Shown: piece by piece, positions 1 to 64,000 of the stretch
Position numbering within the stretch: the first letter of the stretch is position 1
Layout: each line of letters begins with the position of its first letter
From: a virus
Virus record (IMG/VR): IMGVR_UViG_3300048837_001089
Location: 5,277 to 69,276 of that record
Length of the DNA stretch: 64,000 nucleotides
Direction: 5' to 3' (one strand)
Notes under the pieces: generated by a model
Databases searched by the model: none
Told to the model about the DNA's origin: nothing
The model's input: the letters and a program-made list of their open reading frames with translations, nothing else
Made by a program: the position numbers and the translations under genes

Positions 1-10
1 CGACCGCGAG

Positions 11-268
11 TTGGCTGTGGCGATAGTCGGGCCAGCACGGGCGTCGGAGTGGCTGAAGAATAGCTTCCCGTCATTGGCAAACAGACCTGGCTTTCCACCG
101 GTGGACCCGTTTCACAAGGGGCGGGCTGTGCCGCTGGTGAAGCTATTCTATGACCATTTTATAGGGATAACCAGCGCGCAGCAGTTGCTTGCTAGTGTCC
201 CGCGCGAACGTGAGAAAGCGAATCTGGAGATATGGACAAAATCACAGCGAAGGGCCTCAAATGGGTAA
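11..268 (+). CDS. Probable excisionase-like protein (true start may lie before the window edge)
   Basis: Small ORF overlapping the integrase start; GFPPVDPFHKGR resembles alphaproteobacterial Xis-like proteins. Confidence 0.5.
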   Translation: MAVAIVGPARASEWLKNSFPSLANRPGFPPVDPFHKGRAVPLVKLFYDHFIGITSAQQLLASVPREREKANLEIWTKSQRRASNG

Positions 269-1449
269 CCCGCAAGCATGGAGCAGTCCCCTACTGGCGG
301 GCCACCGAAGAGGCGGTAAACGCCGGCTATCGGCCAAAGAATGTTCCGCTGTCGGGGATGGAGGATAACCCATCTAGGCTTGTTGCCCATTGCAACTATT
401 TGCAATCACAAATGGAATTATGGATCGCCGAGGAGCGCGGCGAGCGTGCCGTGTTCGATGGAACGTTAAAGACCCTCATTGATCGATATACGCGCGATGC
501 TGACAGCCCGTACCGCGCGTTGAAAGCCGGCTCGCGGCGCCCATACGACCACTACTTGCCCAAGATAGCCGGTGGCATGGGGCACATTAAGATCGACGAC
601 ATTACCGGCGCAGACTTGAAGGAATGGCATAACGCATGGTCAGCCAATGGCAAGTACCTTGCCGCAGCGGCGATGCAGCGGGCGATACTTGACGCTGTGG
701 TGTCTTACGGAATCACGTGTCGTTTGCGCGGGTGCATTGAGCTATCGGAGGTTTTGAAGCGAGCCGGGCGGAAGCTCCCGCACCCAAGGCGGCGAGACAT
801 CGTCATTACCGCCGACCAAGTGATCGCGGCGCGCAGGGCTGCCCATGAAGACGGCCGAGCCGCGTGGGCTCTCGCCTATGCGATAGTGTATGAGACGACG
901 TTGCGGCTATGGGATGTAATCGGGCAGTGGGTGCCGACAGGCGATCCAGGCTTGAGCGACGTGCTGGACGTAAAGCGCGGCAAGAAATGGTTTGGCCTCC
1001 GCGTGGAGGATATCGACGCGGATATGGTGCTGCACTACACGCCGTCCAAGACCGAGGCCAAAACCGGCAAGTCGGTGAGCTACCCGCTCTCGAAAGCCCC
1101 TATGGTTATGGAGGAAATGGGCAGCGCACCTCTGAGCGGGCCGCTAATCGTCAACCCCAAGACCGGACTCCCGCCGACTGCGCAGCAGTTTCAGGAGGGA
1201 TGGCAACATGATCGTAAGAAAGCTGGCATATCAGAAAAGGCATGGGCGCGAGACCTTCGGGCAAGCGGCATCACAGAGGCGCGGGCCGGCGGCGTTGCCA
1301 TGGATGACGCCGGAAAGGTCGCGGGCCATGCCGGAACGAGGACCACTTCGGAGGTGTACGACCGGGCTGTTCTTGAGGCCGCAGACAGGTTTGCGGAGGC
1401 TCGCTTGAAGGGCCGGAACAAACCGGGGCACACGCCGGGGCACGCCTGA
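232..1449 (+). CDS. int: Tyrosine recombinase / phage integrase
   Basis: Catalytic-type motifs TTLR, ARDLRAS, AGH and EVYDR in the C-terminal half; 405 aa. Confidence 0.9.
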   Translation: MDKITAKGLKWVTRKHGAVPYWRATEEAVNAGYRPKNVPLSGMEDNPSRLVAHCNYLQSQMELWIAEERGERAVFDGTLKTLIDRYTRDADSPYRALKAGSRRPYDHYLPKIAGGMGHIKIDDITGADLKEWHNAWSANGKYLAAAAMQRAILDAVVSYGITCRLRGCIELSEVLKRAGRKLPHPRRRDIVITADQVIAARRAAHEDGRAAWALAYAIVYETTLRLWDVIGQWVPTGDPGLSDVLDVKRGKKWFGLRVEDIDADMVLHYTPSKTEAKTGKSVSYPLSKAPMVMEEMGSAPLSGPLIVNPKTGLPPTAQQFQEGWQHDRKKAGISEKAWARDLRASGITEARAGGVAMDDAGKVAGHAGTRTTSEVYDRAVLEAADRFAEARLKGRNKPGHTPGHA

Positions 1450-1540
1450 GCACGCAGCGTAGTAAAATCAATAACTTATTAATGATTTGGTTTAACGAAT
1501 CCTTAAAGCTAAGTAATTGATTTTATTGATGAATGTGCCG
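1423..1540. other. Probable attP region
   Basis: AT-rich intergenic stretch directly after int; GGGGCAC/GAGCAC direct repeats at 1425-1455; 16-bp inverted repeat 1463-1478/1510-1525 whose halves each match the IHF consensus WATCAANNNNTTR. Confidence 0.6.
1492..1506. promoter_or_regulatory. CtrA-box-like site TTAA-N7-TTAA
   Basis: ttaa-cgaatcc-ttaa, with a GANTC (CcrM) site in the spacer. Confidence 0.45.
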
Positions 1541-1609
1541 GAAATGCAAATCGGCAATGCGAAAATCGCGGCGCCTTTCGACGAAAAAATTACGGGGTGG
1601 GGGGGGGTA

Positions 1610-1861
1610 TCATTCCCCCACCCCGTGCCCATAGGCGTTGACGATCACGTTCGCCTTGCAGATGCACGGGATGCACAGCTTGGTGCACTTGCTGTCGCAG
1701 ATCATCCCGGCCACGGCATCCCGCGTCGGACGCGCATCAACAGTCATCAGCCTGAGCCCGACGATGTAGGCGGTTTCCGACGACAGCACCACCCGCTTGC
1801 GGGCGCGCGCCCTGGCAACCATCATCTCGGCAAGCTCGGTTATGGACGACCAGTCCGGCAT
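1610..1861 (-). CDS. Hypothetical protein with Cys-rich C-terminus
   Basis: MPDWSSITELA...CDSKCTKLCIPCIC; divergent from the LexA-box promoter. Confidence 0.5.
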   Translation of the reverse strand: MPDWSSITELAEMMVARARARKRVVLSSETAYIVGLRLMTVDARPTRDAVAGMICDSKCTKLCIPCICKANVIVNAYGHGVGE

Positions 1862-1864
1862 GAC

Positions 1865-1907
1865 TTGACAATACGAGAACAAAACACGAACATCAACGGG
1901 AAAGGAG
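1865..1907 (+). promoter_or_regulatory. SOS (LexA)-box promoter
   Basis: TTGACA at 1865-1870; GAAC-N7-GAAC at 1877-1891 (alphaproteobacterial LexA box); AAGGAG RBS at 1902-1907. Confidence 0.7.
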
Positions 1908-1914
1908 AGCGCCA

Positions 1915-2220
1915 ATGAACGTCATCCCATTCCCCACATCGCGGCCGACCAGCTGGCTGCCGCTCATCATGATTGCCTTCCCCGACAATACGACAGCCGA
2001 CGAGCGCGAGCGCACCGCAACCATTATGCGGGCCGCGATCCCTGGCTTGGAGTTTCTGGTCGCCCATGGCGGCAACCGCATGTTTGCCCTGCCGCTTGGC
2101 GGCGACATTGGTGAAGGCGGTCGCATCGTAGACCGGCCACAGCCGACCGACGCCCAGATGGACGACGTGCACGCGCTGCTTCGGGACATTTCGATTGGCG
2201 GGCTGTGGGGCGACCTGTAG
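1915..2220 (+). CDS. Hypothetical protein, probably SOS-inducible
   Basis: Strong RBS, own promoter and terminator; opposite strand to its neighbours. Confidence 0.75.
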   Translation: MNVIPFPTSRPTSWLPLIMIAFPDNTTADERERTATIMRAAIPGLEFLVAHGGNRMFALPLGGDIGEGGRIVDRPQPTDAQMDDVHALLRDISIGGLWGDL

Positions 2221-2225
2221 CCAAC

Positions 2226-2255
2226 AAAAAAGCCCCGCACGAGGCGGGGCTGAAT
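2226..2255. terminator. Intrinsic terminator between convergent genes
   Basis: A-tract followed by agccccgc/gcggggct hairpin. Confidence 0.75.
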
Positions 2256-2271
2256 TAGGTGTTGCAGGCGA

Positions 2272-2490
2272 CTAGCCGGCCACCAGCCCGTAGGCCGCAC
2301 ACCACCTGGCCCACGCGCCTTCAAGTGCCTTGCGGGCCGCAACCGCACTCCGACACCAGCCGTAGACCTTCGTGACATGCGCGCCGCGTACGGCCTCGAT
2401 ATGCCACATCCAGCGTCCGCGGTCCTCGGACACGGTGCCGACCGCCTGCCCGTTGCGGCACGCGGTGTTGTCTGCCCATGTGAGCATCAC
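2272..2490 (-). CDS. Hypothetical protein
   Basis: Start overlaps the stop of the upstream kinase gene. Confidence 0.6.
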   Translation of the reverse strand: MMLTWADNTACRNGQAVGTVSEDRGRWMWHIEAVRGAHVTKVYGWCRSAVAARKALEGAWARWCAAYGLVAG

Positions 2491-3158
2491 GTCCCACCCC
2501 CTATTTGCTGATAAAGGTTGCGTGCCTGCCGGCGAAGATCGTCGACGGTCGCAGCACTTATGATGGCGTCCTCGACGATGCGCGCCTGCTCCGCGTCCGA
2601 CTCCTGCCCGACCGGCCCCCTGTGTCCGGGGCGCTCAAGACGCCATATCGTGCCGCCCAGCCGCTTGAAGTAATCCGCCTCGTAGACGACGGACTCCACC
2701 ACGATGGGCGCGCGCGGGTTGCGTTCGCGGGCAAGGATGATTTCCAGCCCCAAGGTCCACGCGACGCCCATTTCCTCGCCCATGAACTTGCCGAAGCGCT
2801 CAAGGAAGTGCCGCGGTGCTACGCCGCCCGGAAGGTATTCGGACGGCTGGTCTTTCAGGTCGCCCCACACCATCCGGTCGCCGTCGCCGCCGACATAATC
2901 GAACCAGGCGGCGGCAGCGTGCTTGCCAGCGTCAAACGCATGAATGCGCTCGAAGCCATATTCTTCCTCCAGCATCGCGGCCACCGTCGACTTGCCCACG
3001 TTGCGCTTGCCGGTGAGGCCGATCATCGGCGGCCATGTGCGCGGCCTCCGGGTGTTGTCGTTGTCTGGCTGATGGCCCCATGGGCTGTAGAGTTGGTGAG
3101 GCGTAGGCTGGGGCTGCGCGCGGTTTAAGCCATAGCGGCTTGTTCCGGTGTAGGTCAT
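2487..3158 (-). CDS. Deoxynucleoside monophosphate kinase (T4 gp1-like)
   Basis: P-loop IGLTGKRNVGKST; PRHFLERFG; GGTIWRLERPG. Confidence 0.8.
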   Translation of the reverse strand: MTYTGTSRYGLNRAQPQPTPHQLYSPWGHQPDNDNTRRPRTWPPMIGLTGKRNVGKSTVAAMLEEEYGFERIHAFDAGKHAAAAWFDYVGGDGDRMVWGDLKDQPSEYLPGGVAPRHFLERFGKFMGEEMGVAWTLGLEIILARERNPRAPIVVESVVYEADYFKRLGGTIWRLERPGHRGPVGQESDAEQARIVEDAIISAATVDDLRRQARNLYQQIGGGT

Positions 3159-3394
3159 CCGGCCACCTGTTCGTTGAGGGCGGCTTGAGCGGCGGCCGAG
3201 ATCGCCGCTGCCATCGTGTCATAGCCCTCGCCTATCGCGTCCCACGCAGCGTCCACCATCGCGTCTGTCGGCTCACGCATTGCCTCGACAGCAGCGCGAG
3301 CCTTGCCGCAAAACAGATTCGGCGCGTCTTCGTATGGTCTTGCGTCCGCCTTTGCGATTGCCCGCGCCACCCGCTCAATCATGCTCTCGGTCAT
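3155..3394 (-). CDS. Conserved-type phage hypothetical protein
   Basis: ERVARAI...ARAAVEAMREPT; coupled overlaps on both sides. Confidence 0.7.
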   Translation of the reverse strand: MTESMIERVARAIAKADARPYEDAPNLFCGKARAAVEAMREPTDAMVDAAWDAIGEGYDTMAAAISAAAQAALNEQVAG

Positions 3395-3786
3395 GCGGCA
3401 ATCTCCAAAACCTCAACGCCCGCACGGCGGGACCGCTGCACCATGTCGGCCGTGCCGCGCCCGCCAGGAAAGGCAACGACAACATCGGGCTTTCCTTCGT
3501 CCAACATCTTCTGATTTCGAATAGGCCCAGCAGCGCGACCGTCCCGACGCCAGTCTGCGGGAAATTCAAGTACCGGGCACCAGTTGGTTTCCGCCCATCC
3601 ACAACCGAGAGTATCCGCGCCCCTCGCCATCCCGCTGATAACAGTCACGTTAGGCAGCCAGTTTGGCTCACCGCTGGAATCGCCTCCGTGATAAAAGCCG
3701 CGCTCTTGGCAAATGCGGTCCATCTCCCGGTAAAGCTTGTCGCGGTCGGCGTAATCCCGCCCGCCGCAGATCAGCACTCGCTTCAT
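3391..3786 (-). CDS. SLOG/YspA-like (DUF2493-type) protein
   Basis: RVLICGGRDY, SGMARGAD, AGPIRNQKM, FPGGRGTADM. Confidence 0.85.
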   Translation of the reverse strand: MKRVLICGGRDYADRDKLYREMDRICQERGFYHGGDSSGEPNWLPNVTVISGMARGADTLGCGWAETNWCPVLEFPADWRRDGRAAGPIRNQKMLDEGKPDVVVAFPGGRGTADMVQRSRRAGVEVLEIAA

Positions 3787-4052
3787 TCCGCCACCTCCAT
3801 CACTCGCTCATTCTTCGGCGCCACCACCGGCTTGAACCTCGATGCGCGGAACGGCAGGTCGTCGCAATAGCAGGCGGGGTCTGCGCCCCGCTGCAATTCA
3901 GCCAGCCGGACGCCGCGGTACGTGCCGTCTATCGGATGATTCCACTGGCCCACCCATGACACTGTGTAGACCTCGCCGGCTTTTATACCCTGCGGACCGA
4001 CGCCGTAAGGGAATGCGTCATCGACGCAGGCTACTTTGTCTCCGGGTTTCAT
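3783..4052 (-). CDS. Hypothetical protein
   Basis: MKPGDKVACVDD...FRASRF; coupled overlaps. Confidence 0.7.
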   Translation of the reverse strand: MKPGDKVACVDDAFPYGVGPQGIKAGEVYTVSWVGQWNHPIDGTYRGVRLAELQRGADPACYCDDLPFRASRFKPVVAPKNERVMEVAE

Positions 4053-4249
4053 TGTGGCACCAAGGGGCTGGTGAATGTGACACAGGAGGGCGAGCCGCCG
4101 ACCGGCTCGGCGAACTCTGGTGCGTCCCACGCACGCTCGTCATCCTCCGGGATGTCGACCCACTCCTCCCATTCATGTTGCCGGGCGACTGGGATAACGT
4201 ACCAGTGGCCGCATCCGTCCGTGGACATGAAGTATCTATCTTCCATCAC
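4049..4249 (-). CDS. Hypothetical protein
   Basis: Coupled overlaps within the operon. Confidence 0.65.
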   Translation of the reverse strand: MMEDRYFMSTDGCGHWYVIPVARQHEWEEWVDIPEDDERAWDAPEFAEPVGGSPSCVTFTSPLVPQ

Positions 4250-4455
4250 GCCGCCTCCTTCCTGTGCAGCGCGCGATGCGCCTGCACAAACTCATCCCAA
4301 AACTTCTGCGTGGTTGCGTCCGAAGAATACAGCGCGCTTCGGACAAGCTTGCCGTCGTGCTCGCCGACAGCATTAAAGGCGCGATGCGCCGCCTCCTCCA
4401 TCGGCATGGGGCTAACGCCCGCCGCGATGAGGGCGTTGCTGGTGTAGGGCATCAT
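4246..4455 (-). CDS. Hypothetical protein
   Basis: Coupled overlaps within the operon. Confidence 0.6.
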   Translation of the reverse strand: MMPYTSNALIAAGVSPMPMEEAAHRAFNAVGEHDGKLVRSALYSSDATTQKFWDEFVQAHRALHRKEAA

Positions 4456-4985
4456 GCCACCCTCCTACACGCATGGTTCAACGCTGCCGGCGTCACATAA
4501 GCGACGGGCTTGCCGGCACGCCGAAACTCCTCGATTTCGTACGTCAGCCCGACGCTTTCATCCCATCCGTCCATCTGCAAGACGATAAGCGCCGCCGCCG
4601 CGTCTATCATCGGCTGGCACTGGTCTTTCCAGAAGCTCCAGTCTTCTGGCAACTTGTGCGTCTTGGCGATATAATGCCCATGCACGATAGGGCAGTAGAT
4701 TCGCAAGCCGCGCGCCATAAGCTGCCCAGCGGCACGCCCGACGACATAGGCCGCTGCGTCATGGCCAAGCTCGTATTTACTGTATGGGCTGCCGAGATAG
4801 AGATAGCCCGGCAGGCGGCCCATATCGTCGATGGTGGGGGCGTTGTCGTTGGCAGGTCGCAGCGCGCCCTCGACATGCCAGCGGGCGGCGTCGTCTAGTT
4901 CTCCGAAGGTCGTCTCGGCCACGGTGTCGCGGAGCACATAGCGCTTCTCTATGCTGCACCAATCGAAGTGTTCAAAGCTCGACAT
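4452..4985 (-). CDS. DUF1937 / nucleoside deoxyribosyltransferase-fold protein
   Basis: YLGSPYS, YCPIVHGH, GWDESVGLTYEI motifs. Confidence 0.75.
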   Translation of the reverse strand: MSSFEHFDWCSIEKRYVLRDTVAETTFGELDDAARWHVEGALRPANDNAPTIDDMGRLPGYLYLGSPYSKYELGHDAAAYVVGRAAGQLMARGLRIYCPIVHGHYIAKTHKLPEDWSFWKDQCQPMIDAAAALIVLQMDGWDESVGLTYEIEEFRRAGKPVAYVTPAALNHACRRVA

Positions 4986-5604
4986 CTGCATACTCCAGTT
5001 CATTGAGGCAGCGGAACAGGGTTCGACCGGACTTGAACTGCAACGACACATGCCAGTGACCGAAGAACCATTCGCGTGGCTGGTGTAGATGGAGCATCCG
5101 CTCCAACGCCTGTCGTGTCCGACTACCGTCCTCGATCTTTCGCCGGTTGAGCGCGGCTAGCATTTCGTTGGCAATCGACTCCGGGCAGTCGTGCGTGATG
5201 ACGATTTCCGGCTTGATGGCCGCATAACCGTCAATCATGCGCTCAAGTTCGGCGTAGCTGCATTCCTCGTCCGGCCACCAGTCCCAGCCTTCGGTGCGCC
5301 ACGCCCTGTCGATGCTGATTGCCCCGCCTACGCAGTAGACGCCGTCGACAGTCGTGCCGTCCGGGATACAGTAGCGCTGCGTCTTGCACACAGACGGGTT
5401 GTCGTGATTGCCTCGGATGAACAGATGCCTGCCTTCCGACATGGCGTCGAACGGTGGGTTGGGCATCCAGGTGAAATCTCCGTGCTGTCGCCGAAAACCG
5501 ACGCCCATGTCGCCGGCCTGGATGCTGAACGGCACGCCGCGGATGATCTCGCGATACCTGCGGAATTTGCCGTGCACGTCGCCAATGATGCGAACTACGC
5601 TCAT
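4972..5604 (-). CDS. Calcineurin-like metallophosphoesterase
   Basis: GDVHG, GDMG, GNHD, THD, GHWH. Confidence 0.9.
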   Translation of the reverse strand: MSVVRIIGDVHGKFRRYREIIRGVPFSIQAGDMGVGFRRQHGDFTWMPNPPFDAMSEGRHLFIRGNHDNPSVCKTQRYCIPDGTTVDGVYCVGGAISIDRAWRTEGWDWWPDEECSYAELERMIDGYAAIKPEIVITHDCPESIANEMLAALNRRKIEDGSRTRQALERMLHLHQPREWFFGHWHVSLQFKSGRTLFRCLNELEYADVEL

Positions 5605-6857
5605 GCCGCCCTCACTTGCGGGGTGTTGTCGTTTGCCGCCACCGGTCCGCCGTCAAGAACGGCTACCCGAACGCGACCGTTCTCGCCGTACAGCCGGTGG
5701 TAGCTGATAGCCTGCACAGATCGGCCCGACAGGAACCCGGCGCCGTAGTGCCATGCGTCCTGCGGGATCGGCGCCTGGTGCGACTCGGCCACGACACCGC
5801 CTTCCTCCGCCACGAAACCGGACTTGTGGTGAACGTGAAACCCATGCGCATAGCGATAGCGCGTCCTACCCCACATCTCAGGGCGGCGGGTCGCCATGAT
5901 CTGCGGCATGTCCCGCAGCTTCGCCGCGTGGCCGTGCGTTGCGGCAAGCATGGTCTGCCCGTGTTCATGGTACCAGAAAAGCGATTGGTCGATGTCGACG
6001 TGAACACGCGGCTCGTTGCGATACCAAGCTTTCAGGAACCACGCGATTGACGGTGCGGTTTCGTCATCGTGATTGCCCTTGAGGTTGCGCACCAGCACGC
6101 GGCCATGCCGGTGCAACGCCGCGTCCACGGTGCGGACCATCATCTCGCCCGCCGTCTCGACAACCTTGGTATGGCGGCCATCGACGTCAAGCACATTGCC
6201 CGAGCGCTTCGTGCGATTGTCGTTGTTGTCGGCGTGGGTCAAGTCTCCCCCGCCCAGCACTATTGCCGTATGGCTGATAGGCGAGCGGGCTATCGTCTCG
6301 TCAATCGCCGCCCCGATGACGCGCGGGCCGATCTTCAAGTCCCAATTCGTCTCTGTCTCCCGCACCCACGCGAACATTCCAACATGCCAATCATTACACG
6401 GCACAAGGCAGTGCAAGTCGGCGTCGCCCAATGAAGAAAGCTTGATGGAGGGGGCGGCAGGCTCATAGTGCTGGAAGCGCTTGGCCAGAATGTCGGCAAT
6501 GTCGGCGGCCGATGGCGTCTCCCGCGTTTTCACCCACTTCTGGATGACCCGCCCTTCGGCATCGACAAGTGCGCTGTAGCCCTTGGCGGTGTGCCCGTCC
6601 GGCATCTCGAACACTTCGCCCGCCGCCTTGCCCTGCCGCACCCACGCCTCGCCCTGCTTGCTGGCGATGCTCTTTATCTCGTAGCCCGGCAAGACCGGCT
6701 TTGTCCCGAGCAGGCCGCGCTCTGCGGCGCGCGTAATGCGCTTGTGCGTCGCGCCGTAGGACAGGCCAAGCAAGGCGGCGGTTTTGCGAATGCTGCCCTG
6801 CTCGCGGTATGCGACGGCAGCGGAAGCAATCTGTTCGTCGGTCAATGGAATCGTCAA
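5601..6857 (-). CDS. Metallophosphoesterase-like protein with N-terminal HTH
   Basis: DWHVG, GGGDLTH, GNHD, HGH, FHVHH; N-terminal SIRKTAALLGLS HTH. Confidence 0.8.
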   Translation of the reverse strand: MTIPLTDEQIASAAVAYREQGSIRKTAALLGLSYGATHKRITRAAERGLLGTKPVLPGYEIKSIASKQGEAWVRQGKAAGEVFEMPDGHTAKGYSALVDAEGRVIQKWVKTRETPSAADIADILAKRFQHYEPAAPSIKLSSLGDADLHCLVPCNDWHVGMFAWVRETETNWDLKIGPRVIGAAIDETIARSPISHTAIVLGGGDLTHADNNDNRTKRSGNVLDVDGRHTKVVETAGEMMVRTVDAALHRHGRVLVRNLKGNHDDETAPSIAWFLKAWYRNEPRVHVDIDQSLFWYHEHGQTMLAATHGHAAKLRDMPQIMATRRPEMWGRTRYRYAHGFHVHHKSGFVAEEGGVVAESHQAPIPQDAWHYGAGFLSGRSVQAISYHRLYGENGRVRVAVLDGGPVAANDNTPQVRAA

Positions 6858-6904
6858 TGCGTATGTCCTTGTTTCAGACTGCGGCGTCGTTGCAGCCTGC
6901 GGTG

Positions 6905-7351
6905 TCAGCCGCCGATCGTGAAGGCAGGCTGATCCGGTTCTTTCGGCGCGTCACCGCTGACGGGCGGCTCGCCATCGTAACGGACGCCGCCGTTTTCCCC
7001 GACTGTGGCAAAGGCTTCGCCTTCTCCGTCGAGGGCGCCTTGCAGATCGCCGGCACGGGCGGGGCTGTACGGCAGGACGTAATAGATCGGCTCGCCGGAG
7101 CCGCTATCGAGCAGGACGTAGATGGCTCCGCTGTCTGTGGCCGTGGGTACGACGATCTTGGCGCCGACGACCGTATAGTTGCCGGGCGGCGGCGCGGTGA
7201 ACTGCGGCTGGCCGAGCGGGACGTACATCGCAAGCGCGGCAAGCACTGTCATCACAGGCAGCGTCAGGGCCGGGGTGCGCCGCGTCGACACCCATGCGAA
7301 GCCGCACAGGAGCAAGGCGAGCGCCAGCCAGACGGAAGCGATGAGGGTCAT
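6905..7351 (-). CDS. Two-TM membrane protein with periplasmic domain
   Basis: Two hydrophobic helices followed by a beta-rich AIYVLL...PIYYVLPY segment. Confidence 0.7.
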   Translation of the reverse strand: MTLIASVWLALALLLCGFAWVSTRRTPALTLPVMTVLAALAMYVPLGQPQFTAPPPGNYTVVGAKIVVPTATDSGAIYVLLDSGSGEPIYYVLPYSPARAGDLQGALDGEGEAFATVGENGGVRYDGEPPVSGDAPKEPDQPAFTIGG

Positions 7352-7584
7352 GTCAGCGCGCCGTAGACGTATGTTGCCCCGGCGATCCCGCCAACGAGGG
7401 CGCACCCCACGATTGAGGAAGCAACTCCCATGGTGGCGGCTACGAAGATGCCTGGGTGCCACCACCTGTCGCCATAGTCGTCCAACCAGAGCATGAACCA
7501 GTGCATGGCGGTTATGATAACAAACACCGCCGCCGCGAGCGTGGCACCAAACGTGGCCACCGCGGCTACCACAGCCAAGATCAT
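7348..7584 (-). CDS. Small membrane protein
   Basis: Two hydrophobic helices; ATGA overlap. Confidence 0.6.
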   Translation of the reverse strand: MILAVVAAVATFGATLAAAVFVIITAMHWFMLWLDDYGDRWWHPGIFVAATMGVASSIVGCALVGGIAGATYVYGALT

Positions 7585-7675
7585 TCCCCGCCTCCATTGA
7601 TTGCGCCGTAGGCAAGTACCCAGGCGGCCAGTAGCGTGACGCCAACGAAGGCGATGCTTGTTGTGATGAGCAGGG

Positions 7676-7891
7676 TCATTGGACGCGCTCCTTCAGCATG
7701 GCGTCGGCCATTCGATAAGATGCAGTGGCGACGAGCGATGCGGATTCTTCGGGGGTCGAAACCTGCGCGGCTGCTAGTCCGCCCACGATTGCGGCGGCAG
7801 TCTGCCCCGCAAACCAGTCGCGGAGGGGCAGGCCATCAATCGCTGCTGTGCTCCCTAGCCTCAAAGTCAAATTGCCATCTACCGTGCTCAT
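7676..7891 (-). CDS. Conserved-type phage hypothetical protein
   Basis: LRDWFAGQ...YRMADAML motif. Confidence 0.75.
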   Translation of the reverse strand: MSTVDGNLTLRLGSTAAIDGLPLRDWFAGQTAAAIVGGLAAAQVSTPEESASLVATASYRMADAMLKERVQ

Positions 7892-8466
7892 TTCCTCGAA
7901 CTCCTCAAAGCCTTGAATACGTTGTTCACCGAGCCGGGCACGACCTGTCCGCGCTCGTCCAATTTAAAGCGGATGACCGTCCGTTCTTGCTGGTAGCGAA
8001 GCTCCAACTCAGTCGACACCAGGAGCTTCATGCTGTCGGCCGACCGGCCGAGAGACACTTCGACGTAGACCTTCGTCGTGCCAAACGGCAGCGAATAGCC
8101 GTGGATGTTCACGACGTACTCGCCGGCCGGCGTCGCTCGCGCGAAGGCATTCTCCATATTCAGCGGCGACATATCACCGTCGACACCGGTGTCGTCACGC
8201 AACAGGCTGAACAGCTTGCCCGCCTTGTTGCTGTAGCCAACCGCGATCGGCTCGCCCGGCCCCGAAACCCACAGGTCCACGTCTGCCGGCCCATCAGGCC
8301 ACGCGATGGCAATAGCGATTGAACCGGGCGGCTTGACCGCGTTGGTGCTTGCGACGGGCGGATTGAGGCTTGGTAGGATCAACACAGCCAAAGCCATGAA
8401 CGTGAAGCTGCCAATGAGTAGTTGGTCGACGAATGCCCAAAGCCACGAATCAGATGGGCGCCGCAC
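7888..8466 (-). CDS. MotB/ExbD-like single-TM protein with periplasmic beta domain
   Basis: N-terminal WAFVDQLL TM helix containing Asp; DVDLWV...LLRDDTG...GEYVVNIH. Confidence 0.6.
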   Translation of the reverse strand: MRRPSDSWLWAFVDQLLIGSFTFMALAVLILPSLNPPVASTNAVKPPGSIAIAIAWPDGPADVDLWVSGPGEPIAVGYSNKAGKLFSLLRDDTGVDGDMSPLNMENAFARATPAGEYVVNIHGYSLPFGTTKVYVEVSLGRSADSMKLLVSTELELRYQQERTVIRFKLDERGQVVPGSVNNVFKALRSSRK

Positions 8467-8467
8467 G

Positions 8468-8905
8468 TCAGGCGCCCCGCAACTGAAGCGTCGTGTTGAC
8501 GATCCGAACGTTGACCATCATCCAAAGCGCTAGAATCAGCCCCACAAGCGTAGAACCGAAGGCGGTCCCTGCCCCGGCAAGAAGGTTTGCGCCCGCTTCG
8601 GCCGCGCGAGCCGGTTCGCTCAACGCCGACGGGTCAATGCCGGCGAACGCTTGCAACATCCCCCACGCATTGCCGATGATTCCGATGACGAACAGCGCCT
8701 TGACGAAATCGTCCAGATGCTCGGCTTTCAGCAGTGCGGCGGCCCCACGAGTAATAGACAAGAACGCCGACACGACGCCCGCGGCAAACACGCCGGACAG
8801 CAGCCACACTGCGCCGTGGTCGTAGAACCGGTCTAGCTGACCGAGCCACCACGCCCATGCGACGACACATGCGCCTGCGAAATTCGCTATGAAAAGGCGG
8901 ATCAC
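8468..8905 (-). CDS. MotA/TolQ/ExbB-like membrane protein
   Basis: LFVIGIIGNAWGM...GAGTAFGSTLVGL helical-hairpin pattern. Confidence 0.65.
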   Translation of the reverse strand: MIRLFIANFAGACVVAWAWWLGQLDRFYDHGAVWLLSGVFAAGVVSAFLSITRGAAALLKAEHLDDFVKALFVIGIIGNAWGMLQAFAGIDPSALSEPARAAEAGANLLAGAGTAFGSTLVGLILALWMMVNVRIVNTTLQLRGA

Positions 8906-9570
8906 GTCGTCACCGCCCGGCCAATGAGCCCGCACACCACGCTTGCGGGGACGGCCAGCCCCAGCCCGCCACCTGGGCTCGTGCCGACGACGCCCACCGT
9001 AATGCCCACCACGTCGCCATCGGCGTCGTATACCGGCCCGCCAGACATGCCCTGCATGGTCGTAGCGTCCATGGCGAACACAGTCCGCCAGAAGCCGGTG
9101 ACCTCACGCTCGCCGCCTGACACGTATCCGCGCATGGCGATGAACTCGACTCCGACCGGATTGCCTACGGCTGTAATCGCCTCCCCTACTTCCGGCGAGC
9201 GGCATTCAAGGCGCGCTTCCGCGAAACGCTTTGCGCTAGCTGGTCGGATGGCCGCGATGTCGTAAGCGGTGTTGACCCACAAGACTTCGCCGGTCTGCAC
9301 GTCGCCGACATCGCTGCGCAGCTTCACCTCTCTTGCGCCGTACACGACATGCGCCGCGGTGATTATGATGCCGTTGCCGATGTAGACGCCGGAGCCCAGC
9401 CCGTCCGCCAGCTCAACGCGGACATCCGCGGAGCCGGTGGCGGATGCCGCTGCTACGCCGATTTCGTGCGGCTTGTCTTTCGTGGAGTGTCTCGTCGGGC
9501 CGGAACAGGCGCACAGCGCGCCGACAATAATGGCTCCGGCCGCCAGTCTGGCGGCAAGCAAAAGGCGCAT
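8902..9570 (-). CDS. Trypsin-like serine protease, probable lipoprotein
   Basis: TAAHV, DIAAI and GMSGGP triad motifs; signal peptide ending ALCAC. Confidence 0.9.
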   Translation of the reverse strand: MRLLLAARLAAGAIIVGALCACSGPTRHSTKDKPHEIGVAAASATGSADVRVELADGLGSGVYIGNGIIITAAHVVYGAREVKLRSDVGDVQTGEVLWVNTAYDIAAIRPASAKRFAEARLECRSPEVGEAITAVGNPVGVEFIAMRGYVSGGEREVTGFWRTVFAMDATTMQGMSGGPVYDADGDVVGITVGVVGTSPGGGLGLAVPASVVCGLIGRAVTT

Positions 9571-9655
9571 GGGTTCAAGCCCTGTCCTGATAGCGTTCGG
9601 GGTTTCGTCGCCGGGTAATGGCGGAAAGGACGGTGCGTTTCGCCTGTCCTAATTA

Positions 9656-9693
9656 TGATTACGGGTAATTTGATTCTGGAACGCAAGCGGTTT
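9656..9693 (-). promoter_or_regulatory. Phage promoter motif, copy 1
   Basis: tgattacgggtaatttgattc-N6-gcaagcggttt; second copy at 54541-54578; lies upstream of a leftward operon. Confidence 0.65.
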
Positions 9694-9716
9694 CTGGCCG
9701 AGGGCGCAGAAACAAC

Positions 9717-9750
9717 AAAAAAAGCCCGCTTCCGGTTAGGGAAGCGGGCG
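9717..9750 (-). terminator. Intrinsic terminator ending the late/lysis operon
   Basis: gcccgcttcc/ggaagcgggc hairpin with T-tract on the - strand. Confidence 0.85.
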
Positions 9751-9824
9751 TAAAGCACGTGCTGCATGGCCTTGAGGTCGGCGAAAGCCGGCACAGCAGG
9801 ACAACAGCTATAGTGTTCTTATTA

Positions 9825-10118
9825 TTATGTCGTGCCCCGCCGGGCGGCAGGCCGTGATTCCAGTATGCGGTCGAGCCGCGTATTGATGCCGTCCACACGG
9901 TCGGCGACATGCTCGATGGACTTCATCAGCAAGGCCGTCTGCTCCTGCATCCCGGCCTTGGTCACGTAGGTCTCGGCGGTATGGAGGCGGTGCGCGTCCA
10001 GATTGGATTGCGCAACCTCGCCCTTCTTGCCGGCCTTTTCAATCAAGTCCCACATGCGCCAGAAAGCGCCCGTGATGGCGGTCAGTACCGCCAGCGCAAT
10101 GCCGATCTCGATACTCAC
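9825..10118 (-). CDS. Single-TM coiled-coil protein of the lysis region
   Basis: N-terminal TM helix, YVTK motif, coiled coil. Confidence 0.75.
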   Translation of the reverse strand: MSIEIGIALAVLTAITGAFWRMWDLIEKAGKKGEVAQSNLDAHRLHTAETYVTKAGMQEQTALLMKSIEHVADRVDGINTRLDRILESRPAARRGTT

Positions 10119-10420
10119 AGCACGCGCCCTTCGCGTATCGCCTTGTCGCGCTCCTGGTAGTAATCCCGCAGCGCCTTGTGCCGCTTGCCACAGTCAATGA
10201 GCGCCTTGCGATCCGTAATCCACAACCGCTCGACATCGCGCTGCGTCAGCGTGCCCTTCGGCAGCCGTATCGGGCCGAGGCAGTCCTTGATCACCGACAA
10301 GTCCGGCTCAAGCAATTGCGGCGGCGGCAACGGCACATACCTAATGGATGGAGTCGACACGCAGCCGGCTGTCGTCAGACAGGCAAACGCGGTCGCGATC
10401 TGGATCAGCGTCAGCCTCAT
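10115..10420 (-). CDS. o-spanin (Rz1-like lipoprotein)
   Basis: Lipobox-like TAGC, Pro-rich segment; overlaps the i-spanin. Confidence 0.7.
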   Translation of the reverse strand: MRLTLIQIATAFACLTTAGCVSTPSIRYVPLPPPQLLEPDLSVIKDCLGPIRLPKGTLTQRDVERLWITDRKALIDCGKRHKALRDYYQERDKAIREGRVL

Positions 10421-10709
10421 CCGACAACTCCTTAATACGTTGTTCGAGGGCCGCATTCTCGGCGGCAAGTTCTGCGAGGCGCTTTGCTTCCGCAGCCTTC
10501 GCCATGGCGTTGGCCTGCTGAATGCGGTTGGTTTCTGCCGCTACGGCCTGCGCGATTTCGGCCTCGCGCTTGTTGTAGAGAGCAGACCACTCCGTCGTGG
10601 CGCGGTCGTAGCCGGCGCTGTAAAGCCACCACGCAGCTACCGCGATGGTGAGCGCGGCCAGTCCATAAAGCGCCGGCTTGACGTAGCCGCCTACAAGCCA
10701 GCCAAACAT
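10341..10709 (-). CDS. i-spanin (Rz-like)
   Basis: N-terminal TM plus coiled coil, directly after the endolysin. Confidence 0.75.
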   Translation of the reverse strand: MFGWLVGGYVKPALYGLAALTIAVAAWWLYSAGYDRATTEWSALYNKREAEIAQAVAAETNRIQQANAMAKAAEAKRLAELAAENAALEQRIKELSDEADADPDRDRVCLSDDSRLRVDSIH

Positions 10710-11161
10710 AGCTCGCGCTCCTTGGCCCGGCGGTTGACCAGCCCCTTCACGACCTTGCCGCCGGCTTTGTTCCACGCCAGCAGCGAGTCACATGCGGCGC
10801 GAATGTTTCCGGCATTGAGATTGCGCGCCATGGAAGACCCGCAAAAGGCGCCGACGCCGATGTTGTACACGGCGGAAACCATCGACACATATACCTTGTC
10901 GGGAAGCCCGTCTGGATTCTTGAGACAGCGCCGCATGCCGGCTTCGTGCTTCTCAAGCGACTCGATGAACATCACGTCGCACTGCTGCTTCGTGAATTTC
11001 ATGCCCGGCTTGATGCCCTTGGTTTCACCATAGCATGCCGTCCATACGCCGACGACGTCCTGGTAGGCGACGAGCCTCAGCCCCTCCCAGTTGCCCACAA
11101 AGCCGACAGCCAATGCGCCAGCAGCCGTTACGCCGAGGGCGGCCTTTTTAAGTCTACTCAT
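10691..11161 (-). CDS. Endolysin, GH24 lysozyme (SAR-type N-terminus)
   Basis: EGLRLVAYQDVVGVWTACYGET, YNIG, GLVNRR. Confidence 0.95.
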   Translation of the reverse strand: MSRLKKAALGVTAAGALAVGFVGNWEGLRLVAYQDVVGVWTACYGETKGIKPGMKFTKQQCDVMFIESLEKHEAGMRRCLKNPDGLPDKVYVSMVSAVYNIGVGAFCGSSMARNLNAGNIRAACDSLLAWNKAGGKVVKGLVNRRAKERELCLAGL

Positions 11162-11367
11162 CCCTTTATATCCTTCTGCGCCATCAAGCGGGCTGCGAAG
11201 GACGCCGCGATGACAAACATCGAAAGAAGGGCGAACACGCCCGATGGTATCGGCAGCGCGCCGATATACGGCAGCACCGCCTCCAAGCCGGACAGCAGCC
11301 CGGCCAGCAGTATCAGGCGGATGCTCCACGCCTTGCGGAGCACCTCGCGCCAGTTGGCGATAAGCAT
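11158..11367 (-). CDS. Holin
   Basis: MLIANWREVLRKAWSIR with two TMs, directly upstream of the endolysin. Confidence 0.75.
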   Translation of the reverse strand: MLIANWREVLRKAWSIRLILLAGLLSGLEAVLPYIGALPIPSGVFALLSMFVIAASFAARLMAQKDIKG

Positions 11368-11387
11368 GGAATCGTCCTTACGGTGTG

Positions 11388-12560
11388 CTAGTTCGCGTCC
11401 GTGGACCCGTAGTTGCGCACGCCATCCCACCCTGACGGAGCGCTGGTGCCACCAGCCAGCGGGCTGCTCTTGCCGCCTGCGGCGCTGCTGCCCGGCGTTG
11501 ACCCGGTGCCAGCTTGCCCGGCGTTCCCGCCACCGCTACCGCCGCCACTGCCGCCCGACGAGCCGTCGTAAAGCTTCGCGCTGATTTCCGTGCGGTAGCC
11601 CGCCGTCTTGCTAAAGGTGTGCGTCGCCGTGTCGATCACATACGGCACGCCATCAAGCTGCGGGCGCACGCCGCTAAACCGCAACGGCACGCCGGCCACA
11701 ATCGAAGAATCGCCCACGACAGTAACCTTGGCGCTGCCCTCGCCACGCTTCAAATCCTTGGCCTTCGCCGCCGCGGCCTTGTCGGCTTCCTCGACGCTGG
11801 CGAATGGCTCCGGCAAGCGATAGATCGCCTCGCCATCGGCGTCGGCGTCCTGCTCGATCTCGACGCGCTCGACCTTGTCCTTGTCCTGATGGTAGGCGAC
11901 GACCTTCTTGTATTTCGTCCGGTCGTTCGCCTCGTAGGTGCAAGAGCCGAGGATAATCATCGACGGCACGACGACCACCGAGCCCATCCCGACGCCGCTC
12001 GACGACAGCCCGCTCCCGCGCTTGGCGAAAATCAGGTTGTTGCCCTTGATCGTGAACAGCCCGTTGTGACGCCGCTCAAGCCTGCTCAAGACATGGGCGT
12101 TGGTTTCGTCTTCCTGCGCGAACCACGGATAAACATAGGCGCCGATTTCGCCGTCGACCTTCGCCGACAGCCCAAGCTCGCCCGCCAGTTGGGTTACGAT
12201 GTCCTTGACGGACTTCTTGTCCCAGTGGCGCTCCTTGTTTTCCTTCAGCGTCTTGGCCCGGCCCAGGGCCGCCGCCTTGCCGGATATGCTGACGCTATAA
12301 GGAAGGCACTTGCCTGACACCTTGTCGACGACGAAGTCGCCGAGCTTGCGCACGCCGGTCTCGGCGTAGCCCATCGAGATGGACACCGCGTCGCCGGGCG
12401 TCGGCAGGTCGACAAAGTCCGGCGGGCCGTCGTTCAGCTCCATCTGGAACGTGTCCGACGTGACGCCCTCCTTGTCAGTGACGGACGCCGACACAAGCCG
12501 GCTGTAAAAGCCGGAAGACACAGTCTTGCCGGCAACCGTGATGTTGATAATCGGGTGCAT
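11388..12560 (-). CDS. Baseplate hub / late control protein D (P2 gpD-like)
   Basis: SVTDKEGVTSD, QEDETNAHVLSRL; position after gpX. Confidence 0.9.
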   Translation of the reverse strand: MHPIINITVAGKTVSSGFYSRLVSASVTDKEGVTSDTFQMELNDGPPDFVDLPTPGDAVSISMGYAETGVRKLGDFVVDKVSGKCLPYSVSISGKAAALGRAKTLKENKERHWDKKSVKDIVTQLAGELGLSAKVDGEIGAYVYPWFAQEDETNAHVLSRLERRHNGLFTIKGNNLIFAKRGSGLSSSGVGMGSVVVVPSMIILGSCTYEANDRTKYKKVVAYHQDKDKVERVEIEQDADADGEAIYRLPEPFASVEEADKAAAAKAKDLKRGEGSAKVTVVGDSSIVAGVPLRFSGVRPQLDGVPYVIDTATHTFSKTAGYRTEISAKLYDGSSGGSGGGSGGGNAGQAGTGSTPGSSAAGGKSSPLAGGTSAPSGWDGVRNYGSTDAN

Positions 12561-12592
12561 CGGTCACCTGCGACTGTGGGCTGGCGGGGCGG

Positions 12593-12805
12593 TTAGTCCC
12601 ACAAACTGAGAAGCACCGGCATTTTGGTGCTGCGCGGCGCGTCCGGCATGACCAGCGCGGTGCCCATCGGCAAGACAGGACCAAGCGCAGCAACGCCCGG
12701 ATTGGCGTCAAGCACCATCTCGGTAACGTCGCGGGTGCGGCCGTAGTAGCGGGCACAAATCAGGTCGACGACGTCGCCCTGTTTCGCGATGTACGTGTTT
12801 GCCAT
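12593..12805 (-). CDS. Tail protein X (P2 gpX, LysM-like)
   Basis: QGDVVDLICARYYG...ANPG...LWD. Confidence 0.9.
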   Translation of the reverse strand: MANTYIAKQGDVVDLICARYYGRTRDVTEMVLDANPGVAALGPVLPMGTALVMPDAPRSTKMPVLLSLWD

Positions 12806-12810
12806 AGCGC

Positions 12811-13257
12811 TCACCAAAGAAGGTTGCCGGGCGAGCCCATCAGCGAGCCGCCCGCCGATGCCGCGCCGTAGCGCTTCAGCGTGATCTGGTAGGCGTTCTT
12901 CAACGGCCGCCCGCGCTGGTCGTGAAAGCTGCGGTCTTCGGAAATGGACTGGATTGTGAACGTGCCGCGGATAATGCCCTCACCGGCATCGCCCGACACA
13001 AACATCAGAGGCGTGCCGGCATTCTGCGCGGCTATCAGCCCATTGAGCGACGACTGCCCGCCGAACTCGACTGGAAACAGCACGCCCTTGATGGTCACCT
13101 CGTCTGAGGTGGGGCCGGTCCATTGCTGTTGGTTGAGGGTCGCGGCAACAGGAATGTCAGCCCAAGGCGTGTCCACCTTGCGCCCGACGTCCTGATAGCC
13201 GAAACCCAGGGACTCGAACGCAAATGCGCCGAGCATCATTGAAACCGGGCCGGACAT
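12811..13257 (-). CDS. Tail tube initiator (P2 gpU-like)
   Basis: MMLGAFAF, QWTGP, ITLKRY. Confidence 0.9.
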   Translation of the reverse strand: MSGPVSMMLGAFAFESLGFGYQDVGRKVDTPWADIPVAATLNQQQWTGPTSDEVTIKGVLFPVEFGGQSSLNGLIAAQNAGTPLMFVSGDAGEGIIRGTFTIQSISEDRSFHDQRGRPLKNAYQITLKRYGAASAGGSLMGSPGNLLW

Positions 13258-13293
13258 TTAGTATCCTGGGGAAATGGGGGTGTATTTCAGCGC

Positions 13294-13566
13294 ATGGATT
13301 TGATTGCGATCCTGGGGATGGCTGTTACGAGCTACCTGGCAGCCCGCGCCTTGGCGCGCTGGAAGGGCCTTAACGAGAACGCCTTCGGGGCCATGGGTGC
13401 CGTTCTCGGTGCCGTGTTTGTCCCTGTCGCGATAATCTGGCCGCCAAGGAAAGACCACGTGCCGCATCCTGGGTCTGGTGGCTACGCGGTCGCCACCACC
13501 CTTGTCTGGCTGGTGGCGACCTTGATTGGCGGGTTTATCCTTGCCGCCATGTACTTGCCGCGTTAG
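13294..13566 (+). CDS. Small 3-TM membrane protein, moron-like
   Basis: Hydrophobic ORF on the opposite strand filling the gap between tape measure and gpU. Confidence 0.65.
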   Translation: MDLIAILGMAVTSYLAARALARWKGLNENAFGAMGAVLGAVFVPVAIIWPPRKDHVPHPGSGGYAVATTLVWLVATLIGGFILAAMYLPR

Positions 13567-15899
13567 GCATACCCGCCGCCCAGCGACCCCTCGACCGCGG
13601 CCTGCACTGACGCGCCGGTCGCATCGGCAACCGCCTTTGCGGCTGCCGCCGGGGCTTGCTCCATCGTGATGTTCTGATTGACCGTAATCGGCGCCATTAC
13701 TGGCGGCGGCGGATTCGTCACATTCACGTCGGAGACGCCGGTCGACCGGGTCTGCATAGTCACGGCCCGCATCGCGTCGGCATATTCAGACGGAGACGGC
13801 GCTTGCGACACAGGCTTGTCCATGCCGTTGAGCATGTTCTGTATCGTGCCGCCAGCCCCCCCTTGCGGCGCTGGTGTGGCGGGCGGCGTGCCGCGCTCTA
13901 TGCGGAAGTGCTCGCGCGCGTCGAAGTCTGGGTCGGCCGCCACGCCAAACAGAAAGCGCTTTATGCGCTGCGCAATACCGTCATCGTCCTTGAACGGCTC
14001 GACCGGTTCGCGCTTGTGCTTCCGGCCGCGAGCAGACGGACCAGCACCGGGTTGTACGCCGGGAAGCGGCGTGTCTTCGCGCGGAGTGAAGTGTTCCTTA
14101 ACGCGGTCCTTGAGGTACTTTTGCCGCTCCTTCTCCCACTCGGTCTTGACCTCATCAGACTGCGCGAGATTGAGCAACCCGGCCGAAAGCGCGCCAAGGG
14201 CCGCCGTCGCAAATGAGCCAATGGCAAGGAGCGGTGCGCCACTTTTTGCGGTCTCGGCGGCTGCTTTGGCCGCGCCCGCCCCGCCCCCCGCATCGGCCAC
14301 CTTCGTAGCAGCCTCGCCGATCCCCGCCGCTGTCGCGGCCCACTTCCCGCCCCTGGCCAAAAGCTTCAGGATGCCGACAGCCGCCTTCGCCCCGGACAGC
14401 AGGTACATCATTGCGGCGAGCCGCCCCACGGCGCCTGCGACGAGAGAAATGCCCATTGCCGTGACGGCAAGACCGAAACCATAGCCGCCAAGCGACTTCA
14501 GGAAGCCGGAAAGCGGGCTATTCGCCACGGCGTCGTACATGCCGCGGATAGTCTCTCCGAACTCGCGGAACCTCGCCGCAATGCGGCCAAGCTGCTCACC
14601 GGCAGCGACGCCGTCCGGCCCCGCAACGCCGAATATGGCATCGCCCAAAGCCTGCAACGCTTCGGCGCCGCCCTTGAAGCCAAGGCCGCCGGCAAAGCCG
14701 TCCATCGCCGCCTTGATCTGGTCGAAGATGGTAACGCGCTTGTCGCTCGTATCGAAGATGTTGGAGAAATAATCCGCGACCTGCGCAAGCGGCTCAAGCA
14801 AGTTGGCGCCAATAACAGTACCGGCATTCTTGATACGGATTTGCAGCGCCTTCAGCCGCTCGTCCGCATTCTTCATGCGACGGGCATAAGCCTCGTCGAC
14901 GGCGCCGGTTGAAGCCGCAACTTCCTCGCGAAGCTTCCGGTATTCGTCTAGCTGCTGGATAAGCGGGCGCAAGCCCTGCTGCACCTGCGCATCCTGAAAC
15001 AGGTCGCCGAGCTTCGACAAGTCGCCCTTGAGCGTCTTGTCCGTGATATCCGCGATGGCCTCAATCGGGGTCATGCCCTTCTTGGAAGCCTTCGTCATCT
15101 CCTTTTCGAGATTGACGCCCATCTTCTTGAAGGCTTTGCGCGTCTGCGGCGCGTTCACCTTCTGGAGGATGTTCTGCAAGTTCGTCGCGGCGCTGGAACT
15201 GTCGCCGGTGCCTTGGCGAACAATCTGCAATGCGGACGCAAGGTCCGTCATCGCGCCAACGCCAGTCTGGCCGAGGCCCTGGTATGAAGCGGCAAGCGAC
15301 GGAATATAAGTCGCCATGTCGCGCAGCTCGAACGCGCCGGCATTACCTGCGGCGGCCATGACGTCGAGCGTCCGGGCCATTTCCTCCGGCCCGATCTTCA
15401 GGTTCTGCATCGCCGCAACGGCGGCGGCAGAGAGGTCTGCCATCGAGGCGCCGGTAGCGGTCGCAGCCTTGCCGATTGCCGGAATTGCGGCTGCCGCCTG
15501 TTCGGCGGAAAGCCCAAGGCCGACCATAGTGTCGACGCCGGCCAAAAGGTCGGTCGTGGTCTGGTTTGTCGCGGGCGAAAGCTGCAAGACCTGCTGACGC
15601 AAACGGTCGATCTGCGCGCCCGACAGACCTGCCTTAATACCAACCTCAGTAAGTTGGGCCTGCATGTTGCGGGCCGCGCCAATCGTGCTTTCGACGCCCT
15701 GCGTGACGCCAATATAGGCGCCCGCGTACATCAACAGCCGCGACGCGAACCCGGCCATGGGGGCGACCACGGAGCGATTGGCGGCGTTCATCCGGGCGAT
15801 CTGCCCATTCAGCCGCGTCAGGCTGCCCGCAATACCACGTGACGGCCCCGAAACGCGGTCGACGAGGCTGAGAATCAGTTTGCTGGAAAGAACCGCCAC
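13563..15899 (-). CDS. Tail tape measure protein
   Basis: Ala-rich helical 778 aa; GAFELRDMA and AATNLQNIL TMP core. Confidence 0.9.
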   Translation of the reverse strand: MAVLSSKLILSLVDRVSGPSRGIAGSLTRLNGQIARMNAANRSVVAPMAGFASRLLMYAGAYIGVTQGVESTIGAARNMQAQLTEVGIKAGLSGAQIDRLRQQVLQLSPATNQTTTDLLAGVDTMVGLGLSAEQAAAAIPAIGKAATATGASMADLSAAAVAAMQNLKIGPEEMARTLDVMAAAGNAGAFELRDMATYIPSLAASYQGLGQTGVGAMTDLASALQIVRQGTGDSSSAATNLQNILQKVNAPQTRKAFKKMGVNLEKEMTKASKKGMTPIEAIADITDKTLKGDLSKLGDLFQDAQVQQGLRPLIQQLDEYRKLREEVAASTGAVDEAYARRMKNADERLKALQIRIKNAGTVIGANLLEPLAQVADYFSNIFDTSDKRVTIFDQIKAAMDGFAGGLGFKGGAEALQALGDAIFGVAGPDGVAAGEQLGRIAARFREFGETIRGMYDAVANSPLSGFLKSLGGYGFGLAVTAMGISLVAGAVGRLAAMMYLLSGAKAAVGILKLLARGGKWAATAAGIGEAATKVADAGGGAGAAKAAAETAKSGAPLLAIGSFATAALGALSAGLLNLAQSDEVKTEWEKERQKYLKDRVKEHFTPREDTPLPGVQPGAGPSARGRKHKREPVEPFKDDDGIAQRIKRFLFGVAADPDFDAREHFRIERGTPPATPAPQGGAGGTIQNMLNGMDKPVSQAPSPSEYADAMRAVTMQTRSTGVSDVNVTNPPPPVMAPITVNQNITMEQAPAAAAKAVADATGASVQAAVEGSLGGGYA

Positions 15900-15902
15900 G
15901 CG

Positions 15903-16088
15903 CTAATCCTCTTTCGTCGGGTCCGCATAACCGCTGCGGTTGGCCTCGCCGCGCAAATCCATGACGACCTCGAACTCCGCCAAGGCGAAGTCCGGGCTGT
16001 AGTGGTCAATGACGTTGCGCGGTGTGCTCGTCTGCTGCGCGAGGAAGACGGCTAGTCGGTGCCAGCCTCCCCCTCCTCCTCGTTTCCC
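15903..16088 (-). CDS. -1 frameshift extension of the tail assembly chaperone (gpE'-like)
   Basis: Slippery GGGAAAC at 16082-16088 (- strand); -1 frame open (WHRLAVFLAQQTSTPRNVIDHYSP...) to TAG at 15903. Confidence 0.7.
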   Translation of the reverse strand, partial: GKRGGGGGWHRLAVFLAQQTSTPRNVIDHYSPDFALAEFEVVMDLRGEANRSGYADPTKED

Positions 16089-16333
16089 AGCAGCACGGCG
16101 ACCTTTTCGTTGATCTTCGCGAAGTCGCGCGGCGCGATCTTCTGCGCCTCCGGGTAGGAAATGCCGGCCATCGATGCGAGCGTCGCCACGATGGTCGCGG
16201 TCTGGTTGCTCTTGCCGACCGTCTCGCCGGCAATCAGGTCGCCCATTTCCGCCTCACGAAACGTAAGCTCGGAAACCTCGGCGCCCTTGACCTTGATCGG
16301 CTTGGTCAGCGCAACAGTAACAGTGTTCGACAT
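16052..16333 (-). CDS. Tail assembly chaperone (gpE / Mu gp41-like)
   Basis: LTKPI...ELTFRE...RDF pattern; between tube and tape measure. Confidence 0.85.
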   Translation of the reverse strand: MSNTVTVALTKPIKVKGAEVSELTFREAEMGDLIAGETVGKSNQTATIVATLASMAGISYPEAQKIAPRDFAKINEKVAVLLGNEEEGEAGTD

Positions 16334-16391
16334 GGGTTTACTCCTTTGGAAAAATAGAAGCGGCGCCGCGACGGGCGCCGCATAGGTGGCC

Positions 16392-16469
16392 GACTGCTAC
16401 AGCAGCAGCGCGTTGCGACCCGCTACAGCAGCAGCGCGTTGCGGACTGCTACAGCAGCAGGGCGTTGCG
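16392..16469. repeat. Three 26-bp tandem copies of the tail-tube 3' end
   Basis: gctacagcagcag(c/g)gcgttgcg three times; each reads RNALLL* on the - strand. Confidence 0.9.
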
Positions 16470-16961
16470 GATCGGTGCCCATTCGGACACGCCGCGGCGC
16501 TTCACGTCGAAGTCGTCGACTTCGAGGATTTCCTCGCCGTCAACCTCCAGCTTGTAGTAGTGGACGGCGACCTGATAGTCGTTTTCGCCCATCTCGCCGG
16601 TCTTCCATGTGCCGTTGTCGGCCTGCTTGACGTAGCCGCGCAGCGTGATGACGGCGGACGAGACAGTGCCGTCCTCATGCACCAGCGCGCCCGTAATCAT
16701 GAACGGGGTTTCTTCGCCGACGCGAATGCCGAACAGCGCCATGACAGACGGGTCGAGGCCCGGCATCTTGAAGCTGAACTCGAACTTTTCGTAGCCGAGC
16801 TTGATCTCGCGCGGCTTGATCATGCCGGCGTTGCGAAGCTCTTCAACCTTCGCCTGCGGTACGGGCGGCGTGATGTCGCCGATCTGGCCGATATAATTTT
16901 CGCGGTCGACGTACAGCATGCAGTCCCGCATAAGAAAGCGGGGCAGTTCTTTCTGCGCCAT
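16449..16961 (-). CDS. Major tail tube protein (P2 FII-like)
   Basis: YYKLEVDGEEILEVD; position after the sheath. Confidence 0.92.
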   Translation of the reverse strand: MAQKELPRFLMRDCMLYVDRENYIGQIGDITPPVPQAKVEELRNAGMIKPREIKLGYEKFEFSFKMPGLDPSVMALFGIRVGEETPFMITGALVHEDGTVSSAVITLRGYVKQADNGTWKTGEMGENDYQVAVHYYKLEVDGEEILEVDDFDVKRRGVSEWAPIRNALLL

Positions 16962-17010
16962 TTTTCAATTGTCCTTGAGTGGCGGGGCGGCGCGGGCCGC
17001 CCCTGTGCTG

Positions 17011-18681
17011 TTAGGCCGCGAGGGTCAGCGGGCCGTTCTCGATGGCGCCGCGCACATCATCCAGCAGAAGCTGGTAGTAGAGGATGTTGCGGTACGTCGT
17101 GATGTGGATTTGCTCCATCAGACCGACCGGCTCGAACTCGACGTCGAGGAACACCTTGCCACCCGCATTGAGCGTCGGGGTGTTGAGGTCGGACAGCCAG
17201 ACACGGCCACCCAGGATGTCGCTGTTGTTCTTGAAGACGCGCATTGCTGCGTTGCCGTCTTCGACCATCATCTTCAGATTGTGCTTGGTGAACTTGCGGT
17301 CCACGTACACGAAGTAGAGGTCTTCCAGCGCCTCGTTGATCATGTCGGCCGTGGCGCGAACGCTGTCGAAAGCCCACACCAGATCGTCGGTCGCCAGACG
17401 CGAGCCCCACGTGCGGTAGCCGCCACGCTCATTGATGATCGTGTTGACGTGCTGCTCGTTGAGGTAGTTCGAGTCCGCCGGATACCGGATGGTCCGTGCT
17501 ACTCCGTCGATGGTGCGGACGACCTTGTTGGAAACCGAACCGGACACGCCCTCGCTCGACGCCACGACACGCGCACGCACGCCGGCAAACACCGGAGCGA
17601 TGGGCTTCTGTACCGGCGTGCCGTTGACGTTCTTCAGCACGGCCGGGTCAAGCGGCAGGATGCGCCCGCTGTTGATGGTGTTGCGCCACCGCACGGCCTC
17701 GGCATTCGTGGTATTCGGCCCGGCCACATAGGCACGGGCGTTGATCTGCGGGCAGACCGCGTTGAATGCCGAGATGAACGGGTTAGCCACGTCGCCGAGA
17801 TTGGCAACCGCCGCACCGCCGGAGCCGCCGCCACTGGCAATAGTTACGGTCGGCGTAGACACGTAGTTCTCGCTGGGGTCCGTCACCGTAATGGCCGTCA
17901 GCGGGCCGCCAAGCGTTGCGGTAAGCGCGCCGTTGATACCGCCGCCGCCGCCCGTGAGCGTGATTGCCGGGGCCTCGGTGTAGCCGCTGCCCTTGTTGGT
18001 GATGGTGATGGCGTCGATTTCGTCATCATCAAGCGTACACGTCGCCGTCGCCTGCACGCCGCCAGCGGGCGGCGGAGCAATCACGATGGTCGGCGCCTCG
18101 GTGTAGCCGGAGCCCGAATTCGTGATGGCGATGGACACGACCTTGTGCTTGTTGATGGCCGCGGTCGCCGCTGCGTCGCCGGTCGAAAACGTGACGGTGG
18201 GAACGGACGTATAGTCCTGGCCGTTGTTGGTGATCGTCACCGAAACGACGCCGTCCTCGACATACGTGCCGGTATCGCCCTCCGTGACCAACACGCGCGG
18301 CTTGATGACCTGCGGCGCGACCGAAAGCAGATCCTTGGCCCGCAGCGCGGCATAGATGCCCGTCTGAAGGCTGGCGTCGCCGATAAGGTTTGCCTGCAAC
18401 GTCGCGGGCGTCGCGTTGTACTCGACGCGGTTGACGATGGCGTAAGAGCCACCCTCGCCAAAATAGGTTTCCAGCGCCGACTTGAGCCAGCTATCGCCAA
18501 GCTGCGAAGCCTGCGAAAGCGACGTGACAAGCGTCGGCGTATTGATCGGGAAGGCCGCGGCGTCGGCGTCGGGCGCGGTGCCGTTGAACATCGCGATGCC
18601 GAAGCGGTTGACGCGAAGAAGCGACGGCGTGTCGGTGGATTCAACGACGGTCACGCCATGGCGGTACGATAGGTCGACCAA
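17011..18681 (-). CDS. Tail sheath protein (P2 FI-like) with inserted repeat domains
   Basis: HGVTVVE start, YLNEQHVNTII, GYRTWGSR; internal TNxGSGYTEAP repeats. Confidence 0.92.
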   Translation of the reverse strand: MVDLSYRHGVTVVESTDTPSLLRVNRFGIAMFNGTAPDADAAAFPINTPTLVTSLSQASQLGDSWLKSALETYFGEGGSYAIVNRVEYNATPATLQANLIGDASLQTGIYAALRAKDLLSVAPQVIKPRVLVTEGDTGTYVEDGVVSVTITNNGQDYTSVPTVTFSTGDAAATAAINKHKVVSIAITNSGSGYTEAPTIVIAPPPAGGVQATATCTLDDDEIDAITITNKGSGYTEAPAITLTGGGGGINGALTATLGGPLTAITVTDPSENYVSTPTVTIASGGGSGGAAVANLGDVANPFISAFNAVCPQINARAYVAGPNTTNAEAVRWRNTINSGRILPLDPAVLKNVNGTPVQKPIAPVFAGVRARVVASSEGVSGSVSNKVVRTIDGVARTIRYPADSNYLNEQHVNTIINERGGYRTWGSRLATDDLVWAFDSVRATADMINEALEDLYFVYVDRKFTKHNLKMMVEDGNAAMRVFKNNSDILGGRVWLSDLNTPTLNAGGKVFLDVEFEPVGLMEQIHITTYRNILYYQLLLDDVRGAIENGPLTLAA

Positions 18682-18707
18682 GCTGGCCTCCTCCATGAAT
18701 GGGTATG

Positions 18708-18730
18708 AAAAAGCCCGCGCGAAGCGGGCG
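18708..18730 (-). terminator. Intrinsic terminator
   Basis: gcccgc/gcgggc hairpin with T-tract on the - strand. Confidence 0.65.
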
Positions 18731-18779
18731 GGTTTGGTCGGTACGAAGATGCGTGCGGGCACAGCCCGCAGGGGTGGCG

Positions 18780-18980
18780 CTAAAAGTCGAGTTCGGGAGT
18801 GGTGAACTTGATCTTGTCGGCGGCGTCTGCGGAGAGCCGGAGGGTGAAAACGACCGCCTCGTCGGCGGCAAGAATGCGGATGTCCCGCAGGAATTCGCCG
18901 CCGTCCTGCTCGACTTCAGTGACGAGAACGTCAGCCACTTCGGTCACTTTGATCGTGTGTGCGATGGTGCTGATGGTCAT
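18780..18980 (-). CDS. Hypothetical protein
   Basis: RBS and operon position. Confidence 0.65.
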   Translation of the reverse strand: MTISTIAHTIKVTEVADVLVTEVEQDGGEFLRDIRILAADEAVVFTLRLSADAADKIKFTTPELDF

Positions 18981-18989
18981 GTCGGTATC

Positions 18990-19568
18990 CTATGTGGCAG
19001 CCGGAATAAGCTGCGCGGCGATGGCTTCGCATTCGGCTCGCAGTCCGGCGACGGCGGTCTCAAGCTCGGCTGGCGTCGTTACTGCGGGGTCGAGGATGAC
19101 CTCGCTAATGCGCCGCCGCAGATAGACGGCTGCCCGTGCGATGGCGCGGAACGCATCGGCCTTGGCGACGACGCTCGCGGCATAGGTGGCGAGGTCTTCG
19201 TTCTTGTCCTCGGCGAGACCCGGCAGGATCGCGGACGCCGGCAGAGTGCCGCCATCCACGACGATGCGGGCTTCGGCTTCCTGCTTGTCCCAGGAGAGGA
19301 TTTCAGCCTGCGCGTACGCGCCGGTGACCTGCCCGGTGATGGCGCTGCCGAAGTCCATCGCGGTCTTCACGGCTGCGGCTTTGAGCGCGTCCATGTCGTG
19401 GACGATAACCGGCGGCGCGAAGTCCTCGCCGTCATAGGTCCAGCCCGGCGCGACGATCGAGCCTTCCGGCAGGGTGATGAGCACGCGATCCGGAAGCTCG
19501 AAATCGTCGTCGGCGAGGATGACGTTTTCAACCGTGCCCGCGTTGATGACTGCCTTGCGACTTACCAT
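18990..19568 (-). CDS. Tail fibre assembly / chaperone-like protein
   Basis: VENVI...GWTYDGEDF and Y...EILSWDKQEAEA; follows the fibre gene. Confidence 0.7.
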   Translation of the reverse strand: MVSRKAVINAGTVENVILADDDFELPDRVLITLPEGSIVAPGWTYDGEDFAPPVIVHDMDALKAAAVKTAMDFGSAITGQVTGAYAQAEILSWDKQEAEARIVVDGGTLPASAILPGLAEDKNEDLATYAASVVAKADAFRAIARAAVYLRRRISEVILDPAVTTPAELETAVAGLRAECEAIAAQLIPAAT

Positions 19569-21379
19569 TGAATGACCCTCGCCCAGCCATCGCCGCCCGC
19601 GCCGCCCGCGCCGGAATCTCCAGTGCCGGTAGCCGCGCCACCGCCTCCGCCGCCGGATGCGCGCCCCCCATCGCCGCCGTTGCCACCATTGGTGTTCCCT
19701 GTGCCGGCGGCGCATCCGCCACCGCCCCCGCCCTCGCATCGCGTAGGATCGCCAGAAGCGCCATCGTTTACGCCAAGCGCACCGCCGGGGGGGCCGCCTC
19801 CTAATGTTGTCGTGTGAAATTCCTTTCCGCCTTCGCCGCCAACCCCACCCGCGTTGTTTGTGTCAGAGCCCGCGCCGCCTCCGCCACCTGCGCCTCCATT
19901 CTTGCTTGCTCCGCCCACAGAGCCCAAGGTGAGCCCACCATTGCCGCCGTTGCCGCCTATCGAATCGGGGTGCGCGCGGCCATCGCTGTTACGCGCGCTG
20001 CCTAGAGAAGTTTGCGATGGGCTGTTGTTGCCGCCCGCTCCCCCTTGGCCGCCCAAAGCGATTAAATGCCCACCGAATGTTGTATCACCCCCGTCACCGC
20101 CATTGTTTCCATTGGTAGCCGTAGCCGTAACGGTTGCTCCGCCAACGCCGCCCGCGCCTATCACGAGGGCTATGCTTGCATCGAGATCATCGGCGAAAAA
20201 CCACCTTATCGCTCTGATCCCGCCGCCACCGCCCTTGCCGCCTGACCGGGTCGCGCCCGAAGAATTGGTTCGGCCAGAGCCACCGCCGCCTCCCGCGCCC
20301 CAAAGCTCAACGCAGACGAGCTTGGCCAATGGGTGCTTCGACCACGTTCCGGATGCGGCGAATTCATCGACCTGAAGCGCGCCGAGCAGATCGTCCACTT
20401 CTGTCTTCGTGTAAGTCGTGGCCTGCGGCGCCTTCAACGCCAGCGCATTCATCATAGTCGTCGCAAAATTCGCGTCGTCGCCGAGCGCGGCCGCAAGCTC
20501 GTTGAGCGTGTCGAGGGCGCCGGGAGCGCCGGCAAGCAGGGCGTCGACTGCATCCGCTATGGCCGCATCAACTTCCGCCTGGGTATAGGTCTCCGCCTTC
20601 GTGTAGTAGCTCGACGGGTCGAACATGGCGGCATCTTCAGCCGATTGCGCTGCCGCAGCAGCGCTGTCGGACGCCGCGTTCTTGAAGCCCTCAGCCTCGT
20701 TTCGGAAGCCTTCGGTTTCGTTGCGGTAGCCTAGTGCTGCCGACACATACCCGGCGAGCAAGGTCGACACGGCGGACGCCGCGTTAGCGGCGGCAGTCTG
20801 CGCGTCGTTTTTGTAGCCCAGCGTGGTCGCTTTGTCGGCGGCGACGATAGCCTTGTCTGCCGCGACAGTCGCAGCGAACGTGATGATAGATGGCGCCAGG
20901 CCGGTCGAAGCCGAAATGACCCAATCGTCGTGCGCGCCGCTGATGCCGCTGATCGACTGCACGTCGACAACCAGCCCGCCCGTCTCCGGGTCATAGGACG
21001 TCAGGCGCGCGACAGCATACTGGCTCTCAGCGCCTTCCGCCTCGCGCGTGATCGTCAGCACAGGCGTCGGCTTGAACAAGTCGCGCTGCGCGCCCTCGGT
21101 GATTTCGAACACGGCTTCGCCGGTGGCCAAAGTCAGCGAAGTCGCCGACGTCGCCACAAGGAAGCCGAGCTCTGCCGCCTGCTCGAGTTTGGTCAGGGCG
21201 GGGCCGAGGTTTTCGTCCACACGCTGCAAGCCGAACTCGATCAGATCACGCGTCGCGGCCTGTATGAGCGCTTCCTGGTTTTCGGCGCGAGTGAGACGGC
21301 GAGCGATATCACTAAAGAACCGCTGCAACTCGTCCGCGTCGGCGAAGTCAGGATTGAGCCTGTAGTCAGCAACGCTCAT
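19562..21379 (-). CDS. Tail fibre protein with glycine-rich C-terminal domain
   Basis: APGALDTLNELAAALGDDANFA fibre motif; WGAGGGGG Gly-rich domain. Confidence 0.85.
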   Translation of the reverse strand: MSVADYRLNPDFADADELQRFFSDIARRLTRAENQEALIQAATRDLIEFGLQRVDENLGPALTKLEQAAELGFLVATSATSLTLATGEAVFEITEGAQRDLFKPTPVLTITREAEGAESQYAVARLTSYDPETGGLVVDVQSISGISGAHDDWVISASTGLAPSIITFAATVAADKAIVAADKATTLGYKNDAQTAAANAASAVSTLLAGYVSAALGYRNETEGFRNEAEGFKNAASDSAAAAAQSAEDAAMFDPSSYYTKAETYTQAEVDAAIADAVDALLAGAPGALDTLNELAAALGDDANFATTMMNALALKAPQATTYTKTEVDDLLGALQVDEFAASGTWSKHPLAKLVCVELWGAGGGGGSGRTNSSGATRSGGKGGGGGIRAIRWFFADDLDASIALVIGAGGVGGATVTATATNGNNGGDGGDTTFGGHLIALGGQGGAGGNNSPSQTSLGSARNSDGRAHPDSIGGNGGNGGLTLGSVGGASKNGGAGGGGGAGSDTNNAGGVGGEGGKEFHTTTLGGGPPGGALGVNDGASGDPTRCEGGGGGGCAAGTGNTNGGNGGDGGRASGGGGGGAATGTGDSGAGGAGGDGWARVIQW

Positions 21380-21560
21380 ACGAGGCGACCTTGTCCAGCA
21401 GCTTCAGGACGACGGCGCCGCGCAGCTCATACGTCTTGCCGCGCTTCAGGTCGCCCGATTTGCGCACTTCAGTCTCGGCCATGGTGGCCTTGTAGAAGGC
21501 GTCGGCGTCGATGCCGGCGATACCTTCCGCCGGCGCAGTGCTCTTCGGTTTGCGGGCCAT
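21366..21560 (-). CDS. Hypothetical protein
   Basis: Operon position and RBS. Confidence 0.6.
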   Translation of the reverse strand: MARKPKSTAPAEGIAGIDADAFYKATMAETEVRKSGDLKRGKTYELRGAVVLKLLDKVASYERC

Positions 21561-21573
21561 GCCGATTGCCTCC

Positions 21574-23838
21574 TTAGTAGGTCCAGTGCGCCACGCTGCG
21601 GGCGACCGGCTGGATCTTGCGGTCGTCCGTGGTGGTCACGATCTTCCGGCGGAACGACGGGATTGGCGCAGCCGGCGTGAAGGTCGCAATCTTGCGAACC
21701 GCGCCATCGCCCAGCGTGATCGTCTCGACGGAGTCCGCGGCCACTGGCGTGTCGGTGTTGTCGATGAGCGTGATGGTCGCCGTTTGATGCGCGCCGTCCC
21801 AGCCCTCAAGGTCGTAGCCGATCTTGATCTCGTCGGACGACGTGCCGAGCGTCTGCACCTCGGAGATGTGCGTGAAGCCCATCTTCGACCGCGACACCTC
21901 GACGACGGAGCCGGTCAGGCGCACCATCGGCATGATGTCGTGGGTGCCGACCATCACCGCGCGCAACTGCGCCGTGGTCGGCAGCGTCGAGAACACCGCG
22001 TTGCCGCCGTCGGTCGCGATCTTCAGCCACGGGCCGGTTCCTGCCGGCTGGACCTCCCACCACAACTCGGTGCCGTCAGGCAGCACCTTATCGTAGTTCA
22101 ACGAGAGGTTCTGGATGCCGCCGCTGAGATCCAGCGGGGTCATCAACACCTGCAGGTAGGTCCGCTCGAAGCGAGCGAAGTTGACCTTGAACATCAGGTC
22201 TTTCAGCAGGTCGCCCTGGAACCAGGCGTTGTCCGTGCTGTAGAAGAACGTGCCGCCGGCGTAGGTGCCCTTGTCGGACATGGCCAGGCGGTGGTCGCCC
22301 TGCGTGACGATGACGATGCCGTAGCGCTTGCCGGCCTCGAGGTGGACCGGATTGAACGCGAACTTGGTGACCTCGCGATTGCTCTTCAGGTTGGCGAAGG
22401 TGACCGTCGCCTCACCGATCGTCTTGTCATTGTCCGGCGAGCCGGCCGTCGTCTCGGTCAGGAAGACCGTCACGTCGCCGCTAGCGCCGAGCGTCGTGAA
22501 GTAGAGGTCGATCGAAGTGAGAACCTGCGACTGCGCGTTGAGGAAGGTCTGCGAGACGATCGCGCCGGTCTTGGTCGTCTCGGTCGTGATGTACTCCCAG
22601 CGGGTGTCCTCGACCGTGTCGTACCAGAACCAGTTGTTGCGGACGTACCAACGGGACACCGGATGCGGATCACGCACGACGCCCGTCGGCAGCAGCCACA
22701 CGTCGCCGGCGCGGTAGAAAACGGACGAAGCCCAGCCGAGAATCGTAGACGCCCACCAGCGGGTCGGCCAGCCGAGCACCCAGCGATAGCCCACGCGGAG
22801 CCGCTGACGAGTCGTGCTCTTCTTGACCCAGGTCTGCTCCTGCGCGGCGTACTGCGACACCGCGACCTCGCCCGAGTAGTCCAGCACGTTGATGCGGGAT
22901 TCCTCGGTGTACTTCGGCCACATGTTGCCGCTGACCACCGACACGGTGGAGTCGATGGAGTTGAACAGGGCGAGCGACGAGGTTGCCGAACCGTCGTTGG
23001 CGCTGCGGATGCCTTCCTCGATGATGGCGTCATAGCCAGAGTAGGCGTCGTCGGACTCGGTATCGTCGTTGAACGTGTCGGCCGCGTAGTCGACGGCCGC
23101 GTCGTCCAGGTCGAGCTTTTCGTTGATGATGGCGAGGTTGTAGAGCGCCGCGTCCATCTGGATGGCCGACGGTTTGCCCTTCATGGCCTCGCCGAGCGCC
23201 GCGAGGTCTGAACGCAGGGTCGAGATCGCCGGCTCGGCGACAGCGCGCCAGGCTTCGATCTGCACCACGCGCGCCTCGACCTCAGAAAGAGGCTTCAGGC
23301 GCGAGCTCTCGACCATCTCGATCGCCTCGATGCCGGTCGTGTTCAGCGTGACCGTGGCGAAGTGCAACTGGCCGGCGTCGATCGTCGGAAGCTGCGGGTC
23401 AGACGAAGCCGAACCTTCGACCACGCCAACCTGCGCCGAACGGCGGAGCATCATGGCCACGTCGTCAGGCTCCGTCGTACGCTGCACCGGATCGACGCGG
23501 AACTTGCGCTGCTGGACGTCCGTCTCTTCGGTGATGCCCCAAGCGACGATGGCGACCTTCTTCTTGGTCGCGACCGGCAGCTTCGACAGGAGGTCGATCG
23601 TCTGCGCGGCTTCCTTGATGAAGCGCTTTCCGCCTTCGTAGTAGCGGCCGGCGGCCACGTTGACTTCCGTGACGCTGGCCTGCGTGACGATGAAGCCGCT
23701 GCGATACTGCGCGCTGTCCGTGCCGGTCAGGGCGTCAACGACGATGTGATCGGCAGACTCCTCGGCATAGACCTGCTGCGCGGTGACGTCCGCCGCGAGG
23801 TACTGTTGGCGGGCGCGCGCAATGATGCGTTTTTCCAC
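21574..23838 (-). CDS. Baseplate-associated / receptor-binding structural protein
   Basis: 754 aa after gpI; VSQTF...TSIDLYF...DLMFKV beta-sandwich pattern. Confidence 0.7.
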   Translation of the reverse strand: MEKRIIARARQQYLAADVTAQQVYAEESADHIVVDALTGTDSAQYRSGFIVTQASVTEVNVAAGRYYEGGKRFIKEAAQTIDLLSKLPVATKKKVAIVAWGITEETDVQQRKFRVDPVQRTTEPDDVAMMLRRSAQVGVVEGSASSDPQLPTIDAGQLHFATVTLNTTGIEAIEMVESSRLKPLSEVEARVVQIEAWRAVAEPAISTLRSDLAALGEAMKGKPSAIQMDAALYNLAIINEKLDLDDAAVDYAADTFNDDTESDDAYSGYDAIIEEGIRSANDGSATSSLALFNSIDSTVSVVSGNMWPKYTEESRINVLDYSGEVAVSQYAAQEQTWVKKSTTRQRLRVGYRWVLGWPTRWWASTILGWASSVFYRAGDVWLLPTGVVRDPHPVSRWYVRNNWFWYDTVEDTRWEYITTETTKTGAIVSQTFLNAQSQVLTSIDLYFTTLGASGDVTVFLTETTAGSPDNDKTIGEATVTFANLKSNREVTKFAFNPVHLEAGKRYGIVIVTQGDHRLAMSDKGTYAGGTFFYSTDNAWFQGDLLKDLMFKVNFARFERTYLQVLMTPLDLSGGIQNLSLNYDKVLPDGTELWWEVQPAGTGPWLKIATDGGNAVFSTLPTTAQLRAVMVGTHDIMPMVRLTGSVVEVSRSKMGFTHISEVQTLGTSSDEIKIGYDLEGWDGAHQTATITLIDNTDTPVAADSVETITLGDGAVRKIATFTPAAPIPSFRRKIVTTTDDRKIQPVARSVAHWTY

Positions 23839-23841
23839 GGA

Positions 23842-25137
23842 TTACTCCTGTGTGAGTTGGTCCCACCGGAAGCCCCAAGGGAGGCGATCCGACCACCGCA
23901 CCGGGCGGTAACGGGCAGTTGAGATCAGGTACTTGTCGCGCAGCGCCTTGGCCGATACTGCGGCATCGAGAACACGCTGACGGATTTCGTAGGTCGGCTC
24001 GTCGAGCCAGGCATCGTCGAGCACCATGTCGCCGAGAAAGCCTGCATCGACGCCGTAGATATCGAGCGCCTTGACATCGACCAGCGCATGGAACGGCTCC
24101 AACCCAAACAGGTCGGGATCGTCAAGGAAGCAGCCTTCGACAACCGCTATCGGCCCGCTGCGCTGCTCGTCGTAAACGTGCCAGCGGTTGTAAATCGCCA
24201 TGTGTGCGCTGTTCTTGGCGAAGTGCCCGTCGTCCAAGCAGTCTTCGTCGAGGAATAATTCTTCTTCGAGCGTGGTTTCCCGGACAGATTCCGGTTCGAC
24301 ATAGACGAAACGGAAGTCCCCACGCCCATCAACGCCGACCAGCTTGAACACCGGATACGATGTATCTGCTGTGGCTTTATGGTTGAAGTGGATGACCGGA
24401 GACGGCTCGTCGAGGAATGTTTCTTCGATGCCTGCTTCATCGAAACACATTTCGTCAAGAAATGCGTCTCGGTCGACCGACTGCATGAAATAGCTTTCGA
24501 CTACTGCCGTCGCGTTCTCAGTCGTTTGCACAACCACACGCTTGGTAAGGGCGGTTTCAGTGCCGTTGTCCCAAAACACAGCATCGTAGGCCGGTTCGGG
24601 CTGATACAGGCCAAGGAACGTGCCGTCATCCACAATATCGCCGTCGACGCCGCCTAAAAAGCAGCCGATATCGCCGTCGCCACCAAGGATATCTTCTTCG
24701 CTGTGCTCGGACTGCGGCGCCGTGCGCCGAATGCGGACCTGCGCGAAGCGGGACAGCCAAGCGGCTCGCTGCTCGTCTGTCGGCCCTTCGTCAAGGTAAA
24801 TCCCCTCCGGGGGGACGCGCGAGCGGATAAGTTCGCCGCCCGCGAAATCGATATATTGGCGAAGACCTTCGTATGTGCCCTTGATGCGGTGCATTTCGAT
24901 TGCGCGGGCAACGACCAGACGTTTGTCCGTCTCGGACATTTCGTCGTGCCAAATGTCGACCGAAAAATCGTGCGCTAGGTACGGTAACAAGTGCGCCGGG
25001 CAGCGCCACGGGTCGCGCGAGCGACGGATGACGTCGACGTCAAGGCCGTCCCAACGCTCGCCGGACGTTCTTTCGACCACCGCTTCCTTCGGCTCTGTGT
25101 TTCGCGGCGGAAGCAATGACCAAAAATTATCCGTCAT
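23842..25137 (-). CDS. Baseplate/tail protein I (P2 gpI-like), extended
   Basis: SLLPP, DPWRCPAHLLPYLA, HRIKGT; acidic FLD repeats in the extension. Confidence 0.88.
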   Translation of the reverse strand: MTDNFWSLLPPRNTEPKEAVVERTSGERWDGLDVDVIRRSRDPWRCPAHLLPYLAHDFSVDIWHDEMSETDKRLVVARAIEMHRIKGTYEGLRQYIDFAGGELIRSRVPPEGIYLDEGPTDEQRAAWLSRFAQVRIRRTAPQSEHSEEDILGGDGDIGCFLGGVDGDIVDDGTFLGLYQPEPAYDAVFWDNGTETALTKRVVVQTTENATAVVESYFMQSVDRDAFLDEMCFDEAGIEETFLDEPSPVIHFNHKATADTSYPVFKLVGVDGRGDFRFVYVEPESVRETTLEEELFLDEDCLDDGHFAKNSAHMAIYNRWHVYDEQRSGPIAVVEGCFLDDPDLFGLEPFHALVDVKALDIYGVDAGFLGDMVLDDAWLDEPTYEIRQRVLDAAVSAKALRDKYLISTARYRPVRWSDRLPWGFRWDQLTQE

Positions 25138-26002
25138 AGACCGTAACCTTCATGTCTATGGCCGTGCACACGCCGACTTCGCCATTACCGCGGGCGATGT
25201 CTTGTGCAGGTGAATGCACGATGACCTTGTCCATCGGGCCGACCGACGCCGCAGCGAAAACGGCCGAGCGCGGCACGTCGCGTGCCGGCGTTTTGCGATA
25301 GAGAGCCATTGCTTGAAGTGATCTCAGCGCTTCGGTCCTGACCATTTGCGGATCAGGACCGGGCAGGATATAACCGTCGGCCTTGATGGTATACGGCACG
25401 TTCACGATTGAACGGACATTGACCATATCGGTCAGGGGCTTCACATCCTTGCGGTACAAGCGGTCGCGGACAATCGCGAGAAGGTCAGCCGACGATTGGC
25501 CGTCCCCTTCGGACGATTGCACAGCAACCTCGACGCGGCCGGCTTCCGGCGACCACACGTCCACGTTCGCGATGCGTAGTGGAGCCGCACGCCGCGCATG
25601 GAAGACGTAGGCGCCATGCGCCCCGGCCGAACCAAAGGCCTCAGGTGCGATGAGCACATCGCGCCGAAAGCTCACATCGTTTTCACCTGCTGCGCGCTCA
25701 ACGCCGTAGAATGCGGCAAGATGATCGAGATCGGAGCCGACCGCAAACGCCACCATAACCGAACGAACGGCATCGTTGATGCGCGCGAGCGTCAGCAATT
25801 CCCGATAGGCGTCAGCTTCTTCAACGATGATGGCGGGGTCGACTTCAAGTCGGTCGACATCGAACGGAATTCCCGCTTCCGTGAGAAGCTCAAGCAAGCG
25901 CGTTTTGCGCTCCGCGAAGATGGATTCGTAATCGATCCCGCGAATTGCTAGGGGCGGAGGGAAACGCGACAGGTCTAGCCCATCGGCAGAAAAACGTGCC
26001 AT
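25127..26002 (-). CDS. Baseplate wedge protein J
   Basis: DLSRFPPP, GSDLDHLA, AGAHGAY, DVKPLTD. Confidence 0.92.
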   Translation of the reverse strand: MARFSADGLDLSRFPPPLAIRGIDYESIFAERKTRLLELLTEAGIPFDVDRLEVDPAIIVEEADAYRELLTLARINDAVRSVMVAFAVGSDLDHLAAFYGVERAAGENDVSFRRDVLIAPEAFGSAGAHGAYVFHARRAAPLRIANVDVWSPEAGRVEVAVQSSEGDGQSSADLLAIVRDRLYRKDVKPLTDMVNVRSIVNVPYTIKADGYILPGPDPQMVRTEALRSLQAMALYRKTPARDVPRSAVFAAASVGPMDKVIVHSPAQDIARGNGEVGVCTAIDMKVTVYDG

Positions 26003-26013
26003 TGTGGGGTGCC

Positions 26014-26388
26014 CTATGGGTAAACGAGCACGCGCACCGAGGCGTCTTCGGCGATGCTGTAGTCGCCGAGGTGGCCGCGAGGGTAGTACGTGCCGAAGAT
26101 GTCAAGTTGAATGACCCCGCCCGCAGTAGCCTGCGTCACGGAACCCCGCGTCATGCGATATCGCGGCTCCCAAATTTCGATGGCTTCGGCTGCTGCCGCG
26201 TACAGTCCGAGGACGTTCCGCGAGTACATCTTGGAGTCGATATAGTCGAAGACGCGGGAACCGAAATCACGGCGCATGACACGCGAGCCGATTGGGGTAA
26301 GCAGTATCTTGCGAACGGACTGCTGGGTATGCGCCCAATCGGACAGCGGCCGCATGGTGGCAGCGCTGATACCGCTTGAATCTGGCAT
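26014..26388 (-). CDS. Baseplate protein W / gp25-like
   Basis: ILLTPIGSRVMRRDFGS, WEPR. Confidence 0.93.
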   Translation of the reverse strand: MPDSSGISAATMRPLSDWAHTQQSVRKILLTPIGSRVMRRDFGSRVFDYIDSKMYSRNVLGLYAAAAEAIEIWEPRYRMTRGSVTQATAGGVIQLDIFGTYYPRGHLGDYSIAEDASVRVLVYP

Positions 26389-26421
26389 GTGGGGAAAGCC
26401 TTACCTGCGCACGTAGGCGCG

Positions 26422-26679
26422 TCAGTTGCACAGCCACTTGGAAGCCCCGCTAACCAGCGTTGCACCGCAAGCGGTAGCATCGCCATGGCGAGCAATGTCG
26501 GCCCCTTCGCACCTCCAATTCGGAGACCCTTCGATGATTGGATTAGGGCCGTGAACAGGGCAGCCGTACGTGTCGCCCTTGCGCGCTATCAGCGCGCCTT
26601 CGCACTTCCATTTTGAGGCCGAAGAAATCACGGCGCCGCCATGGGTGCCCGCATCACCGAGCCGAACGATTAGGGGCAC
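26422..26679 (-). CDS. PAAR-domain spike tip protein
   Basis: VRLGD, IARKGD, CPVHG, IARHGD...CGA. Confidence 0.92.
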   Translation of the reverse strand: MPLIVRLGDAGTHGGAVISSASKWKCEGALIARKGDTYGCPVHGPNPIIEGSPNWRCEGADIARHGDATACGATLVSGASKWLCN

Positions 26680-26684
26680 CGCCG

Positions 26685-27110
26685 CTAATTAAGGTGGCCG
26701 CTACCGGTGGTGAGTATCAGTTCACCGCCAGACATGAAGATGCGGCTCCCGCCCATCGTAATCACCGCCTCCGGGCCGTCGTGCGGGCGCGGGTTGGCGT
26801 TGGACGGCGTCGACATATGGACAACAGCGTCCGTCATGTCCCCGTTTTCGGAGACGACGTCCACTTGCTCCCCGACAGTCGGCGGGATGTGCGATTTTAT
26901 GCCACCGGACGCCACTTCCATCCATGGCACCCAATCCGTCAGGTATGGCACGCCGCCCTGCTTCGACAACTCGACACGGGTCAGACCCTTGGCGTAATCC
27001 ACCTCGGCAATCTTGCCGGTGCGCTTGCGATTGCGTGCGCGCCGCTCAAGCTCCCCAAGACGATCAATGATGTGGACCATCTGGCCCTCAAGCGTCGACG
27101 GGAAGTTCAT
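26685..27110 (-). CDS. Baseplate spike protein V (short)
   Basis: GKIAEVD, TDWVPW, PPTVGEQV. Confidence 0.88.
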   Translation of the reverse strand: MNFPSTLEGQMVHIIDRLGELERRARNRKRTGKIAEVDYAKGLTRVELSKQGGVPYLTDWVPWMEVASGGIKSHIPPTVGEQVDVVSENGDMTDAVVHMSTPSNANPRPHDGPEAVITMGGSRIFMSGGELILTTGSGHLN

Positions 27111-27119
27111 CGTTCACCC

Positions 27120-27977
27120 CTAGCCAACCGGCACCTCCGGCGGGTTGTTCACCTCGACCACCGCCACGTCCGCGTCTGCAATGCCGTCATGCGGCGTCAG
27201 CAACAGCGCGTCGGCCTCCGGCCGCGTCAGGCCATACCTGCGCACAGGCAACTGCCATTGATGCGTGTCGCCAGTCAGTTGCGCCTGCATCAGCGCGATT
27301 TTCTCGGCCATCGGGCTCGGCTTCGTCGGCAAGCTGTCCTCGCCCTCCGGGTCGTATTCCGGGTTTGGGACAGTCTGCGGCAACGTAGCCGCCTTCGCGA
27401 AGAACTTCACCAGCGGATGCGTCGGCGCCAGTGCCGCGCCCCTCGTAGGGTCGGCAAACAGGTTGGCGACAATCTTGATTTGCGTGGCCGCCAGCTTGGC
27501 GCCCTTCTGCTCGGCGCTGGTGCGAATGCGGTCGATGGACTCGTAGGAGTTGACAAAACCCCGGAAGATTTCCGCCCACCCATTCTCAGGGTCGGTCAGC
27601 GCATCGCCGATTTGTCGGGCCACTACGTCCAGATAAAACTCATAGGCGTCGTCCGTCGCCGGGATGCCGGGATAGGCGACAACCTCCTCCGTGTCCGGGT
27701 CGCGGTACAGCATCGGCTGCGAAATGCCCGCCTCGAACAGAAACTCCGTCTCGCCGTTTGGCACCAATGCCCGCAAGCCGGATATGTCGCCACTCGCCCG
27801 CGCGCCATCCGTGTAGACCGCGATAAACGGCTTGTCCTCGTCGGTCCTCACATTGCCATCGGCGTCGACGTCGATGGCACCTATCTGGCTGTCCAGCACA
27901 TTGCCGCCGACAAGCGTGTTCGCCTCGCGCAGCGCCATGACGGCAGCCAGGCGGGCCGCAATACGATTAAGCGACAT
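27120..27977 (-). CDS. Neck / tail-completion region structural protein
   Basis: Position between head-tail joining and baseplate genes; PFIAVYTD. Confidence 0.6.
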   Translation of the reverse strand: MSLNRIAARLAAVMALREANTLVGGNVLDSQIGAIDVDADGNVRTDEDKPFIAVYTDGARASGDISGLRALVPNGETEFLFEAGISQPMLYRDPDTEEVVAYPGIPATDDAYEFYLDVVARQIGDALTDPENGWAEIFRGFVNSYESIDRIRTSAEQKGAKLAATQIKIVANLFADPTRGAALAPTHPLVKFFAKAATLPQTVPNPEYDPEGEDSLPTKPSPMAEKIALMQAQLTGDTHQWQLPVRRYGLTRPEADALLLTPHDGIADADVAVVEVNNPPEVPVG

Positions 27978-27985
27978 CGCGGCTC

Positions 27986-28357
27986 CTAAGTCTGCGTCAG
28001 TGAAAGCACCAGCAGGTTTGAATACCGGTCAGACGACCCGGCGACAGTCCATGCCGGCTTACCTTCCCGGTCCATGGCGCGCACGACGTCGCCCTGCTTT
28101 ACCAGCGGGCCGTCATATTCATCGCGGGTCAGGAACAACTCTGCCTGTCCAGCCATAAGCCGGCTGCGCATCACACCGCCGGCGGCCCCGTCACCAACGG
28201 CAATGGAATCATCGCCGCCAGTATGCAGTATTGCCCGGCCAGTCCACACGACCCGCGACGGGTCAGCAGCCGCGCCCTTCATCGGCGTCAGCCGCACAGT
28301 CTCGCCGAACGTGCGTCTTTCCAGGCGGTCGACGGCGCGCTCAAGATTTCTCCACAT
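27986..28357 (-). CDS. Head-tail joining protein (FII-like)
   Basis: TFGETV...KQGDVV; position. Confidence 0.65.
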   Translation of the reverse strand: MWRNLERAVDRLERRTFGETVRLTPMKGAAADPSRVVWTGRAILHTGGDDSIAVGDGAAGGVMRSRLMAGQAELFLTRDEYDGPLVKQGDVVRAMDREGKPAWTVAGSSDRYSNLLVLSLTQT

Positions 28358-28376
28358 AACGCGCCGTCTCCCTTGA

Positions 28377-28745
28377 TTAGGCGTCGCCCGTATTCATCTG
28401 CGCGACCGAGGGTGCGCTGAAGATACCGTTCAGGCGCACCAGGCCAGTCGCAGAAGGATTGGCCGCCGTCGCAACGTTTACGCCGATGAGCTTATTGGTG
28501 CTGGCCGTCGTCGTGGCCTCGCCCGAAGCCGCGTAGATCGCAAGTCCGACAGACGCCCACGCCTGCGCGGAAGTCTTTTTCAACTCGAAAACGCCGGTCG
28601 TCTTGATTTCAACCGACTTGCCGCTCAACGCAGAGTGCGTAGCGACGCCGACGATATCACCGACAACAACAAGGTCGCCGGAGACAACATCAGCGGGGGC
28701 GGTGACCGTCAGCACGTCGCCCGGCTGCAGGAAATTGGTAGCCAT
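28377..28745 (-). CDS. DUF2190 capsid cement protein
   Basis: NFLQPGD, GVFELKK, VRLNG. Confidence 0.88.
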   Translation of the reverse strand: MATNFLQPGDVLTVTAPADVVSGDLVVVGDIVGVATHSALSGKSVEIKTTGVFELKKTSAQAWASVGLAIYAASGEATTTASTNKLIGVNVATAANPSATGLVRLNGIFSAPSVAQMNTGDA

Positions 28746-28804
28746 TCATGGCCTCCTTTGTTATGGCGGGCCACCCTTGCGAGTGGCCCCATTACCGGGT
28801 TGGA

Positions 28805-30892
28805 TTAGTCGCCCACGTTCATGTGAAAGCCGCGCCAGTCGATAACCTTTGCGCCCGCGTCGAAGCGAACCTTGACCTCGAGGCCGTCAACATCGAAGCC
28901 CGCGCGGGTCTCGGTGAACATGCCCTGCTGACCTTCAAGGTAAGCAAGCTCGACAGTGTCGATTAGTGCCGGATTGGCGATCATGTACCAGTTGTCGGCG
29001 TCCCCCAAGATAGTCGCGCCGGACACAGGGTTGACCAAGCCGTTGTCAAGACGGGCGTCGAATATCGGCGTAAGCGCGCGCACCGACTGAGGAACGACGT
29101 CATCCTTCTTCGCGGCGTAAACCGAGCCGTACAGAATCTTCTCGACCTCCGCAGAGACCTCCAACGGCGCAAGCAGGAATGCCGGTGTCAGGTTGAGCAC
29201 GAACTGCTTGTCGATGCCAGTCTGCTTCGCCATCATCTTGCGGCCAAGCGAAATCCCCGCAGCCGCGCCGGCAGCAGAAAGCTTCACCTTGCCGGTCGTG
29301 TCGACGTAGTTGCTATGCGCCGCCGAGAACAGGTTCTGGCCGTCGCCCATCACCGGGTTGCCGAGAATCTGCGCATAGACCAGATCGGACTCAAGCTGCG
29401 CAACAGCAACACCAAACTGGCCGGGGATACGGTTAAACGCATCCATGTTGTCATTGATGATGGCCTGCCGCGACAGCGCGATGATCTTGCCATACGACGC
29501 GGCGGCGTAAATTTCCTTCGCCTCGCTGAACTTGCCGCGCTTGAACTCGCCGTGCTCGTTTACCTTTTCAAGGCGCGGGGCCTCGCCAAGCTGCGTGCGA
29601 TGCACCGACTTGAAATCGGGAACCGACGTGACCCGCGTAAACGGACGCCAGGTTTGCGGGGCGGCTTCATATGCCTTACGCAGCGTGGTGTTGATCACAT
29701 TGCCAAGAATAATCGGAAAGTCCGAGGTCGTCATGTAGGCGCCGGAACGCTGCGCCAGAGCGCGCGAGGCAATCTCCTCGCGAGAGAGACCCCGGACACC
29801 CTCGCCGCGATTCTCCAGCGCCTCGCGCGCGAAGTCCAGGAGCGTGTAGCCGCGATACTCGCCAACACCATCAGGGGGAGCCATGCCAGGATTGGCGCGA
29901 TACTCAATCGCCGCCTCCATCAGTTTGGCGCGCTTCTCGTGATGCTCGGTGCCGACCTTGACAGTCGACTCGGTAGCCGGTGCTTCGCGCTTCATCAGTG
30001 CCTCCAGCAGGGCGGAACGGAACGCCTCGACGGTGTCGCCATTGTCGATAGCCGCGTCGGCCAGGTCCGGCTCGCCGGCTTCCTTGCCAAGCTTGCGGAT
30101 TTCAGCGGCGCGCTTGCGCTCGGCAATGCCGCCGACGCGGACGGCCTCGTCCGAAATGGCGCGAACAGCGGCCTCATCAACGCCAGCCGGAGCGGCGCGG
30201 TTTTCAATCACAGTGTCGGCCACACGGCTCTCCTGCTGGTTGTTGTCGTTGGAAGGTTCAGCCTGCACGGCTGCGGATTCGGCAGCTTCAGACAAGCCGT
30301 CCTCCTTGTGCTCAATGTCTAGTGGGTAGAGCGCAGTCGGTTCAGAACCGCGAACCTGCGCCTTCGGATCGGCGGGGACCGTCACGAAAGAGATTTCGTG
30401 AGGTGTCCACCGCTCAACAATATGCTGCTCGATCTCGCCCTTCTTTTCAGGCTCGACAATTCGCAACTTGTTGATGGTGTAGCCGACCGAAATGTTCTTG
30501 ACGATGCGTTCCGACACCAGCCCGAACAGCCTGTCGGCTGCCGCGTCGATGCCTTCGGCGGGGAAGCGAATGGTCGCCCACCCCTCCCCCCTCTCGATCC
30601 ACGCTCGCTCGACCACCGCAACCTGCGAAAAGGTCGACCATGTCGAGTGGCTATCAAGAACCGGCGCCCCGGCATTCATGCGGGCAAGGTCGATGGCCGA
30701 GGGCGTTACCACCAGCGTCTCATCGAACGGGACAATTGTGTCCCATCCCTCCCACCGGTGCCGGCGCACTGTCGCGCCAGTCGTCCAGACCAGCGTTACC
30801 GTGCGCGCCACCGCGTCGATGCTGTCGCTATCGACCATGGCCGCCCGCGTCTGCATCGGCAGGGCATCGGGCAGTTTACGTGTCGTCGTCAT
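28805..30892 (-). CDS. Prohead protease - major capsid protein fusion
   Basis: Protease motifs PVLDSH, ISVGY, EISFVTVPAD; capsid motifs TSDFP, LSRQAIINDN, IDWRG. Confidence 0.92.
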   Translation of the reverse strand: MTTTRKLPDALPMQTRAAMVDSDSIDAVARTVTLVWTTGATVRRHRWEGWDTIVPFDETLVVTPSAIDLARMNAGAPVLDSHSTWSTFSQVAVVERAWIERGEGWATIRFPAEGIDAAADRLFGLVSERIVKNISVGYTINKLRIVEPEKKGEIEQHIVERWTPHEISFVTVPADPKAQVRGSEPTALYPLDIEHKEDGLSEAAESAAVQAEPSNDNNQQESRVADTVIENRAAPAGVDEAAVRAISDEAVRVGGIAERKRAAEIRKLGKEAGEPDLADAAIDNGDTVEAFRSALLEALMKREAPATESTVKVGTEHHEKRAKLMEAAIEYRANPGMAPPDGVGEYRGYTLLDFAREALENRGEGVRGLSREEIASRALAQRSGAYMTTSDFPIILGNVINTTLRKAYEAAPQTWRPFTRVTSVPDFKSVHRTQLGEAPRLEKVNEHGEFKRGKFSEAKEIYAAASYGKIIALSRQAIINDNMDAFNRIPGQFGVAVAQLESDLVYAQILGNPVMGDGQNLFSAAHSNYVDTTGKVKLSAAGAAAGISLGRKMMAKQTGIDKQFVLNLTPAFLLAPLEVSAEVEKILYGSVYAAKKDDVVPQSVRALTPIFDARLDNGLVNPVSGATILGDADNWYMIANPALIDTVELAYLEGQQGMFTETRAGFDVDGLEVKVRFDAGAKVIDWRGFHMNVGD

Positions 30893-32381
30893 GCAAGTCG
30901 TCCTCCGGCGGTTCTTCTGCCGCCCGCTGTTGCGTCTGACCGGCCTGCGACATTTTTCGAGGGTCCGTGTCGAACACCAGGCCATGCTTGTCCAGCAAGG
31001 CATTCCACTCGACATACCCGGCGATCACCTCTTCCGGCGTGTAACCGGTCTCGGCTATGGCCGTCATGGGGTTGAGCAGCCCAGCCCGGATCGCGTTGAC
31101 CCTCGCCGTAATGTCCTTCGCCTCGTCGGCAGACGGAAAGCGCGGCGGGGACCAATCAACCGGCACATGCCGGGTCTTGATCTTGCCGGCAAAATACGCC
31201 GCCTCGCAAAACCAGTCCCAGATAGGCTGAAGCAACATCGGGATGATGATCTTCCACTGAAGCTCATCAATCGTCCGCTTGTACGTCTCCAGGCCAAGCT
31301 TGCCGCTGGAATAGTTCACCTTCGACAGGTTGCCGGACAGCAGCGAGTACGGCACCCGAAACCCGGCCGCTATCGTATGCAGCATCGACACTTTGTACGC
31401 ATCGTAACTGCCGGTAGCCGCCGGCTGCGTGAACTTGATGTCCCGCCCGCCACGCGCATGGTACAACGCGCCGGGCTGCATCTTTTCCACGATGGCGCCG
31501 CGGACACTGTAGACGCCGGGCTGCTCATTCTCGCCGACCGGAATGCCCGTCAGCCCCTCGTCGTTGTCACCGCCAGTGACGACGCCGACAACACAGGCTT
31601 CCATCTTCTTGCGGACGATCTCCGCAAGCTCGTATTCCGCCAGATCGCGAAGCGCCGGGATTGCGGCAACACCCCACGGCTCTCCGCGAGACTGCGTCCG
31701 CTTCTTCTCGAAGCAGTGCGCAACGTCCACCGCCGGGACGGCAGCGGACTCCATCGTCATGCCGTTCGGCGCACCCGGATGCCGTTTCAGCAGCCAGTAT
31801 TCGACAACCTTGCCGATACCGTTGCGCCCGATACCCTCGAACACCTCCACGCCGCCGAACACACCGTTCTTCGTCGTGTCGATGTGGTCGACTTCCAGCA
31901 CCTGTAATTGCAGCGGCACCGGCAAGCCGTCGCTCTCAGGGCGTCGACGGCGGCGCACCAACCCGTCGCCGGACTCCAGCATGCCGCGCACGGCCAGCGC
32001 CTGCAGCCCGTAAAAGTCCAGATGACCTTCCGAGTCGCACTGCCCCGCCCACTCGGCAAACAGTTTGTTTACCTTGGGGTCTTTCGCGCGCGGCACGATT
32101 CCAGAGCCCACGGCGTGGGTCACAAGGTTGTGGATCGCGTTCGCCGCATACGGGTTGTTGCGCGTCAGATCGCGCATCACATCCCGCAGCGCACCGCCAG
32201 CCTTGCTGATCTCTGCATCCGCCGAAGTCCCGCGCGAATACCAGGGGTCGCGGCTGCGGCTCGGCTTTGCCGCGTCGTACCCGCGCGCCACCTGCATGGC
32301 GCTCCGCTGTCGTGCTCGACGCACGCCGGCAGCCGGGTCGACCCAGCCGATGACGCGGTCGAGTATATTCACCGTCGCCAT
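30876..32381 (-). CDS. Portal protein, lambda family
   Basis: RDLTRNNPYA, RGEPW, VNYSSG. Confidence 0.95.
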   Translation of the reverse strand: MATVNILDRVIGWVDPAAGVRRARQRSAMQVARGYDAAKPSRSRDPWYSRGTSADAEISKAGGALRDVMRDLTRNNPYAANAIHNLVTHAVGSGIVPRAKDPKVNKLFAEWAGQCDSEGHLDFYGLQALAVRGMLESGDGLVRRRRRPESDGLPVPLQLQVLEVDHIDTTKNGVFGGVEVFEGIGRNGIGKVVEYWLLKRHPGAPNGMTMESAAVPAVDVAHCFEKKRTQSRGEPWGVAAIPALRDLAEYELAEIVRKKMEACVVGVVTGGDNDEGLTGIPVGENEQPGVYSVRGAIVEKMQPGALYHARGGRDIKFTQPAATGSYDAYKVSMLHTIAAGFRVPYSLLSGNLSKVNYSSGKLGLETYKRTIDELQWKIIIPMLLQPIWDWFCEAAYFAGKIKTRHVPVDWSPPRFPSADEAKDITARVNAIRAGLLNPMTAIAETGYTPEEVIAGYVEWNALLDKHGLVFDTDPRKMSQAGQTQQRAAEEPPEDDLHDDDT

Positions 32382-32384
32382 CCG

Positions 32385-32588
32385 CTAACCCTTGCTGAAC
32401 GCCAGATAAGACACGGCAGGCTTCGGCTCCTGCTGGCCCTCAAGCCAGGTCAGCGCCTCCCGCATGTCCTTCAGACTGTGATACTCAACCTCACGCCGCG
32501 TCCCGCCGCTGTGGAACACGATACGGCGCGCACCGGTCGCAATCGCCGCACGAAGCGCGGCGATCTGCTCGCTATTGTCGATTGCCAT
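32385..32588 (-). CDS. Head completion protein (gpW-like)
   Basis: LRAAIATGA...VEYHSLKDM; between terminase and portal. Confidence 0.85.
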   Translation of the reverse strand: MAIDNSEQIAALRAAIATGARRIVFHSGGTRREVEYHSLKDMREALTWLEGQQEPKPAVSYLAFSKG

Positions 32589-32613
32589 ATGTGTTCCTTG
32601 CGACCGCAACCAG

Positions 32614-34431
32614 CTAAAGCCAGTCGGACGATTCAATGACCTGTGTCGGGCGCACCGCATGCTGCACGGCCGGCGTCAACGTGTGGCCGTCAGCCAACTG
32701 GTCCCGCCGCAATTGCCAGTTCACCGGCACAAGCTCCTTGACGGCCAGCGCGTACACTGTGCAGTCCAAAGCTTCATTGCGGCGCCCCGGCACCCGCTCC
32801 CATTTATGGACGGGCTGGCCGCGAAACATCTTCACCATCAGCCGCTCGGCAGTGAACTGCTCAAACCAGACTGGCGGCAAATCACGCGAAAACCGAAAGC
32901 GCCCGCCAGCGCGGATGCCGTTCAATATCGACCCCTTCACGGAATCGACGCCGACGATCCACAGCGGGTCTTTCTTCTGCGTCGACTTCTTGATGAAGGG
33001 CCGCCGTCCGTCGTCGCCCTTGATGGCGAAGACCTTCCGCCGCATACGCGGCTTGGCGAAGTCGTAGACATGCCGCATCATCGTCCCGCTGGAAGAATCC
33101 AGCGCAACCGCGTCGATGCCTATCTCGCCACCAAGTGGATGCTGCCAGCGCCGGGTTATCGCGGCGTCGATATCGATCCAGAACTCGTTCTGGTCGTACC
33201 GGCCGTAAATCACCTCATGCCCAAGAATGAACTGCTGGCCCGACTCCGCAAAGCCGACATAGGTTATTTCGCCGCGGTCCTCCTGCAGATCGCAGCCGGC
33301 AGTAACCGCAAGCACGTCAACCGGGAACGGGCTTTGCTCCGGCCCGCCAAGCCCGAACGGCTCCGCGCTTTCCTGCAGTTCGTATTCGTCAACCCGCTCG
33401 CCATCAGTCCGCCAGCCCTCGCCCAAGACGAGGTTCACGAACTCCTGCAGCATCCCCGGATCGTTCTTGGCCGCCAGAAACTCCGCGGCCAGCAGCCCCC
33501 AATCCGCAGTCGGAAGCGGGCTGGACAGACTGTTGATCTTGAACCCGGCGTGCCCGACGACTTCAGGCCTTGTCACCCGCCATCTGCCGCGGGCAACCAT
33601 CGTCGACTTGTGTTTGTGCTCGATGGCACAGCCGCACGCCGGACAACCCCAATACGCCTTTTCCGGCTCGCCTTCAGGCCAGTGGATGTCTTTCCACTGG
33701 ACCTCGTTGTACTCGTCGCACTCGACGCACCGAACCTCGAACACGCGCTGGTCGCTCTTGGCGTACTGCGCGATGATGTTGCTGGTTTCCTCTTCGAGGG
33801 GCGTGGAACCAACAATGATCTTGCGGTCTGCAAACTGCGCTGTACGCCGGACAGCCAGTGCCAACGGGTTGCCGTCCTTCGTCAGCTTCATGCCGTCAAC
33901 CTCGTCAAGGATGACGACGCGAGCATTATGGCCGCGAAAGCTGCGCTCCGTCTCCGCCGACAGAATCTTGAGCGTGCCGCCGGTAAACTGGCGCATCAGC
34001 ATGGACGTGCGCTTCTTGCCTGCCGTCTGCACCTGGTCGCCAGACAGCACGCCCTGCAATACAGGCGAGTCCTCGAACGTCGGCTCAAGGTCCGACACGA
34101 CGAACGACTTCGCCATGTCCTCGTTCGGCAAATACACTAGTATCAACGATGGGTCGTTGACGACGAAATGCGCAATGGCGCCGTTCAGGATGGTGGTGTA
34201 GCCGATACGTGCCGACTTGAGCACGGACACGCGCTCAATCGTCGGGTCGCCAATGGCGTCGGCAATGCCGCGCTGGAAAGGATAGAGCTTAATCTTGCCC
34301 GGTACCGCCGACACCGTTGCGGGCAGGCGTATTTCTCTTTCCATCCACTCGGACAGATTGATTTTCTGTGGCGGCCGAAGGGTCGCCATCACCTTCCGAA
34401 GCGTCGCCTTCGTATGGGTCGAAATCGACAT
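32614..34431 (-). CDS. terL: Terminase large subunit (lambda gpA family)
   Basis: KSARIGYT, LDEVD, GSTP, CxxC pairs, RNEALDC. Confidence 0.95.
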   Translation of the reverse strand: MSISTHTKATLRKVMATLRPPQKINLSEWMEREIRLPATVSAVPGKIKLYPFQRGIADAIGDPTIERVSVLKSARIGYTTILNGAIAHFVVNDPSLILVYLPNEDMAKSFVVSDLEPTFEDSPVLQGVLSGDQVQTAGKKRTSMLMRQFTGGTLKILSAETERSFRGHNARVVILDEVDGMKLTKDGNPLALAVRRTAQFADRKIIVGSTPLEEETSNIIAQYAKSDQRVFEVRCVECDEYNEVQWKDIHWPEGEPEKAYWGCPACGCAIEHKHKSTMVARGRWRVTRPEVVGHAGFKINSLSSPLPTADWGLLAAEFLAAKNDPGMLQEFVNLVLGEGWRTDGERVDEYELQESAEPFGLGGPEQSPFPVDVLAVTAGCDLQEDRGEITYVGFAESGQQFILGHEVIYGRYDQNEFWIDIDAAITRRWQHPLGGEIGIDAVALDSSSGTMMRHVYDFAKPRMRRKVFAIKGDDGRRPFIKKSTQKKDPLWIVGVDSVKGSILNGIRAGGRFRFSRDLPPVWFEQFTAERLMVKMFRGQPVHKWERVPGRRNEALDCTVYALAVKELVPVNWQLRRDQLADGHTLTPAVQHAVRPTQVIESSDWL

Positions 34432-34876
34432 TGTAAATCTCGACTCCATCCGCAAGCTTGGTCATCGCGTCGCGGATTTCCTCGTCGAGTACGACTGCGT
34501 CTTCCACCGAAAGCGATATGCGCTGGCGCACGCGGGACACGACGGCCAGAAGCCCGCTGCGAATGCTGGCGATCTGCTCCGACCAGACTCGCGTGACCTC
34601 GTCGACGGGCAGCAACTCCTTGCGCAGCTTGGCGTTCTTCAGTTCCTGCGTATCGGCCTGCTCCTTCCGAAGGCGCGCCGTCTCCCGCTCCGCGTCGAGC
34701 GCTGCTTCCTTGTCTTTGGCCTTGTTGGAGACGTGGGCGATGTACGCCTGCACGCTGGCCGGGCCATCGAATTCACCATGCGCCGAGCGCACGGTGATGC
34801 CTTCCTCCGCAAGCTGATTGACGCGCCGCGTCGTCAGGCCCAGCAGCAGGGCGAGCTGGGCTGTCTTGAGTATCAT
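34289..34876 (-). CDS. terS: Terminase small subunit (Nu1-like)
   Basis: N-terminal wHTH LALLLGLTTRRVNQL plus coiled coil; overlaps terL. Confidence 0.85.
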   Translation of the reverse strand: MILKTAQLALLLGLTTRRVNQLAEEGITVRSAHGEFDGPASVQAYIAHVSNKAKDKEAALDAERETARLRKEQADTQELKNAKLRKELLPVDEVTRVWSEQIASIRSGLLAVVSRVRQRISLSVEDAVVLDEEIRDAMTKLADGVEIYNVDFDPYEGDASEGDGDPSAATENQSVRVDGKRNTPARNGVGGTGQD

Positions 34877-34899
34877 CAGTTTTCCTGAACGGAAGGAAG

Positions 34900-34977
34900 C
34901 TTTATATCAAAAAATTTGTAGCGTGCGATGACTCGGGCCGCCTACACCCGCTGGGGCGAGATATGCAAGAAGTACCT
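34900..34977 (-). other. Probable cos region
   Basis: AGGTACT (cosQ-like, 34971-34977) about 20 nt before the dyad CGGG-N9-CCCG (34934-34950); AT-rich IHF-like tract before terS. Confidence 0.45.
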
Positions 34978-35020
34978 TTGGGAGGGGGATCCGCGCCGAT
35001 CCATGCGATCAACGCATAGC

Positions 35021-35590
35021 TCACGACACCACGCCCTTCGTCACCCGCCGTATCTCGTGCTCCGCCCGAGGCTGGAGGTCAGCCGCCTTGCTTTCGAACG
35101 CGCTGGCGATATGCCCCTCAACGACCTCCGTTGGCAGGTACAGACCTGACTTGACGACAGCGAAGCCGTCACCATCTCGTCTGAACACTTGGCCATTCCA
35201 GTTAGGCTTGGTCACGCGCTTGGGCCACCAGCCGGCCCTTGTAAACGTATGAGGATATATGCGACGGCTATTCCACGGCGCAGCGCTCACGCCCTTACGG
35301 GTTTCACGCGCCTTGAAGTATTTCAGCCTGATGTCGCCACCGCTAACCGGGATTTCAAACTGCAGATTGCCTGCATTCGCCCGTATACGTCGCCTGACGG
35401 CCTTACGGCCAACCGTGGCGCTCAGGCCCGTCTGCCCTGGTATCGCCTTGGCTGTCGCTGTAGCAGCCTTGTTGCCTGTATGATTGATGGCCCGCGCGTA
35501 TGCGCTGCGGGCCTTACCTTCGCCAAGGGCGCGCACCGCCTCAGCAAGGCGCTTATGGCCGCTTCCGACCACCGTAACGACGAGCGTCAT
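35021..35590 (-). CDS. Minor tail protein (lambda gpZ-like)
   Basis: ARAINHT, GQVFRR; basic 189 aa. Confidence 0.7.
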   Translation of the reverse strand: MTLVVTVVGSGHKRLAEAVRALGEGKARSAYARAINHTGNKAATATAKAIPGQTGLSATVGRKAVRRRIRANAGNLQFEIPVSGGDIRLKYFKARETRKGVSAAPWNSRRIYPHTFTRAGWWPKRVTKPNWNGQVFRRDGDGFAVVKSGLYLPTEVVEGHIASAFESKAADLQPRAEHEIRRVTKGVVS

Positions 35591-35635
35591 ACCGGGCTAC
35601 CAGTTGCAGGGCGATGAGGATTGCACAATGGCCGA

Positions 35636-35806
35636 CTATTCGCCGAACCAGGGCATGAGCATGTCGGCGGAGAAAGTAGCCTCCTGCAGCAGATCTCCAG
35701 CGAACCAACACACCTCTACCTTGTCGTGATAGGTATCGTGGAAAAAGACGCTCATGATCGGGCCACCCGAAGTCAACCGGACCCAGTCGCCGCGCGCAAA
35801 ACACAT
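35636..35806 (-). CDS. YodC/DUF2158-like small protein (absent from the ORF track)
   Basis: Manual translation MCFARGDWVRLTSGGPIMSV...VCWFAGD. Confidence 0.75.
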   Translation of the reverse strand: MCFARGDWVRLTSGGPIMSVFFHDTYHDKVEVCWFAGDLLQEATFSADMLMPWFGE

Positions 35807-35898
35807 CAATCAACATACCTCTTAACGAGCGCCGCGATCTTGTCGCGATAGAAGTATGCCGCGGCCGCGATTGCCGCGATAATGATGAGCGTGGTCAT
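35806..35898 (-). CDS. 30-aa single-TM peptide
   Basis: AGGAGG RBS; MTTLIIIAAIAAAAYFYRDKIAALVKRYVD; TGATG overlap with the next ORF. Confidence 0.6.
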   Translation of the reverse strand: MTTLIIIAAIAAAAYFYRDKIAALVKRYVD

Positions 35899-36046
35899 GT
35901 GCGACCTCCTGTGTAGATGAGGCCGCCGAGGCAGCCGTCGAGGCTACCGCCGAGGCCGCCCCATCCTTCGATTGCTTTGTGCATGATGTCCTCCGACGTA
36001 AGCGGCCGGCGCTGTGCGCACGGCCTCGGGGCGTAGCGCCCGCGGA

Positions 36047-36122
36047 TGGAGCCGGCGGTCGGAGTCGAACCAACAACCATCGACTTACAGGGACGCTGCT
36101 CTACCAGTTGAGCTACGCCGGC
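36047..36122 (-). tRNA. tRNA-Thr(UGU)-like with atypical anticodon arm
   Basis: 76 nt; GCCGGCG acceptor stem, GCTC/GAGC D arm, TTCGA T loop, encoded CCA; loop CCTGTAA. Confidence 0.8.
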
Positions 36123-36124
36123 AA

Positions 36125-36620
36125 ATTACGCCGCTGTTCCCGTGCGCCATCGGCACGGAGTGGCTTCGGCGCCGTCCCCGCGCGACGCCGTAGACACCGG
36201 GTGCCATAGACGTCATGGGGCTATCGCGCTCTCGCGGCTCTCCACAATGAATAGAAACGCGGCGGGGAGGCACGCTCCTTATCGTTGAGCACCTACAACC
36301 CGCCGCTAGAACGCCCGTCAGCGCGCCGGAGTTTACGCGCGACAGGCGTGGACCGCGCCAAGGCGCGGGATGGGAACGAAGATGGCCAGTCGCCAGTCTG
36401 GCTGTGCACCATGCTCGCGCGATGGCAGCGGCCCATTGTCTGGTTGCGCTTTCAGCTGACAGCGCCGCATCTTCGTTTTGGTGGGGCCAGGGTCCGCTAT
36501 GCGGCCCGTCCTGGCGCCCGATAGTTACCCCTCACTCAGTGGCTGCAACGATGTGCAGCATGGCGAAGGGTCCGTTTCCGGAAGTAAGTGGGGCCGGTCA
36601 CTTGGTGACCAACCCCTTCA
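36125..36620 (-). ncRNA. Putative structured late leader RNA
   Basis: About 500 nt without a credible ORF, made of consecutive hairpins; 10-bp long-range stem 36375-36384/36468-36477. Confidence 0.4.
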
Positions 36621-36654
36621 CTACACCACCACGCGAAAAGGCGGAATATGGACC

Positions 36655-37560
36655 CTAGGCCGTGAATTTTTTTAGTTTTTCCTGCAGATTGTCATTCGCG
36701 GCCTCGACCGCCCGCTTCCCGCCCTTGCGGCGGGCGTATTCGTGCTTCATGCCTATCGTCACACCAAGGTCCGCATAATTCCGCGCCCTCCCGTGCGCCA
36801 CCGCGTCCAGCACCAGCCTGTCACGCTCGGCAAGCTCGTCAAGCGCCGCGGCCCATATCTCCCGGTCGACTATGGCGGTCGAAATGCTCTCCCATTTCGT
36901 CGCGCCGCTATCAGCGCACCGCGCTTTTTGCATGCCGAGGAAACTGTCTGCTACCTTCTGCCCGGCTGCTGGCAACCCTGGCGGGTACTTCGTCACGGGC
37001 GGCGACGGCGTATTGGCATATGCCTCGGCTAGTGCCGCCTTCCGCTGCTCATGCGTAAGGCCAGGTCCATTCCGCCGCTCCGCTGCAGCCTGCCGCCGCC
37101 GTGGCTTGACGCCAAACATATCGGCGAAATGGAGATTGCTTGCGGCCTCCTCAAACCGGTTGTTGCCGCTGCCCGCCATTCTGTCCTGTGTGTCCCTGAC
37201 CCCCAGCATTGCCCCGGCCGGCATCCGGTGCTTTACCGCAACGACTCCTCCACCGGGGGCACGCTTGTAGCCGGCCTCGTACTGCGTCCCGTCGCTAAAA
37301 CGCAGCTTGCCGATACGGACGATCTGGCCATCGGCATTGCGCTCAATATTGCCATCGCGCACATTGCGCATGATTTCGGCGACAGACGGCGTCATGCGGA
37401 TGATGCGCTCCGCCCTATATTCCGCCAATTCCTCGGGGGCGGCGACGGGTGGCTGTACTACCGACCAGTTTGTTTTCACAGGTATCGGGCGCCCTTCAGG
37501 GCGATTCTTGAAGGCCATAAGCGCCTTCAACTGGTCGGCCAATGATGCGTGGCGCCTCAT
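36655..37560 (-). CDS. Probable late transcription regulator (C-terminal sigma4-like HTH)
   Basis: ALDELAERDRLVL...YADLGVTIG; sits just before the late operon. Confidence 0.55.
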   Translation of the reverse strand: MRRHASLADQLKALMAFKNRPEGRPIPVKTNWSVVQPPVAAPEELAEYRAERIIRMTPSVAEIMRNVRDGNIERNADGQIVRIGKLRFSDGTQYEAGYKRAPGGGVVAVKHRMPAGAMLGVRDTQDRMAGSGNNRFEEAASNLHFADMFGVKPRRRQAAAERRNGPGLTHEQRKAALAEAYANTPSPPVTKYPPGLPAAGQKVADSFLGMQKARCADSGATKWESISTAIVDREIWAAALDELAERDRLVLDAVAHGRARNYADLGVTIGMKHEYARRKGGKRAVEAANDNLQEKLKKFTA

Positions 37561-37988
37561 GCCGCGGCCTCTATGCCGTCTGGGTCGTTGTCGTTGTCCG
37601 CCGGTGGGTAAAGCCGCTCCTGCTCAAGCCACCACGACAGCCCGACTGTCGCGCGCCACTCAAAATATTCCATAAGTTTCCTCGCGGCTGCCGCAGCCCC
37701 GTAGCGTGCCGCGTCTTCCGACGCCAGCTTCTTGGCCTCGGCGGCCAGGGGCTGCGTCGTTACCTCACTGTCGATTACCGAGCGCGGGGCATAGCGGACG
37801 GCGATGTCCGGGGGGATGACCGATCCGGCTTCTCTGCGGCGAAAAACCATGCTCGGGTACATGAGGGACTTGTAATACCCTTCCGGTACCGGCTGTGTCT
37901 GCGTCCATTTCGGGTAATCATTTCCCAGCCCGTATAGACCGTAATTGTCCTCGTCCAACTTCAGATTCCCATCTTGAGGGGCGTTCAT
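37557..37988 (-). CDS. Hypothetical protein
   Basis: ATGA overlap; ends ADNDNDPDGIEAAA. Confidence 0.65.
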   Translation of the reverse strand: MNAPQDGNLKLDEDNYGLYGLGNDYPKWTQTQPVPEGYYKSLMYPSMVFRRREAGSVIPPDIAVRYAPRSVIDSEVTTQPLAAEAKKLASEDAARYGAAAAARKLMEYFEWRATVGLSWWLEQERLYPPADNDNDPDGIEAAA

Positions 37989-38038
37989 TGCTTACCACAT
38001 TTAGCGACCATCTATGTCGCTACCCCAATATATAGGAT

Positions 38039-38599
38039 TTAGGCCGCTTTTCTCCCAGCCCCATTATCGTTGGCCGCCAGCCATTCGCGCACCAGCGCCA
38101 CGGCTTGCGCGGCAGCGTCCTCCGGGTCCATGGACCGGATTACCTCTACCGTGTGCCCCAGCGCGCGCAATGCCGCGTGCCGGGCCACCTGGGCCGGCGA
38201 CAGCCGCCCTCCCGTGCCGGTGGCGGGATTGCCGACCTTATTCTCGATAAACGCGCACCGGCCCATGCCGCCGTCGACGGCCGGCAGGAAGACGGTAAGG
38301 TCTGGATGGCCGGCCACCATGCCGGTGGCCTGCGCGATGGCCTGCGCCTTCGGGCCGCGCTTGCCGGCTTCCATGCCGGCCACAAAGAGCACGCCTGGAA
38401 TAGCGCGCAGTGCGCGTACCTGCGCCGCCTGCAGGTCCGACTCGAGCGGCATGGCCGGCTTGGCCGTCACCTTGCCGTCGCGGGTGGTGAGCACGACGCG
38501 CTTGCCGTTTACGCGGACGGTCTGGCGAGTGGTCTGGCGGGTGGTCTGGCGGGTGGTGGTGGGGCGCGACGAGCGCGCCCCCGTCTTGTCGGCGGTCAC
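38039..38599 (-). CDS. VRR-NUC domain nuclease
   Basis: ESDLQ, GHPDL, FIENK, GRLSPAQ. Confidence 0.88.
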   Translation of the reverse strand: MTADKTGARSSRPTTTRQTTRQTTRQTVRVNGKRVVLTTRDGKVTAKPAMPLESDLQAAQVRALRAIPGVLFVAGMEAGKRGPKAQAIAQATGMVAGHPDLTVFLPAVDGGMGRCAFIENKVGNPATGTGGRLSPAQVARHAALRALGHTVEVIRSMDPEDAAAQAVALVREWLAANDNGAGRKAA

Positions 38600-38979
38600 G
38601 CTGCGACCGCCGCTGTCGAGGCGTTGTTGTCGTTGCCCGCGGCGGCCTTCAAGCAGTCGGCCCAAGTCCATCCCGGATTACCATTCCAGAATGGCAAGGC
38701 TCTCGTGTAGAGATACCGGAACCGGCGCACGGATCGGGTGTCCGCAGCGACCTGTTTCTCGCGTAGTGCGATGACCCACTCAGCCTCATCGCGCGTCAGC
38801 GCCATGACTGCTTTTATCTTCCGACCATCGATCGTGACGGGCACGGCCAACGGCATGTCTCCGAACAAGCCGACGACAGACTGGCCGTCGGCTTCAACGC
38901 CGGCATCGATTTCGCCGCCAACCATAAGTGGCTCGATCGCGTCAGAAATAATCTGTGAGATTGACTTGAAGCTGGTCAT
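38596..38979 (-). CDS. Hypothetical protein
   Basis: Coupled to the ParB-like and VRR-NUC genes. Confidence 0.7.
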   Translation of the reverse strand: MTSFKSISQIISDAIEPLMVGGEIDAGVEADGQSVVGLFGDMPLAVPVTIDGRKIKAVMALTRDEAEWVIALREKQVAADTRSVRRFRYLYTRALPFWNGNPGWTWADCLKAAAGNDNNASTAAVAA

Positions 38980-39911
38980 GCCGCCTCCATCATCCCGGCC
39001 TCGCGGGCCGTCCATGCGGTACAGAAATCAAGGAGCCACTGCGCCGATTTGTGGATTTCGGCCACGGCGATTGCGTGCGCGAGCGACGCCGGCACGCGCC
39101 GGGCCGCACTGTTTGCATCCGGCTGCTCCGAGATGAGTTGAACGACTTCGGAGATGCGGCCGTAAATGTCGTCGTCTCCCGGCGCGCCCATCATTGCCTT
39201 GATACGCGCTGCTTCTTCCTCGGTGAAAGTTGGCGCCTCCGCCACGACCCGCTCCACCTCCTTGAGCTTGGCTTCGGCGCGCCTGTGCTCGGCTGCCGCT
39301 TTCGCAAGGTTGCCATCGGCCACGGCTTGCCGTTGTGCATCTGCGTCCATGAACCGGGTAGCCTGGGCCGCCGCGCTGACCGACACCTTGCCCTCCTCCA
39401 CGGCGGCGGCAAGTTCGGGAGTGGCCGTGGCTTGGACCTGTTTGGCTGTGGCAACGGAGCGCGGAGCCACATTGAGCATTTCAGCGGCTTTGGATTGCGA
39501 AACTTGTGGCGCATCGGTTTGCAAATTTGCAGAGCGATAAGTAGCGCCGCCCAAGGGCATATTCGCCAACCTGGCCGCCACCATTGCCCGCTGACTTTCC
39601 GACAGATGGCGACGCTTAAGGTTCAACGACACCACAAAGGCAAGCGGGTCAGGACCGGTGTAGTATTTCGTCTCGTAGGAAATGCCTGCGGCACGGGCAG
39701 CACGATGCCTGTTGCGGCCATCCAGTATCTTGCCCTGATAGAGCCAGACCGGCTCGCGCACACCGTGCGTGGCCACGTCGGCGACCAGGTCGTCAAACTC
39801 CCCGCCTTCGATAAGGGGGAAAAGGTTCGCGTATTCGTGGAACTCGTAGTCTTGCTGCACCACCATCTGCGCAGGCTCAATCGCATTCACAATTTCAGTG
39901 ATAGTCGCCAC
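38976..39911 (-). CDS. ParB N-terminal domain protein with HTH
   Basis: LVADVATHGVREPV, ILDGRNRHRA, NLKRRHL, AAEMLNVAPRSV. Confidence 0.85.
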   Translation of the reverse strand: MATITEIVNAIEPAQMVVQQDYEFHEYANLFPLIEGGEFDDLVADVATHGVREPVWLYQGKILDGRNRHRAARAAGISYETKYYTGPDPLAFVVSLNLKRRHLSESQRAMVAARLANMPLGGATYRSANLQTDAPQVSQSKAAEMLNVAPRSVATAKQVQATATPELAAAVEEGKVSVSAAAQATRFMDADAQRQAVADGNLAKAAAEHRRAEAKLKEVERVVAEAPTFTEEEAARIKAMMGAPGDDDIYGRISEVVQLISEQPDANSAARRVPASLAHAIAVAEIHKSAQWLLDFCTAWTAREAGMMEAA

Positions 39912-40041
39912 AATGGCTCTCCATCCTGATTTCATTCCGGGGTTGCGGTGTGCTTGGCTGGCGCCTCCTGTTTTCGGGGTATGCCCATATATTGGTTTTC
40001 AGCGGCGATGCCGGAGTGGCATTCTTTTGGCCGGGCAAAAC

Positions 40042-40318
40042 CGATCGGAAATAGATTCATACCCCCCCCCTTATTTTTGGCCTGTTTTTCATAGTTTTGT
40101 TGATTCCATTTCCGATCGACATATATAGAAGAATAAGTAATTGATATTATTGAGTTATTCGCGAAACCGATCGGAAAAACGTCATTTCCGATCGCTAAAA
40201 ACTCAATGAAATCAATGGTGTTTTTCAGGTCGATCGGAAATGAGTTTTTCCGATCGACCTCATTTTCGGGTCGATCGGAAATTTTTCGGCCCATTTTTTT
40301 CCGATCGATTTCCGATCG
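40042..40318. repeat. Iteron cluster, probable replication origin
   Basis: Nine copies of TTTCCGATCG in both orientations in an AT-rich gap after the primase; IHF consensus at 40135-40147. Confidence 0.75.
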
Positions 40319-40329
40319 ACTGCCTGTTT

Positions 40330-42675
40330 TCAGGCGGCCTCTTTGTCGCCTTCCGTTGGTGTCGGGGCGTATTTCGACAGGTACAATATGCTGCTCTTCC
40401 TGCCGCCTTTGGGGGGCGTCACATGGACGTCGACTATCTCTTCCGCGTCGATCAGAAGGTTGATAACGTCCTCACCGCGTCGCTTGTCCAGCCGCCCATT
40501 GAGCCGTTTGAGCAGGTACGACCTCGGCATGCCGCCCCGCTTTCCTTCGCCCACGATGGCCCTCACAAGCTTGTATTCGGCCTGCCTGTCGTTGTCGGCC
40601 ACGTAGCGCTCGGCTTGCTCCAGGAGCATTTTGCAGGACTGCCTGGATACGTCGGACGCCCATTGCATGATGTCGGCTGTTAACTCCGGCCTTTCGGGGT
40701 CAACGCCGACAGCCACGATGGTGGCTATGCGCATGGCATTCTCGGCGACGCGGGCATACACAGGCTCGTGCTCGGTGTCCGCATCGTCCATGATCGCGAA
40801 CATCTCATTCACAAACGCATCGAACACCTTCTGCGCGCCCCTTCCCCAAACTACGGGGACGGGGACGATGCTCTTGGTCCCGTCTGACAGCATCCCATTC
40901 AGGTCACCGCCGTTTCTGTGGTTTACGAGAGCCTGCACCCGCTGCTTGAGGTCTCTTGGCGGCAGGCTGGTCTTTCGGGGCGGGTGCCGCGGCTTTGGGC
41001 GGCTTGTCCCCGCATCCAGCACGATAAAGCGCGGCAGGAATCCGTCCATTATGGACCCGCTCCCCAGCGCCTTCCAAAAGGCGTCGGGGGTCGATGTACC
41101 AAAGATGCACACATTCGGGTTGTAGATCGGCTCCGCCAGGTTTTGTGCGTAGTCCGCGCCCATAAAGACAGACGCAGCCGTGCCCGTCATTTCCAGCAGG
41201 TCTTCCGCAATCTCTTTTTCATGGTTACCGGACTTGGGCGACGTGACCTTGCGCATGAAGCCGCCAAACTCGTCGATCATGTAGACAAGCGTCGGGTTGG
41301 CCTTTACGCGATTGCGCAAGCCTGACGACGACGCGATCTTGTTACCGCCGAAGAATTTCTTGAGGGTTTCGCTCGCCCCTGCCAACGACTTGATGGCTGC
41401 GCGGGGGTGCTCCTTACCGAAACCGGACGGGGCCAACCCCACGATATAGACGTTTGTTCGCAGTCCGGTCGGGCCTTCGTACCGTCGGCCGGCGAGCGCG
41501 CCCACATAGGCCAGCGCCGCGCCGAGGTTAAGAAGTGGAGATGGATTGCGTGCGGTATCGTTTAGCCACTTGACGATATCGCCCACCAGGCCCGGAACAT
41601 CCGTGAGCGTCCCGGTCGTTTTGAATGGGACAATAGTGGTGTCTTCCTCCCCTGCCGCGTGAGCGACAACGGCGTCTTCGGACAGCTCGATCGGCGCGAT
41701 GGCCGGCGGCTCACCTTTCCTGCCGTCCTTGCCCGCCGCTACCGCGCGCTCCACCATTTCCTGCAAGAGGCCTATATCTGAACTATAGGCGTCCTGCTCC
41801 ACCGGCCGGTGCTTGCGCGAAATGGCGGAAAGGTCGGCCCCGCCTTGCCGGGCGAGTTCTGCCAAGGAGCCGAGATTGACGCCGCCGGTTGAGGCGAACC
41901 CCTTCCACTTCTTGGCAACCTCTCCCGGCTTGTACTTCTTCCCGCGCGAACTCCACGAGTCGGCCACGGACAGTCCATCGGCACCTAACGCCGAGTGAAC
42001 GGCCATAAGGGCCGCCACCCAATCCTGGTAGGCGCAGTCCGGGCTGACATAAGAAAGCATTTCGTCGATTTCGGCTGCCGTGGCACTTTCGGCCCGCCGG
42101 TCCTGAGCGAATTGCGTGGGCGTGTGCTTGGGCTTTAGAAGCAGGTCAAGCAGCCAGCTGGGGGCGTCGGCGATCGGCTCATCGTTGAGCCATCTGTAGT
42201 TGCGGCCGTCCTCCATGACGCTGCCCGGCGCAATGTAGTACCCGCCCTCCCCCCTTGTTTCCACGCCGGACGCGATGTCTGCGTTGCGAATGCCGTGGAC
42301 ATGCTTGAAGAGATAATGAAGTCCACCGCTGCCGGTCTCGGCCGATCGCGTTTTGAGTGGCCCGTACTTCTCTTCCATGGCGCGCAGCCACGGGCGGCCG
42401 TCCTCATGCTTTGGCGGCACGTCGATATCGAGCACCCAAAATCCGCTGCGCTCTCCCGTCGGGACGCCGATCAGCGCGTTGGGGTATTTGTCCCAAAGGA
42501 TTCCGATAATGCGTTCTGACGTGGTCGAGCCGCGAAACCCGTTGGACGTTAGCGGCGATTTTTCTGACAGGACCTCTCCCGTCTCTACATCAAAGTCGTC
42601 GGCCGGGCGGCACGGGAAAACCGGGATGCCCTGCTTTGCGTAAGACAGGGCGACCGAAAGCGGGGACGTGGTCAT
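40330..42675 (-). CDS. Bifunctional primase-polymerase with PriCT-2 and C-terminal helicase-like domain
   Basis: PVFPC, VLDID, TGSGGLH, RGEGGY; YQDW...W; GLAPSGFGKE, IDEFG. Confidence 0.9.
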   Translation of the reverse strand: MTTSPLSVALSYAKQGIPVFPCRPADDFDVETGEVLSEKSPLTSNGFRGSTTSERIIGILWDKYPNALIGVPTGERSGFWVLDIDVPPKHEDGRPWLRAMEEKYGPLKTRSAETGSGGLHYLFKHVHGIRNADIASGVETRGEGGYYIAPGSVMEDGRNYRWLNDEPIADAPSWLLDLLLKPKHTPTQFAQDRRAESATAAEIDEMLSYVSPDCAYQDWVAALMAVHSALGADGLSVADSWSSRGKKYKPGEVAKKWKGFASTGGVNLGSLAELARQGGADLSAISRKHRPVEQDAYSSDIGLLQEMVERAVAAGKDGRKGEPPAIAPIELSEDAVVAHAAGEEDTTIVPFKTTGTLTDVPGLVGDIVKWLNDTARNPSPLLNLGAALAYVGALAGRRYEGPTGLRTNVYIVGLAPSGFGKEHPRAAIKSLAGASETLKKFFGGNKIASSSGLRNRVKANPTLVYMIDEFGGFMRKVTSPKSGNHEKEIAEDLLEMTGTAASVFMGADYAQNLAEPIYNPNVCIFGTSTPDAFWKALGSGSIMDGFLPRFIVLDAGTSRPKPRHPPRKTSLPPRDLKQRVQALVNHRNGGDLNGMLSDGTKSIVPVPVVWGRGAQKVFDAFVNEMFAIMDDADTEHEPVYARVAENAMRIATIVAVGVDPERPELTADIMQWASDVSRQSCKMLLEQAERYVADNDRQAEYKLVRAIVGEGKRGGMPRSYLLKRLNGRLDKRRGEDVINLLIDAEEIVDVHVTPPKGGRKSSILYLSKYAPTPTEGDKEAA

Positions 42676-43142
42676 GATGCCCTCCTGGTGGCTGACATAT
42701 GCGGGGTGACGACTCGGTGCCATTCCATATGACACGCACGGCAGAGATGGCTTTTGGGCCACCGCTCCGAGTCTTCAAAGAGATAAGACGGCGCCCAATG
42801 ATGGACTTCAGAACCGTTCAGCGACCCGCAGCGCTCGCACGGTACGACGTCGTGCTCTGTTATGAATGGTATGCGGGAGTCATCCAGATGCTTGACGTCG
42901 CCGTGGGGCAAATCGGAGCCCCGCCCGCCGCAATCCAGGTAATAGGCTTTGTATTGTATCGCGCCGCTGGCGCACCGCACCTTCCCGAGCGCGACAACTT
43001 CGCTGCTTTGGGTGCACTTGTATCTGTGCCGCGGTCGCTTGTTCCAGGGCAAGTCAAGGGAGGATGCGGTGTAGAGTTCAACCCCGACCGAAAGCGGGGT
43101 GGCAGAGCCGACCGCGACCGGCGCGCTGGATGTAGGCTGCAC
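42672..43142 (-). CDS. Zn-binding, HNH-like small protein (start uncertain)
   Basis: CERC...HH...LCRACHMEWH. Confidence 0.5.
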   Translation of the reverse strand: MQPTSSAPVAVGSATPLSVGVELYTASSLDLPWNKRPRHRYKCTQSSEVVALGKVRCASGAIQYKAYYLDCGGRGSDLPHGDVKHLDDSRIPFITEHDVVPCERCGSLNGSEVHHWAPSYLFEDSERWPKSHLCRACHMEWHRVVTPHMSATRRAS

Positions 43143-43181
43143 GTTGGCTGCCTCCTGTTTGTATGCGTTGGGTGCGGGCGC

Positions 43182-43517
43182 CTAAAACGGTGCGCTGTCA
43201 CGAATGGCTGCCCGCAGTGCGTTGCCGTAGCCTTGCACGACGGTCTTCCAGAGCATACGGCGAGTCACGTCGTCCATGGCCGCCATGTCGGTGCCGTGGT
43301 CGGCCGCGAACTCGCCGGCTATGTCGTCGACCTTATCAAGCGCGCGGAGCTGGTAGGCATCCATCCGCTTGACGCGCTTGATGTCCTCGATGATGAGGCT
43401 GCAATCGGCACATATCCAACGCGGGTCGCGGTCGCGGTTGTGCGTGAAGCCGATACCGATGCCAATGGCCTTGTCGCCACACACGTGGCAGATGTCGGGG
43501 GCGTGGGGGTCAGGCAT
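43182..43517 (-). CDS. Zn-finger hypothetical protein
   Basis: CHVC...CADC; ends APF. Confidence 0.7.
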   Translation of the reverse strand: MPDPHAPDICHVCGDKAIGIGIGFTHNRDRDPRWICADCSLIIEDIKRVKRMDAYQLRALDKVDDIAGEFAADHGTDMAAMDDVTRRMLWKTVVQGYGNALRAAIRDSAPF

Positions 43518-43552
43518 TGCGACGCTCCCGTATCCTGAATCCAAATCCGCCC

Positions 43553-43825
43553 CTACCCGCCATTATTCCTCCGTCCGTTCTGGTCGGCGAAGTGGCCGTA
43601 TATTTTGCGGCCTTCACCCCGTGCCCCCCCCCCCGCTTCGGCGCCGCCAAACAGCGGGAGGTTGTCGTTGTCGGCCTGCTTGATGGCTCGCGCTTTTCGA
43701 GTTGCGGGACCGGCATCGGCAAGGCGAAGCCGCTCGGCAATGTCGGCCTGGTATTCCGGTTCGCGTTCTATGAGGATACAGCGCATACCTTCCCGCCACG
43801 CAGCTTCGCCTGTGCCGCCGCCTCC
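43553..43825 (-). pseudogene. 3' remnant of an N4/N6 DNA methyltransferase
   Basis: Frame reads *GGGGTGEAAWREGMRCILIEREPEYQADI, the tail of a beta-class SAM-binding region, with a stop immediately upstream. Confidence 0.7.
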
Positions 43826-44085
43826 CTATACCGCGCCGGCTGCTTCGACTGCACCAGCGCGTAAAGCGCGTCCAGATTGGCGTCGTCGAGCCGCAGTATG
43901 GCCGCGCACGGGTCGTTGAAGAACGCAAGGCGCTGTTCCGCCGTCATGAACGGCAGGTCGCTGGTTTCGAGATTATGCAGGATCGCGAACACGTTGCGGA
44001 AGGCGTTGGGGCCGTGCGAGGGGCCGTGCGATGGGCCGTGCGTGCTGTGGGTGCTGTCCGAAGTTTGTATAACATTTATGGTCAC
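43768..44085 (-). CDS. Hypothetical protein
   Basis: Coupled start; HGPS tandem repeats. Confidence 0.6.
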   Translation of the reverse strand: MTINVIQTSDSTHSTHGPSHGPSHGPNAFRNVFAILHNLETSDLPFMTAEQRLAFFNDPCAAILRLDDANLDALYALVQSKQPARYREAAAQAKLRGGKVCAVSS

Positions 44086-44324
44086 TGCAAGACCTCCCGA
44101 AGATCGTAGCCTTCACGAAAACTGTTGTAGATGGCGCCATCACTATCCGTGAAAGTAACGGCGTCGAGTCCATCCAGCCTGCCTCGCTGGTATTCGGCGC
44201 GGGCATGGTCGAGGAGCTTGTCGACTATGTTCAGCTTGATGGCTTCGCGGGTGACGTCGTCAAAGTCGCATTGGCTGGCGGTAGCGGCGTTATCGATCAG
44301 CCGCGCTATGTCTCTTGAGTCCAT
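44082..44324 (-). CDS. Hypothetical protein
   Basis: Coupled overlaps. Confidence 0.65.
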   Translation of the reverse strand: MDSRDIARLIDNAATASQCDFDDVTREAIKLNIVDKLLDHARAEYQRGRLDGLDAVTFTDSDGAIYNSFREGYDLREVLQ

Positions 44325-45046
44325 CACGCTGCCTTCCTGTCTTCCCACACCTTGAATCCCGGCACGCTTCGCGCTCCACCGCGCACGGCCTCATTCGCCA
44401 TCTGCTGCACCAACTCGGTAAACCGCCCCGGCGCTCGGCCATAAGCCCAATCCAGCGCAATCTCGGCGTCTACCAGATCGGCAATCCAGTATGATCGCAG
44501 CCCCGTGCCCGTCGTGGCGGCGCGGTCTGCCCGCTTTGCAAAGCGCTCCTGCTGCTTTGCGGCGTGCGCCAGTTCCTCGGCTCGCTCTCGCGCTTCCAAG
44601 TCGCCGCGGCTCGCCTGCATGGCTGCCTGCGCCTCACGCGCGATGCGGTCGGCTTCTTCTCTGGCGGCTCTGGCTGTGGCCTCCTTCTCGGCTGCTATCT
44701 TGTTCCGCCAAGGTGTCAGCAGCGCGCCAAGCGCCTCCTTGCCAAGCACAACCTTGCCCTTCACGGACTTGGTGTTGCCAATCAGGAGATTGTATTTTTC
44801 CTGAATGGCGGCCTTGGCTTCGTCATGCGGGCGGGCTTCTTCCTTGCGGGCTTCGTCGGCTCGCTTGCCGGCTTCATGCAGTAGGTCGTACAGCTTTTCT
44901 ATTTCGTCGTGCTGCTGCTGGTTGCCGATGGGCTCTCCGTCCGCCCAATTTTTCGCCTCTCCGTAAAGGTCATCAATTTCGGTGCGGATTGTCTCGTAAG
45001 GGTCAAGTTCCGGGCCGCCGTTGTGGCCGATGTTACTGCTGGTCAT
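44324..45046 (-). CDS. Coiled-coil phage protein
   Basis: IGHNGGP motif, long helix, C-terminal VPGFKV. Confidence 0.75.
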   Translation of the reverse strand: MTSSNIGHNGGPELDPYETIRTEIDDLYGEAKNWADGEPIGNQQQHDEIEKLYDLLHEAGKRADEARKEEARPHDEAKAAIQEKYNLLIGNTKSVKGKVVLGKEALGALLTPWRNKIAAEKEATARAAREEADRIAREAQAAMQASRGDLEARERAEELAHAAKQQERFAKRADRAATTGTGLRSYWIADLVDAEIALDWAYGRAPGRFTELVQQMANEAVRGGARSVPGFKVWEDRKAA

Positions 45047-45104
45047 GTTAGTACTCCCAATCAGCGGCCTCGCCGCTGCCAATTTGCGTGTCATATCTGG
45101 CCGC

Positions 45105-45299
45105 CTACGCGGCACGCTTCAGCCCAAGGCGCACGTTTTCCAGCGCCTCGTAATAGGCGTCCTTCTGCGCCCGCTGGATTGCGTCTTCGCGCACGACGAT
45201 CCAGCCTGCTGCACGCAGGGCCTTCATGGCGTCGGCGCCGATGATGGCGGCTGGCGTGCCAGGCGTGTATGCCGTGGCCGTCTCAGAATGGGATTGCAT
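45105..45299 (-). CDS. Hypothetical protein
   Basis: Overlaps the helicase stop. Confidence 0.55.
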   Translation of the reverse strand: MQSHSETATAYTPGTPAAIIGADAMKALRAAGWIVVREDAIQRAQKDAYYEALENVRLGLKRAA

Positions 45300-48087
45300 C
45301 GTCTAGTTCCTTCATCCAGTCTGGTTCTGGTGTGTTGTCGTTGGTGGCCGGCGTTGCGTTGTCGTTATGGGCGGCCGGGCGGGTGTCTTTCACGTCCCAA
45401 TATCGGGGGTTGGTTTGGTTGGGGGCGACCTTGATTTCCGCCGTGGGCAAAAGCTCTCTTTGCCGGTCCAAAAACTCCATTGCAGTCGTCGGAAAGGGGC
45501 GCTGCCCACCGTGCGTCAGCCACCACTTGTTTGTTTTGGTCTTGAAGTACCCGGTATGTGCCGGGCCCAGCCAATCATTGATGCCGGTAACACCGCAGAG
45601 GTAAGCAACTTTGATGCCGTCCGGCTTGCCGGTCTTCTGGTGCAGATAGAAGTTGCGGGAGGATACGGGGCGCCATGCGGCCGCCTCCGTGCTTAGTACG
45701 GGCGCGTCTGCTGCGGTGGCCGTGATGCTCACATTCTCGCTCGGCGGGAACACGTAGCCGCAGCAGTGGCACTCCTTGGCCGAAGCGTGGATAAGTTCGC
45801 CGCAACCGAAGCTCCCGTTCTTGTCGGCAACGTCTGGTGGGCAGACCTTACGGGGCGCCTCTCCATCGCCGCTGCCGGGGGCTTTCGGCCTGATCTGGTC
45901 GATAGGCCCGTGGTAGGCCAGGTTCTTGCCGTGGTCACTCACCAGACACTCCGTCTTGCCCGGGAAGTTTCGCGTCCCGCGACCGAGAATCTGGACCAGC
46001 TTACCGGCGCTTTTCGTGGACAGGATAAGACTGATGAAGTCTACGAACGGGAAATTGGTGCCCGTCGTGATCATTGAGACAGACGAGATGGCCCAATATT
46101 TTCCGGCCTTGAAGCCCTCGAAAATCTCTTTTGTCTGGTGCGCATTGTCACTGGTCAGGACGGCGCACGTCCGGCCGTGACGGCGTATGCAGTCGGCTAT
46201 GTGGCGCGCATTTTCCTTGCTGGTGCTGAAGAACAGGCCTGCCCGCCTCCCCACCGACATCGCCATGTCTTCGGCGACTGCATCCTCGATGATCCTTTCG
46301 GCGGCGGCCGAAAGCTGGCCCGGAATATACTCCCCTCCCCTACTGCCAACGCCCTTCAGGTCGATCTTGGCCGTCGTCTTGCTGCTGGTCAGCCGTGTCA
46401 GGAATCCTTGCTCGATCAAGTCGCCAATCATGGCCTCATAAACAACATCGTCAAACAACTTGAATCGAACCGGGTTGCCGTCGTCGTCAACCTCGCCATC
46501 GCTGTCTAGATCGTCAGTCAGCCGGCCCGAATCCATGCGGTAATCCGTGGCCGTAAGCCCGGCCGTTCGGCTGTCTGGATGAGCCTTGCGTACGTCGCGG
46601 AAGAACTTCCCGTATTGGGTGTTGGCGTTCCGGCTGATGGCGTGCGCCTCATCGACCAGGACAAGGTCGATTGGCCCCAGATGATCCACCTTATTCCAAA
46701 TAGACTGAATGCCGCAGAACAGAACCTGAGCGCGAGCATCGCGCCGATTGAGGCCGGCTGAGTAGATTCCTGCCGGGGCGAACGGTAGCAGCCCGATGAA
46801 TTCCTTGAAGTTCTGCTCTACCAAGCTCGCGCTATGGGTAACGTTGAGAATGCGCATGTCGGGATAGTCACGCAGAAGCTCCTCAATGATCTTCGCAATC
46901 ACCAAAGCCTTGCCTGAATTGTGGTGGACCGTGAAGTCGTCCGTTAGATACAGGTGATCCCCGTCAAGCTCGAAGCCGTAGAATTCACCCTCGCCAACAT
47001 GTTCAATCGTGAAGCCGGTCACAAGCGGGTTCTTCTTTTGCTGCCGGGGTTGCGATCTCTGGCGCTCGACACGATTGGGAATCATGTCGGTATCGCCAGA
47101 GATCGACACGCGCCAATAGGTCCCGCCGCCCCCTGTTTGGCAGTACTTTTGACATTCGGTTAGCTGCGCAGAGAGACCGACACTTCGCGCAACAAAAACC
47201 ACGTCACGCGACAGTGCTTCAGATTTCGATATGAAGTCGAAGTGGTTACGCTTAGACAGATGCCCATCTGTATCCAAAAGCCCGGCAAGGATTTCCAGGC
47301 GGGTCTTTCTGCTGCCCGTTTTATACACATGTGGTATGGCCTTCTGGTCGCATACCATTCCCCACACGCCCGCCGATTCTAGTGCCGCAACGAACCTATT
47401 CCGCGTCGATCTGTTGGCTTCGGCGTCGGGGAAGAAGACACCGTAGGCACGATTCCCGGGCTTCTGAGTTATGCGCATTCCAACGCCTACGGAGGCCGCA
47501 TAATCACAGACTTCACTCAGAACTTCCGGGTCCATGTTCGTCAGGCTAGCGCTTCGGGTCAGGCTCCCATCTCCGAGCATCGCGCCCACAACGTAGGCGG
47601 GCACGGGAAGGTTGTCATTTGCGGGAACATCGAACTCGACGCCCGTTCGCCATAGCTTGCGCAGGTGCTTCCAGTACTTCGCCTTACCGAGGTAGTCCTT
47701 GACGCTGATGTTCTCGATGTCGCCGCCGCGCTGAGAACAGCCGGGCCGGACCTCGTACTTCTTGCCTTCATTGGTTGTCTTCAGCGACAGTATGTGGTTT
47801 TCGTTCACCACGAACGGTTCACCACCGCGCTTCGGCGTGATGCGATACATAGGCTCGCGTCCGGTGATGGTCCGAAGCACGCGGCGCGGTCTGCTGTCCG
47901 GCCCCATAACGTTGTCATTGGCTGCTACGAGATCGACGGGCTTTGTCGTGCCGTCGTGCATGAGGATGCGCGTCCCGGCCGCGTGGCATCCAGTGGGGAG
48001 CACGATAAGGCCGTTGCCGCCGCCATTGCCCCAATATTCGTAGAGGGCATCCACGGCCTCACGCTGGTAGGGTCGAAGCTCCAACAT
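45283..48087 (-). CDS. SF2 (RadD-like) DNA helicase containing an intein
   Basis: LRPYQ, LPTG|SGK, DEAH, GLTAT, QILGRG, Zn ribbon. Confidence 0.92.
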   Translation of the reverse strand: MLELRPYQREAVDALYEYWGNGGGNGLIVLPTGCHAAGTRILMHDGTTKPVDLVAANDNVMGPDSRPRRVLRTITGREPMYRITPKRGGEPFVVNENHILSLKTTNEGKKYEVRPGCSQRGGDIENISVKDYLGKAKYWKHLRKLWRTGVEFDVPANDNLPVPAYVVGAMLGDGSLTRSASLTNMDPEVLSEVCDYAASVGVGMRITQKPGNRAYGVFFPDAEANRSTRNRFVAALESAGVWGMVCDQKAIPHVYKTGSRKTRLEILAGLLDTDGHLSKRNHFDFISKSEALSRDVVFVARSVGLSAQLTECQKYCQTGGGGTYWRVSISGDTDMIPNRVERQRSQPRQQKKNPLVTGFTIEHVGEGEFYGFELDGDHLYLTDDFTVHHNSGKALVIAKIIEELLRDYPDMRILNVTHSASLVEQNFKEFIGLLPFAPAGIYSAGLNRRDARAQVLFCGIQSIWNKVDHLGPIDLVLVDEAHAISRNANTQYGKFFRDVRKAHPDSRTAGLTATDYRMDSGRLTDDLDSDGEVDDDGNPVRFKLFDDVVYEAMIGDLIEQGFLTRLTSSKTTAKIDLKGVGSRGGEYIPGQLSAAAERIIEDAVAEDMAMSVGRRAGLFFSTSKENARHIADCIRRHGRTCAVLTSDNAHQTKEIFEGFKAGKYWAISSVSMITTGTNFPFVDFISLILSTKSAGKLVQILGRGTRNFPGKTECLVSDHGKNLAYHGPIDQIRPKAPGSGDGEAPRKVCPPDVADKNGSFGCGELIHASAKECHCCGYVFPPSENVSITATAADAPVLSTEAAAWRPVSSRNFYLHQKTGKPDGIKVAYLCGVTGINDWLGPAHTGYFKTKTNKWWLTHGGQRPFPTTAMEFLDRQRELLPTAEIKVAPNQTNPRYWDVKDTRPAAHNDNATPATNDNTPEPDWMKELDDAIPF
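46918..47988 (-). mobile_element. Intein (357 aa) with LAGLIDADG homing endonuclease, inserted in Walker A
   Basis: Begins CHAAGT, ends VHHN followed by Ser; GAMLGDG and LAGLLDTDG motifs. Confidence 0.93.
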
Positions 48088-48719
48088 CAAGCCGCCGCCC
48101 TTCCGCCCACGCGCCACCGCGGCTTTTCGGCGGTGGCCTGCCCGCGCGCCTTCTTCTCAAGCTGGCTTATGCGCTTGGTGTTGACGCCCATGCCTTCGCT
48201 GATCTCGTGCAATTCCTCGCCCATGGCGCGGCGCAGAAGAATGCCGCGCAGCCGGTCGGTCTTCACCTGTCCAAGTGCGTCGGCTACGGCTACGGCGTCT
48301 TCCTGATTTGGCGCGGAGTAGCCGGGTAATTGCCAGAAGTAGTCCGCGCCGTACTTCTTCTGACGTCGGGATTCGCGACCACAGCGCCTGCGCTCGACCG
48401 TCATGGTTGACCGCACCTGCCAGCGCAGCCACGTCGTGAAATTTGCATAGTCGCCGGCAGGGTTGCGGAAGCCTTGCCAGTTGCCGAAAATGACGGTCAG
48501 GGCCTCCTGTATGAAGTCGGCGCGCTTTGGCTCATCGACATACCTGCGCGACATGACCTCTATCATAGGCATGTGCGCCATGACGCGGCGGTCAAACTCC
48601 GCGGGGCGGTCTGCTGGCGTGCTGCCTACCGGCAGGCTGTCGTTCGCGGGTGGGCCGCTGTCGGGGGCGCCGCTGTCGGGGGCGGCGCTGGCGGGTGTCA
48701 TGCTTTCGGCGTGTATCAT
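48087..48719 (-). CDS. Phage-encoded sigma70/ECF-like factor
   Basis: DFIQEA...FTTWL (region 2) and GEELHEISEGMGVNTKRISQL (region 4). Confidence 0.75.
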   Translation of the reverse strand: MIHAESMTPASAAPDSGAPDSGPPANDSLPVGSTPADRPAEFDRRVMAHMPMIEVMSRRYVDEPKRADFIQEALTVIFGNWQGFRNPAGDYANFTTWLRWQVRSTMTVERRRCGRESRRQKKYGADYFWQLPGYSAPNQEDAVAVADALGQVKTDRLRGILLRRAMGEELHEISEGMGVNTKRISQLEKKARGQATAEKPRWRVGGRAAA

Positions 48720-49738
48720 GTTGCTACCTCGATATTATCCGTGCGGCCGTCCACCCACGTGCTGCCGTCAGCCATGCGGTAGGTGATTGTCTCTGCGGCT
48801 TCGTCCACCTCCAGCAACTCGCCGGGGACTAGTGCGGGAATAAACAGATGGGCCGGGCAGGATGCTTTCTGCTCGTCAGTCCCGATTGGCTTCGCCCAAC
48901 GGGCGCACGACCATGCGGCGTCGCCGTGCATTTCCGGCGTCGAGTGCAAGCATGTGCGGCAACTGACGCGAGCCATCGCTCCGGCGTGGCAGACGTCGCG
49001 GTGGCGACAGAATCGGCATTGGAAAAACTCCGGGTTATCCGAGATGCGTGAAGGCGGCTCGGCAGCGTTGATTATGCGCTCGGCTCGCGCCAGCGCGCGC
49101 AGCGTCCAATCGGCGTCGTAGTGGACGCGCTCGGCGTAGAGCGTGTCGGTGTTTTTGCACGCGGCCAGATAGAGCGCGCGCGTCAGACCGAAGGCGTGCA
49201 TCCCAAGCTGACACTGGCCGTAGTGCAGCGGCTTGCTGACCTTGATGCCCTGCCCCTGCTGACCGCCGACCGGCTGGCCGGCGATGGTGGTCTTCTCCGG
49301 GTATGTCTTGCGCGGGTCGTGCTTCTGAAGCTCCTTCATGCCCTTTTCATTGGTGGACTTGAACTCCAGAAGGTGCTCGGTCTTGGGCGCCTCCGGTACG
49401 CCCACCGCCTTGCCGTCGCACTTTCCGCGGACGTGGTTGCCTACGAGCCGGATACGGTCCTGCTGGCCGTAGACCTCGACGCCGATGCGCTCCAGTTCCT
49501 CGACGAGCCTGTCTTCCTCGCGGTTGCCGGTATCGAACAGCCGCAGTTTGCGGCCGTCCAGTTGCTCCGGTTGCGACGCCCACCGAAAGCCGAGCCACAG
49601 GGCTTTGTCGCACTCTGTACCGGCCTCACCGACGCTGATGCCGAGGCTGTCATAGTGACGGTGTGCGGCCTCGTATGCGGCATAGATCGCGGCGACGGTC
49701 GGCGTTTCGGCCGGCAGGTCGGTGGGGATGGTCGGCAT
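48716..49738 (-). CDS. Cas4-like PD-(D/E)XK exonuclease
   Basis: C...GKCDG, LEFKS, HYGQ, CRFC...C. Confidence 0.85.
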   Translation of the reverse strand: MPTIPTDLPAETPTVAAIYAAYEAAHRHYDSLGISVGEAGTECDKALWLGFRWASQPEQLDGRKLRLFDTGNREEDRLVEELERIGVEVYGQQDRIRLVGNHVRGKCDGKAVGVPEAPKTEHLLEFKSTNEKGMKELQKHDPRKTYPEKTTIAGQPVGGQQGQGIKVSKPLHYGQCQLGMHAFGLTRALYLAACKNTDTLYAERVHYDADWTLRALARAERIINAAEPPSRISDNPEFFQCRFCRHRDVCHAGAMARVSCRTCLHSTPEMHGDAAWSCARWAKPIGTDEQKASCPAHLFIPALVPGELLEVDEAAETITYRMADGSTWVDGRTDNIEVAT

Positions 49739-49978
49739 TTAGGTGGTGGACTCCGAGTTGCTTTCGCCTTCCCAAGCTACTGAGTGACCAAGAAGCTTCA
49801 GAATGTGGAGGTACACCTGGTCATCGGTGTAAGACTGATCGTCGTAGCAATGGGCGTGCGGCTCCAACTCAAGAACGATTTCACCGTCAATGGAAACACG
49901 AGCGCCTTCTGCGTAAGACACTCCGCAAGCTTCGCATTTGTACTCGTCTTGGAGCCTCTCGATATGGATTTTGCTCAT
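49739..49978 (-). CDS. Hypothetical protein
   Basis: CEACG; coupled. Confidence 0.6.
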   Translation of the reverse strand: MSKIHIERLQDEYKCEACGVSYAEGARVSIDGEIVLELEPHAHCYDDQSYTDDQVYLHILKLLGHSVAWEGESNSESTT

Positions 49979-50235
49979 GCTGTTGCTCCTATGGATGCTG
50001 GCGCGCCAGGCGCGTGGACCGCGACCTGCACGCCAAGCGCGTTGGCTAGAAAGTTGCGGAAGGGGGAGATGGGCGCGTCTGGATCAAACATTCGGTACTG
50101 GCCGTCGCACTCGGTGATATCCGCCCATTTCCTGTTGACGACGCGGTCCAGCAACAGATCGGCGTCTTCGTGATTTCCGGCGCGCAGTTCGCTCAAAGCC
50201 AAGCAAATCAGGTCGTAAACATCCTCGTCCATCAC
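49975..50235 (-). CDS. Hypothetical protein
   Basis: Coupled overlaps. Confidence 0.55.
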   Translation of the reverse strand: MMDEDVYDLICLALSELRAGNHEDADLLLDRVVNRKWADITECDGQYRMFDPDAPISPFRNFLANALGVQVAVHAPGAPASIGATA

Positions 50236-51299
50236 CCCACCCTCATCGGCATGGCGACGACGCGCAGGTTGTCATTGGCGGGGCTGGTAAACAGCACGGG
50301 GCTGCCTGCATCCGCCAGCGCGATGCGCACCTGCCCGTCCGGCATGGCCGTCAGCACGTCCGACAGGTATTGTGCGTTGAGGCCGACCTCGACAGGGTCG
50401 TTGCTATACTCGCAAGCAACGGAGTCCGACGCCTCACCAGCCCCACGTGCCGTCAGGTCGATGGAGTCGTTTGCGGCGGACAACTTTACGCTGCGCCCTC
50501 GCTCGTTGGAAATCAGCACGACGCGATTTGCGGCAGCCCGCAGGGTGCCAGCATCGACAGCGATGATCTTGTCGTTGTTTCGCGGAATGACCCGCTCATA
50601 GTCGGGGAACGTGCCATCGATAAGCTTAGACGTAATCACCACGTCGCCGGACGTCAGGCGAATCTTGGTCGACGACAACTCGACCCTGATGTCGCCGGAC
50701 GGGATAAGGCCGACCGTCTTGGCCGGCACGATGACCGCCGGAAACTCGTCGGCTAGCGGCGCGCTATGCACCGACATGCGATGCCCATCCGTAGCGACCG
50801 CCACGATGTTGCCGTCCAGGGGGCGAAGATAGACGCCGTTCAGGTAGTAGCGCACCTCCTCGTCGGACATCGCGAACTTCACCGGCGCCACCAGCGCCGC
50901 CAGGTTGATGTTGAATGCAGCCGGCAAATCGCCGGCCGGCATGTCCGGGAAGTCGTCGACCGGAAGCGTCTCAAGCTTGAAGCGTGACTTGCCGGCCCGC
51001 AGCACGACACCGCCGTCTGCGTCCGCGTCAATGGACACCTCGCCGCCGGCGACCTTGTTGACGATGCCGGTAAGCAGCTTTGCGTCGATGCAGACGGCGA
51101 TGTCGCCGGCTCCGCCAAGGCCGGTTTCGGCGTCGATACTGCCGGACACTTCGATGTCCAAATCTGTCGCGGTGACGGCCAGCCTGTTGTCGGCCGCGAC
51201 GAGACGAACCGTCGTCAGGATGGGGATGGTGTTGCGCGCTTCGACAACCTTGGCGGTGTCGGCAAGCAGGCGCGCGAATGCATGGCGTTCTACACGCAT
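50232..51299 (-). CDS. dnaN: DNA polymerase III beta sliding clamp
   Basis: RNTIPIL, ATDLD, RYYLNGV, ATDGHR, KLIDGTFPDY, MPMR. Confidence 0.95.
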   Translation of the reverse strand: MRVERHAFARLLADTAKVVEARNTIPILTTVRLVAADNRLAVTATDLDIEVSGSIDAETGLGGAGDIAVCIDAKLLTGIVNKVAGGEVSIDADADGGVVLRAGKSRFKLETLPVDDFPDMPAGDLPAAFNINLAALVAPVKFAMSDEEVRYYLNGVYLRPLDGNIVAVATDGHRMSVHSAPLADEFPAVIVPAKTVGLIPSGDIRVELSSTKIRLTSGDVVITSKLIDGTFPDYERVIPRNNDKIIAVDAGTLRAAANRVVLISNERGRSVKLSAANDSIDLTARGAGEASDSVACEYSNDPVEVGLNAQYLSDVLTAMPDGQVRIALADAGSPVLFTSPANDNLRVVAMPMRVG

Positions 51300-51363
51300 G
51301 GTATAACTCCGTGTTTGGAAGGGTGGCGGGCCGAAGCCCGCCATAACGACCGCGTGGGGTTTG

Positions 51364-51978
51364 CTACGCCGCCCGCTTGGAGCCCCACGGCGTCTTTGCC
51401 GTGCCGCCTGCGGGTTGTGCCGTGGCCGCTGGCTGCGCCGCCTGACGGTTGTCATTGGCCGGCTTGGCGGCCTTTGCGGGCATCGTGCCGTCGCCGATGA
51501 CACCAAGCTCCGGCAGTTCCTCCTTGGCGTTGTCGTCTTCGTAGAAGAAGTGCTCGATCTGGTTCTTGTCCTTGTAGTATTCGCCGCTGCCGTCGTTCTT
51601 CGGCTGGCCGGCCTGAATGCCGATCTCAGCCACGAATGACTTGTAGAGCAGTTCGTCGTGGCTCATGCCCCGCTGGACGATCACCTGCACTGCGCGACAG
51701 AAGCGGTCGAACATGGGCTTGCCGTAGCGATACGCGCCGTTCTTGAACTCGTCCGCGTGCAACATTGTATAGTACGCCCAGAATTTCCGGCCCTTGAACT
51801 CTTCGGGCTCCTGCACCTCGAAGGTGATTGCGGCCTGCCGGCCTTTGCCGTCCTTGGTTTCCGGGAAGTCGATGGCCTCGGCCCAAATCCGCGCGTACAT
51901 ATGCGGGATGATGCCGCCCCCGCCCTGCTTGTCGGTGGATTCAAAGTCGTGGCTGATGTCGAAATCGATAACTGACAT
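51364..51978 (-). CDS. ssDNA-binding protein (DUF669-like)
   Basis: FEV...FKGRKFW...KNQI; downstream of Sak4. Confidence 0.7.
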   Translation of the reverse strand: MSVIDFDISHDFESTDKQGGGGIIPHMYARIWAEAIDFPETKDGKGRQAAITFEVQEPEEFKGRKFWAYYTMLHADEFKNGAYRYGKPMFDRFCRAVQVIVQRGMSHDELLYKSFVAEIGIQAGQPKNDGSGEYYKDKNQIEHFFYEDDNAKEELPELGVIGDGTMPAKAAKPANDNRQAAQPAATAQPAGGTAKTPWGSKRAA

Positions 51979-52017
51979 GAATGTGTGGTCCTTTTGTTTT
52001 TCTGGTGGAGTGCCGGG

Positions 52018-52278
52018 CTAGGCGGACTTGGCGGTCCTGGCGTGAGTGACGCCGCGGAAGAACGCCCCCATGAAGCCGAGTGCCGCTCCGACCTGCCAAA
52101 GCTCAAGACCGATGGTGTTGACACCGGCGCGGTGCAGAAAGCCGAGGATGGTTTCGGTGAAGAACAGCCCGACGACCCAGCCCGTAAACGCACCCAAGAG
52201 CGTTGTGGTCAGCGGGAGGATGAGCAGCGTGACTGCCACAAGCAGGGTAACGCCGGTCAGTTTTGTGAATGCGGTCAT
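52018..52278 (-). CDS. Membrane protein
   Basis: Hydrophobic; WQVGAALGFMGAFF. Confidence 0.65.
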   Translation of the reverse strand: MTAFTKLTGVTLLVAVTLLILPLTTTLLGAFTGWVVGLFFTETILGFLHRAGVNTIGLELWQVGAALGFMGAFFRGVTHARTAKSA

Positions 52279-52284
52279 ATTCGG

Positions 52285-52452
52285 TCAGTCTCCCCAGAGA
52301 AAGTATGTGTCGCCGATGATAAGGCCGTAGAGTGCAGCCGTGGCCGCAAATACATAGATGGCCGCTGCCAGTCCGATGCCGTCGATCACAAGCCCGATGA
52401 TGATAAGCGCCGCAGCAATCAGCATTGCCGCGCCGAGGTAGACGTGGGTCAC
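52285..52452 (-). CDS. Small 2-TM protein (absent from the ORF track)
   Basis: GTG start overlapping the Sak4 stop; 55 mostly hydrophobic residues. Confidence 0.5.
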   Translation of the reverse strand: MTHVYLGAAMLIAAALIIIGLVIDGIGLAAAIYVFAATAALYGLIIGDTYFLWGD

Positions 52453-53264
52453 GCCGCATCCGCTTCGTCGTCGTTATCGTTGTCCGCCACGACGGCATTG
52501 CGCTGGAAGTAGAAGTCCAGCGCCTTGAAGCCCTCGCCGCGCTTGAATGGCAGCGTGCCCTTTTCAATGCCGTAGCGATTACCGGCAATGAAGCCGGGCC
52601 GCTCCTGCACTGCGATCAGGATTTCACCACCACCGACGCCCCGCGTCTTCTGCTTATTGAAGCCCGCGTCCTCCTTCTTGATGCTGACGGCCTGATGCAG
52701 GAAGCCGATAAGGTCGGCTGCGTCGATAAGCACCCCGACCGCGTCATCGCGCAGGTTTGGCATGTAGCGCGGGTAACTGTCGGTCGTGACGCCGGGGACG
52801 GTCTTCGCCTTGACGTGGCAAATGACCACCACGTAGAAGCCGGCCTCCTTCAGTTCGAGCATCTTGCCGACGAAATCATGCCAAGTTTCCAGCGCCTTGG
52901 CGTATCCCTTGCCGTATGGGATGTCCTCGATGCTGGCGACCTTCGCTTCCTCGCACACCTTGTCGTGGATTTTCTGCTCAAGCCCGTCCGCGGAATCCAG
53001 CACGAAGGTCTTGCGGTCGTGCTCGGTCTGCAGCATCCAGTCAGCCTGGTCGAGGATGTCCTGATAGGACTCCGACACGCCGAAGGATTTCATGGTCACA
53101 CCGGCCGGGGCGCGCTCGCCTTTACCGGTGCGGACGTAAAGCGGGCTGGGAAACTCGCTCGCCAGCGTGGTCTTGCCGGTTTTTGCGCCGGCATAAAGCA
53201 CGCAGAAGGCCGGCTCGGTATCGGCCGTTTCCTCTGGTGATCCGTCATTCCAGTTTAGCGCCAT
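52449..53264 (-). CDS. Sak4-like AAA_24 recombinase
   Basis: YAGAKTGKTT, VLDSAD, YGKGY, ICH. Confidence 0.88.
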   Translation of the reverse strand: MALNWNDGSPEETADTEPAFCVLYAGAKTGKTTLASEFPSPLYVRTGKGERAPAGVTMKSFGVSESYQDILDQADWMLQTEHDRKTFVLDSADGLEQKIHDKVCEEAKVASIEDIPYGKGYAKALETWHDFVGKMLELKEAGFYVVVICHVKAKTVPGVTTDSYPRYMPNLRDDAVGVLIDAADLIGFLHQAVSIKKEDAGFNKQKTRGVGGGEILIAVQERPGFIAGNRYGIEKGTLPFKRGEGFKALDFYFQRNAVVADNDNDDEADAA

Positions 53265-53338
53265 ATCAGGCCACCACCTTCCACAAGATCAGAATTGCTA
53301 TGGTTGCTGCGCTCGCCCAGAAGGCGAGCGGCCACGGG

Positions 53339-53515
53339 TCAGGCGCGGTCACGGCCGGCCCACAGTGCTGTTGCCACGCCGGCCACGAAGGCCGCCGTAA
53401 TCCAGGGCGCGACCCACAGGCCGGCAATGACGCCGGCCGCTATCAGCCCCAAAACCCAATAGGGCGGTGAGGTGTGGGGCTCGTACGGCTCGCCGTCCTC
53501 GATGAGGTGTTCCAT
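53339..53515 (-). CDS. Small membrane protein
   Basis: TGATG-coupled start; hydrophobic 58 aa. Confidence 0.45.
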   Translation of the reverse strand: MEHLIEDGEPYEPHTSPPYWVLGLIAAGVIAGLWVAPWITAAFVAGVATALWAGRDRA

Positions 53516-53850
53516 CAGCCGGCACCTCCAATGGCGGACTGGCGTCCGGCGGCGAAGCCCTGCGCGTAGGCGGTGCCGACCAGTAAGGCGACCTCATCCT
53601 CGCTGTCGGCGCCGAACGGGCCGTATTCATCCCGCAGATTATCGACTTCGGCGGCGGCGCAGGCTTTGGGCGGGTCTGTCCATTCAGCCACAAGGGCCAG
53701 CCCGCTGCCACCGAGTGTGGAAAACCCGTCGTCATCCCACGACCCGATTGGAGCGCCATTAACCCACCCGCCGCGGACTGCCCTGTACATCGGGCCGACC
53801 CTGCGCCCGTCACGGGTGACATAATATTTCCCCTGCTCGATCTGCATCAC
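53515..53850 (-). CDS. Hypothetical protein
   Basis: IEQGKYYVTRDGR...LVAEW motif. Confidence 0.7.
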   Translation of the reverse strand: MMQIEQGKYYVTRDGRRVGPMYRAVRGGWVNGAPIGSWDDDGFSTLGGSGLALVAEWTDPPKACAAAEVDNLRDEYGPFGADSEDEVALLVGTAYAQGFAAGRQSAIGGAG

Positions 53851-54248
53851 GCGGCGCCTCGCGTTTTTGCGACACGCAGATCGCGGGCCTTTGTGAAGTC
53901 GATAAGCTCGCCGCCCGTCTTTTTGGCGTTGTCATTGGCCGCTGCGCCGTTGTCACCGGCGGCGGACTCCCCGTCGAAGGGCTCAAGCTCGGAAGGGTCA
54001 ATGGGGGCCAGCGTCGCCCCGAAGAACGGCATGATTGCGCCGCTGCCGGCAAGCTGCACGTGGTACTGCAGGCCCATCACGTCGGACCCGACGACGATGC
54101 CGAAGACGTTGGTGTTGAGCTTGAACTCCACCCAATCGCCGTAGTCGTAATATCTGTCCGGGTCGTATGCCGTCGTGCCGACCTCGGCACGGCTGTTTCC
54201 GTGGTTGCCGTGGCCTGGCCTGCTGCCGGATTTGTCGTGGTTGCTCAT
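53847..54248 (-). CDS. Hypothetical protein (SH3-like)
   Basis: GDWVEFK...GIVVG; coupled. Confidence 0.65.
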   Translation of the reverse strand: MSNHDKSGSRPGHGNHGNSRAEVGTTAYDPDRYYDYGDWVEFKLNTNVFGIVVGSDVMGLQYHVQLAGSGAIMPFFGATLAPIDPSELEPFDGESAAGDNGAAANDNAKKTGGELIDFTKARDLRVAKTRGAA

Positions 54249-54475
54249 GCTGCCTCCAAAAGCGAAACTGCCGGGAGTGTAACGTCGACGTAGTTGAATG
54301 TCGTGGAGCAGAAGCCGCCTTCGGATGAGCGGTTCCAGACGCGCTTCGTCATGGTGCCCGGCCTACTGCGTCTTGGCCTTTCAAAGTAGGCCCTCGGTGC
54401 TCCGGGTGTTGATAGGTAGTAATCGGGCAAATAAGCCCCGGACGGCGCTGACGGCCGCCATGTTGCACGTGCCAT
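54245..54475 (-). CDS. Hypothetical protein
   Basis: First gene after promoter copy 2; ends VTLPAVSLLEAA. Confidence 0.55.
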   Translation of the reverse strand: MARATWRPSAPSGAYLPDYYLSTPGAPRAYFERPRRSRPGTMTKRVWNRSSEGGFCSTTFNYVDVTLPAVSLLEAA

Positions 54476-54540
54476 TTGTCGTGCCTTGAACTAGTGTTCG
54501 GGGGTGGGGTTTAGCCGGCCTTGTCGGCGGGTCTTATTTT

Positions 54541-54578
54541 TGATTACGGGTAATTTGATTCAGATATGCAAGCGGTTT
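54541..54578 (-). promoter_or_regulatory. Phage promoter motif, copy 2
   Basis: Same 21-bp and 11-bp blocks and spacing as 9656-9693. Confidence 0.65.
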
Positions 54579-54619
54579 TTTTGGTGTTGGGGTTGTTTGG
54601 CTGGCTGCTGCCCACCGGG

Positions 54620-54973
54620 CTAGCACCAGGGCTCCCGGCGGCCCGTCCACGTGCGGGCAAGGCCGGCGGCTACTAGCTGGTCGCCTACGTCACGGCCGTC
54701 GACCGTGATAAACGCGAGCGTCCTGCGGTACTTGTCGAGCTTGTGGCGCGTGATGACCACCTTCCCGCTTGCCAGAATGGCGGCAAGACGCGCCTTGGCG
54801 CGCTGTGCCAGCCGGGTTTCGTAATCGCACCGGCCGTTTATTTCCGGCGCGTCGATATTGGCGATGCGCACGCTTTCGGCGCCGATGCGGATGCTGTCGC
54901 CGTCCCACACCTTGACCTGCGTCGGGGTGCAAAGGTTGGCGCAAATCAGGGCTGTGATGATGGTGTGGGTCAT
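54620..54973 (-). CDS. Thermonuclease (SNase family)
   Basis: WDGDSI, RIANIDAPE, DKYRRTLA, GLAR. Confidence 0.92.
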   Translation of the reverse strand: MTHTIITALICANLCTPTQVKVWDGDSIRIGAESVRIANIDAPEINGRCDYETRLAQRAKARLAAILASGKVVITRHKLDKYRRTLAFITVDGRDVGDQLVAAGLARTWTGRREPWC

Positions 54974-54977
54974 GAGG

Positions 54978-55538
54978 TTAGGCCGGGACGACTATGTGCG
55001 CGCAGCCGCGAAACAGGTGCGAATCCATTGGCGGCTTTTCGGACACAATAATCAGTTTGCCATCGGCCCAAGCGCGTACACGCTCGGCAGTGGCCGCGAA
55101 TACCCCGCCTTCGCTCAGCCAGGTTGACCTGATGGGACCGGCGTCGTCGACTATCGCAAATTTGAAACAGGAGGCCCGCACCATCCCCAACCCTGGACGG
55201 TGTGACGAGTACGGCTGCCCTTTGCCCAGGAATCTCGTCGTGTCCACACAATCATTGAGCCCATCCCATCGGATGCTGATGTAGGGCGAGTTCGCAGTCT
55301 CGATTATGCGCTCCAGCCTGGATTTCGTCGCCCACACTGAGTTGCCATCGCGCGCTTGCACCTCTACCCATATCGGGCGTCCGCCCGGTGCAAACACAGC
55401 GTCACATGCACGCCGTATAGCCGTTTCCTGCGCGGGGATATTTGCTCCCTGCTCCGCCGCCACGGCCGTACCCGAAACGGCCGGCAAGGCCGCCATGGGC
55501 GCGAGGCCAAGTGCTGTTAGTAGTGCTCTCCGGTTCAT
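54978..55538 (-). CDS. Hypothetical protein with twin-arginine-like N-terminus
   Basis: AAGGAG RBS; MNRRALLTALGLAPMAA. Confidence 0.7.
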   Translation of the reverse strand: MNRRALLTALGLAPMAALPAVSGTAVAAEQGANIPAQETAIRRACDAVFAPGGRPIWVEVQARDGNSVWATKSRLERIIETANSPYISIRWDGLNDCVDTTRFLGKGQPYSSHRPGLGMVRASCFKFAIVDDAGPIRSTWLSEGGVFAATAERVRAWADGKLIIVSEKPPMDSHLFRGCAHIVVPA

Positions 55539-55562
55539 TGTCTGGTTCTCCTTTTCTGTGAG

Positions 55563-55727
55563 GTTGCCCGCCGCGCTTCCCGCATGGGTTGCGAGGTAGG
55601 GATGGCAGCGGGCAATGAGGATGCAGACCGGCGCTGGGTGGATGGGAAGCGGAGCAATCATGGCCGGTCTGCAAGCTGTCGGGGCGGCGCGTACCCACTG
55701 GGTTTCGTTGCCCGATTGGCCGCCCCG
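55563..55727 (-). repeat. Dual-spacer stem-loop (TIGR-like) sub-array D, 3 units
   Basis: Units 55563-55616, 55622-55673, 55680-55727; + strand pattern stem-(G/C)GCG-N9-TGGGNNNCG-N9-TGGC(C/A)-stem. Confidence 0.88.
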
Positions 55728-55733
55728 TGCCGG

Positions 55734-56372
55734 TCACACCGGCAATTCGTCTACGTCGGCGCGCAGCTTCGCGGCCTGCGCAAGCGTCACGACCTTTGAC
55801 ACAATCTGTTCGGCGCGCGTGCCCTTTGCGCGAATCAACCTCAGCCACGACATCTCGCGGTACTCGCTGCCGATCCGGCCAGCCTTCTCCGCGCATATTG
55901 CGTCAAGCTGCTCCATCGTCGCGTCGCCCAGCCGGACAGTCCTGCCGTTGCCCAAGCCGTACCGAATATCGAATAGCGTCTCCTGGCTGGCGCGGCTGCC
56001 GCTTGCGTAGCTGGCACGTACCGTGGCCGTAAAGCCGGCCCCTATTTTCTGTTTGGCTTTTTCGGAAAGTTTTGCCGCGAGGCCGACCTTGGCTGCTCCG
56101 TCCGACTCCGCTGCGGCGAGGATGCGCTTGTTGTCACTCAGTCGGACGTGGGCAATCATGCTTTTTGCCTGTTCGAGCAACATGTAGTCGCGGAGAGATT
56201 CGCGGGCCAGCGCTTCGCGGTAGAGTGCCGTTGCCGCCTTGGCTTCATCGCCATTGCATGCGTCGAGTATACGGCGTGCTGTCGATGCGGGCGTCTCGTC
56301 ATGCGCGCCCGTAACGCGCTGGCGACGCGGCTTGAAGGCTTTGGTTGTTCTGGTTTCTGGTGAGATGAACAT
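55734..56372 (-). CDS. Hypothetical protein bracketed by two sub-arrays
   Basis: GGAG RBS, 212 aa; abuts array units on both sides. Confidence 0.75.
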   Translation of the reverse strand: MFISPETRTTKAFKPRRQRVTGAHDETPASTARRILDACNGDEAKAATALYREALARESLRDYMLLEQAKSMIAHVRLSDNKRILAAAESDGAAKVGLAAKLSEKAKQKIGAGFTATVRASYASGSRASQETLFDIRYGLGNGRTVRLGDATMEQLDAICAEKAGRIGSEYREMSWLRLIRAKGTRAEQIVSKVVTLAQAAKLRADVDELPV

Positions 56373-56399
56373 TTCAGTGCTCCGTTGGGTTTTGGGGTA

Positions 56400-56693
56400 A
56401 GCGACGCGGCGCCCGTAGATTGGGGTTCGCCCGCCGTATGGCCGCATCGCTATGGGTTGCCTGACCGGGCGATCGAGTACCGGGCTGCGTCACCAGTTTG
56501 GCCCGGTCAGGCGTTGGTTAAGAGGGCGGCGGCTTCATCATGAGTTTCGCAAGCAGCATGGCCGCCCTCTATTGGTTACCCCGCCGCCGCGCGTCCTCGG
56601 CCGGACTGCGGTCCTCCTCTGGCAGCGACGGGAATTGGTGTGGCGGGGCGGCGGATTCATGATGGGTTTCGCCAAAGTGGTGGCCGCCCCGCC
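56400..56693 (-). repeat. Dual-spacer stem-loop (TIGR-like) sub-array C, 5 units
   Basis: Units 56400-56451, 56459-56512, 56521-56570, 56580-56632 (degenerate), 56642-56693; period about 60 bp. Confidence 0.9.
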
Positions 56694-56698
56694 TTCGG

Positions 56699-57937
56699 CT
56701 ACGCCATAGAGCGTCGCCATTCCGAAAACAGGTCTGCGACCATGCACTTGCCGAGATATCGCAGGGCGCGGTTGGTGGCGTGCTTCTTGTACGATTCCTT
56801 GTGCTCGCCCTTGGCGTTAATCGCAGTCGTGACAGGCAGGCCCAGCTTGTCCGATTCCAGCCTTACGCGCTTCGCGAAAATGCGCTGCTGCGGCGTCAGG
56901 TCAGGATTGGCGTCAACGTCCTCGCCAAAGGCGGGCCGCCACTTGCCCATGCCGAGAATCATCGGCCCGGTCGCGTTCCACAGGACGCTTCGCCGCTTGC
57001 GGTTGTAGCCCTCGGTGACCCACGTGTCCTCCGTGGCTCCCGCACCTGGGTTGCCCTGCCTGTGGCCGTCGATAACCGCCACCCCAAGCCGCTTCCACAA
57101 GGCGGACACGGACTTGAAGTCGCCGACTACAAAAACCTCGCCGGCCTTGCCGAATTCATTATCAGTGCGGTTGACGCTGGTGGCTTCCGCGATGATGGTA
57201 GCGAGTGACACGTCGCCCAGGCCCTTCGTCTTTTTGCAGAAGTCGATGATGGGAAGTTTTCGAAGCTCGCGGATCATAACCTTCGCTCGGTGCTGGATTT
57301 CCGCCTCAAGCGGCTCCTGCGCCCGCAGGTACGGTGCGATGGCCTCGTTGAGTTCTGACGCCGGGTCCGCCAAGGCCTTCTTGTATTCGGCGTCTACAAA
57401 CTTTTCGGCGGCTTTTGCTTCGGGCGAATCGCGGTCGCCGAACCTCTCGATGCCCAGAAAGCCGCGCACAATCGCCTTACACTGGTTTGTCAGCTTTGTG
57501 TTCGCAACGATGGCGCGCTGCCGTAGACGATGCGCGTGCCGGATGGCGAGGATTGCCGGCAGGTGCGCCGGGTTGGTGCGGAAGACGGGGGCGTCCTCAC
57601 CTTGGGTTTCGCAGATGTTATGGCCGCCGTCTTCCGTTGGGGAACCAGCGTGCGGCGGTTCGGCAGTGGGTTTCGCCCGCTTGATGGCCGCATCGCTGGT
57701 TTGGGTGTTGCCGACCGCGTCTGGATAATGGGTATCGACCGGTGACTGGCAGTCGGCAATAAGTGGGCTGGTGGCGTAGTCCGGGTGGGTTTCGTCGCGC
57801 CCTTGGCCGCCAGCTTTGGTGTTGCCCTTGGCGGCTGCCCCGGAGGCGCCGTCGCGGGCTTTTCGTATGCGCACTCTCGGCGCTGAATCTGTCATCGCCG
57901 CGAGTGCGGCGGGGTTCATGGGTACGTCGTCAAACAT
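56699..57937 (-). CDS. Nuclease-less IS110/Nop-domain RNA-binding protein (TasA-like)
   Basis: HRLRQ...KLTNQ coiled coil, KGLGDVSLATIIAE, DFKSVSALWKRLG, YNRKRRSVLW, HATNRALRY; no DEDD RuvC domain; AGGAGA RBS. Confidence 0.8.
   Translation of the reverse strand: MFDDVPMNPAALAAMTDSAPRVRIRKARDGASGAAAKGNTKAGGQGRDETHPDYATSPLIADCQSPVDTHYPDAVGNTQTSDAAIKRAKPTAEPPHAGSPTEDGGHNICETQGEDAPVFRTNPAHLPAILAIRHAHRLRQRAIVANTKLTNQCKAIVRGFLGIERFGDRDSPEAKAAEKFVDAEYKKALADPASELNEAIAPYLRAQEPLEAEIQHRAKVMIRELRKLPIIDFCKKTKGLGDVSLATIIAEATSVNRTDNEFGKAGEVFVVGDFKSVSALWKRLGVAVIDGHRQGNPGAGATEDTWVTEGYNRKRRSVLWNATGPMILGMGKWRPAFGEDVDANPDLTPQQRIFAKRVRLESDKLGLPVTTAINAKGEHKESYKKHATNRALRYLGKCMVADLFSEWRRSMA
57579..57815 (-). repeat. 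Dual-spacer stem-loop sub-array B, 4 units inside the tas-like ORF
   Basis: Units 57579-57636, 57643-57701, 57707-57760, 57766-57815. Confidence 0.9.
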
Positions 57938-57958
57938 GCGGTGTCTCCTGTTGTGGTG

Positions 57959-58144
57959 GCGCAAGCGGCGCCCCTAGAATGGTTTTCGACGGTACGGTGG
58001 CCGCTTGCGTTTAGGGAGCCCGGTCGGCGGTGGACCAATGGATTGCGCTTGTTTTGTGGCCGGCCGGGCTGTTGGTGGATTTGGGCGGGTTGGGGGTGAT
58101 GGCGCGCATTTCATGGGTCACGCGGCGGCGCTGGCCATCACCCC
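57959..58144 (-). repeat. Dual-spacer stem-loop sub-array A, 3 units
   Basis: Units 57959-58010, 58017-58070, 58093-58144. Confidence 0.9.
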
Positions 58145-58305
58145 GAACGCGCCACCGGCGTCTCAGCCGGCAGCGTCCTCTGTGCGTCTACGGCGGGTTC
58201 GGCAGGACTTCGAGGATTCTTCTCTTGCCGCTCATCTCGTTCATGACCTTCGATCCCCTGTGTTTCGGCGCGTCTTGGGAGGCGACCGCCGGGTGGTTGA
58301 TTGGG

Positions 58306-58369
58306 GTTATATGCCTAACGCAGATTATTGTCAACTGCCTAACGCAGATTTATATGTGCGATACGCAGA
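58306..58369 (-). promoter_or_regulatory. Left early promoter with three repressor operators
   Basis: - strand TTGACA-N17-TATAAC (58334-58306); operators at 58310-58324, 58334-58348 and 58355-58369 resembling TCTGCGTWACGCAGA. Confidence 0.8.
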
Positions 58370-58371
58370 CC

Positions 58372-58989
58372 ATGATTAGGAACAACGAAGAAATAGGCGT
58401 CAGGCTGCGAGAAGCGCGCGAGGCTGCGGGGTTTAAGACCGCAAAGGATGCAGCGCAGTCTATGGGTGTCCCCTACGGAACCTACTCACTGCACGAAACT
58501 GGCGCGCGAGGCATCGCCCGCGCGGTTGAGCTGTACGCACGGCGTTTACACGTTTCTGTAGATTGGCTGCTGAGGGGAATCGGCCCTGGCCCCCGGAACA
58601 AGAAAGCCGCTGCGGTTGGCATACCGTTGCTTTCTTGGGTTAGTGCTGGGGCTATGAGCCGGGATGATGTTGGTGACGAAGCCCTCGGCGTGCTGGATAT
58701 AGGGCACCTGCCTGACGGCGACTGGATCGCCCTTCGTGTCGAGGGCGACTCGATGGACCGAATATCTCCTCCAGAATCGGTTATTCTGGTGAACCGTAAA
58801 GATCGGCGCCTCGTCGCAAACGCCTGCTATGTGGTGTCCGACATTAGCGGCAATGCCACATATAAAAGGTATCGGCCCAATCCACCGAGGTTTGAGCCTG
58901 TATCCACCAACCCCGTACACGAGCCGATTTATCCAGACAACGAAGTCCCGGTTGTCGGGCGTGTGCGCCGCACCATCTTGGACATGTGA
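58372..58989 (+). CDS. cI: CI-like repressor (HTH + S24 peptidase)
   Basis: RLREARE HTH, VDWLL, VSAG cleavage site, GDSM, YKR. Confidence 0.93.
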   Translation: MIRNNEEIGVRLREAREAAGFKTAKDAAQSMGVPYGTYSLHETGARGIARAVELYARRLHVSVDWLLRGIGPGPRNKKAAAVGIPLLSWVSAGAMSRDDVGDEALGVLDIGHLPDGDWIALRVEGDSMDRISPPESVILVNRKDRRLVANACYVVSDISGNATYKRYRPNPPRFEPVSTNPVHEPIYPDNEVPVVGRVRRTILDM

Positions 58990-59001
58990 TTCGACGAAAA
59001 G

Positions 59002-59071
59002 TCTGCGTTAAGCGAGTAACTTGCGTAACGCAGATTTTTTTGTTGACTTTTGTATCTGCGTTACGCATAAT
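59002..59071 (+). promoter_or_regulatory. Right early promoter with three repressor operators
   Basis: TTGACT-N17-CATAAT (59043-59071); operators at 59002-59016, 59020-59034 and 59055-59069. Confidence 0.8.
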
Positions 59072-59105
59072 CCCCCTATCACCACTCGATAGGGGACTTC
59101 CCACC

Positions 59106-60266
59106 ATGCCCGCCAGACGCACCACCCAGCCGGACCAAGACACCAACACGCCCACCACACCGCCCACCACACCCGACGCCCCGCCCATCGTCGCCTATAA
59201 GGGCTTCAATCGCGACCTCACATGCTCGCCTGACGGCAAGCCGTTTCAGTATGAACTCGGAAAGACCTACGACAATGGCGGCACGCCGGTCGTGCGGTGT
59301 GGTGAAGGGGCTTTCCATTGGGTGGAAATGCCACTTGATGCCTTCAGCTATTACGGACCGGCGTCGAGTCGGTATGCGACGGTCGAGCCTGCAGGCGAGA
59401 TTGCCCGCGAGGAAAATAGCGATACGAAGGGCGCGTCCAGTATCCTGACCGTCAAGGTCGATATCTCGATCGGTGAATTGACGCGACGTGCAGTGTCGTG
59501 GGTTGCCGATATGGCTCGCAAGCAGGGCAACGGACAGCATACGACCGGCAACCGCGCCCATGCGGCCAGCACCGGGGACTACGCCCATGCGGCCAGCACC
59601 GGCAACCGCGCCCATGCGGCCAGCACCGGGGATGGCGCCCATGCGGCCAGCACCGGGGACTACGCCCATGCGGCCAGCACCGGGGACTACGCCCATGCGG
59701 CCAGCACCGGGGACTACGCCCATGCGGCCACCGCCGGCAACCGCGCCCATGCGGCCAGCACCGGGGACTACGCCCATGCGGCCAGCACCGGCTACTGCGC
59801 CCATGCGGCCAGCACCGGGGACTACGCCCATGCGGCCAGCACCGGCTACTGCGCCCATGCGGCCAGCACCGGGGATGGCGCCCATGCGGCCAGCACCGGC
59901 AACCGCGCCCATGCGGCCAGCACCGGGGATGGCGCCCATGCGGCCAGCACCGGGGACTACGCCCATGCGGCCAGCACCGGCAACCGCGCCCATGCGGCCA
60001 GCACCGGGGATGGCGCCCATGCGGCCAGCACCGGCAACCGCGCCCATGCGGCCAGCACCGGGGATGGCGCCGTGGCTGTGGCAATCGGTTTCGGTTCAAC
60101 AGCCACCGCGGGCAAAGGCGGTGCCATCAGCTTGGCTGCATACGACGAAACGGTGTGGCCGCCGAAGCTCGTGGCCGTGCGGTCATCGATGGTCGGCCAG
60201 AACGGTATTGAGGCCGGAAAGAAGTATCGCCTCACAGTCTCTGGCAAATTTGAGGAGGTGCTCTGA
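59106..60266 (+). CDS. Early phage protein with YKGF/FQY N-domain and 9-aa tandem repeats
   Basis: AYKGFNRDLTC, FQYELGKTY, PLDAFSYY; STGxxAHAA repeats; C-terminal VGQNGIEAGKKYRL. Confidence 0.85.
   Translation: MPARRTTQPDQDTNTPTTPPTTPDAPPIVAYKGFNRDLTCSPDGKPFQYELGKTYDNGGTPVVRCGEGAFHWVEMPLDAFSYYGPASSRYATVEPAGEIAREENSDTKGASSILTVKVDISIGELTRRAVSWVADMARKQGNGQHTTGNRAHAASTGDYAHAASTGNRAHAASTGDGAHAASTGDYAHAASTGDYAHAASTGDYAHAATAGNRAHAASTGDYAHAASTGYCAHAASTGDYAHAASTGYCAHAASTGDGAHAASTGNRAHAASTGDGAHAASTGDYAHAASTGNRAHAASTGDGAHAASTGNRAHAASTGDGAVAVAIGFGSTATAGKGGAISLAAYDETVWPPKLVAVRSSMVGQNGIEAGKKYRLTVSGKFEEVL
59541..60071 (+). repeat. 27-bp coding tandem repeat, 19 full copies plus one partial
   Basis: agcaccgg(c/g)-NNNNNN-gcccatgcggcc; variable dipeptide NR, DY, DG or YC. 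Confidence 0.95.
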
Positions 60267-60553
60267 TGGACGCCGTCGTCAAGCAGGCCCCCGTCACCAC
60301 CCCGCCCGCAAAGCGCCCGCTGAGAAGATGGCCCGGCTTCCCCGGCCCCAGGACCGCCGAGCAGATCGGCGCGGGGTGGCTGGTATTCAAGCGCGGCGAC
60401 CGCACCGGCCGCATTGAAAACCGCGGCGTCCCCTTCGAGCATCCTACACTGGAATCCGCGATAACCGAGGCAAGGCGTCTCCGCCGGCTTTACGGCGGCC
60501 ATTACGACGTGGTCGGCATCTATGCCTCGTTGATGGGTGGCGACGATGAATAG
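60266..60553 (+). CDS. Hypothetical protein
   Basis: GGAGG RBS; PFEHPTLESAITEARRL. Confidence 0.7.
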   Translation: MDAVVKQAPVTTPPAKRPLRRWPGFPGPRTAEQIGAGWLVFKRGDRTGRIENRGVPFEHPTLESAITEARRLRRLYGGHYDVVGIYASLMGGDDE

Positions 60554-60794
60554 CGCCCACAGCCTGTCCGCCAACCGTCTGCCGACCCACAGCCACACCG
60601 CCCACAGCCACACCGCCGAGGCCAACCCTGCCAGCGGCTTCTACGCGGCGCTACGGGAAGACCCGTTCCATGCCGAACTGCGCGACTTGCTGACGGCCGA
60701 AGCCGGGCCATTCCTGAAAGACGCCGCCGCCTTCCTCGCCATGTCGGCGTTTCTGGCGACCGCAGTTGTTTACCTGATTTCATACGCGGCCTAG
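60546..60794 (+). CDS. Hypothetical protein with C-terminal TM
   Basis: Overlapping start; hydrophobic tail. Confidence 0.55.
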   Translation: MNSAHSLSANRLPTHSHTAHSHTAEANPASGFYAALREDPFHAELRDLLTAEAGPFLKDAAAFLAMSAFLATAVVYLISYAA

Positions 60795-60810
60795 CCGCAT
60801 GGGGATACAC

Positions 60811-61152
60811 ATGACTTACAACGACACCCGCGATTACAACGACACCCGCGCCCACAGAACCATCGTCAGCGCGTACGAAGCCATCGCGGACGGCGTTTCA
60901 GCTGCCGCTATGCTTACCGTCGCCGAGGCGCAGCGCCTGGCCGGCAACATCGCAATGGCAGCCCGCGCCCGCCGCGTTGCAGACGAGATCGCGTCGATGA
61001 CCGGCGTCAGCTTCGACTGCAAGAGAACCCGCAGGGAAGCCTTCGGCGGACAGCCGAGAGACCGGCCGCGTCACGAACCTGTCCGGCCAGGGCCGGCGCC
61101 CCGCCAGAAGGCGCGCAACTACGGTTCGCCACGCAACAGGAGGGCAGCGTGA
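60811..61152 (+). CDS. Hypothetical protein
   Basis: RBS; YNDTR duplicated. Confidence 0.6.
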   Translation: MTYNDTRDYNDTRAHRTIVSAYEAIADGVSAAAMLTVAEAQRLAGNIAMAARARRVADEIASMTGVSFDCKRTRREAFGGQPRDRPRHEPVRPGPAPRQKARNYGSPRNRRAA

Positions 61153-62054
61153 TGACGGCACGCCCAATGAACACCTGTCTTCCTCGCGCCACGCAGATCG
61201 GCTCCCGGCAGGTGGCGGAGACGCTACGCAAGCTCACCGCTGAAGTCGGTGGTCTCAAGGCATTCGAGCCCGGCGTTCGCGAAGCAATCGGCAACACGAA
61301 CTGGACTGTGCTCATGCAGCGGCTAGATGAGGCCGAAGCCGCCCTATCTCGCATCGTGCAAGCGCCGGTAGCGGATGGAGTGCGGGAGGCGTTGCGCGAA
61401 GCCTACGATTTCCTGTCGGGCAATTACCAGAACCTATCGACGGGTAATTGGCACGACGACGATGCCGGTCTTGTCGCGAGCAAAGTTCTCGCTGTTTTGG
61501 ACGACATGGAGATGTCATCCGCCCTCGCATCTTCCGACCCCACGCCGGCCACAGAGGCGGGCGGTGCCGCCATGCCGGCCGATGCCGAATGGTATCATCG
61601 CAAAGCTGCATTGGAAGGCGACCATGAGATCGGTGTCGGCAAACGGCTGACTTCAACCATCAATTCAACCCCGGAAGAAATAGTCGAATTTGAGCGCCTT
61701 GCATTGGAAGCGCTCCCGAAGTGGGCACAGGACGAGATTCGATCTGCGCGAGACGCCCTCCGCCAGTCCAAGCCGCAGGCTTTGCCGGATGGGTGGAAGC
61801 CGCTGACCTGCAAGGGCGATCGGATGACATGTCCGATGCCGCCCGACGAAACGATAGTCGAGGTGATGCTCGAAGACGGGACGATCTGCCCGGCTTGGTA
61901 TGGCTGCAACATCATGGATGCCGGCGACTGGGATTTCATGCCCGTCAACAGCGATGACGAGCCTGACGATGACAGTATCGCAGATAAGGTCATTGCTTGG
62001 CGCTACCTCGCCTCCGCTCCATCCCCATCCAGCGAGGCGGTGGGGTGCGAGTGA
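61149..62054 (+). CDS. Mosaic early-region hypothetical protein
   Basis: Coupled overlaps; C-terminal PDGW...VIAWRYL (DUF551-like). Confidence 0.65.
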   Translation: MMTARPMNTCLPRATQIGSRQVAETLRKLTAEVGGLKAFEPGVREAIGNTNWTVLMQRLDEAEAALSRIVQAPVADGVREALREAYDFLSGNYQNLSTGNWHDDDAGLVASKVLAVLDDMEMSSALASSDPTPATEAGGAAMPADAEWYHRKAALEGDHEIGVGKRLTSTINSTPEEIVEFERLALEALPKWAQDEIRSARDALRQSKPQALPDGWKPLTCKGDRMTCPMPPDETIVEVMLEDGTICPAWYGCNIMDAGDWDFMPVNSDDEPDDDSIADKVIAWRYLASAPSPSSEAVGCE

Positions 62055-62941
62055 TGGCGACCAACATCGAGAAGGGAGAGTGGGTAAAGGGCGTCGCTCA
62101 TTGGCGAGAGCAAGAGACGGCGTTCATTTCGGTTGCCTTCACGTGGCGATTACCTGAAGCACGCAAGATTGCAGAATATTATCGTGCGATCGGCGTCAAG
62201 ACAGTGCGCGTCGGTGGCCCCGGCACATTCACGCAGCGCAAATACACTGCCGAGTTTGCGGATGAAGTCGGGGGCTCGATCCCTGATGCTGTAGCCCGGC
62301 ACAATCCGATGGCGACGCGCGCCAGCTACGGTTGCCCGGTGGGCTGCTGGTTCTGTATCGTACCAAAGATGGACGGCAAGACCTTTACGTTCTTGCCGGA
62401 TTTCCCGGTTCGTCCGGTGCTCTGCGACGATAACCTCTCGGCGCTGCCGGCAGAATATCAGCAACACATTGTCGATCGCTATGTGTCAGCCGGCGTGCCC
62501 CTGCTGGACGCTAACTCCGGTTTTGAGCCCGCTACCTTTGATGATGAGGTGTTTCGGCGCTGGAAGCCGGTTCTTAAAGGTCCGTGGCGGTTCGGCTTCG
62601 ATGAATCGACCGAAGGTGATAACGTTGCACGCGCCTTCCGTGTTCTAAAGGACGTACCCCCGCGCAAGAAGCAAGTCTACACGATGATCGGCCATGAGCC
62701 GTTCGACGTGTGCATGGACCGCATTCAAAAGGTCATCGCAAGCGGCGGCGAACCTTACGCGCAGCCATTCATCAAGCTCAATGCTCTGACTAAAGAGCCT
62801 GCCATTCGACACGACTGGACTGCTGAGAAGCTTCGTCACGTCCAGCGTTGGGTAAACCGCCGCATCTGGCGCTACGCGCCGTTCTCCGAATACGACCCGG
62901 CGGTGAAGACCTCGCGCAAGCAGGAAAGGATTGCGGCTTGA
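62054..62941 (+). CDS. Radical SAM protein
   Basis: GCPVGCWFCIVP (CxxxCxxC), LCDDN, RFGFD. Confidence 0.88.
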   Translation: MATNIEKGEWVKGVAHWREQETAFISVAFTWRLPEARKIAEYYRAIGVKTVRVGGPGTFTQRKYTAEFADEVGGSIPDAVARHNPMATRASYGCPVGCWFCIVPKMDGKTFTFLPDFPVRPVLCDDNLSALPAEYQQHIVDRYVSAGVPLLDANSGFEPATFDDEVFRRWKPVLKGPWRFGFDESTEGDNVARAFRVLKDVPPRKKQVYTMIGHEPFDVCMDRIQKVIASGGEPYAQPFIKLNALTKEPAIRHDWTAEKLRHVQRWVNRRIWRYAPFSEYDPAVKTSRKQERIAA

Positions 62942-63072
62942 TGCCCCAAATTTTGATCGATTGGAACGCGTGGTGGATGTCCTTCTGGATCGAGCATCCT
63001 GCCTTGTTTTGGATTGCCTTAGCAGCCTGCGTCGCGCCAACAGTCGCCTACAATATCTGGAAGCGCCTATGA
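62941..63072 (+). CDS. Small membrane protein
   Basis: TGATG coupling; hydrophobic 43 aa. Confidence 0.5.
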   Translation: MPQILIDWNAWWMSFWIEHPALFWIALAACVAPTVAYNIWKRL

Positions 63073-63114
63073 TGTGCACCCTCCCCTCCGCCCCCGTCTC
63101 TGATGGAGGTGAGC

Positions 63115-63471
63115 ATGGCTGAGAAGCTGACACACACGCTTGGGCCTTGGTTCCTTGAAGGAAATTGGAACCCCGAGGCCGAAGCAGAACTAGGCGGCTG
63201 GGTTTCTTGTTTCCCGCCGGCTGGAATGCCCATTTTCGAACTTACGCCGGTTGTCGGAGGGCGTGAAGAAATTTGCGCCAATGCCCGCCTGATCGCCGCC
63301 GCGCCTGAATTGTTGGAGGCCGTGAAGGACGCACGGTCAATGCTGGAGCATGTCGAGGTAATTGACGGCGAGGACGGCGCCCCTTGGAGCGCGGCGCTGG
63401 CACGTATGGACGCCGCCATCGCCAAGGCTACCGGCCGCGCAGCGCTCAACCAGACAGACGGAGGGGCGTGA
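63115..63471 (+). CDS. Conserved-type phage hypothetical protein
   Basis: HTLGPW...ANARLIAAAPELLEA motif. Confidence 0.8.
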   Translation: MAEKLTHTLGPWFLEGNWNPEAEAELGGWVSCFPPAGMPIFELTPVVGGREEICANARLIAAAPELLEAVKDARSMLEHVEVIDGEDGAPWSAALARMDAAIAKATGRAALNQTDGGA

Positions 63472-63472
63472 G

Positions 63473-63655
63473 ATGGCTCTCGACCGTGACGACCAGAGGC
63501 TAGTCGATGCACTCCGACTTTATGCAAAGCAAACATTCGAGCGCCCGCCATTCCCGTTCGATGATCTGAAATTTACGCTGGAACAAGCCGCCGCAACAAT
63601 TGAGCGTAAGCAGGCGATGGTCGCTTCCACCCTCGCAGGAGGTAGAGATGCGTAA
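63473..63655 (+). CDS. Hypothetical protein
   Basis: RBS; operon position. Confidence 0.55.
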   Translation: MALDRDDQRLVDALRLYAKQTFERPPFPFDDLKFTLEQAAATIERKQAMVASTLAGGRDA

Positions 63656-63917
63656 GCTGCTCGACCATCACAGGCGCGTGCTGCTGGAACTTGACGAGTA
63701 TACGCTGCCAGACGGCGAAAGGTGTTGCCACTTCAAGCCGCTCGCGCGTTGGTGCGAAATGGAAGTCCGCGAAGTGCGCCGGATCACTCGCCATCTCGCG
63801 CGTAAGGGCCTTGCCGAATACCATCGGGCGCTTTTCACCGACGATGGAGACCTTGCCGGGGCGGGATACTGCATCACCCCCGCAGGCCGCGCCAAGCTGG
63901 CGGAGGAGCGGGGATGA
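63648..63917 (+). CDS. Small winged-helix-like protein
   Basis: LARKGLAEY...YCITPAGR. Confidence 0.65.
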   Translation: MRKLLDHHRRVLLELDEYTLPDGERCCHFKPLARWCEMEVREVRRITRHLARKGLAEYHRALFTDDGDLAGAGYCITPAGRAKLAEERG

Positions 63918-64000
63918 TCCGGCTTGTTGTCAGAATAGACGACGCGGCAATGGCTGCTCATGTCGGCGGATCGCCGCAAACGACATACCGCACATTCGAC

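Follow-up and report, generated by a model that had tools for sequence, protein, structure and literature searches.

RNA-guided DNA binders of the stem-loop TIGR-TasA kind are known from Faure et al. 2025 (PMC12045711) and Xu et al. 2026 (10.64898/2026.09.09.750476), and relatives of this kind include PlTasA (from a Peromyscus leucopus gut contig), BlTasA, and MbTasA (PMC12045711; 10.64898/2026.09.09.750476; 10.64898/2026.08.11.744272). According to the main texts, tigRNAs have CCA as box C, UG/xG as box D, and two 9-nt spacers (PMC12045711), and the stem-loop forms have a 9-nt loop, variable palindromic stems, and intragenic units, with CUU conserved at the stem bases as a processing mark and with clades that lack the C-terminal Y/H processing loop (10.64898/2026.09.09.750476); guides embedded in the tas reading frame appear in both papers. 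Repressor activity is reported for TasA and dead TasR in the main text of the Xu et al. 2026 preprint (10.64898/2026.09.09.750476), and TasA is described in that of Faure et al. 2025 (PMC12045711) as being without clear associations with other proteins. As stated in the main texts of the TIGR-Tas papers, the natural targets, the origin of new spacers, and the auxiliary factors in maturation (Xu et al.) are open questions. Most known TIGR-Tas systems are on metagenome fragments.

Here, we analyzed a 69-kb phage genome that carries 15 hairpin guide units and a guide-binding TIGR-Tas protein without a nuclease (Table 1; the stretch analyzed, 64,000 nt long, is referred to as the window). The locus very probably represents a stem-loop TIGR-TasA system, carried by a temperate phage with Hyphomicrobiales (Rhizobium-type) hosts, for which guided DNA binding is expected by analogy with the published relatives. 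It adds a member to an already published kind of RNA-guided DNA binder (2025–2026); the novelty implied by the initial annotation falls away, as stem-loop TIGR-TasA, intragenic guides, and repressor activity were all published in 2025–2026. The clade itself may already be in the supplementary tables of the TIGR-Tas papers or in the TIGRSafari resource. What the present analysis adds is a partner gene embedded in the array, an all-or-none replacement of guide cores, and a putative promoter overlapped by operator-like repeats opposite a CI-like repressor.

Table 1. Features of the locus, in transcript order of the guide/tas strand, followed by the divergent repressor gene (positions in the window)
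Feature	Coordinates	Strand	Basis or remark
Putative early promoter (TTGACA, 17 nt, TATAAC)	58297..58369	-	Hexamers by eye; start of guide/tas operon
Sub-array A, units 1-3	57960..58144 (58093-58144, 58017-58070, 57960-58009)	-	Sequence, inverted repeats, scan
tas gene, TasA type, 412 aa	56699..57937, ATG at 57937	-	Profile, fold
Sub-array B, units 4-7, in tas frame	57579..57814 (57767-57814, 57708-57759, 57645-57699, 57579-57636)	-	Sequence, inverted repeats, scan
Sub-array C, units 8-12	56400..56693 (56642-56693, 56579-56633, 56521-56570, 56459-56512, 56400-56451)	-	Sequence, inverted repeats, scan
Partner gene P2, 212 aa, all-helical	55734..56372	-	Bracketed by sub-arrays C and D
Sub-array D, units 13-15	55564..55727 (55680-55727, 55622-55673, 55564-55615)	-	Sequence, inverted repeats, scan
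Divergent CI/LexA-like repressor gene	58372..58989	+	Context, outside the system

The 15 units and 30 spacers of the initial annotation were all found in place on the minus strand (55564–58144), and their arrangement as 3 + 4 + 5 + 3 in four groups was borne out. The conserved short motifs pointed out there are present as well but correspond better to two copies each of box C (CCA) and box D (CG): the layout of a unit is stem / CCA / 9 nt / CG-N4-CCA / 9 (once 10) nt / CG / stem, with a 30-nt internal loop consisting of box C, spacer A (9 nt), box D, an A-rich tetraloop, box C, spacer B (9 nt), and box D. The pattern CCA-N9-CG-N4-CCA-N9(10)-CG fits 15 of 15 units with at most one motif mismatch; units 9 and 11 have CCG instead of the second CCA, and spacer B of unit 9 is the one with 10 nt. 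Together with the closing stem (G-C/G-C/C-G), boxes C and D reproduce the published tigRNA grammar. In an inverted-repeat search, the arms of units were found to be exactly 30 nt apart (inverted repeats I1, I5, I6, I7, I9, I11, I12, I13, I15, and I19). The half-unit pattern GGCCA-N9-CGNNANCCA, with one mismatch allowed, has 19 matches in the window compared with 2.37 expected (SD 1.45), a number reached in 0 of 100 shuffles, and 13 of these matches are units. Under strict conditions, which required the motif and at least 6 stem pairs without a break, a scan returned 11 units, all on the minus strand between 55564 and 58144, and two weak plus-strand matches, with 0–5 matches in each of 20 Markov shuffles of the window as control; the four units that it missed have one stem mismatch or bulge each. 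When the scan was relaxed and extended to the whole 69-kb genome, 14 of the 15 units were recovered, only nine weak matches of background quality were seen elsewhere, and no solo guide unit of good quality was found outside the array. A box-like site at 51855–51877 is without a stem. The Rfam search gave no family above threshold and one unrelated match (E 0.18) outside the array.

The flanks around each spacer pair are variable and consistently palindromic, forming a stem. Among the 15 units, 82.1% of stem cells are paired (53.6% in shuffles), 60 stem cells are changed on both sides (21.9 in shuffles), and the covariation score is 0.692 (0.155 in shuffles and 0.12–0.18 in slid controls), with 0 of 500 shuffles reaching the paired fraction, the number of both-side changes, or the score; both-side changes are seen in 11 of the 13 stem pairs. 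Folding of sub-array A as RNA gives three hairpins (z = −3.66, 0 of 200 shuffles). Each of the 15 units shares the strand of tas and lies no more than 1.2 kb from the gene, with four inside it; across 136 related loci, our unit detector placed 726 units on the tas strand and 84 on the opposite one (643 versus 75 after de-duplication). The linkers between units are dominated by ACC, CCA, and CAA words. It should be noted that the register of the published CUU motif is uncertain; of 636 units, 16% carry CTT within the 8-nt 3′ flank and 6% within the 5′ flank, and 2 of the 15 units in the window have it.

The protein is a nuclease-less Tas homologue with a coiled-coil plus Nop core, as judged from sequence profiles and a structure model. 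NCBIfam TIGR_Tas_endo (NF052498), a model built for endonuclease forms, matches it at E 8e-14 (52 bits, under the cut-off of 100), and a profile made from the Tas alignment matches 9MTY_A (TaTasR) at E 4e-16. The AF2 model of the 292-residue core has a pLDDT of 92.9, and in a Foldseek search of the PDB, ranks 1–10 are all TasH or TasR (probability 1.00, E 1.7e-5 to 1.2e-3, TM 0.43–0.61), followed by IS621/ISCro4; core residues are conserved across 58 homologues. No nuclease family (HNH, RuvC) was found in the 421-aa open reading frame at E ≤1 (Pfam) or ≤0.1 (PHROG, NCBIfam). The last helix of the core model covers residues 265–291 of 292 and the protein ends two residues past a conserved WRR, so a C-terminal Y/H loop is predicted to be absent. 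The proposals that the gene encodes a Nop/IS110-like protein and that the locus is a stem-loop TIGR-Tas-like RNA-guided system thus hold up, with Tas homology seen by both profile and fold and with units that match the published tigRNA design.

Positions 56702–57577 code for the conserved coiled-coil plus Nop core, and the stretch holding units 4–7 for the N-terminal ∼120 residues of Tas. The frame is open from the tas start codon through all four of these units, and a reading of the sequence between unit 7 and the conserved core revealed no in-frame ATG, GTG, or TTG. In a close relative on a public contig, a stretch of 42 nt stands in place of 165 nt in sub-array B; the difference of −123 nt (41 codons) leaves the frame intact.

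Upstream of sub-array A, the putative promoter is overlapped by three operator-like repeats, TCTGCGTWWSGCA, of which there are three exact copies at 58312–58369 and three more at 59022–59069; the window has nine matches to the motif versus 0.72 expected. The promoter and operator-like functions assigned to this segment are predicted from sequence, and the site is absent from the list of an automated promoter scan because its −10 hexamer ends in C. The product of the divergent gene matches PHROG 4 (transcriptional repressor, E 5e-29) and Pfam Peptidase_S24 (E 9e-10) and HTH_31 (E 1e-5).

We searched for targets of the guides by joining the two spacers of each unit. Within the 69-kb genome of the phage itself, both A+rc(B) and rc(B)+A were tried with gaps of 0–2; the best cognate matches to A+rc(B) without a gap have 3–6 mismatches, and cognate pairs average 4.1–4.6 mismatches across the six arrangements, compared with 4.4–4.5 for 210 non-cognate pairs. 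Self-targeting was rejected on this basis. The only self match with one mismatch involves guide 1 in the unexpected order with a gap of 2 (window 7187–7206) and is taken as chance, a GC-rich 9-mer being involved. Targeting across phages gave the same picture: when 623 guides were compared with related loci totaling 1.1 Mb, matches with at most one mismatch were found for 3 of 623 cognate and 4 of 1842 non-cognate pairs, which is no enrichment. As to host targeting, guide 2 alone has one match at two mismatches in 5 genomes and three matches in 401 genomes of the order, compared with five for a reversed-pattern control. Exact scans of IMG/VR with guides 2, 7, and 8 returned 3, 2, and 3 scattered matches, and two non-cognate controls 2 and 0. 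The enrichment of cognate over shuffled pairs that the initial annotation had proposed to look for is thus not seen, true pairs doing no better than shuffled ones. There is also no sign of palindromic targets or of covariation between spacers A and B (mean A/B identity 2.21, versus 2.37 for non-cognate pairs).

That no DNA target was found in these searches would also fit a system in which the units, like box C/D sRNAs, guide the protein to RNA, marking, masking, or modifying host or phage RNAs, and the Nop fold and box C/D grammar are indeed common to snoRNPs, according to the main text of PMC12045711. We nevertheless consider an RNA-guiding role very unlikely: fibrillarin (PF01269) has 0 matches in the 69-kb genome, in a search whose control was positive in 5 of 14 known genomes, the nearest relatives with a solved structure are Tas complexes bound to DNA, and, in the main texts, published TasA relatives bind DNA and TaTasR is inactive on RNA substrates.

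Comparison with relatives reveals how the guides change over time. Only 9 of 612 guide pairs, from 78 distinct arrays, are common to different arrays, and among 295 pairs of units from different arrays with near-identical stems, both spacers are unrelated in 247 and both are the same in 10. Spacer identity is ∼25% even when the tas cores are 92–97% identical, and of the 35 differences listed in 55572–55697 for a relative with ∼91% identity, 28 fall in the spacers of units 13–15, whose stems are unchanged. In related phages, the stems are kept and the 27-nt guide core is replaced all-or-none; guide cores are renewed fast, as whole cassettes inside conserved stems. Movement of cores between slots was rejected, as 16 of the 16 shared cores are in the same stems. 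Invariance of the spacers across related phages, which according to the initial annotation would speak against a guide system, is not seen.

These data also bear on the idea that the locus is decaying or orphaned, its hairpins persisting as structured repeats or terminators that the protein no longer uses. Such a fate would be in line with the searches having found no targets and with a 5′ part of tas filled with repeats, but we find it hardly credible given that the reading frame is intact through the four embedded units, that the relative's indel in these units keeps the frame, that the protein model is confident with core residues conserved across the homologues, and that the stems covary; moreover, stems and boxes are kept while spacers turn over, which indicates selection on the guides. 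The chance that the locus is instead an IS110-type transposon with the hairpins as bridge RNAs for recombination is negligible, since the weak NCBIfam IS110 match (NF033542, E 1.6e-6) scores 27.5 bits where the cut-off is 140 and is confined to the shared core (model positions 116–248 of 343), PHROG "transposase" matches and the presence of IS621 and ISCro4 lower in the fold list (ranks 12–17) are accompanied by no Pfam family at E ≤1, IS110 transposase families included, and no full-length IS110 match with DEDD RuvC-like and catalytic Tnp domains, and the locus has fifteen single-hairpin units rather than one two-loop bridge RNA and a tas gene at a fixed place in related phages.

As a stem-loop TIGR-TasA system, the locus would work as follows. 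A single early transcript would start at the promoter overlapped by the operator-like repeats, opposite the CI-like repressor, and run through three units, tas with four units in its 5′ coding part, five units, P2, and three units. [quoted passage not shown] From its location opposite the CI-like repressor, the operon would be expected to be shut off in the lysogen and to come on upon infection or induction; once switched on, the system would act on host genes or competing mobile elements.

A homologue of P2 was found by iterative HMM search in 117 of the 136 related loci, one per locus and on the tas strand, with 0 of 2957 opposite-strand ORFs matched as control; after de-duplication, it is present in 102 of the 113 distinct related loci that have at least 1 kb of upstream sequence. 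Searches of Pfam, PHROG, NCBIfam, the PDB, and BFVD gave no clear match: Pfam returned only two matches far under the cut-offs (E 0.12 and 0.23), PHROG and NCBIfam none, the PDB nothing under E 0.3 by sequence, and Foldseek nothing at E ≤0.001 in the PDB and BFVD for the AF2 model (pLDDT 84.5). The best VIA-align Z is 4.8, a value common for helical models, and in Atlas there are only unnamed viral clusters (0.83–0.84). Complex prediction for the Tas core and P2 gave scores of 0.00 and 0.00, which is evidence neither way. In the TIGR-Tas texts that were searched we found no P2-like partner, the supplementary tables and TIGRSafari being places where the clade may be listed. P2 probably works together with TasA. 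A more specific proposal, which we regard as tentative and rather unlikely, is that P2 is an obligatory third component of the present TasA clade, either as the missing auxiliary factor of guide maturation or as the driver of all-or-none core renewal; if P2 does drive core renewal in conserved stems, it would open the route to spacer acquisition in TIGR systems. Rhizobium phage RHph_X2_25 offers a cultivable phage-host pair for testing its role.

The locus is an ordinary example of its kind, and its worth is that of a tractable model. The clade is found in prophages and complete temperate phages whose Rhizobium-type hosts are cultivable, and it provides three handles on the open questions: the conserved partner gene, the cassette-like replacement of guides between near-identical phages, and the placement right across from a CI-like repressor, from which the timing of activation can be predicted.

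Among known systems, box C/D snoRNPs (Nop5/Nop56/58, fibrillarin, L7Ae) share with the present locus the Nop fold and a pair of guide segments defined by boxes C and D; they differ in having fibrillarin, which is missing from the phage genome (a host-encoded partner is possible), and the targets here would be DNA, by analogy with the solved Tas complexes. IS110/IS621 bridge-RNA recombinases have the RNA-binding core fold in common with it, whereas the locus has many one-hairpin guides and neither catalytic domains nor transposon ends. Closer are the dual-repeat TasR and TasH systems (TaTasR, 9MTY; SpTasH, 9W03/9W04), with a homologous Nop core and a 36-nt guide organized in the same way (box C, 9 nt, box D, loop, box C, 9 nt, box D), in agreement with the 36-nt core first proposed from the sequence; unlike them, the locus has no RuvC or HNH, variable hairpin stems replace the edge repeats, box D is CG instead of the UG described for TasR arrays, and the modeled protein lacks the Y/H loop for self-processing. 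Closest of all are the stem-loop TIGR-TasA systems (PlTasA, BlTasA, MbTasA), which likewise have a nuclease-less Tas with a coiled-coil plus Nop core, an extended N-terminal region, and no C-terminal Y/H processing loop (as far as the model of the present protein goes), hairpin units with two 9-nt spacers, box C/D motifs, and a 9-nt loop, and sub-arrays upstream of, downstream of, and inside the tas frame. In contrast to these, the present locus has ACC/CCA/CAA-rich linkers in which the published CUU is not evident (the register of that motif being uncertain), a conserved partner gene embedded in the array, an operon opposite a CI-like repressor, and a home in phages and prophages of Alphaproteobacteria with cultivable hosts.

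The array lies on the minus strand of the window, which covers most of a virus record of 69,276 bp (CheckV completeness 100, G+C 62%), and its guide units follow a single layout: a stem of 8–13 pairs, CCA (box C), a 9-nt spacer A, CG (box D), 4 nt, a second CCA, a 9-nt spacer B, a second CG, and the other arm of the stem, with 30 nt between the inverted-repeat arms. The core reads GG-CCA-N9-CG-AAAC-CCA-N9-CG-CC (36 nt) and sits within the longer stem; in unit 9 the second spacer has 10 nt rather than 9. All the spacer strings read in the initial annotation are present where it placed them. The window holds 19 matches to the half-unit pattern, compared with 2.4 expected, and a strict scan for motif plus stem returns 11 units, all of them in the cluster, against 0–5 matches in shuffled windows; the four units outside the strict scan have a stem with one mismatch or bulge, and a relaxed scan of the whole genome found no good solo units beyond the array. 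The stems are unlike between units yet pair, with 82% of stem cells paired versus 54% in shuffles and 60 cells changed on both sides versus 22, values reached by none of 500 shuffles, while slid controls were flat. Sub-array A folds as RNA into three hairpins (z = −3.66), and Rfam holds no family for the units.

Features of the guide locus and its surroundings in the window
Feature	Coordinates	Strand	Description
Guide array	55564-58144	-	15 units in four groups of 3, 4, 5 and 3 (sub-arrays A to D)
tas	56699-57937	-	ORF of 412 aa, counted from the ATG
Partner gene	55734-56372	-	212-aa ORF, flanked by sub-arrays C and D
CI/LexA-like repressor gene	58372-58989	+	Divergent; HTH and S24 peptidase domains
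ORF with twin-arginine-like signal peptide	54978-55538	-	No family match; directly after the last guide unit
Staphylococcal-nuclease-type gene	54620-54973	-	After the signal-peptide ORF

Three units show variations on this layout. The stems of unit 5 (57708-57759, minus strand) and unit 15 (55564-55615, minus strand) differ by two adjacent compensatory pair changes, and units 5, 9, and 15 share an edge variant in which TGCCA...CGCG replaces GGCCA...CGCC, so that the closing pair is U-G. In unit 9, spacers A and B (56592-56619, minus strand) agree at 7 of 9 positions, which makes its predicted target nearly palindromic; among 623 guides, near-identity of A and B was not found as a general tendency.

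The Tas protein has no Pfam match, and the NCBIfam model "TIGR-Tas system RNA-guided endonuclease" matches it at E = 8e-14 (52 bits, under the cut-off of 100), whereas the NCBIfam IS110 model gives a weak match to the shared core only. A profile of 58 Tas homologues matches chain A of 9MTY, the TaTasR structure as cited in Xu et al. (2026), at E = 4e-16. In an AlphaFold model of residues 121–412 (pLDDT 92.9, pTM 0.88), three long helices forming a coiled coil are followed by a Nop C-terminal domain; the best ten PDB matches of this model are all TasH/TasR cryo-EM chains (probability 1.00), with the IS621 and ISCro4 recombinases ranking after them. Because the last helix reaches the penultimate residue, the protein lacks the C-terminal Y/H processing loop seen in the dual-repeat clade, and this loop is reported to be missing from all stem-loop clades (Xu et al., 2026). 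No nuclease family is matched anywhere in the ORF (Pfam, PHROG, NCBIfam), the residues ahead of the Tas core are coded by the same stretch as units 4–7, through which the frame runs uninterrupted, and there is no further in-frame start ahead of the conserved core. On these grounds the protein belongs to the TasA type, and the 5′ part of its coding region contains embedded guides, an arrangement explicitly reported by Xu et al. (2026).

Between the repressor gene and the array, a putative promoter (58297-58369; TTGACA, 17 nt, TATAAC) can be read by eye on the minus strand, although it was not among the sites reported by a promoter scan. It is overlapped and flanked by three exact copies of the operator-like motif TCTGCGTWWSGCA; a further three, including an inverted pair, are found past the end of the repressor gene at 59022-59069, a cluster that suggests a second operator region; the window as a whole holds 9 matches to TCTGCGTWWSGCA, compared with 0.7 expected. 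Downstream on the array strand follow early genes for a SNase-type nuclease, a Sak4-like annealing protein, and a sliding clamp. The locus would thus head the early operon and be inactive in lysogens, with expression starting upon infection or induction. A leader of ∼150 nt spans the putative promoter to the first guide unit and contains an 18-codon ORF (58188-58244, minus strand) with a purine-rich stretch ahead of its ATG, which may be a leader peptide or a chance occurrence.

Homologues of Tas are common. A word-indexed search gave 77 clusters, named "hypothetical protein" only and coming from Brucella/Ochrobactrum, Shinella, Rhizobium, Mesorhizobium, and others, and an exhaustive search gave 1118 representatives at E ≤ 0.001. 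We assembled 136 related loci (55 from bacterial genomes, 80 from IMG/VR, and that of Rhizobium phage RHph_X2_25, MW960032). Applied to these, a unit detector that had been tuned on the window gave 726 units on the tas strand versus 84 on the opposite strand; once duplicates were removed, 123 distinct loci remained, with 643 versus 75 units, and this detector found at least three units in 76 of them and none in 18. RHph_X2_25 is an isolated phage of Sinorhizobium americanum; its locus, laid out as in the window and with both genes annotated as hypothetical, sits between "repressor protein C" and an XRE regulator. One Brucella daejeonensis assembly carries two tas loci, L003 and L009, with a partner gene at each; the detector counts 11 units at the former and none at the latter, which may therefore have a different unit grammar or no guides.

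In 117 of the 136 loci, an iterative HMM seeded by the partner ORF converged on a single ORF each, always on the tas strand and directly upstream of tas in 115 of these loci; in the other two (related loci L057 and L010) it is downstream, as in the window. The HMM had no match on the opposite strand (2957 ORFs), and in the phage it picked out the partner ORF alone from 673 six-frame ORFs. After de-duplication the gene is present at 104 of 123 loci, and at 102 of the 113 whose upstream sequence extends for 1 kb or more; 8 of the 19 loci without it are truncated upstream. Its product is modeled as a helical protein in two parts (pLDDT 84.5, pTM 0.51), for which no clear relative was found by sequence or fold. 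Faure et al. (2025; PMC12045711) describe TasA as being without clear associations with other proteins, and we found no mention of a partner for TasA in the main text of Xu et al. (2026). Word-indexed searches gave a nearest relative of 86% identity for Tas but of only 56% for the partner; the longest contig is 3730 bases for each of these two relatives (proteins P0004 and P0239, from Logan contigs), and if both sit on one contig, the partner is evolving much faster than Tas.

Invariant spacers across related phages, which the initial annotation had named as counting against its TIGR-Tas reading, are not what the related loci contain: only 9 of 612 distinct guide pairs are found in more than one of the 78 distinct arrays, in support of that reading, and spacer identity is ∼25%, the random level, even where the Tas core is 92–97% identical. 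There are 295 pairs of units from different arrays with near-identical stems (at most 2 of 20 nt differing); both spacers are unrelated (at least 5 of 9 nt differing) in 247 of these and both the same in 10. Spacer distances are bimodal, at either 0–2 or ∼7 of 9, and when a core is replaced the four variable loop letters change as well, with boxes and stem kept. Guides are thus renewed as whole cassettes within kept stems. Identical cores sit in the same stems in 16 of 16 cases and never in different ones, so that, within this set, new cores are not copied from other units. A relative in public wastewater contigs (probably DNA) is ∼91% identical across 55500-56396; among 35 differences listed for 55572-55697, with 211 more beyond those listed, the five spacers in this stretch account for 28 and loop letters for 5, and the paired outer stems of units 14 and 15 have none. 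In these contigs 42 nt stand in place of 165 nt of the embedded sub-array, a net loss of 123 nt, or 41 codons, which preserves the tas frame. The route of guide renewal is listed as open in the discussion of Xu et al. (2026).

If the RNPs behave like those of MbTasA and PlTasA, they would block transcription once bound to 18-bp sites, one strand being matched by spacer A and the other by spacer B. Judging by the 8-nt 3′ overhang described for TasR (Faure et al., 2025; PMC12045711), such a site should consist of spacer A and then the reverse complement of spacer B; both spacer orders were searched. The initial annotation had proposed looking for an enrichment of cognate pairs (A and B of one unit) over non-cognate ones, and neither such an enrichment nor any target emerged from the four sets searched: in the phage's own genome cognate pairs did no better than 210 non-cognate pairs; in the related loci (1.1 Mb, at most one mismatch) 3 of 623 cognate versus 4 of 1842 non-cognate pairs matched; across 401 genomes of the order (at most one mismatch), guide 2 matched 3 times and its reversed pattern 5 times; and in exact scans of IMG/VR three guides had 3, 2, and 3 matches versus 2 and 0 for two non-cognate mixes. 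Spacers A and B show no covariation. The sole near match in the phage (guide 1 at 7187-7206, minus strand; unexpected order, 2-nt gap, one mismatch) is probably due to chance, given that a GC-rich 9-mer makes up half of it. In 72 of 78 arrays the spacers have a lower G+C than the locus (means 0.54 versus 0.61), and the two values are correlated (r = 0.44, 78 arrays), a weak hint that targets may lie in somewhat AT-richer DNA of similar hosts.

What seems worth carrying forward is the partner gene, the cassette-like renewal of guides, the position opposite a repressor, and the existence of a cultivable relative. The system itself is of a known kind. TIGR guides have two ∼9-nt spacers, each between box C (CCA) and box D (UG), with an A-rich loop repeat between D and C and a functional unit of 36 nt, and in a second, stem-loop architecture, demonstrated for the TasA of a Peromyscus gut contig, variable palindromes replace the edge repeats (Faure et al., 2025; PMC12045711). 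A preprint (Xu et al., 2026) catalogues 2,559 stem-loop arrays, intragenic units included, and reports repression of transcription by TasA and by dead TasR; the structure of PlTasA with a stem-loop guide has been solved (Guan et al., 2026). The initial annotation was right in what it observed and in reading it as a stem-loop TIGR-Tas system, as the unit grammar and the Tas match bear out, but the system is not new, stem-loop TasA being in print. The window units have the published design, except that box D is CG rather than UG, and the locus is thus a genuine stem-loop TIGR-TasA system.

What the first reader, a model, noticed from the sequence alone, without database searches (positions are those of the whole stretch)
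57579..57937. Four guide units embedded in-frame within the effector's own coding sequence
Seen: the clearest RBS and ATG (AGGAGA, ATG at 57937) lie upstream of sub-array B; the frame stays open through all four units (the loop repeat reads ETH, DTH and ETQ in three of them), and there is no in-frame ATG or GTG between the last unit and the conserved domain. Inference: dual-coding RNA in which guide maturation would cut the tas mRNA (negative feedback), spacer change is constrained to avoid stops, and the array occupies the place of the missing nuclease domain.
Basis: partly seen in the sequence, partly recalled or inferred. Interest (0 to 1): 0.86.

Follow-up and report, generated by a model that had tools for sequence, protein, structure and literature searches.

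The report
Guide units inside the tasA gene
Four guide-RNA hairpins of a phage TIGR-Tas system lie in frame inside the start of the gene for the protein that uses them; a 2026 preprint already describes this layout for the family, so this is a clean new example and not a new kind of thing.

Summary
The ORF 56699-57937 (-) encodes a nuclease-less Tas protein (TasA). A profile of its family hits the TasR structure 9MTY, and the ten best fold matches are TasH and TasR chains. A covariance model built only from units of other loci finds 14 stem-loop TIGR units in the window, all on the minus strand between 55565 and 58143. Four of them lie inside the ORF, at residues ~42-119.

Translation very probably starts upstream of the four units. 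A short N-terminal peptide (NPAxIAA type) is conserved at codon level in relatives with and without intragenic units. It was always in frame and stop-free with the Nop core, although the distance between them varies from 90 to 405 nt. The window has no ATG, GTG or TTG between the last unit and the invariant core residues.

Against a relative with 46% protein identity, the spacer columns are 26% identical and the scaffold between them is 85% identical, with no indel. The units are therefore maintained as RNA elements and are not relics.

The feedback idea is untested. "Replaces the nuclease domain" is only a match of position.

Xu et al. (bioRxiv, Sept 2026) already report stem-loop tigRNAs inside tas coding sequences, in frame, in disordered regions, with the same coupling hypothesis. 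This is a new member of a known kind.

The parts
56699..57937 (-). tasA coding sequence, 412 aa from the ATG at 57937 (stop included). The Nop and coiled-coil core is residues ~120-412 (56702-57580).
   Evidence: Profile of alignment A1 against PDB 9MTY (TasR): E 2.8e-8. Foldseek top 10 are TasH and TasR chains, prob 1.00. Pfam gives 0 hits and no nuclease domain.
57944..57949 (-). Shine-Dalgarno-like AGGAGA, six bases before the ATG at 57937.
   Evidence: Read. Relatives have GAGGAGA- or AGGA-type sequences before their ATG.
57896..57916 (-). Conserved N-terminal peptide NPAALAA (residues 8-14), upstream of the intragenic units.
   Evidence: Present in 75 of 92 homologous proteins. In frame with the core in 26 of 37 loci. 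Codon pattern: Pro is CCN in 29 of 29 with all four third bases; Ser is coded by both AGY and TCN.
57766..57815 (-). Intragenic unit B1. Read as AGGQGRDETHPDYATS; interior starts at codon position 1.
   Evidence: R1 33.0 bits, E 3e-5. Fold z-score only -1.16.
57709..57758 (-). Intragenic unit B2. Stem extends to 57706-57761; read as LIADCQSPVDTHYPDAVGN.
   Evidence: R1 36.2 bits, E 5.4e-6; fold z-score -4.31.
57647..57697 (-). Intragenic unit B3. Read in another phase as DAAIKRAKPTAEPP.
   Evidence: R1 32.9 bits, E 3.1e-5; fold z-score -3.33.
57583..57632 (-). Intragenic unit B4. Stem extends to 57579-57636; read as TEDGGHNICETQGEDAPVF. Ends at about residue 119, just before the first core helix.
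   Evidence: R1 36.1 bits, E 5.8e-6; fold z-score -3.96; helix 123-160 in the AF2 model.
57960..58143 (-). Three leader units upstream of the ATG: 58094-58143, 58019-58068 and 57960-58009.
   Evidence: R1 39.7-45.5 bits, E 8e-7 to 4e-8.
56401..56692 (-). Four units just after the tasA stop: 56643-56692, 56521-56570, 56461-56510 and 56401-56450. A weak fifth lies at 56581-56631.
   Evidence: R1 34.9-48.1 bits; the weak one 21.7 bits, E 0.012.
55565..55728 (-). Three units after the next ORF: 55679-55728, 55623-55672 and 55565-55614.
   Evidence: R1 40.1-46.0 bits.
58306..58334 (-). Promoter-like TTGACA-17-TATAAC pointing into the array and tasA. It is overlapped by one and adjoined by a second 14-nt operator-like repeat (58312-58325 and 58336-58349).
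   Evidence: Hexamers read by eye; the consensus scan did not list them. The repeats are 4 matches in the window against 0.37 expected. The divergent neighbour gene is a CI-like repressor (phrog_4, 1.1e-29).

Best explanation
This is a stem-loop TIGR-Tas locus of a temperate phage of the kind found in Rhizobiales. One leftward transcript probably carries three leader units, then tasA, then seven or eight further units. Each unit is a stem of variable sequence enclosing exactly 30 nt: CA, a 9-nt spacer A, CGNAACCCA, a 9-nt spacer B, then C.

Four units lie inside tasA. They sit in a disordered N-terminal linker between a short conserved N-terminal peptide and the coiled-coil and Nop core. Ribosomes start at the ATG at 57937 (or the ATG at 57919) and read through the four units, so the same bases serve as guide scaffold and as linker codons.

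Shown here: the protein belongs to the Tas family and has no nuclease domain. The units are real. The frame, the upstream start and the scaffold are conserved while the spacers are free to change.

Inferred: the intragenic units are cut out as tigRNAs like the others. A transcript that is cut there loses its start codon, so guide production and TasA production compete for the same transcript. TasA with these guides binds DNA as a repressor, as shown for other TasA proteins.
For: Tas identity. The family profile hits TasR 9MTY at E 2.8e-8. The Foldseek top 10 are TasH and TasR chains with prob 1.00, followed by IS621. Pfam finds nothing.

Units. Model R1, built from 140 units of other loci, finds 14 matches with E <= 3.1e-5, only on the minus strand between 55565 and 58143. 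These include the four intragenic units.

Start upstream. The N-terminal motif is present in 75 of 92 homologues, whose motif-to-core linkers range from 39 to 157 residues. A search of all three frames in 37 non-redundant loci found it in frame and stop-free with the core in 26. The only 2 out-of-frame hits were in loci that also have an in-frame hit. The codon pattern is that of a translated peptide.

Units within the frame elsewhere. Ten loci carry 1-4 detected units, 24 in all, between the motif and the core. Six of those 10 have no ATG, GTG or TTG after the last unit. In the other four the only such codons lie 1-22 codons before the RQ..TK anchor.

Comparison of the window with L057. Spacer columns are identical in 19 of 72 positions (26%) and scaffold columns in 137 of 161 (85%). 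The core is 54% identical in nt and 46% in aa. There is no indel across the four units, and one 3-nt indel just after the ATG.

Related contigs in public runs replace 165 nt by 42 and 205 nt by 82. Both changes are -123 nt, which is 41 codons.

Residues 17-114 have pLDDT below 50. This fits the published rule that intragenic tigRNAs map to disordered regions.
Against: There is no RNA or protein evidence. The runs that hold related sequence are probably DNA and are kept as contigs.

Codon periodicity in the N-terminal part is weak: GC by codon position is 0.67, 0.57 and 0.70, against 0.63, 0.44 and 0.78 in the core.

Between the window and L057, substitutions outside the spacers are not concentrated at third positions. 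Counts by codon position are 7, 11, 11 before the array and 8, 10, 6 in the scaffold. Most of the linker is therefore conserved as nucleic acid and not as peptide.

Stop-free frames through arrays do arise by chance: 10.9% of 369-nt stretches. In L003, L059, L086 and L087 the open frame also runs through units that lie upstream of the presumed start.

The intragenic units score lowest but one among the 14 (33-36 bits against 35-48). B1 folds no better than shuffles, z -1.16.

The units used for the stem covariation count were chosen for having paired stems, so that count is partly circular.
Confidence: 0.8

Rival explanations
1. The units are all 5' leader. TasA starts after 57579 at a non-canonical codon, and the long open frame is an accident of G+C-rich DNA.
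For: Open frames of 369 nt occur in 10.9% of comparable array DNA. Periodicity is weak in the N-terminal part, and substitutions against L057 show no third-position bias. CTG (57562) and ATC codons exist in frame after the last unit.
Against: The N-terminal peptide is conserved at codon level. It is in frame with the core in 26 of 37 loci (29 of 37 relaxed) across distances of 90-405 nt and was never found only out of frame. A Shine-Dalgarno-like sequence and an ATG lie just before it in all 10 loci with intragenic units. Short relatives without units join the same peptide directly to the core.
Confidence: 0.07
2. The four units are translated but are no longer guides. They would be relics of an array swallowed by an N-terminal extension of the gene, now serving only as a flexible linker.
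For: They have the lowest but one model scores. B1 has a weak stem. No target for any spacer pair was found in the 69-kb contig beyond one match at chance level.
Against: The scaffold is 85% identical to that of L057, where the core is 54% identical in nt, while the spacers are at 26%. That is the pattern of maintained repeats with free spacers, not of a decaying relic or a peptide under selection. All four keep the exact 30-nt interior and the CA / CG / CCA / C marks. Intragenic tigRNAs were recovered by small-RNA sequencing for BlTasA (Xu et al.).
Confidence: 0.12

Closest known systems
Intragenic stem-loop tigRNAs in tas genes (Xu et al., bioRxiv 10.64898/2026.09.09.750476; sections 5 and 11 and searched passages read)
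   Same: Stem-loop units lie inside the tas coding sequence, here at the 5' end. The reading frame is kept, the units fall in a predicted disordered region, and the effector is a nuclease-less TasA. The same hypothesis is stated there: tigRNA maturation may be linked to Tas translation.
   Different: Their tested case (Bifidobacterium longum TasA) has the unit in the wedge loop. Here four consecutive units sit between a conserved N-terminal peptide and the core. The host clade is a set of temperate phages and prophages of Rhizobiales-type bacteria. I could not check whether this locus is in their catalogue, because TIGRSafari is not public and the supplements are closed.
Stem-loop TIGR array with TasA from a Peromyscus leucopus gut contig (Faure et al. 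2025, PMC12045711, section 9 read; Asymmetric DNA targeting preprint 10.64898/2026.08.11.744272, passages read)
   Same: Nuclease-less TasA. Units are palindromic stems around two short spacers with conserved flanking nucleotides. There are several sub-arrays around the gene. An N-terminal loop of PlTasA is unresolved in cryo-EM.
   Different: In the text I read, that array is described as three sub-arrays separated by an intergenic region of about 450 nt, not as lying inside the gene.
TnpB omega-RNA overlapping the 3' end of tnpB (Nety et al. 2023, PMC10278001; title and start of abstract seen in a search listing only)
   Same: A guide RNA is encoded within the effector's own mRNA, and making the guide consumes that mRNA.
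   Different: It is an unrelated protein family. It has one guide at the 3' end, not an array of dual-spacer units at the 5' end. There the effector itself processes the RNA, whereas the processing enzyme of stem-loop TIGR units is unknown (Xu et al.).

Membership tests
TIGR-Tas system | Tas protein with a Nop-type RNA-binding domain and a coiled coil | tested here: met
   The family profile hits 9MTY (TasR) at E 2.8e-8. The AF2 core is confident from about residue 120 to 412. The ten best Foldseek PDB matches are TasH and TasR chains, prob 1.00.
TIGR-Tas system | Array of units, each with two short spacers set between conserved nucleotides. In the stem-loop type these are enclosed by a palindromic stem of variable sequence. 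| tested here: met
   14 units, each with a 30-nt interior of CA-N9-CGNAACCCA-N9-C and stems that differ from unit to unit. In 140 units from relatives, all 10 stem pairs change on both sides. That count is partly circular, because units were picked for having 8 or more pairs.
TIGR-Tas system | [quoted passage not shown] | not testable with these tools
   No holder is on record as RNA. The runs laid are probably DNA and are contigs.
TIGR-Tas system | RNA-guided binding of DNA through both spacers | not testable with these tools
   A search for tandem spacer matches in the 69-kb contig gave one hit with 1 mismatch. My rough estimate of the chance expectation is below one hit. The host genome is not available.
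TasA subtype (no nuclease) | No HNH or RuvC domain joined to the Nop core | tested here: met
   Pfam gives 0 families at E <= 1. Residues 1-7 and 17-114 have pLDDT below 50, with no folded N-terminal domain.
Intragenic tigRNA (Xu et al. 2026) | Units inside the tas reading frame without breaking it, in a disordered segment | tested here: met
   Four units at residues ~42-119, an open frame, and an upstream start supported by comparison with relatives. pLDDT is below 50 over residues 17-114.
Intragenic tigRNA (Xu et al. 2026) | Small RNAs from the intragenic units recovered with the Tas protein | not testable with these tools
   No RNA data for this locus.

The most novel reading that the evidence does not exclude
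The intragenic array is a built-in dosage switch. Each primary transcript can give either TasA (if read through) or the four internal guides (if cut), because cutting at B1-B4 separates the only start codon from the Nop core. TasA binding to its own message would then set the protein-to-guide ratio. The number of intragenic units (0 to 4 among close relatives) would tune that set point. The locus sits directly behind a CI-controlled early promoter, so the switch would act in the first minutes of infection or induction.
Probability: 0.3. Interest if true: 0.6.

Novelty: new member of a known kind. Interest (0 to 1): 0.4.

Why it matters
Guide RNAs that double as codons of their own effector put two constraints on the same bases. 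They also tie the supply of guide to the supply of protein. The idea is already in print for TIGR-Tas.

This locus adds a well-suited natural test set. Close relatives in one phage clade carry 0, 1, 2, 3 or 4 units in the same linker. A conserved N-terminal peptide marks the true start. One pair of loci shows scaffold conservation (85%) far above that of the protein core (54% nt), with spacers fully randomised and no indel. That makes the coupling hypothesis directly testable by recoding experiments in a cultivable host-phage group (Rhizobium and Sinorhizobium phages such as RHph_X2_25).

Tried and rejected
Pfam scan of the ORF: no family. PHROGs gave only 'transposase' families (phrog_4285, 1.1e-8), which reflects the kinship of IS110 and Nop proteins.

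The simple GAAACYC motif count (24 found against 13.2 expected) was too blunt, so I replaced it with the covariance model.

Spacer targets. For all 14 units I searched the 69,276-base contig on both strands for both spacers in tandem, in four arrangements, with gaps of 0-4 and up to 2 mismatches. The only hit was one site for the first leader unit (1 mismatch, gap 2). My rough estimate of the chance expectation is below one hit, and that spacer is G+C-rich. I do not claim any self-target.

RNA evidence. No holder is listed as RNA. The four runs laid are marked 'probably DNA' and are contigs, so nothing can be said about expression, RNA ends or processing.

Consensus promoter scan. It did not list the TTGACA-17-TATAAC that I read by eye, because it requires T at the last position.

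CUU motif of Xu et al. CTT lies at or within a few bases of the 3' stem base in 6 of 14 units. This is suggestive only, and I ran no proper control.

Phase bias of intragenic units: 9 in phase 0, 15 in phase 2, 0 in phase 1, out of 24. Many of these are orthologous positions, so I draw no conclusion.

Supplements of the two key papers and the TIGRSafari resource were not seen. They may list this very locus or clade.

Full report
What is there. On the minus strand an ORF runs from 57964 to the stop at 56699. The first ATG is at 57937 and is preceded by AGGAGA at 57949-57944. From that ATG the product has 412 residues. Pfam finds no family. The protein has 92 relatives at E <= 1e-3 in the 90%-clustered collection, out of the 8000 candidates scored. 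Their lengths are 298-471 residues, and they come mostly from Rhizobiales genomes and one cultured phage, Rhizobium phage RHph_X2_25. It also has 1041 representatives at E <= 1e-3 in the 50%-clustered library.

Protein identity. A profile of 31 of these proteins (A1) hits one solved structure convincingly: 9MTY, E 2.8e-8. This is the TasR ribonucleoprotein of Faure et al. 2025 (accession confirmed in the paper's text). An AlphaFold2 model made with A1 has mean pLDDT 72.4. The core is confident from about residue 120 to 412, and residues 1-7 and 17-114 are below 50. The ten best Foldseek matches in the PDB are TasH and TasR chains at probability 1.00, followed by IS621 recombinases. The protein is therefore a Tas protein without a nuclease domain, that is, a TasA.

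The units. A scan for hairpins with exactly 30 unpaired bases listed 39 in a 7.2-kb stretch. Thirteen of them share the interior CA-N9-CGNAACCCA-N9-C between G+C-rich stems of differing sequence, and all thirteen lie between 55564 and 58148. For an independent test I collected such units from related loci only. 171 were found, and the first 140 were aligned without gaps (A2). I built a covariance model from them (R1) and searched the whole window with filters off. This gave 14 matches with E <= 3.1e-5, all on the minus strand between 55565 and 58143, and one weak match at 56581-56631 (E 0.012). The other 8 of the 23 listed matches have E >= 0.15.

The 14 units fall into four groups: three upstream of the ATG, four inside the ORF, four after the stop, and three after the next ORF. 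The four intragenic units are at 57766-57815, 57709-57758, 57647-57697 and 57583-57632. Three of the four fold far better than shuffles (z -3.3 to -4.3), and B1 does not (z -1.16). In the 140 units from relatives, every one of the ten stem pairs changes on both sides. Those units were selected for having at least 8 pairs, so the high percentage of paired cells is by construction.

Is the stretch translated? Openness alone says little. In array-bearing DNA upstream of the same gene in relatives, 10.9% of 369-nt stretches are stop-free in a given frame (2806 of 25839). GC by codon position is only weakly periodic in the N-terminal part.

The decisive evidence is comparative. Nearly all relatives begin with a short peptide of the type M..NPAxIAA, found in 75 of 92 proteins. 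This holds whether the distance to the core anchor is 39 residues or 157. To avoid relying on gene calls, I took the DNA of the close relatives: 37 non-redundant loci, counting the window. I anchored the core by tblastn and searched all three frames up to 1 kb upstream. The motif was found in frame and without an intervening stop in 26 of 37 loci, at distances of 90-405 nt. The only two out-of-frame hits were second hits in loci that also have the in-frame one. A relaxed pattern raises this to 29 of 37. The remaining 8 loci have other short N-termini, and one has none.

The codons of the motif behave as translated codons. Pro is CCN in 29 of 29 loci, with third bases C 14, A 8, G 5 and T 2. 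Ser is coded by AGY in 4 and by TCN in 4. The second base of the Ile/Leu codon is T in 29 of 29.

Ten loci, the window included, carry 1-4 detected units between this peptide and the core, 24 units in all, and every one is open in the frame used. For comparison, 116-122 of 179 extragenic units are open in any given phase. In all ten loci an ATG with a Shine-Dalgarno-like sequence lies a few codons before the motif. In six of the ten, the window included, there is no ATG, GTG or TTG between the last unit and the RQ..TK anchor. In the other four the only candidates lie 1-22 codons before that anchor. In the window the first canonical codon after the units is the GTG at residue 157, beyond the invariant T147, K148 and A155.

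Are the intragenic units live guides or relics? Locus L057 has the same four units, and its core is 46% identical in protein and 54% in nucleotides. In the aligned N-terminal DNA the 72 spacer columns are identical in 19 (26%). The other columns of the array span are identical in 137 of 161 (85%), and the segment before the array in 96 of 125 (77%). There is no indel across the four units, and one 3-nt indel right after the ATG. Conserved scaffold with randomised spacers is the pattern of a maintained guide array.

Outside the spacers, the differences are not concentrated at third codon positions: 7, 11, 11 before the array and 8, 10, 6 in the scaffold. Apart from the N-terminal motif, the constraint therefore acts on the nucleic acid and not on the peptide. 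That fits a disordered linker whose sequence matters little.

Contigs of related phages in public runs (marked 'probably DNA') replace 165 nt of this stretch by 42, and 205 nt by 82. Both changes are -123 nt, or 41 codons. This is one more case of unit content changing with the frame kept, though one such case alone has a one-in-three chance.

Points against, or open. There is no RNA or protein evidence. The intragenic units have the lowest but one scores of the 14 (33-36 bits against 35-48). In four relatives the open frame also extends through units upstream of the presumed start, which shows that chance openness does occur. No spacer pair has a convincing target in the 69-kb contig. The processing enzyme of stem-loop units is unknown even in the literature (Xu et al., discussion passage).

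Mechanism. The shown parts are the TasA identity, the real units, the upstream start, the frame kept, and the scaffold conserved with free spacers. The inferred parts are as follows. A leftward promoter-like TTGACA-17-TATAAC (58334-58306, read by eye) lies under two 14-nt operator-like repeats next to a divergent CI-like repressor gene. It would drive one transcript through the leader units, tasA and the trailing units. The units would be cut out as tigRNAs. A cut at B1-B4 would separate the start codon from the core, so protein and internal guides would compete for each transcript. TasA with its guides would bind DNA as a repressor, as shown for other TasA proteins (Xu et al., section 12 passages).

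Comparison with what is known. Faure et al. 2025 described stem-loop arrays with TasA (section 9). Xu et al. [quoted passage not shown] They also recovered intragenic tigRNAs of Bifidobacterium longum TasA by small-RNA sequencing (section 11).

What this locus adds is a clade with 0-4 units in one linker, a conserved N-terminal peptide that fixes the start, and the contrast between scaffold and spacers. I could not see the supplements or the TIGRSafari catalogue, so I cannot say whether this very locus is listed there.

Verdict. This is a new member of a known kind. Interest 0.4.

Noticed in passing
window 58306-58349 and 59022-59067: Four copies of a 14-nt operator-like word (ATCTGCGTTAGGCA, or with C at position 11) flank a CI-like repressor gene. 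Two of them lie over a leftward TTGACA-17-TATAAC that points into the TIGR array and tasA. The guide locus therefore sits where a cro-type early gene would be.
   Followed up: partly
window 56581-56631 (-): A weak fifteenth unit between two strong ones (R1 21.7 bits, E 0.012). It may be a degenerate unit.
   Followed up: no
10 loci with intragenic units (window, L001, L003, L004, L010, L057, L059, L061, L063, L076): The interiors of intragenic units start at codon position 1 (9 units) or 3 (15 units) and never at position 2 (0 of 24). Extragenic units are equally often stop-free in all three phases. Many of these units are orthologous, so the bias may be inherited.
   Followed up: partly
window, 3' stem bases of the 14 units: CTT lies at or within a few bases of the 3' stem base in 6 of 14 units. 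This recalls the CUU processing motif reported by Xu et al. No proper control was run.
   Followed up: partly
window 57870-57908 (-): A 17-bp hairpin, 88% complementary with a 5-nt loop, lies inside the coding stretch between the N-terminal motif and unit B1. It is not a TIGR unit and is only partly kept in L057.
   Followed up: no
window 57596-57802, in contigs of runs X1-X3: Related phage variants in public runs carry a shorter intragenic array (-123 nt in two different contig forms). They also have a different stretch in place of 56471-56620 in the downstream sub-array.
   Followed up: partly
window 58986-60266 (+): An ORF of 426 aa holds some twenty tandem copies of a 10-residue repeat (AHAASTGDY-like). 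The other two frames of the same repeats are also open.
   Followed up: no
window 55734-56447 (-): An ORF of 237 aa with no PHROG match is bracketed by two sub-arrays. All are on the same strand as tasA.
   Followed up: no

What the first reader, a model, noticed from the sequence alone, without database searches (positions are those of the whole stretch)
56699..57560. IS110-derived protein stripped of both catalytic parts
Seen: the coiled coil, HhH-like KGLG...IIAE, FKSVSALWKRLG, YNRKRR and terminal HATNRALRY helices are present, but there is no N-terminal DEDD RuvC, no HNH, and no SG serine loop after LG. Established: IS110 recombinases need the RuvC domain and that serine. Inference: it binds rather than cuts, so guided repression or recruitment is more likely than transposition or cleavage.
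Basis: partly seen in the sequence, partly recalled or inferred. Interest (0 to 1): 0.78.

Follow-up and report, generated by a model that had tools for sequence, protein, structure and literature searches.

The report
Phage TasA with stem-loop guide RNAs
This phage gene encodes a nuclease-free, RNA-guided DNA-binding protein (TasA) surrounded by fourteen small hairpin guide-RNA genes; the system is real but belongs to a kind first described in 2025.

Summary
ORF 56699-57937 (-) encodes a 412-aa protein. Its residues 120-412 form the coiled-coil plus Nop-type RNA-binding core of TIGR-associated (Tas) proteins. Residues 1-113 are predicted disordered, and there is no RuvC or HNH domain.

Evidence for the fold:
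- NCBIfam TIGR_Tas model, E 7.8e-14.
- A family profile hits solved TasR 9MTY.
- The AlphaFold model matches TasR (Z 14.4), TasH (12.7) and the IS110-type ISCro4 (11.6).

Fourteen stem-loop units (55564-58153, same strand) read stem-CCA-N9-CG-N4-CCA-N9-CG-stem. The stems co-vary. Four units lie inside the disordered N-terminal coding region.

The same units accompany homologues in 38 of 55 bacterial prophage loci and in Rhizobium phage RHph_X2_25.

This is therefore a TasA with a stem-loop TIGR array, a kind published in 2025. Relatives were shown in 2026 preprints to bind DNA and repress transcription without cutting. "Binds rather than cuts" is supported. "IS110-derived, stripped" is not.

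New here:
- A conserved ~200-aa partner gene of no known family (55734-56372), present in 42 of 57 sequences.
- A close relative in metagenome contigs that differs mainly in the spacers.

Natural targets were not found.

The parts
56699..57937 (-). tasA ORF (412 aa from the ATG at 57937; stop at 56699-56701). The folded coiled-coil + Nop-type core is residues ~120-412 (about 56702-57580).
57599..57937 (-). N-terminal extension (residues 1-113). Predicted disordered. Begins with the conserved NPAxIAA motif and carries tigRNA units U4-U7 in frame.
58084..58153 (-). tigRNA unit U1 (20-bp stem)
58017..58070 (-). tigRNA unit U2
57960..58009 (-). tigRNA unit U3 (just upstream of the tasA start)
57767..57814 (-). 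tigRNA unit U4 (inside the tasA N-terminal coding region)
57708..57759 (-). tigRNA unit U5 (inside tasA)
57644..57700 (-). tigRNA unit U6 (inside tasA; stem with one bulge)
57579..57636 (-). tigRNA unit U7 (inside tasA)
56642..56693 (-). tigRNA unit U8 (just downstream of the tasA stop)
56577..56635 (-). Possible degenerate 15th unit (stem present, boxes imperfect; fold z only -1.66)
   Evidence: own reading of the sequence
56521..56570 (-). tigRNA unit U9 (second box C is UCA)
56459..56512 (-). tigRNA unit U10 (second box C is CCG)
56400..56451 (-). tigRNA unit U11
55734..56372 (-). Conserved partner gene (212 aa, P0063) of no known family. Lies between two sub-arrays.
55680..55727 (-). tigRNA unit U12
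55622..55673 (-). tigRNA unit U13
55564..55615 (-). tigRNA unit U14
58378..58989 (+). Context: divergent CI-like repressor (HTH + peptidase S24)

Best explanation
The ORF is a TasA: the nuclease-free effector of a TIGR-Tas system, carried by a temperate phage of the kind that infects Hyphomicrobiales. Fourteen stem-loop tigRNA genes lie on the same strand, in three sub-arrays: upstream and inside the 5' part of tasA, between tasA and the partner gene, and after the partner gene. Each unit is a variable 9-20-bp stem closing a 30-nt loop that reads (C)CA-9 nt-CG-4 nt (mostly AAAC)-CCA-9 nt-CG. That is box C, spacer A, box D, an A-rich linker, box C, spacer B, box D.

Shown here: the protein fold, the absence of catalytic domains, the unit anatomy, its covariation, and its co-occurrence with the gene family.

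Inferred by homology to published TasA, TasR and TasH work: the region is transcribed leftward from beside the CI-like repressor gene. The hairpins are cut out at the A/C-rich linkers. A TasA dimer holds one tigRNA. The two 9-nt spacers pair with opposite strands of an 18-bp site. The complex then stays on the DNA and blocks transcription or replication without cutting.

The targets are probably in other mobile elements or in the host, not in the phage itself.
For: Protein.
- NCBIfam NF052498 TIGR_Tas_endo: E 7.8e-14, residues 190-408 against profile positions 38-215 of 215.
- The family profile hits 9mty_A (TasR) at E 5.6e-6. The SALWKRLG and HAxNRAxR motifs align.
- Foldseek against PDB: the only 6 hits at E<=1e-3 are TasH (9w03, 21kl, 9w04 twice, 9vzx) and TasR (9mty).
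- VIA-align: 9mty_B Z 14.4, rmsd 2.5 A, 186 aligned; 21kl_A Z 12.7; ISCro4 9t56_A Z 11.6. The next row is 8.2.
- Residues 1-113 have pLDDT <50. There are no Pfam domains.

RNA units.
- Many inverted repeats have exactly 30 nt between the arms.
- The strict motif gives 12 hits in the locus on the minus strand, against 1 stray on that strand and 2 on the plus strand in the whole 69-kb genome. The other two units differ at one box position each.
- Stems are 95.2% paired. 7 of 9 pairs change on both sides. 0 of 500 shuffles reach this, and slid controls give 31-57% paired.

Family.
- 197 units lie on the tasA strand against 8 on the other strand, in 55 loci.
- 207 units were found in 40 of 57 sequences. 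At the positions the pattern left free, box C is CCA in 204 and 206 of 207. Box D is C or U followed by G. The linker is A-rich. Stem mismatches are G-U 57 against A-C 20.
- RHph_X2_25 has the same layout.
- None of these units occurs in 1.51 Mb of a lysogen's genome outside its tasA locus.
- The upstream frame is open for a median of 106 codons in the tasA frame, against 49 and 14.5 in the other frames. It is the longest frame in 33 of 42.
- Metagenome contigs of a close relative differ mainly in the spacers. They carry an in-frame replacement (165 nt for 42) that removes units inside tasA.

Literature.
- Box C CCA, box D UG, A-rich loop, stem-loop arrays with TasA (PMC12045711, passages).
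- Intragenic units, disordered N-termini and repression by TasA (bioRxiv 10.64898/2026.09.09.750476, Main, Results and Discussion read).
Against: - The NCBIfam score (52.1 bits) is below the model's cutoff of 100, and Pfam has no hit.
- Nothing here shows that the RNAs are made, processed or bound.
- No target was found. In the phage's own genome the best match is one site with 1 mismatch and a 2-bp gap (window 7187-7206, unit U1). Shuffled spacers do as well in 2 of 60 trials.
- There are no matches above the control arrangements in RHph_X2_25, in 57 loci, or in 1.58 of 3.3 Mb of one lysogen's genome for that lysogen's own 9 units.
- Box D is CG in all 28 positions of this phage rather than the UG of the characterised TasR.
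- The CUU processing motif described for stem-loop arrays is not enriched at the stem bases (15 and 33 of 222 flanks).
Confidence: 0.87

Rival explanations
1. A domesticated or decayed IS110-family transposase: the C-terminal half of an IS110 recombinase that lost its RuvC domain and catalytic serine.
For: There is weak similarity to the IS110 NCBIfam model (E 1.6e-6, residues 125-259) and to PHROG 'transposase' families. The structure resembles the IS110-type ISCro4 (Z 11.6).
Against: The score is 27.5 bits against a cutoff of 140, and no Pfam IS110 model hits. TasR and TasH score higher than ISCro4. The N-terminus is disordered, variable in length, and filled with guide units rather than RuvC remnants. 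The gene forms a conserved family with its own arrays in 38 of 55 loci. It is a single copy in the 69-kb genome. Faure et al. argue that TasA is ancestral to IS110.
Confidence: 0.04
2. TasA here is only the targeting half of a two-protein effector. The conserved ~200-aa partner (55734-56372) is recruited to the DNA-bound RNP, or matures the tigRNAs. The outcome may then be more than steric repression.
For: A partner homologue lies on the tasA strand in 42 of 57 sequences, next to the gene, with sub-arrays on both sides. 8 of 8 viral contigs fetched with the partner carry tasA just downstream. The family has 1884 representatives at E<=1e-3 and no known domain or fold. Xu et al. leave open whether 'auxiliary factors' process stem-loop tigRNAs.
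Against: TasA relatives repress on their own in E. coli according to Xu et al.. 15 of 57 sequences show no partner at E<=1e-3 within the stretch held. The 8 viral contigs are close kin of the query (65-100% identity), so they are not independent. No catalytic motif is evident. The model is of moderate quality (pLDDT 68, pTM 0.39).
Confidence: 0.3
3. The hairpins are not guides but generic structured repeats (REP-like elements, terminators or protein-binding sites), and the protein binds them as a conventional regulator.
For: The stems are G+C-rich hairpins in a G+C-rich genome. No target and no expression data were found.
Against: The loop has a fixed 30-nt length with twofold CCA-N9-YG symmetry, while the stems and the two 9-nt blocks vary freely. 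The units keep a strict orientation relative to tasA, 197 against 8. They are absent elsewhere in the phage and in 1.51 Mb of a lysogen's genome. A close relative keeps the scaffolds but changes the 9-nt blocks.
Confidence: 0.03

Closest known systems
Stem-loop TIGR-TasA systems (PlTasA from a Peromyscus leucopus gut contig; BlTasA, MbTasA)
   Same: Nuclease-free coiled-coil + Nop protein with an unresolved or disordered N-terminus. [quoted passage not shown] Sub-arrays lie on both sides of the gene and inside it. The carrier is a phage (for the literature; here).
   Different: No sequence of those proteins was available for direct comparison. Here box D is CG throughout. The linkers are A/C-rich (ACC, CCA, CAA) rather than carrying the reported CUU. 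The host range is alphaproteobacterial prophages. A conserved partner gene accompanies tasA.
TaTasR (PDB 9MTY) and SpTasH (PDB 9W03/9W04/21KL)
   Same: These are the best structural and profile matches to the core. They share the WKR.G and HAxNRAxR helices and use the box C CCA logic.
   Different: They carry RuvC or HNH domains and cut DNA. They use 36-nt dual-repeat tigRNAs. Identity to this protein is only 14-18%.
IS110-family bridge-RNA recombinases (IS621; ISCro4, PDB 9T56)
   Same: The coiled-coil and C-terminal RNA-binding fold are shared (Z 11.6). The guide loops are bipartite.
   Different: There is no DEDD RuvC domain, no Pfam or NCBIfam membership, and no Ser-Gly at the corresponding loop. 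That loop reads RQG here; the IS110 serine motif is recalled, not tested. The guides are arrays of many simple units rather than one two-loop bridge RNA.
Archaeal/eukaryotic Nop5/Nop56/58 box C/D snoRNP proteins
   Same: There is a distant fold resemblance (1NT2_B, Z 7.2, 167 aligned). The guide layout is box C/D-like.
   Different: There is no Pfam Nop hit. Z lies within the range of coiled-coil noise. No fibrillarin or L7Ae partner is present, and the target is DNA, not RNA.
TasParB-TasA operons (Faure et al. 2025, Methods passage)
   Same: A second gene lies in an operon with tasA, with arrays upstream, downstream and between the two genes.
   Different: Those arrays are dual-repeat and the partner is ParB-like by HHpred. 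The partner here shows no ParB signal in Pfam (11 members scanned), in a PDB profile search or in Foldseek. Fig. S14 could not be seen.

Membership tests
TIGR-Tas, TasA subtype | Coiled-coil + Nop-type C-terminal RNA-binding core homologous to characterised Tas proteins | tested here: met
   NF052498 at E 7.8e-14. The family profile hits 9mty_A at 5.6e-6. The Foldseek top 6 are all TasH or TasR. VIA Z 14.4 and 12.7.
TIGR-Tas, TasA subtype | No RuvC or HNH nuclease domain | tested here: met
   No Pfam hit at E<=10. Residues 1-113 are disordered. The N-terminus is variable and low in complexity across 32 homologues.
TIGR-Tas, TasA subtype | [quoted passage not shown] In the stem-loop type, each unit is closed by a variable palindromic stem. 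| tested here: met
   14 units. Covariation in the stems. The same is seen in 38 of 55 homologous loci and in RHph_X2_25.
TIGR-Tas, TasA subtype | Score above NCBIfam's curated cutoff for NF052498 (an equivalog of the RNA-guided endonuclease) | tested here: not met
   52.1 bits against a cutoff of 100. By its name the model describes the endonuclease forms. This shortfall explains why the homologues are all annotated 'hypothetical'.
TIGR-Tas, TasA subtype | tigRNAs expressed, processed and bound by the protein; RNA-guided DNA binding | not testable with these tools
   No run on record as RNA holds the stretch. The contigs that were laid are probably DNA.
IS110-family transposase | N-terminal DEDD RuvC-like domain and C-terminal Tnp domain (Pfam PF01548 / PF02371; NCBIfam NF033542) | tested here: not met
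   No Pfam hit. NF033542 gives 27.5 bits against a cutoff of 140 and covers only residues 125-259.
IS110-family transposase | Catalytic serine in the C-terminal domain | tested here: inconclusive
   The loop after WKRLG reads VAVIDGHRQG, with Q294 invariant. The equivalence to the IS110 Ser-Gly motif is recalled and was not aligned residue by residue here.
Nop5/Nop56/58 | Pfam Nop domain (PF01798); partners fibrillarin and L7Ae | tested here: inconclusive
   No Pfam hit. 1NT2_B scores Z 7.2 at rank 31, among coiled-coil matches. The partners were not searched for.
TasParB-type partner | Partner protein with a ParB-like domain | tested here: inconclusive
   No ParB hit in Pfam for P0063 and 10 relatives, in a PDB profile search or in Foldseek. 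HHpred-level sensitivity was not available.

The most novel reading that the evidence does not exclude
This alphaproteobacterial phage clade is a distinct two-protein TIGR subtype. The fast-evolving ~200-aa partner, which has no known fold, is a dedicated component. It may be the missing tigRNA-maturation factor for stem-loop arrays, or an effector or co-repressor recruited by DNA-bound TasA. The module heads the early leftward operon next to the CI-like repressor gene. From there it would silence competing phages or host genes, with guides that turn over by spacer replacement inside stable hairpin scaffolds.
Probability: 0.3. Interest if true: 0.62.

Novelty: new member of a known kind. Interest (0 to 1): 0.36.

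Why it matters
It shows that a protein annotated everywhere as 'hypothetical' (62 homologues) is a TasA with a full stem-loop guide array. These homologues occur in cultured Rhizobium, Shinella, Mesorhizobium and Brucella/Ochrobactrum lysogens and in an isolated Rhizobium phage.

Most published TIGR systems sit on metagenomic contigs, and their natural targets and processing are still open (Xu et al., Discussion). This clade offers tractable phage-host pairs in which to ask:
- what TasA silences;
- how stem-loop tigRNAs are cut out of an mRNA that also encodes the effector;
- what the conserved partner protein does.

Tried and rejected
- **Targets in the phage's own genome.** All 14 units were tested in both strand arrangements. 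Without a gap there was no site with <=2 mismatches, and 3-4-mismatch hits equalled the control arrangements. With 0-2-bp gaps there was one 1-mismatch site, for U1 at 7187-7206. Shuffled spacers reach this in 2 of 60 trials. It is kept only as a lead.
- **Targets in RHph_X2_25, both directions.** None.
- **All 207 units against 57 loci plus the phage.** No excess over the controls.
- **Falsochrobactrum-type lysogen G001.** Its own 9 units were searched against 1.58 of 3.3 Mb, including the whole prophage contig. There was no exact match. The counts at <=2 mismatches were 4 and 2 for the two real arrangements, against 4 and 1 for the two distinct controls. The other half of that genome was not fetched.
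- **Complex prediction, TasA core with the partner.** No verdict (score 0.18 against a mark of 0.32).
- **Expression.** No RNA holder is listed.
- **Promoter and terminator scan.** At chance level.
- **Rfam.** Only one tRNA in the window.
- **Staphylococcal-nuclease gene downstream (54620-54973) as a trans nuclease.** No homologue in any other locus, so it is not part of the system.
- **Strand arrangement of the two half-sites.** It could not be settled from the texts read, so both arrangements were always searched.
- **Covariance model.** None was built, because the pattern and stem test was already specific.
Full report
**What is there**

The window comes from a virus record of 69,276 bases. 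On the minus strand an ORF runs from 57964 (TTG) or 57937 (ATG) to the stop at 56699.

All the quoted motifs are present: KGLGDVSLATIIAE, FKSVSALWKRLG, YNRKRR and HATNRALRY.

Family searches on the protein:
- Pfam finds nothing at E<=10.
- PHROGs gives two weak 'transposase' families.
- NCBIfam gives NF052498, 'TIGR-Tas system RNA-guided endonuclease': E 7.8e-14, 52.1 bits against a cutoff of 100, residues 190-408.
- NCBIfam also gives a weak IS110 hit: 27.5 bits against a cutoff of 140, residues 125-259 only.

**Protein fold**

62 homologues were found. All are unnamed or 'hypothetical' and none has a Pfam domain. They come from Rhizobium, Shinella, Mesorhizobium, Endobacterium, Ancylobacter and Brucella rhizosphaerae, from Rhizobium phage RHph_X2_25, and from metagenomes.

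I aligned 32 of the 62. The core is conserved. The N-terminal part varies in length and sequence, but it begins with a shared NPAxIAA motif.

- The alignment's profile hits the solved TasR, 9mty_A, at E 5.6e-6. SALWKRLG aligns with TasR SKLWAYAG, and HAaNRAkR aligns with HAHNRAVR.
- AlphaFold2 gives pLDDT <50 for residues 1-113, and mostly 80-98 for 120-412. The overall pTM is 0.66.
- In Foldseek against PDB, the only six matches at E<=1e-3 are TasH and TasR chains.
- VIA-align against 48,161 representative chains ranks TasR 9mty_B first (Z 14.4, rmsd 2.5 A, 186 aligned). TasH 21kl_A follows (12.7), then the IS110-type ISCro4 9t56_A (11.6). The next row drops to 8.2, a coiled-coil match. Nop5 (1nt2_B) scores 7.2.

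The order is Tas, then IS110 C-terminal domain, then Nop5.

The repeat finder showed many inverted repeats with exactly 30 nt between the arms, with different arms but similar loops. A scan of the whole genome and a motif search define 14 units in three clusters:
- 58153-57579: seven units, the last four inside the tasA reading frame.
- 56693-56400: four units, plus a possible degenerate fifth at about 56577-56635.
- 55727-55564: three units.

Read on the minus strand, each unit is stem-(C)CA-N9-CG-N4-CCA-N9-CG-stem. The N4 is mostly AAAC.

This matches the published anatomy: box C is CCA, box D is UG, spacers are about 9 nt, and the loop linker is A-rich (PMC12045711, passages).

The strict pattern occurs 12 times in the locus. 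Elsewhere in 69 kb it occurs once on that strand and twice on the other. U9 and U10 deviate at one box position each.

Other properties of the units:
- Thirteen of the 14 units fold with z between -2.7 and -4.9 against shuffles. U4 gives -0.7.
- In a gap-free alignment of the 14 units, 95.2% of stem cells pair. 7 of 9 pairs change on both sides. No shuffle out of 500 reaches the observed values, and slid controls pair in 31-57% of cells.
- Neighbouring units are 6-13 nt apart, joined by A/C-rich linkers.

**Strand and generality**

55 loci encoding relatives were fetched from bacterial genomes. They are mostly Hyphomicrobiales and other Alphaproteobacteria, and they look like prophage contexts.

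- With the loci oriented by tasA, the unit pattern with a stem occurs 197 times on the tasA strand and 8 times on the other. It is found in 38 of 55 loci.
- Among 207 units in 40 of 57 sequences, the positions the pattern left free read C in 204 and 206 of 207 (box C). Box D reads C or U (108/89 and 110/88). The linker is A-rich.
- Stem mismatches are G-U 57 against A-C 20, which fits an RNA read from the tasA strand.
- Loci scored as empty can hold variant units. L009 and L144 have units with 37-nt loops that my strict test missed. The figure of 38 of 55 is therefore a lower bound.
- RHph_X2_25 is a temperate siphovirus of Sinorhizobium and has the same arrangement.
- In 1.51 Mb of a lysogen's genome outside its tasA locus, the unit occurs nowhere.

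**Is the N-terminal extension translated?**

- Upstream of the conserved core, the tasA frame stays open for a median of 106 codons, against 49 and 14.5 in the other frames. It is the longest frame in 33 of 42 sequences.
- The extreme N-terminus is conserved.
- In metagenome contigs of a close relative, 165 nt covering U6, U5 and part of U4 are replaced by 42 other letters. The net change is 123 nt, or 41 codons, so it is in frame (table 5; one contig in each of two runs of one study).

This agrees with the statement of Xu et al. that stem-loop units can lie within tas, in disordered regions, without breaking the frame.

**Spacer turnover**

The same contigs are labelled RNA-Seq but flagged as probably DNA. 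One record covers 55501-56396 with 79 differences (table 8).

- At least 33 of those 79 lie in the 164-nt array 55564-55727.
- By my mapping, 26 of the 33 fall in the 9-nt spacer blocks, 5 in the central linker, 1 in a stem and 1 between units.
- The stem change turns a G-U pair of the minus-strand RNA into A-U.
- The table shows only its best-supported rows, so 33 is a minimum.
- The middle array (56397-56619) does not align at 80% identity. However, the loose end at 56396 continues with U11's stem followed by a different spacer (table 7).

**Context**

The module is transcribed divergently from a CI-like repressor gene (HTH + peptidase S24, 58378-58989).

It heads a leftward block of early and replication genes: Sak4-like annealing protein, sliding clamp, Cas4-type exonuclease, helicase, exonuclease and primase. 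RHph_X2_25 is organised in the same way.

**A conserved partner**

The 212-aa ORF between two sub-arrays (55734-56372) has no Pfam or PHROG hit.

Its relatives lie beside tasA on the same strand in 42 of 57 sequences. The partner is upstream of tasA in 40, and downstream only in this window and in L010.

- A profile search of 1.84 billion representatives finds 1884 relatives at E<=1e-3 and 647 at E<=1e-10.
- Of ten relatives scanned against Pfam at E<=0.1, none reaches a curated cutoff.
- In PHROGs, no family matches more than 2 of 56 members.
- There is no PDB match by profile or by Foldseek. The Atlas gives only viral 'hypothetical' clusters.
- The model has pLDDT 68 and pTM 0.39.
- Fetching viral contigs with a three-sequence sub-alignment of the partner returned 8 loci. 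All 8 have tasA just downstream, but they are close kin of the query.

Faure et al. wrote that TasA lacks clear associations with other proteins, apart from a ParB-like gene in some dual-repeat loci. They clustered neighbouring genes at 50% identity. Members of the partner family here share only 19-28% identity.

I found no mention of such a partner in the two searches I ran:
- 'TIGR-Tas': 47 papers, of which 15 were listed.
- 'tigRNA' + 'accessory': 5 papers.

Nor is it in the texts I read: passages of Faure et al., and the Main, Results and Discussion of Xu et al. plus a term search of that paper.

**Targets**

None was found. Details are under Tried and rejected. This matches the remark by Xu et al. 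that natural targets mostly cannot yet be determined.

**Verdict**

The evolutionary framing, IS110-derived, is not supported.

Noticed in passing
window 55734-56372 (-): A 212-aa gene of no known family lies between two tigRNA sub-arrays. Homologues lie beside tasA in 42 of 57 sequences. The family has 1884 representatives at E<=1e-3.
   Followed up: yes
window 57862-57916 (-): A stable hairpin without box motifs sits inside the first ~25 codons of tasA, between U3 and U4 (dG -25.1 kcal/mol, z -4.65). Its role is unknown.
   Followed up: partly
window 7187-7206: The only near-match to a tigRNA in the phage's own genome. It is the reverse complement of U1 spacer A, then a 2-bp gap, then spacer B with 1 mismatch. 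It lies in ORFs with no PHROG hit. Shuffled spacers do as well in 2 of 60 trials.
   Followed up: partly
window 58299-58369 and 59022-59067: Three direct copies of a ~13-nt motif (TGCCTAACGCAGA-like) lie just upstream of the CI-like repressor gene. An inverted pair of a similar motif lies at the start of the next gene. These may be operators.
   Followed up: no
window 59554-60071 (+): 19 tandem copies of a 27-nt unit lie inside a DUF7666 protein gene (59106-60266). They encode 9-residue repeats (HAASTGDYA-like).
   Followed up: no
window 40140-40320: An A+T-rich cluster of overlapping inverted and direct repeats (TTTCCGATCGA-like) lies just upstream of the primase gene (40330-42762). It may be a replication origin.
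   Followed up: no
window 36050-36122 (-): A tRNA gene (Rfam RF00005, 56.3 bits).
   Followed up: no
L009 3257-4031 and L144 3898-4672: In the Brucella/Ochrobactrum-type loci the units have 37-nt loops, with 2-3 unpaired bases between the stem and the boxes. Strict stem-abutting searches miss these.
   Followed up: partly
222 units in loci L001-L056 and the window: The flanks at the stem bases are G-poor and A/C-rich (ACC, CCA, CAA). The CUU motif reported for stem-loop tigRNA processing is in only 15 (5' flank) and 33 (3' flank) of 222 flanks.
   Followed up: partly
window 54620-54973 (-): A staphylococcal-nuclease homologue lies three genes downstream of tasA. No counterpart exists in any other tasA locus, so it is probably unrelated cargo.
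   Followed up: yes
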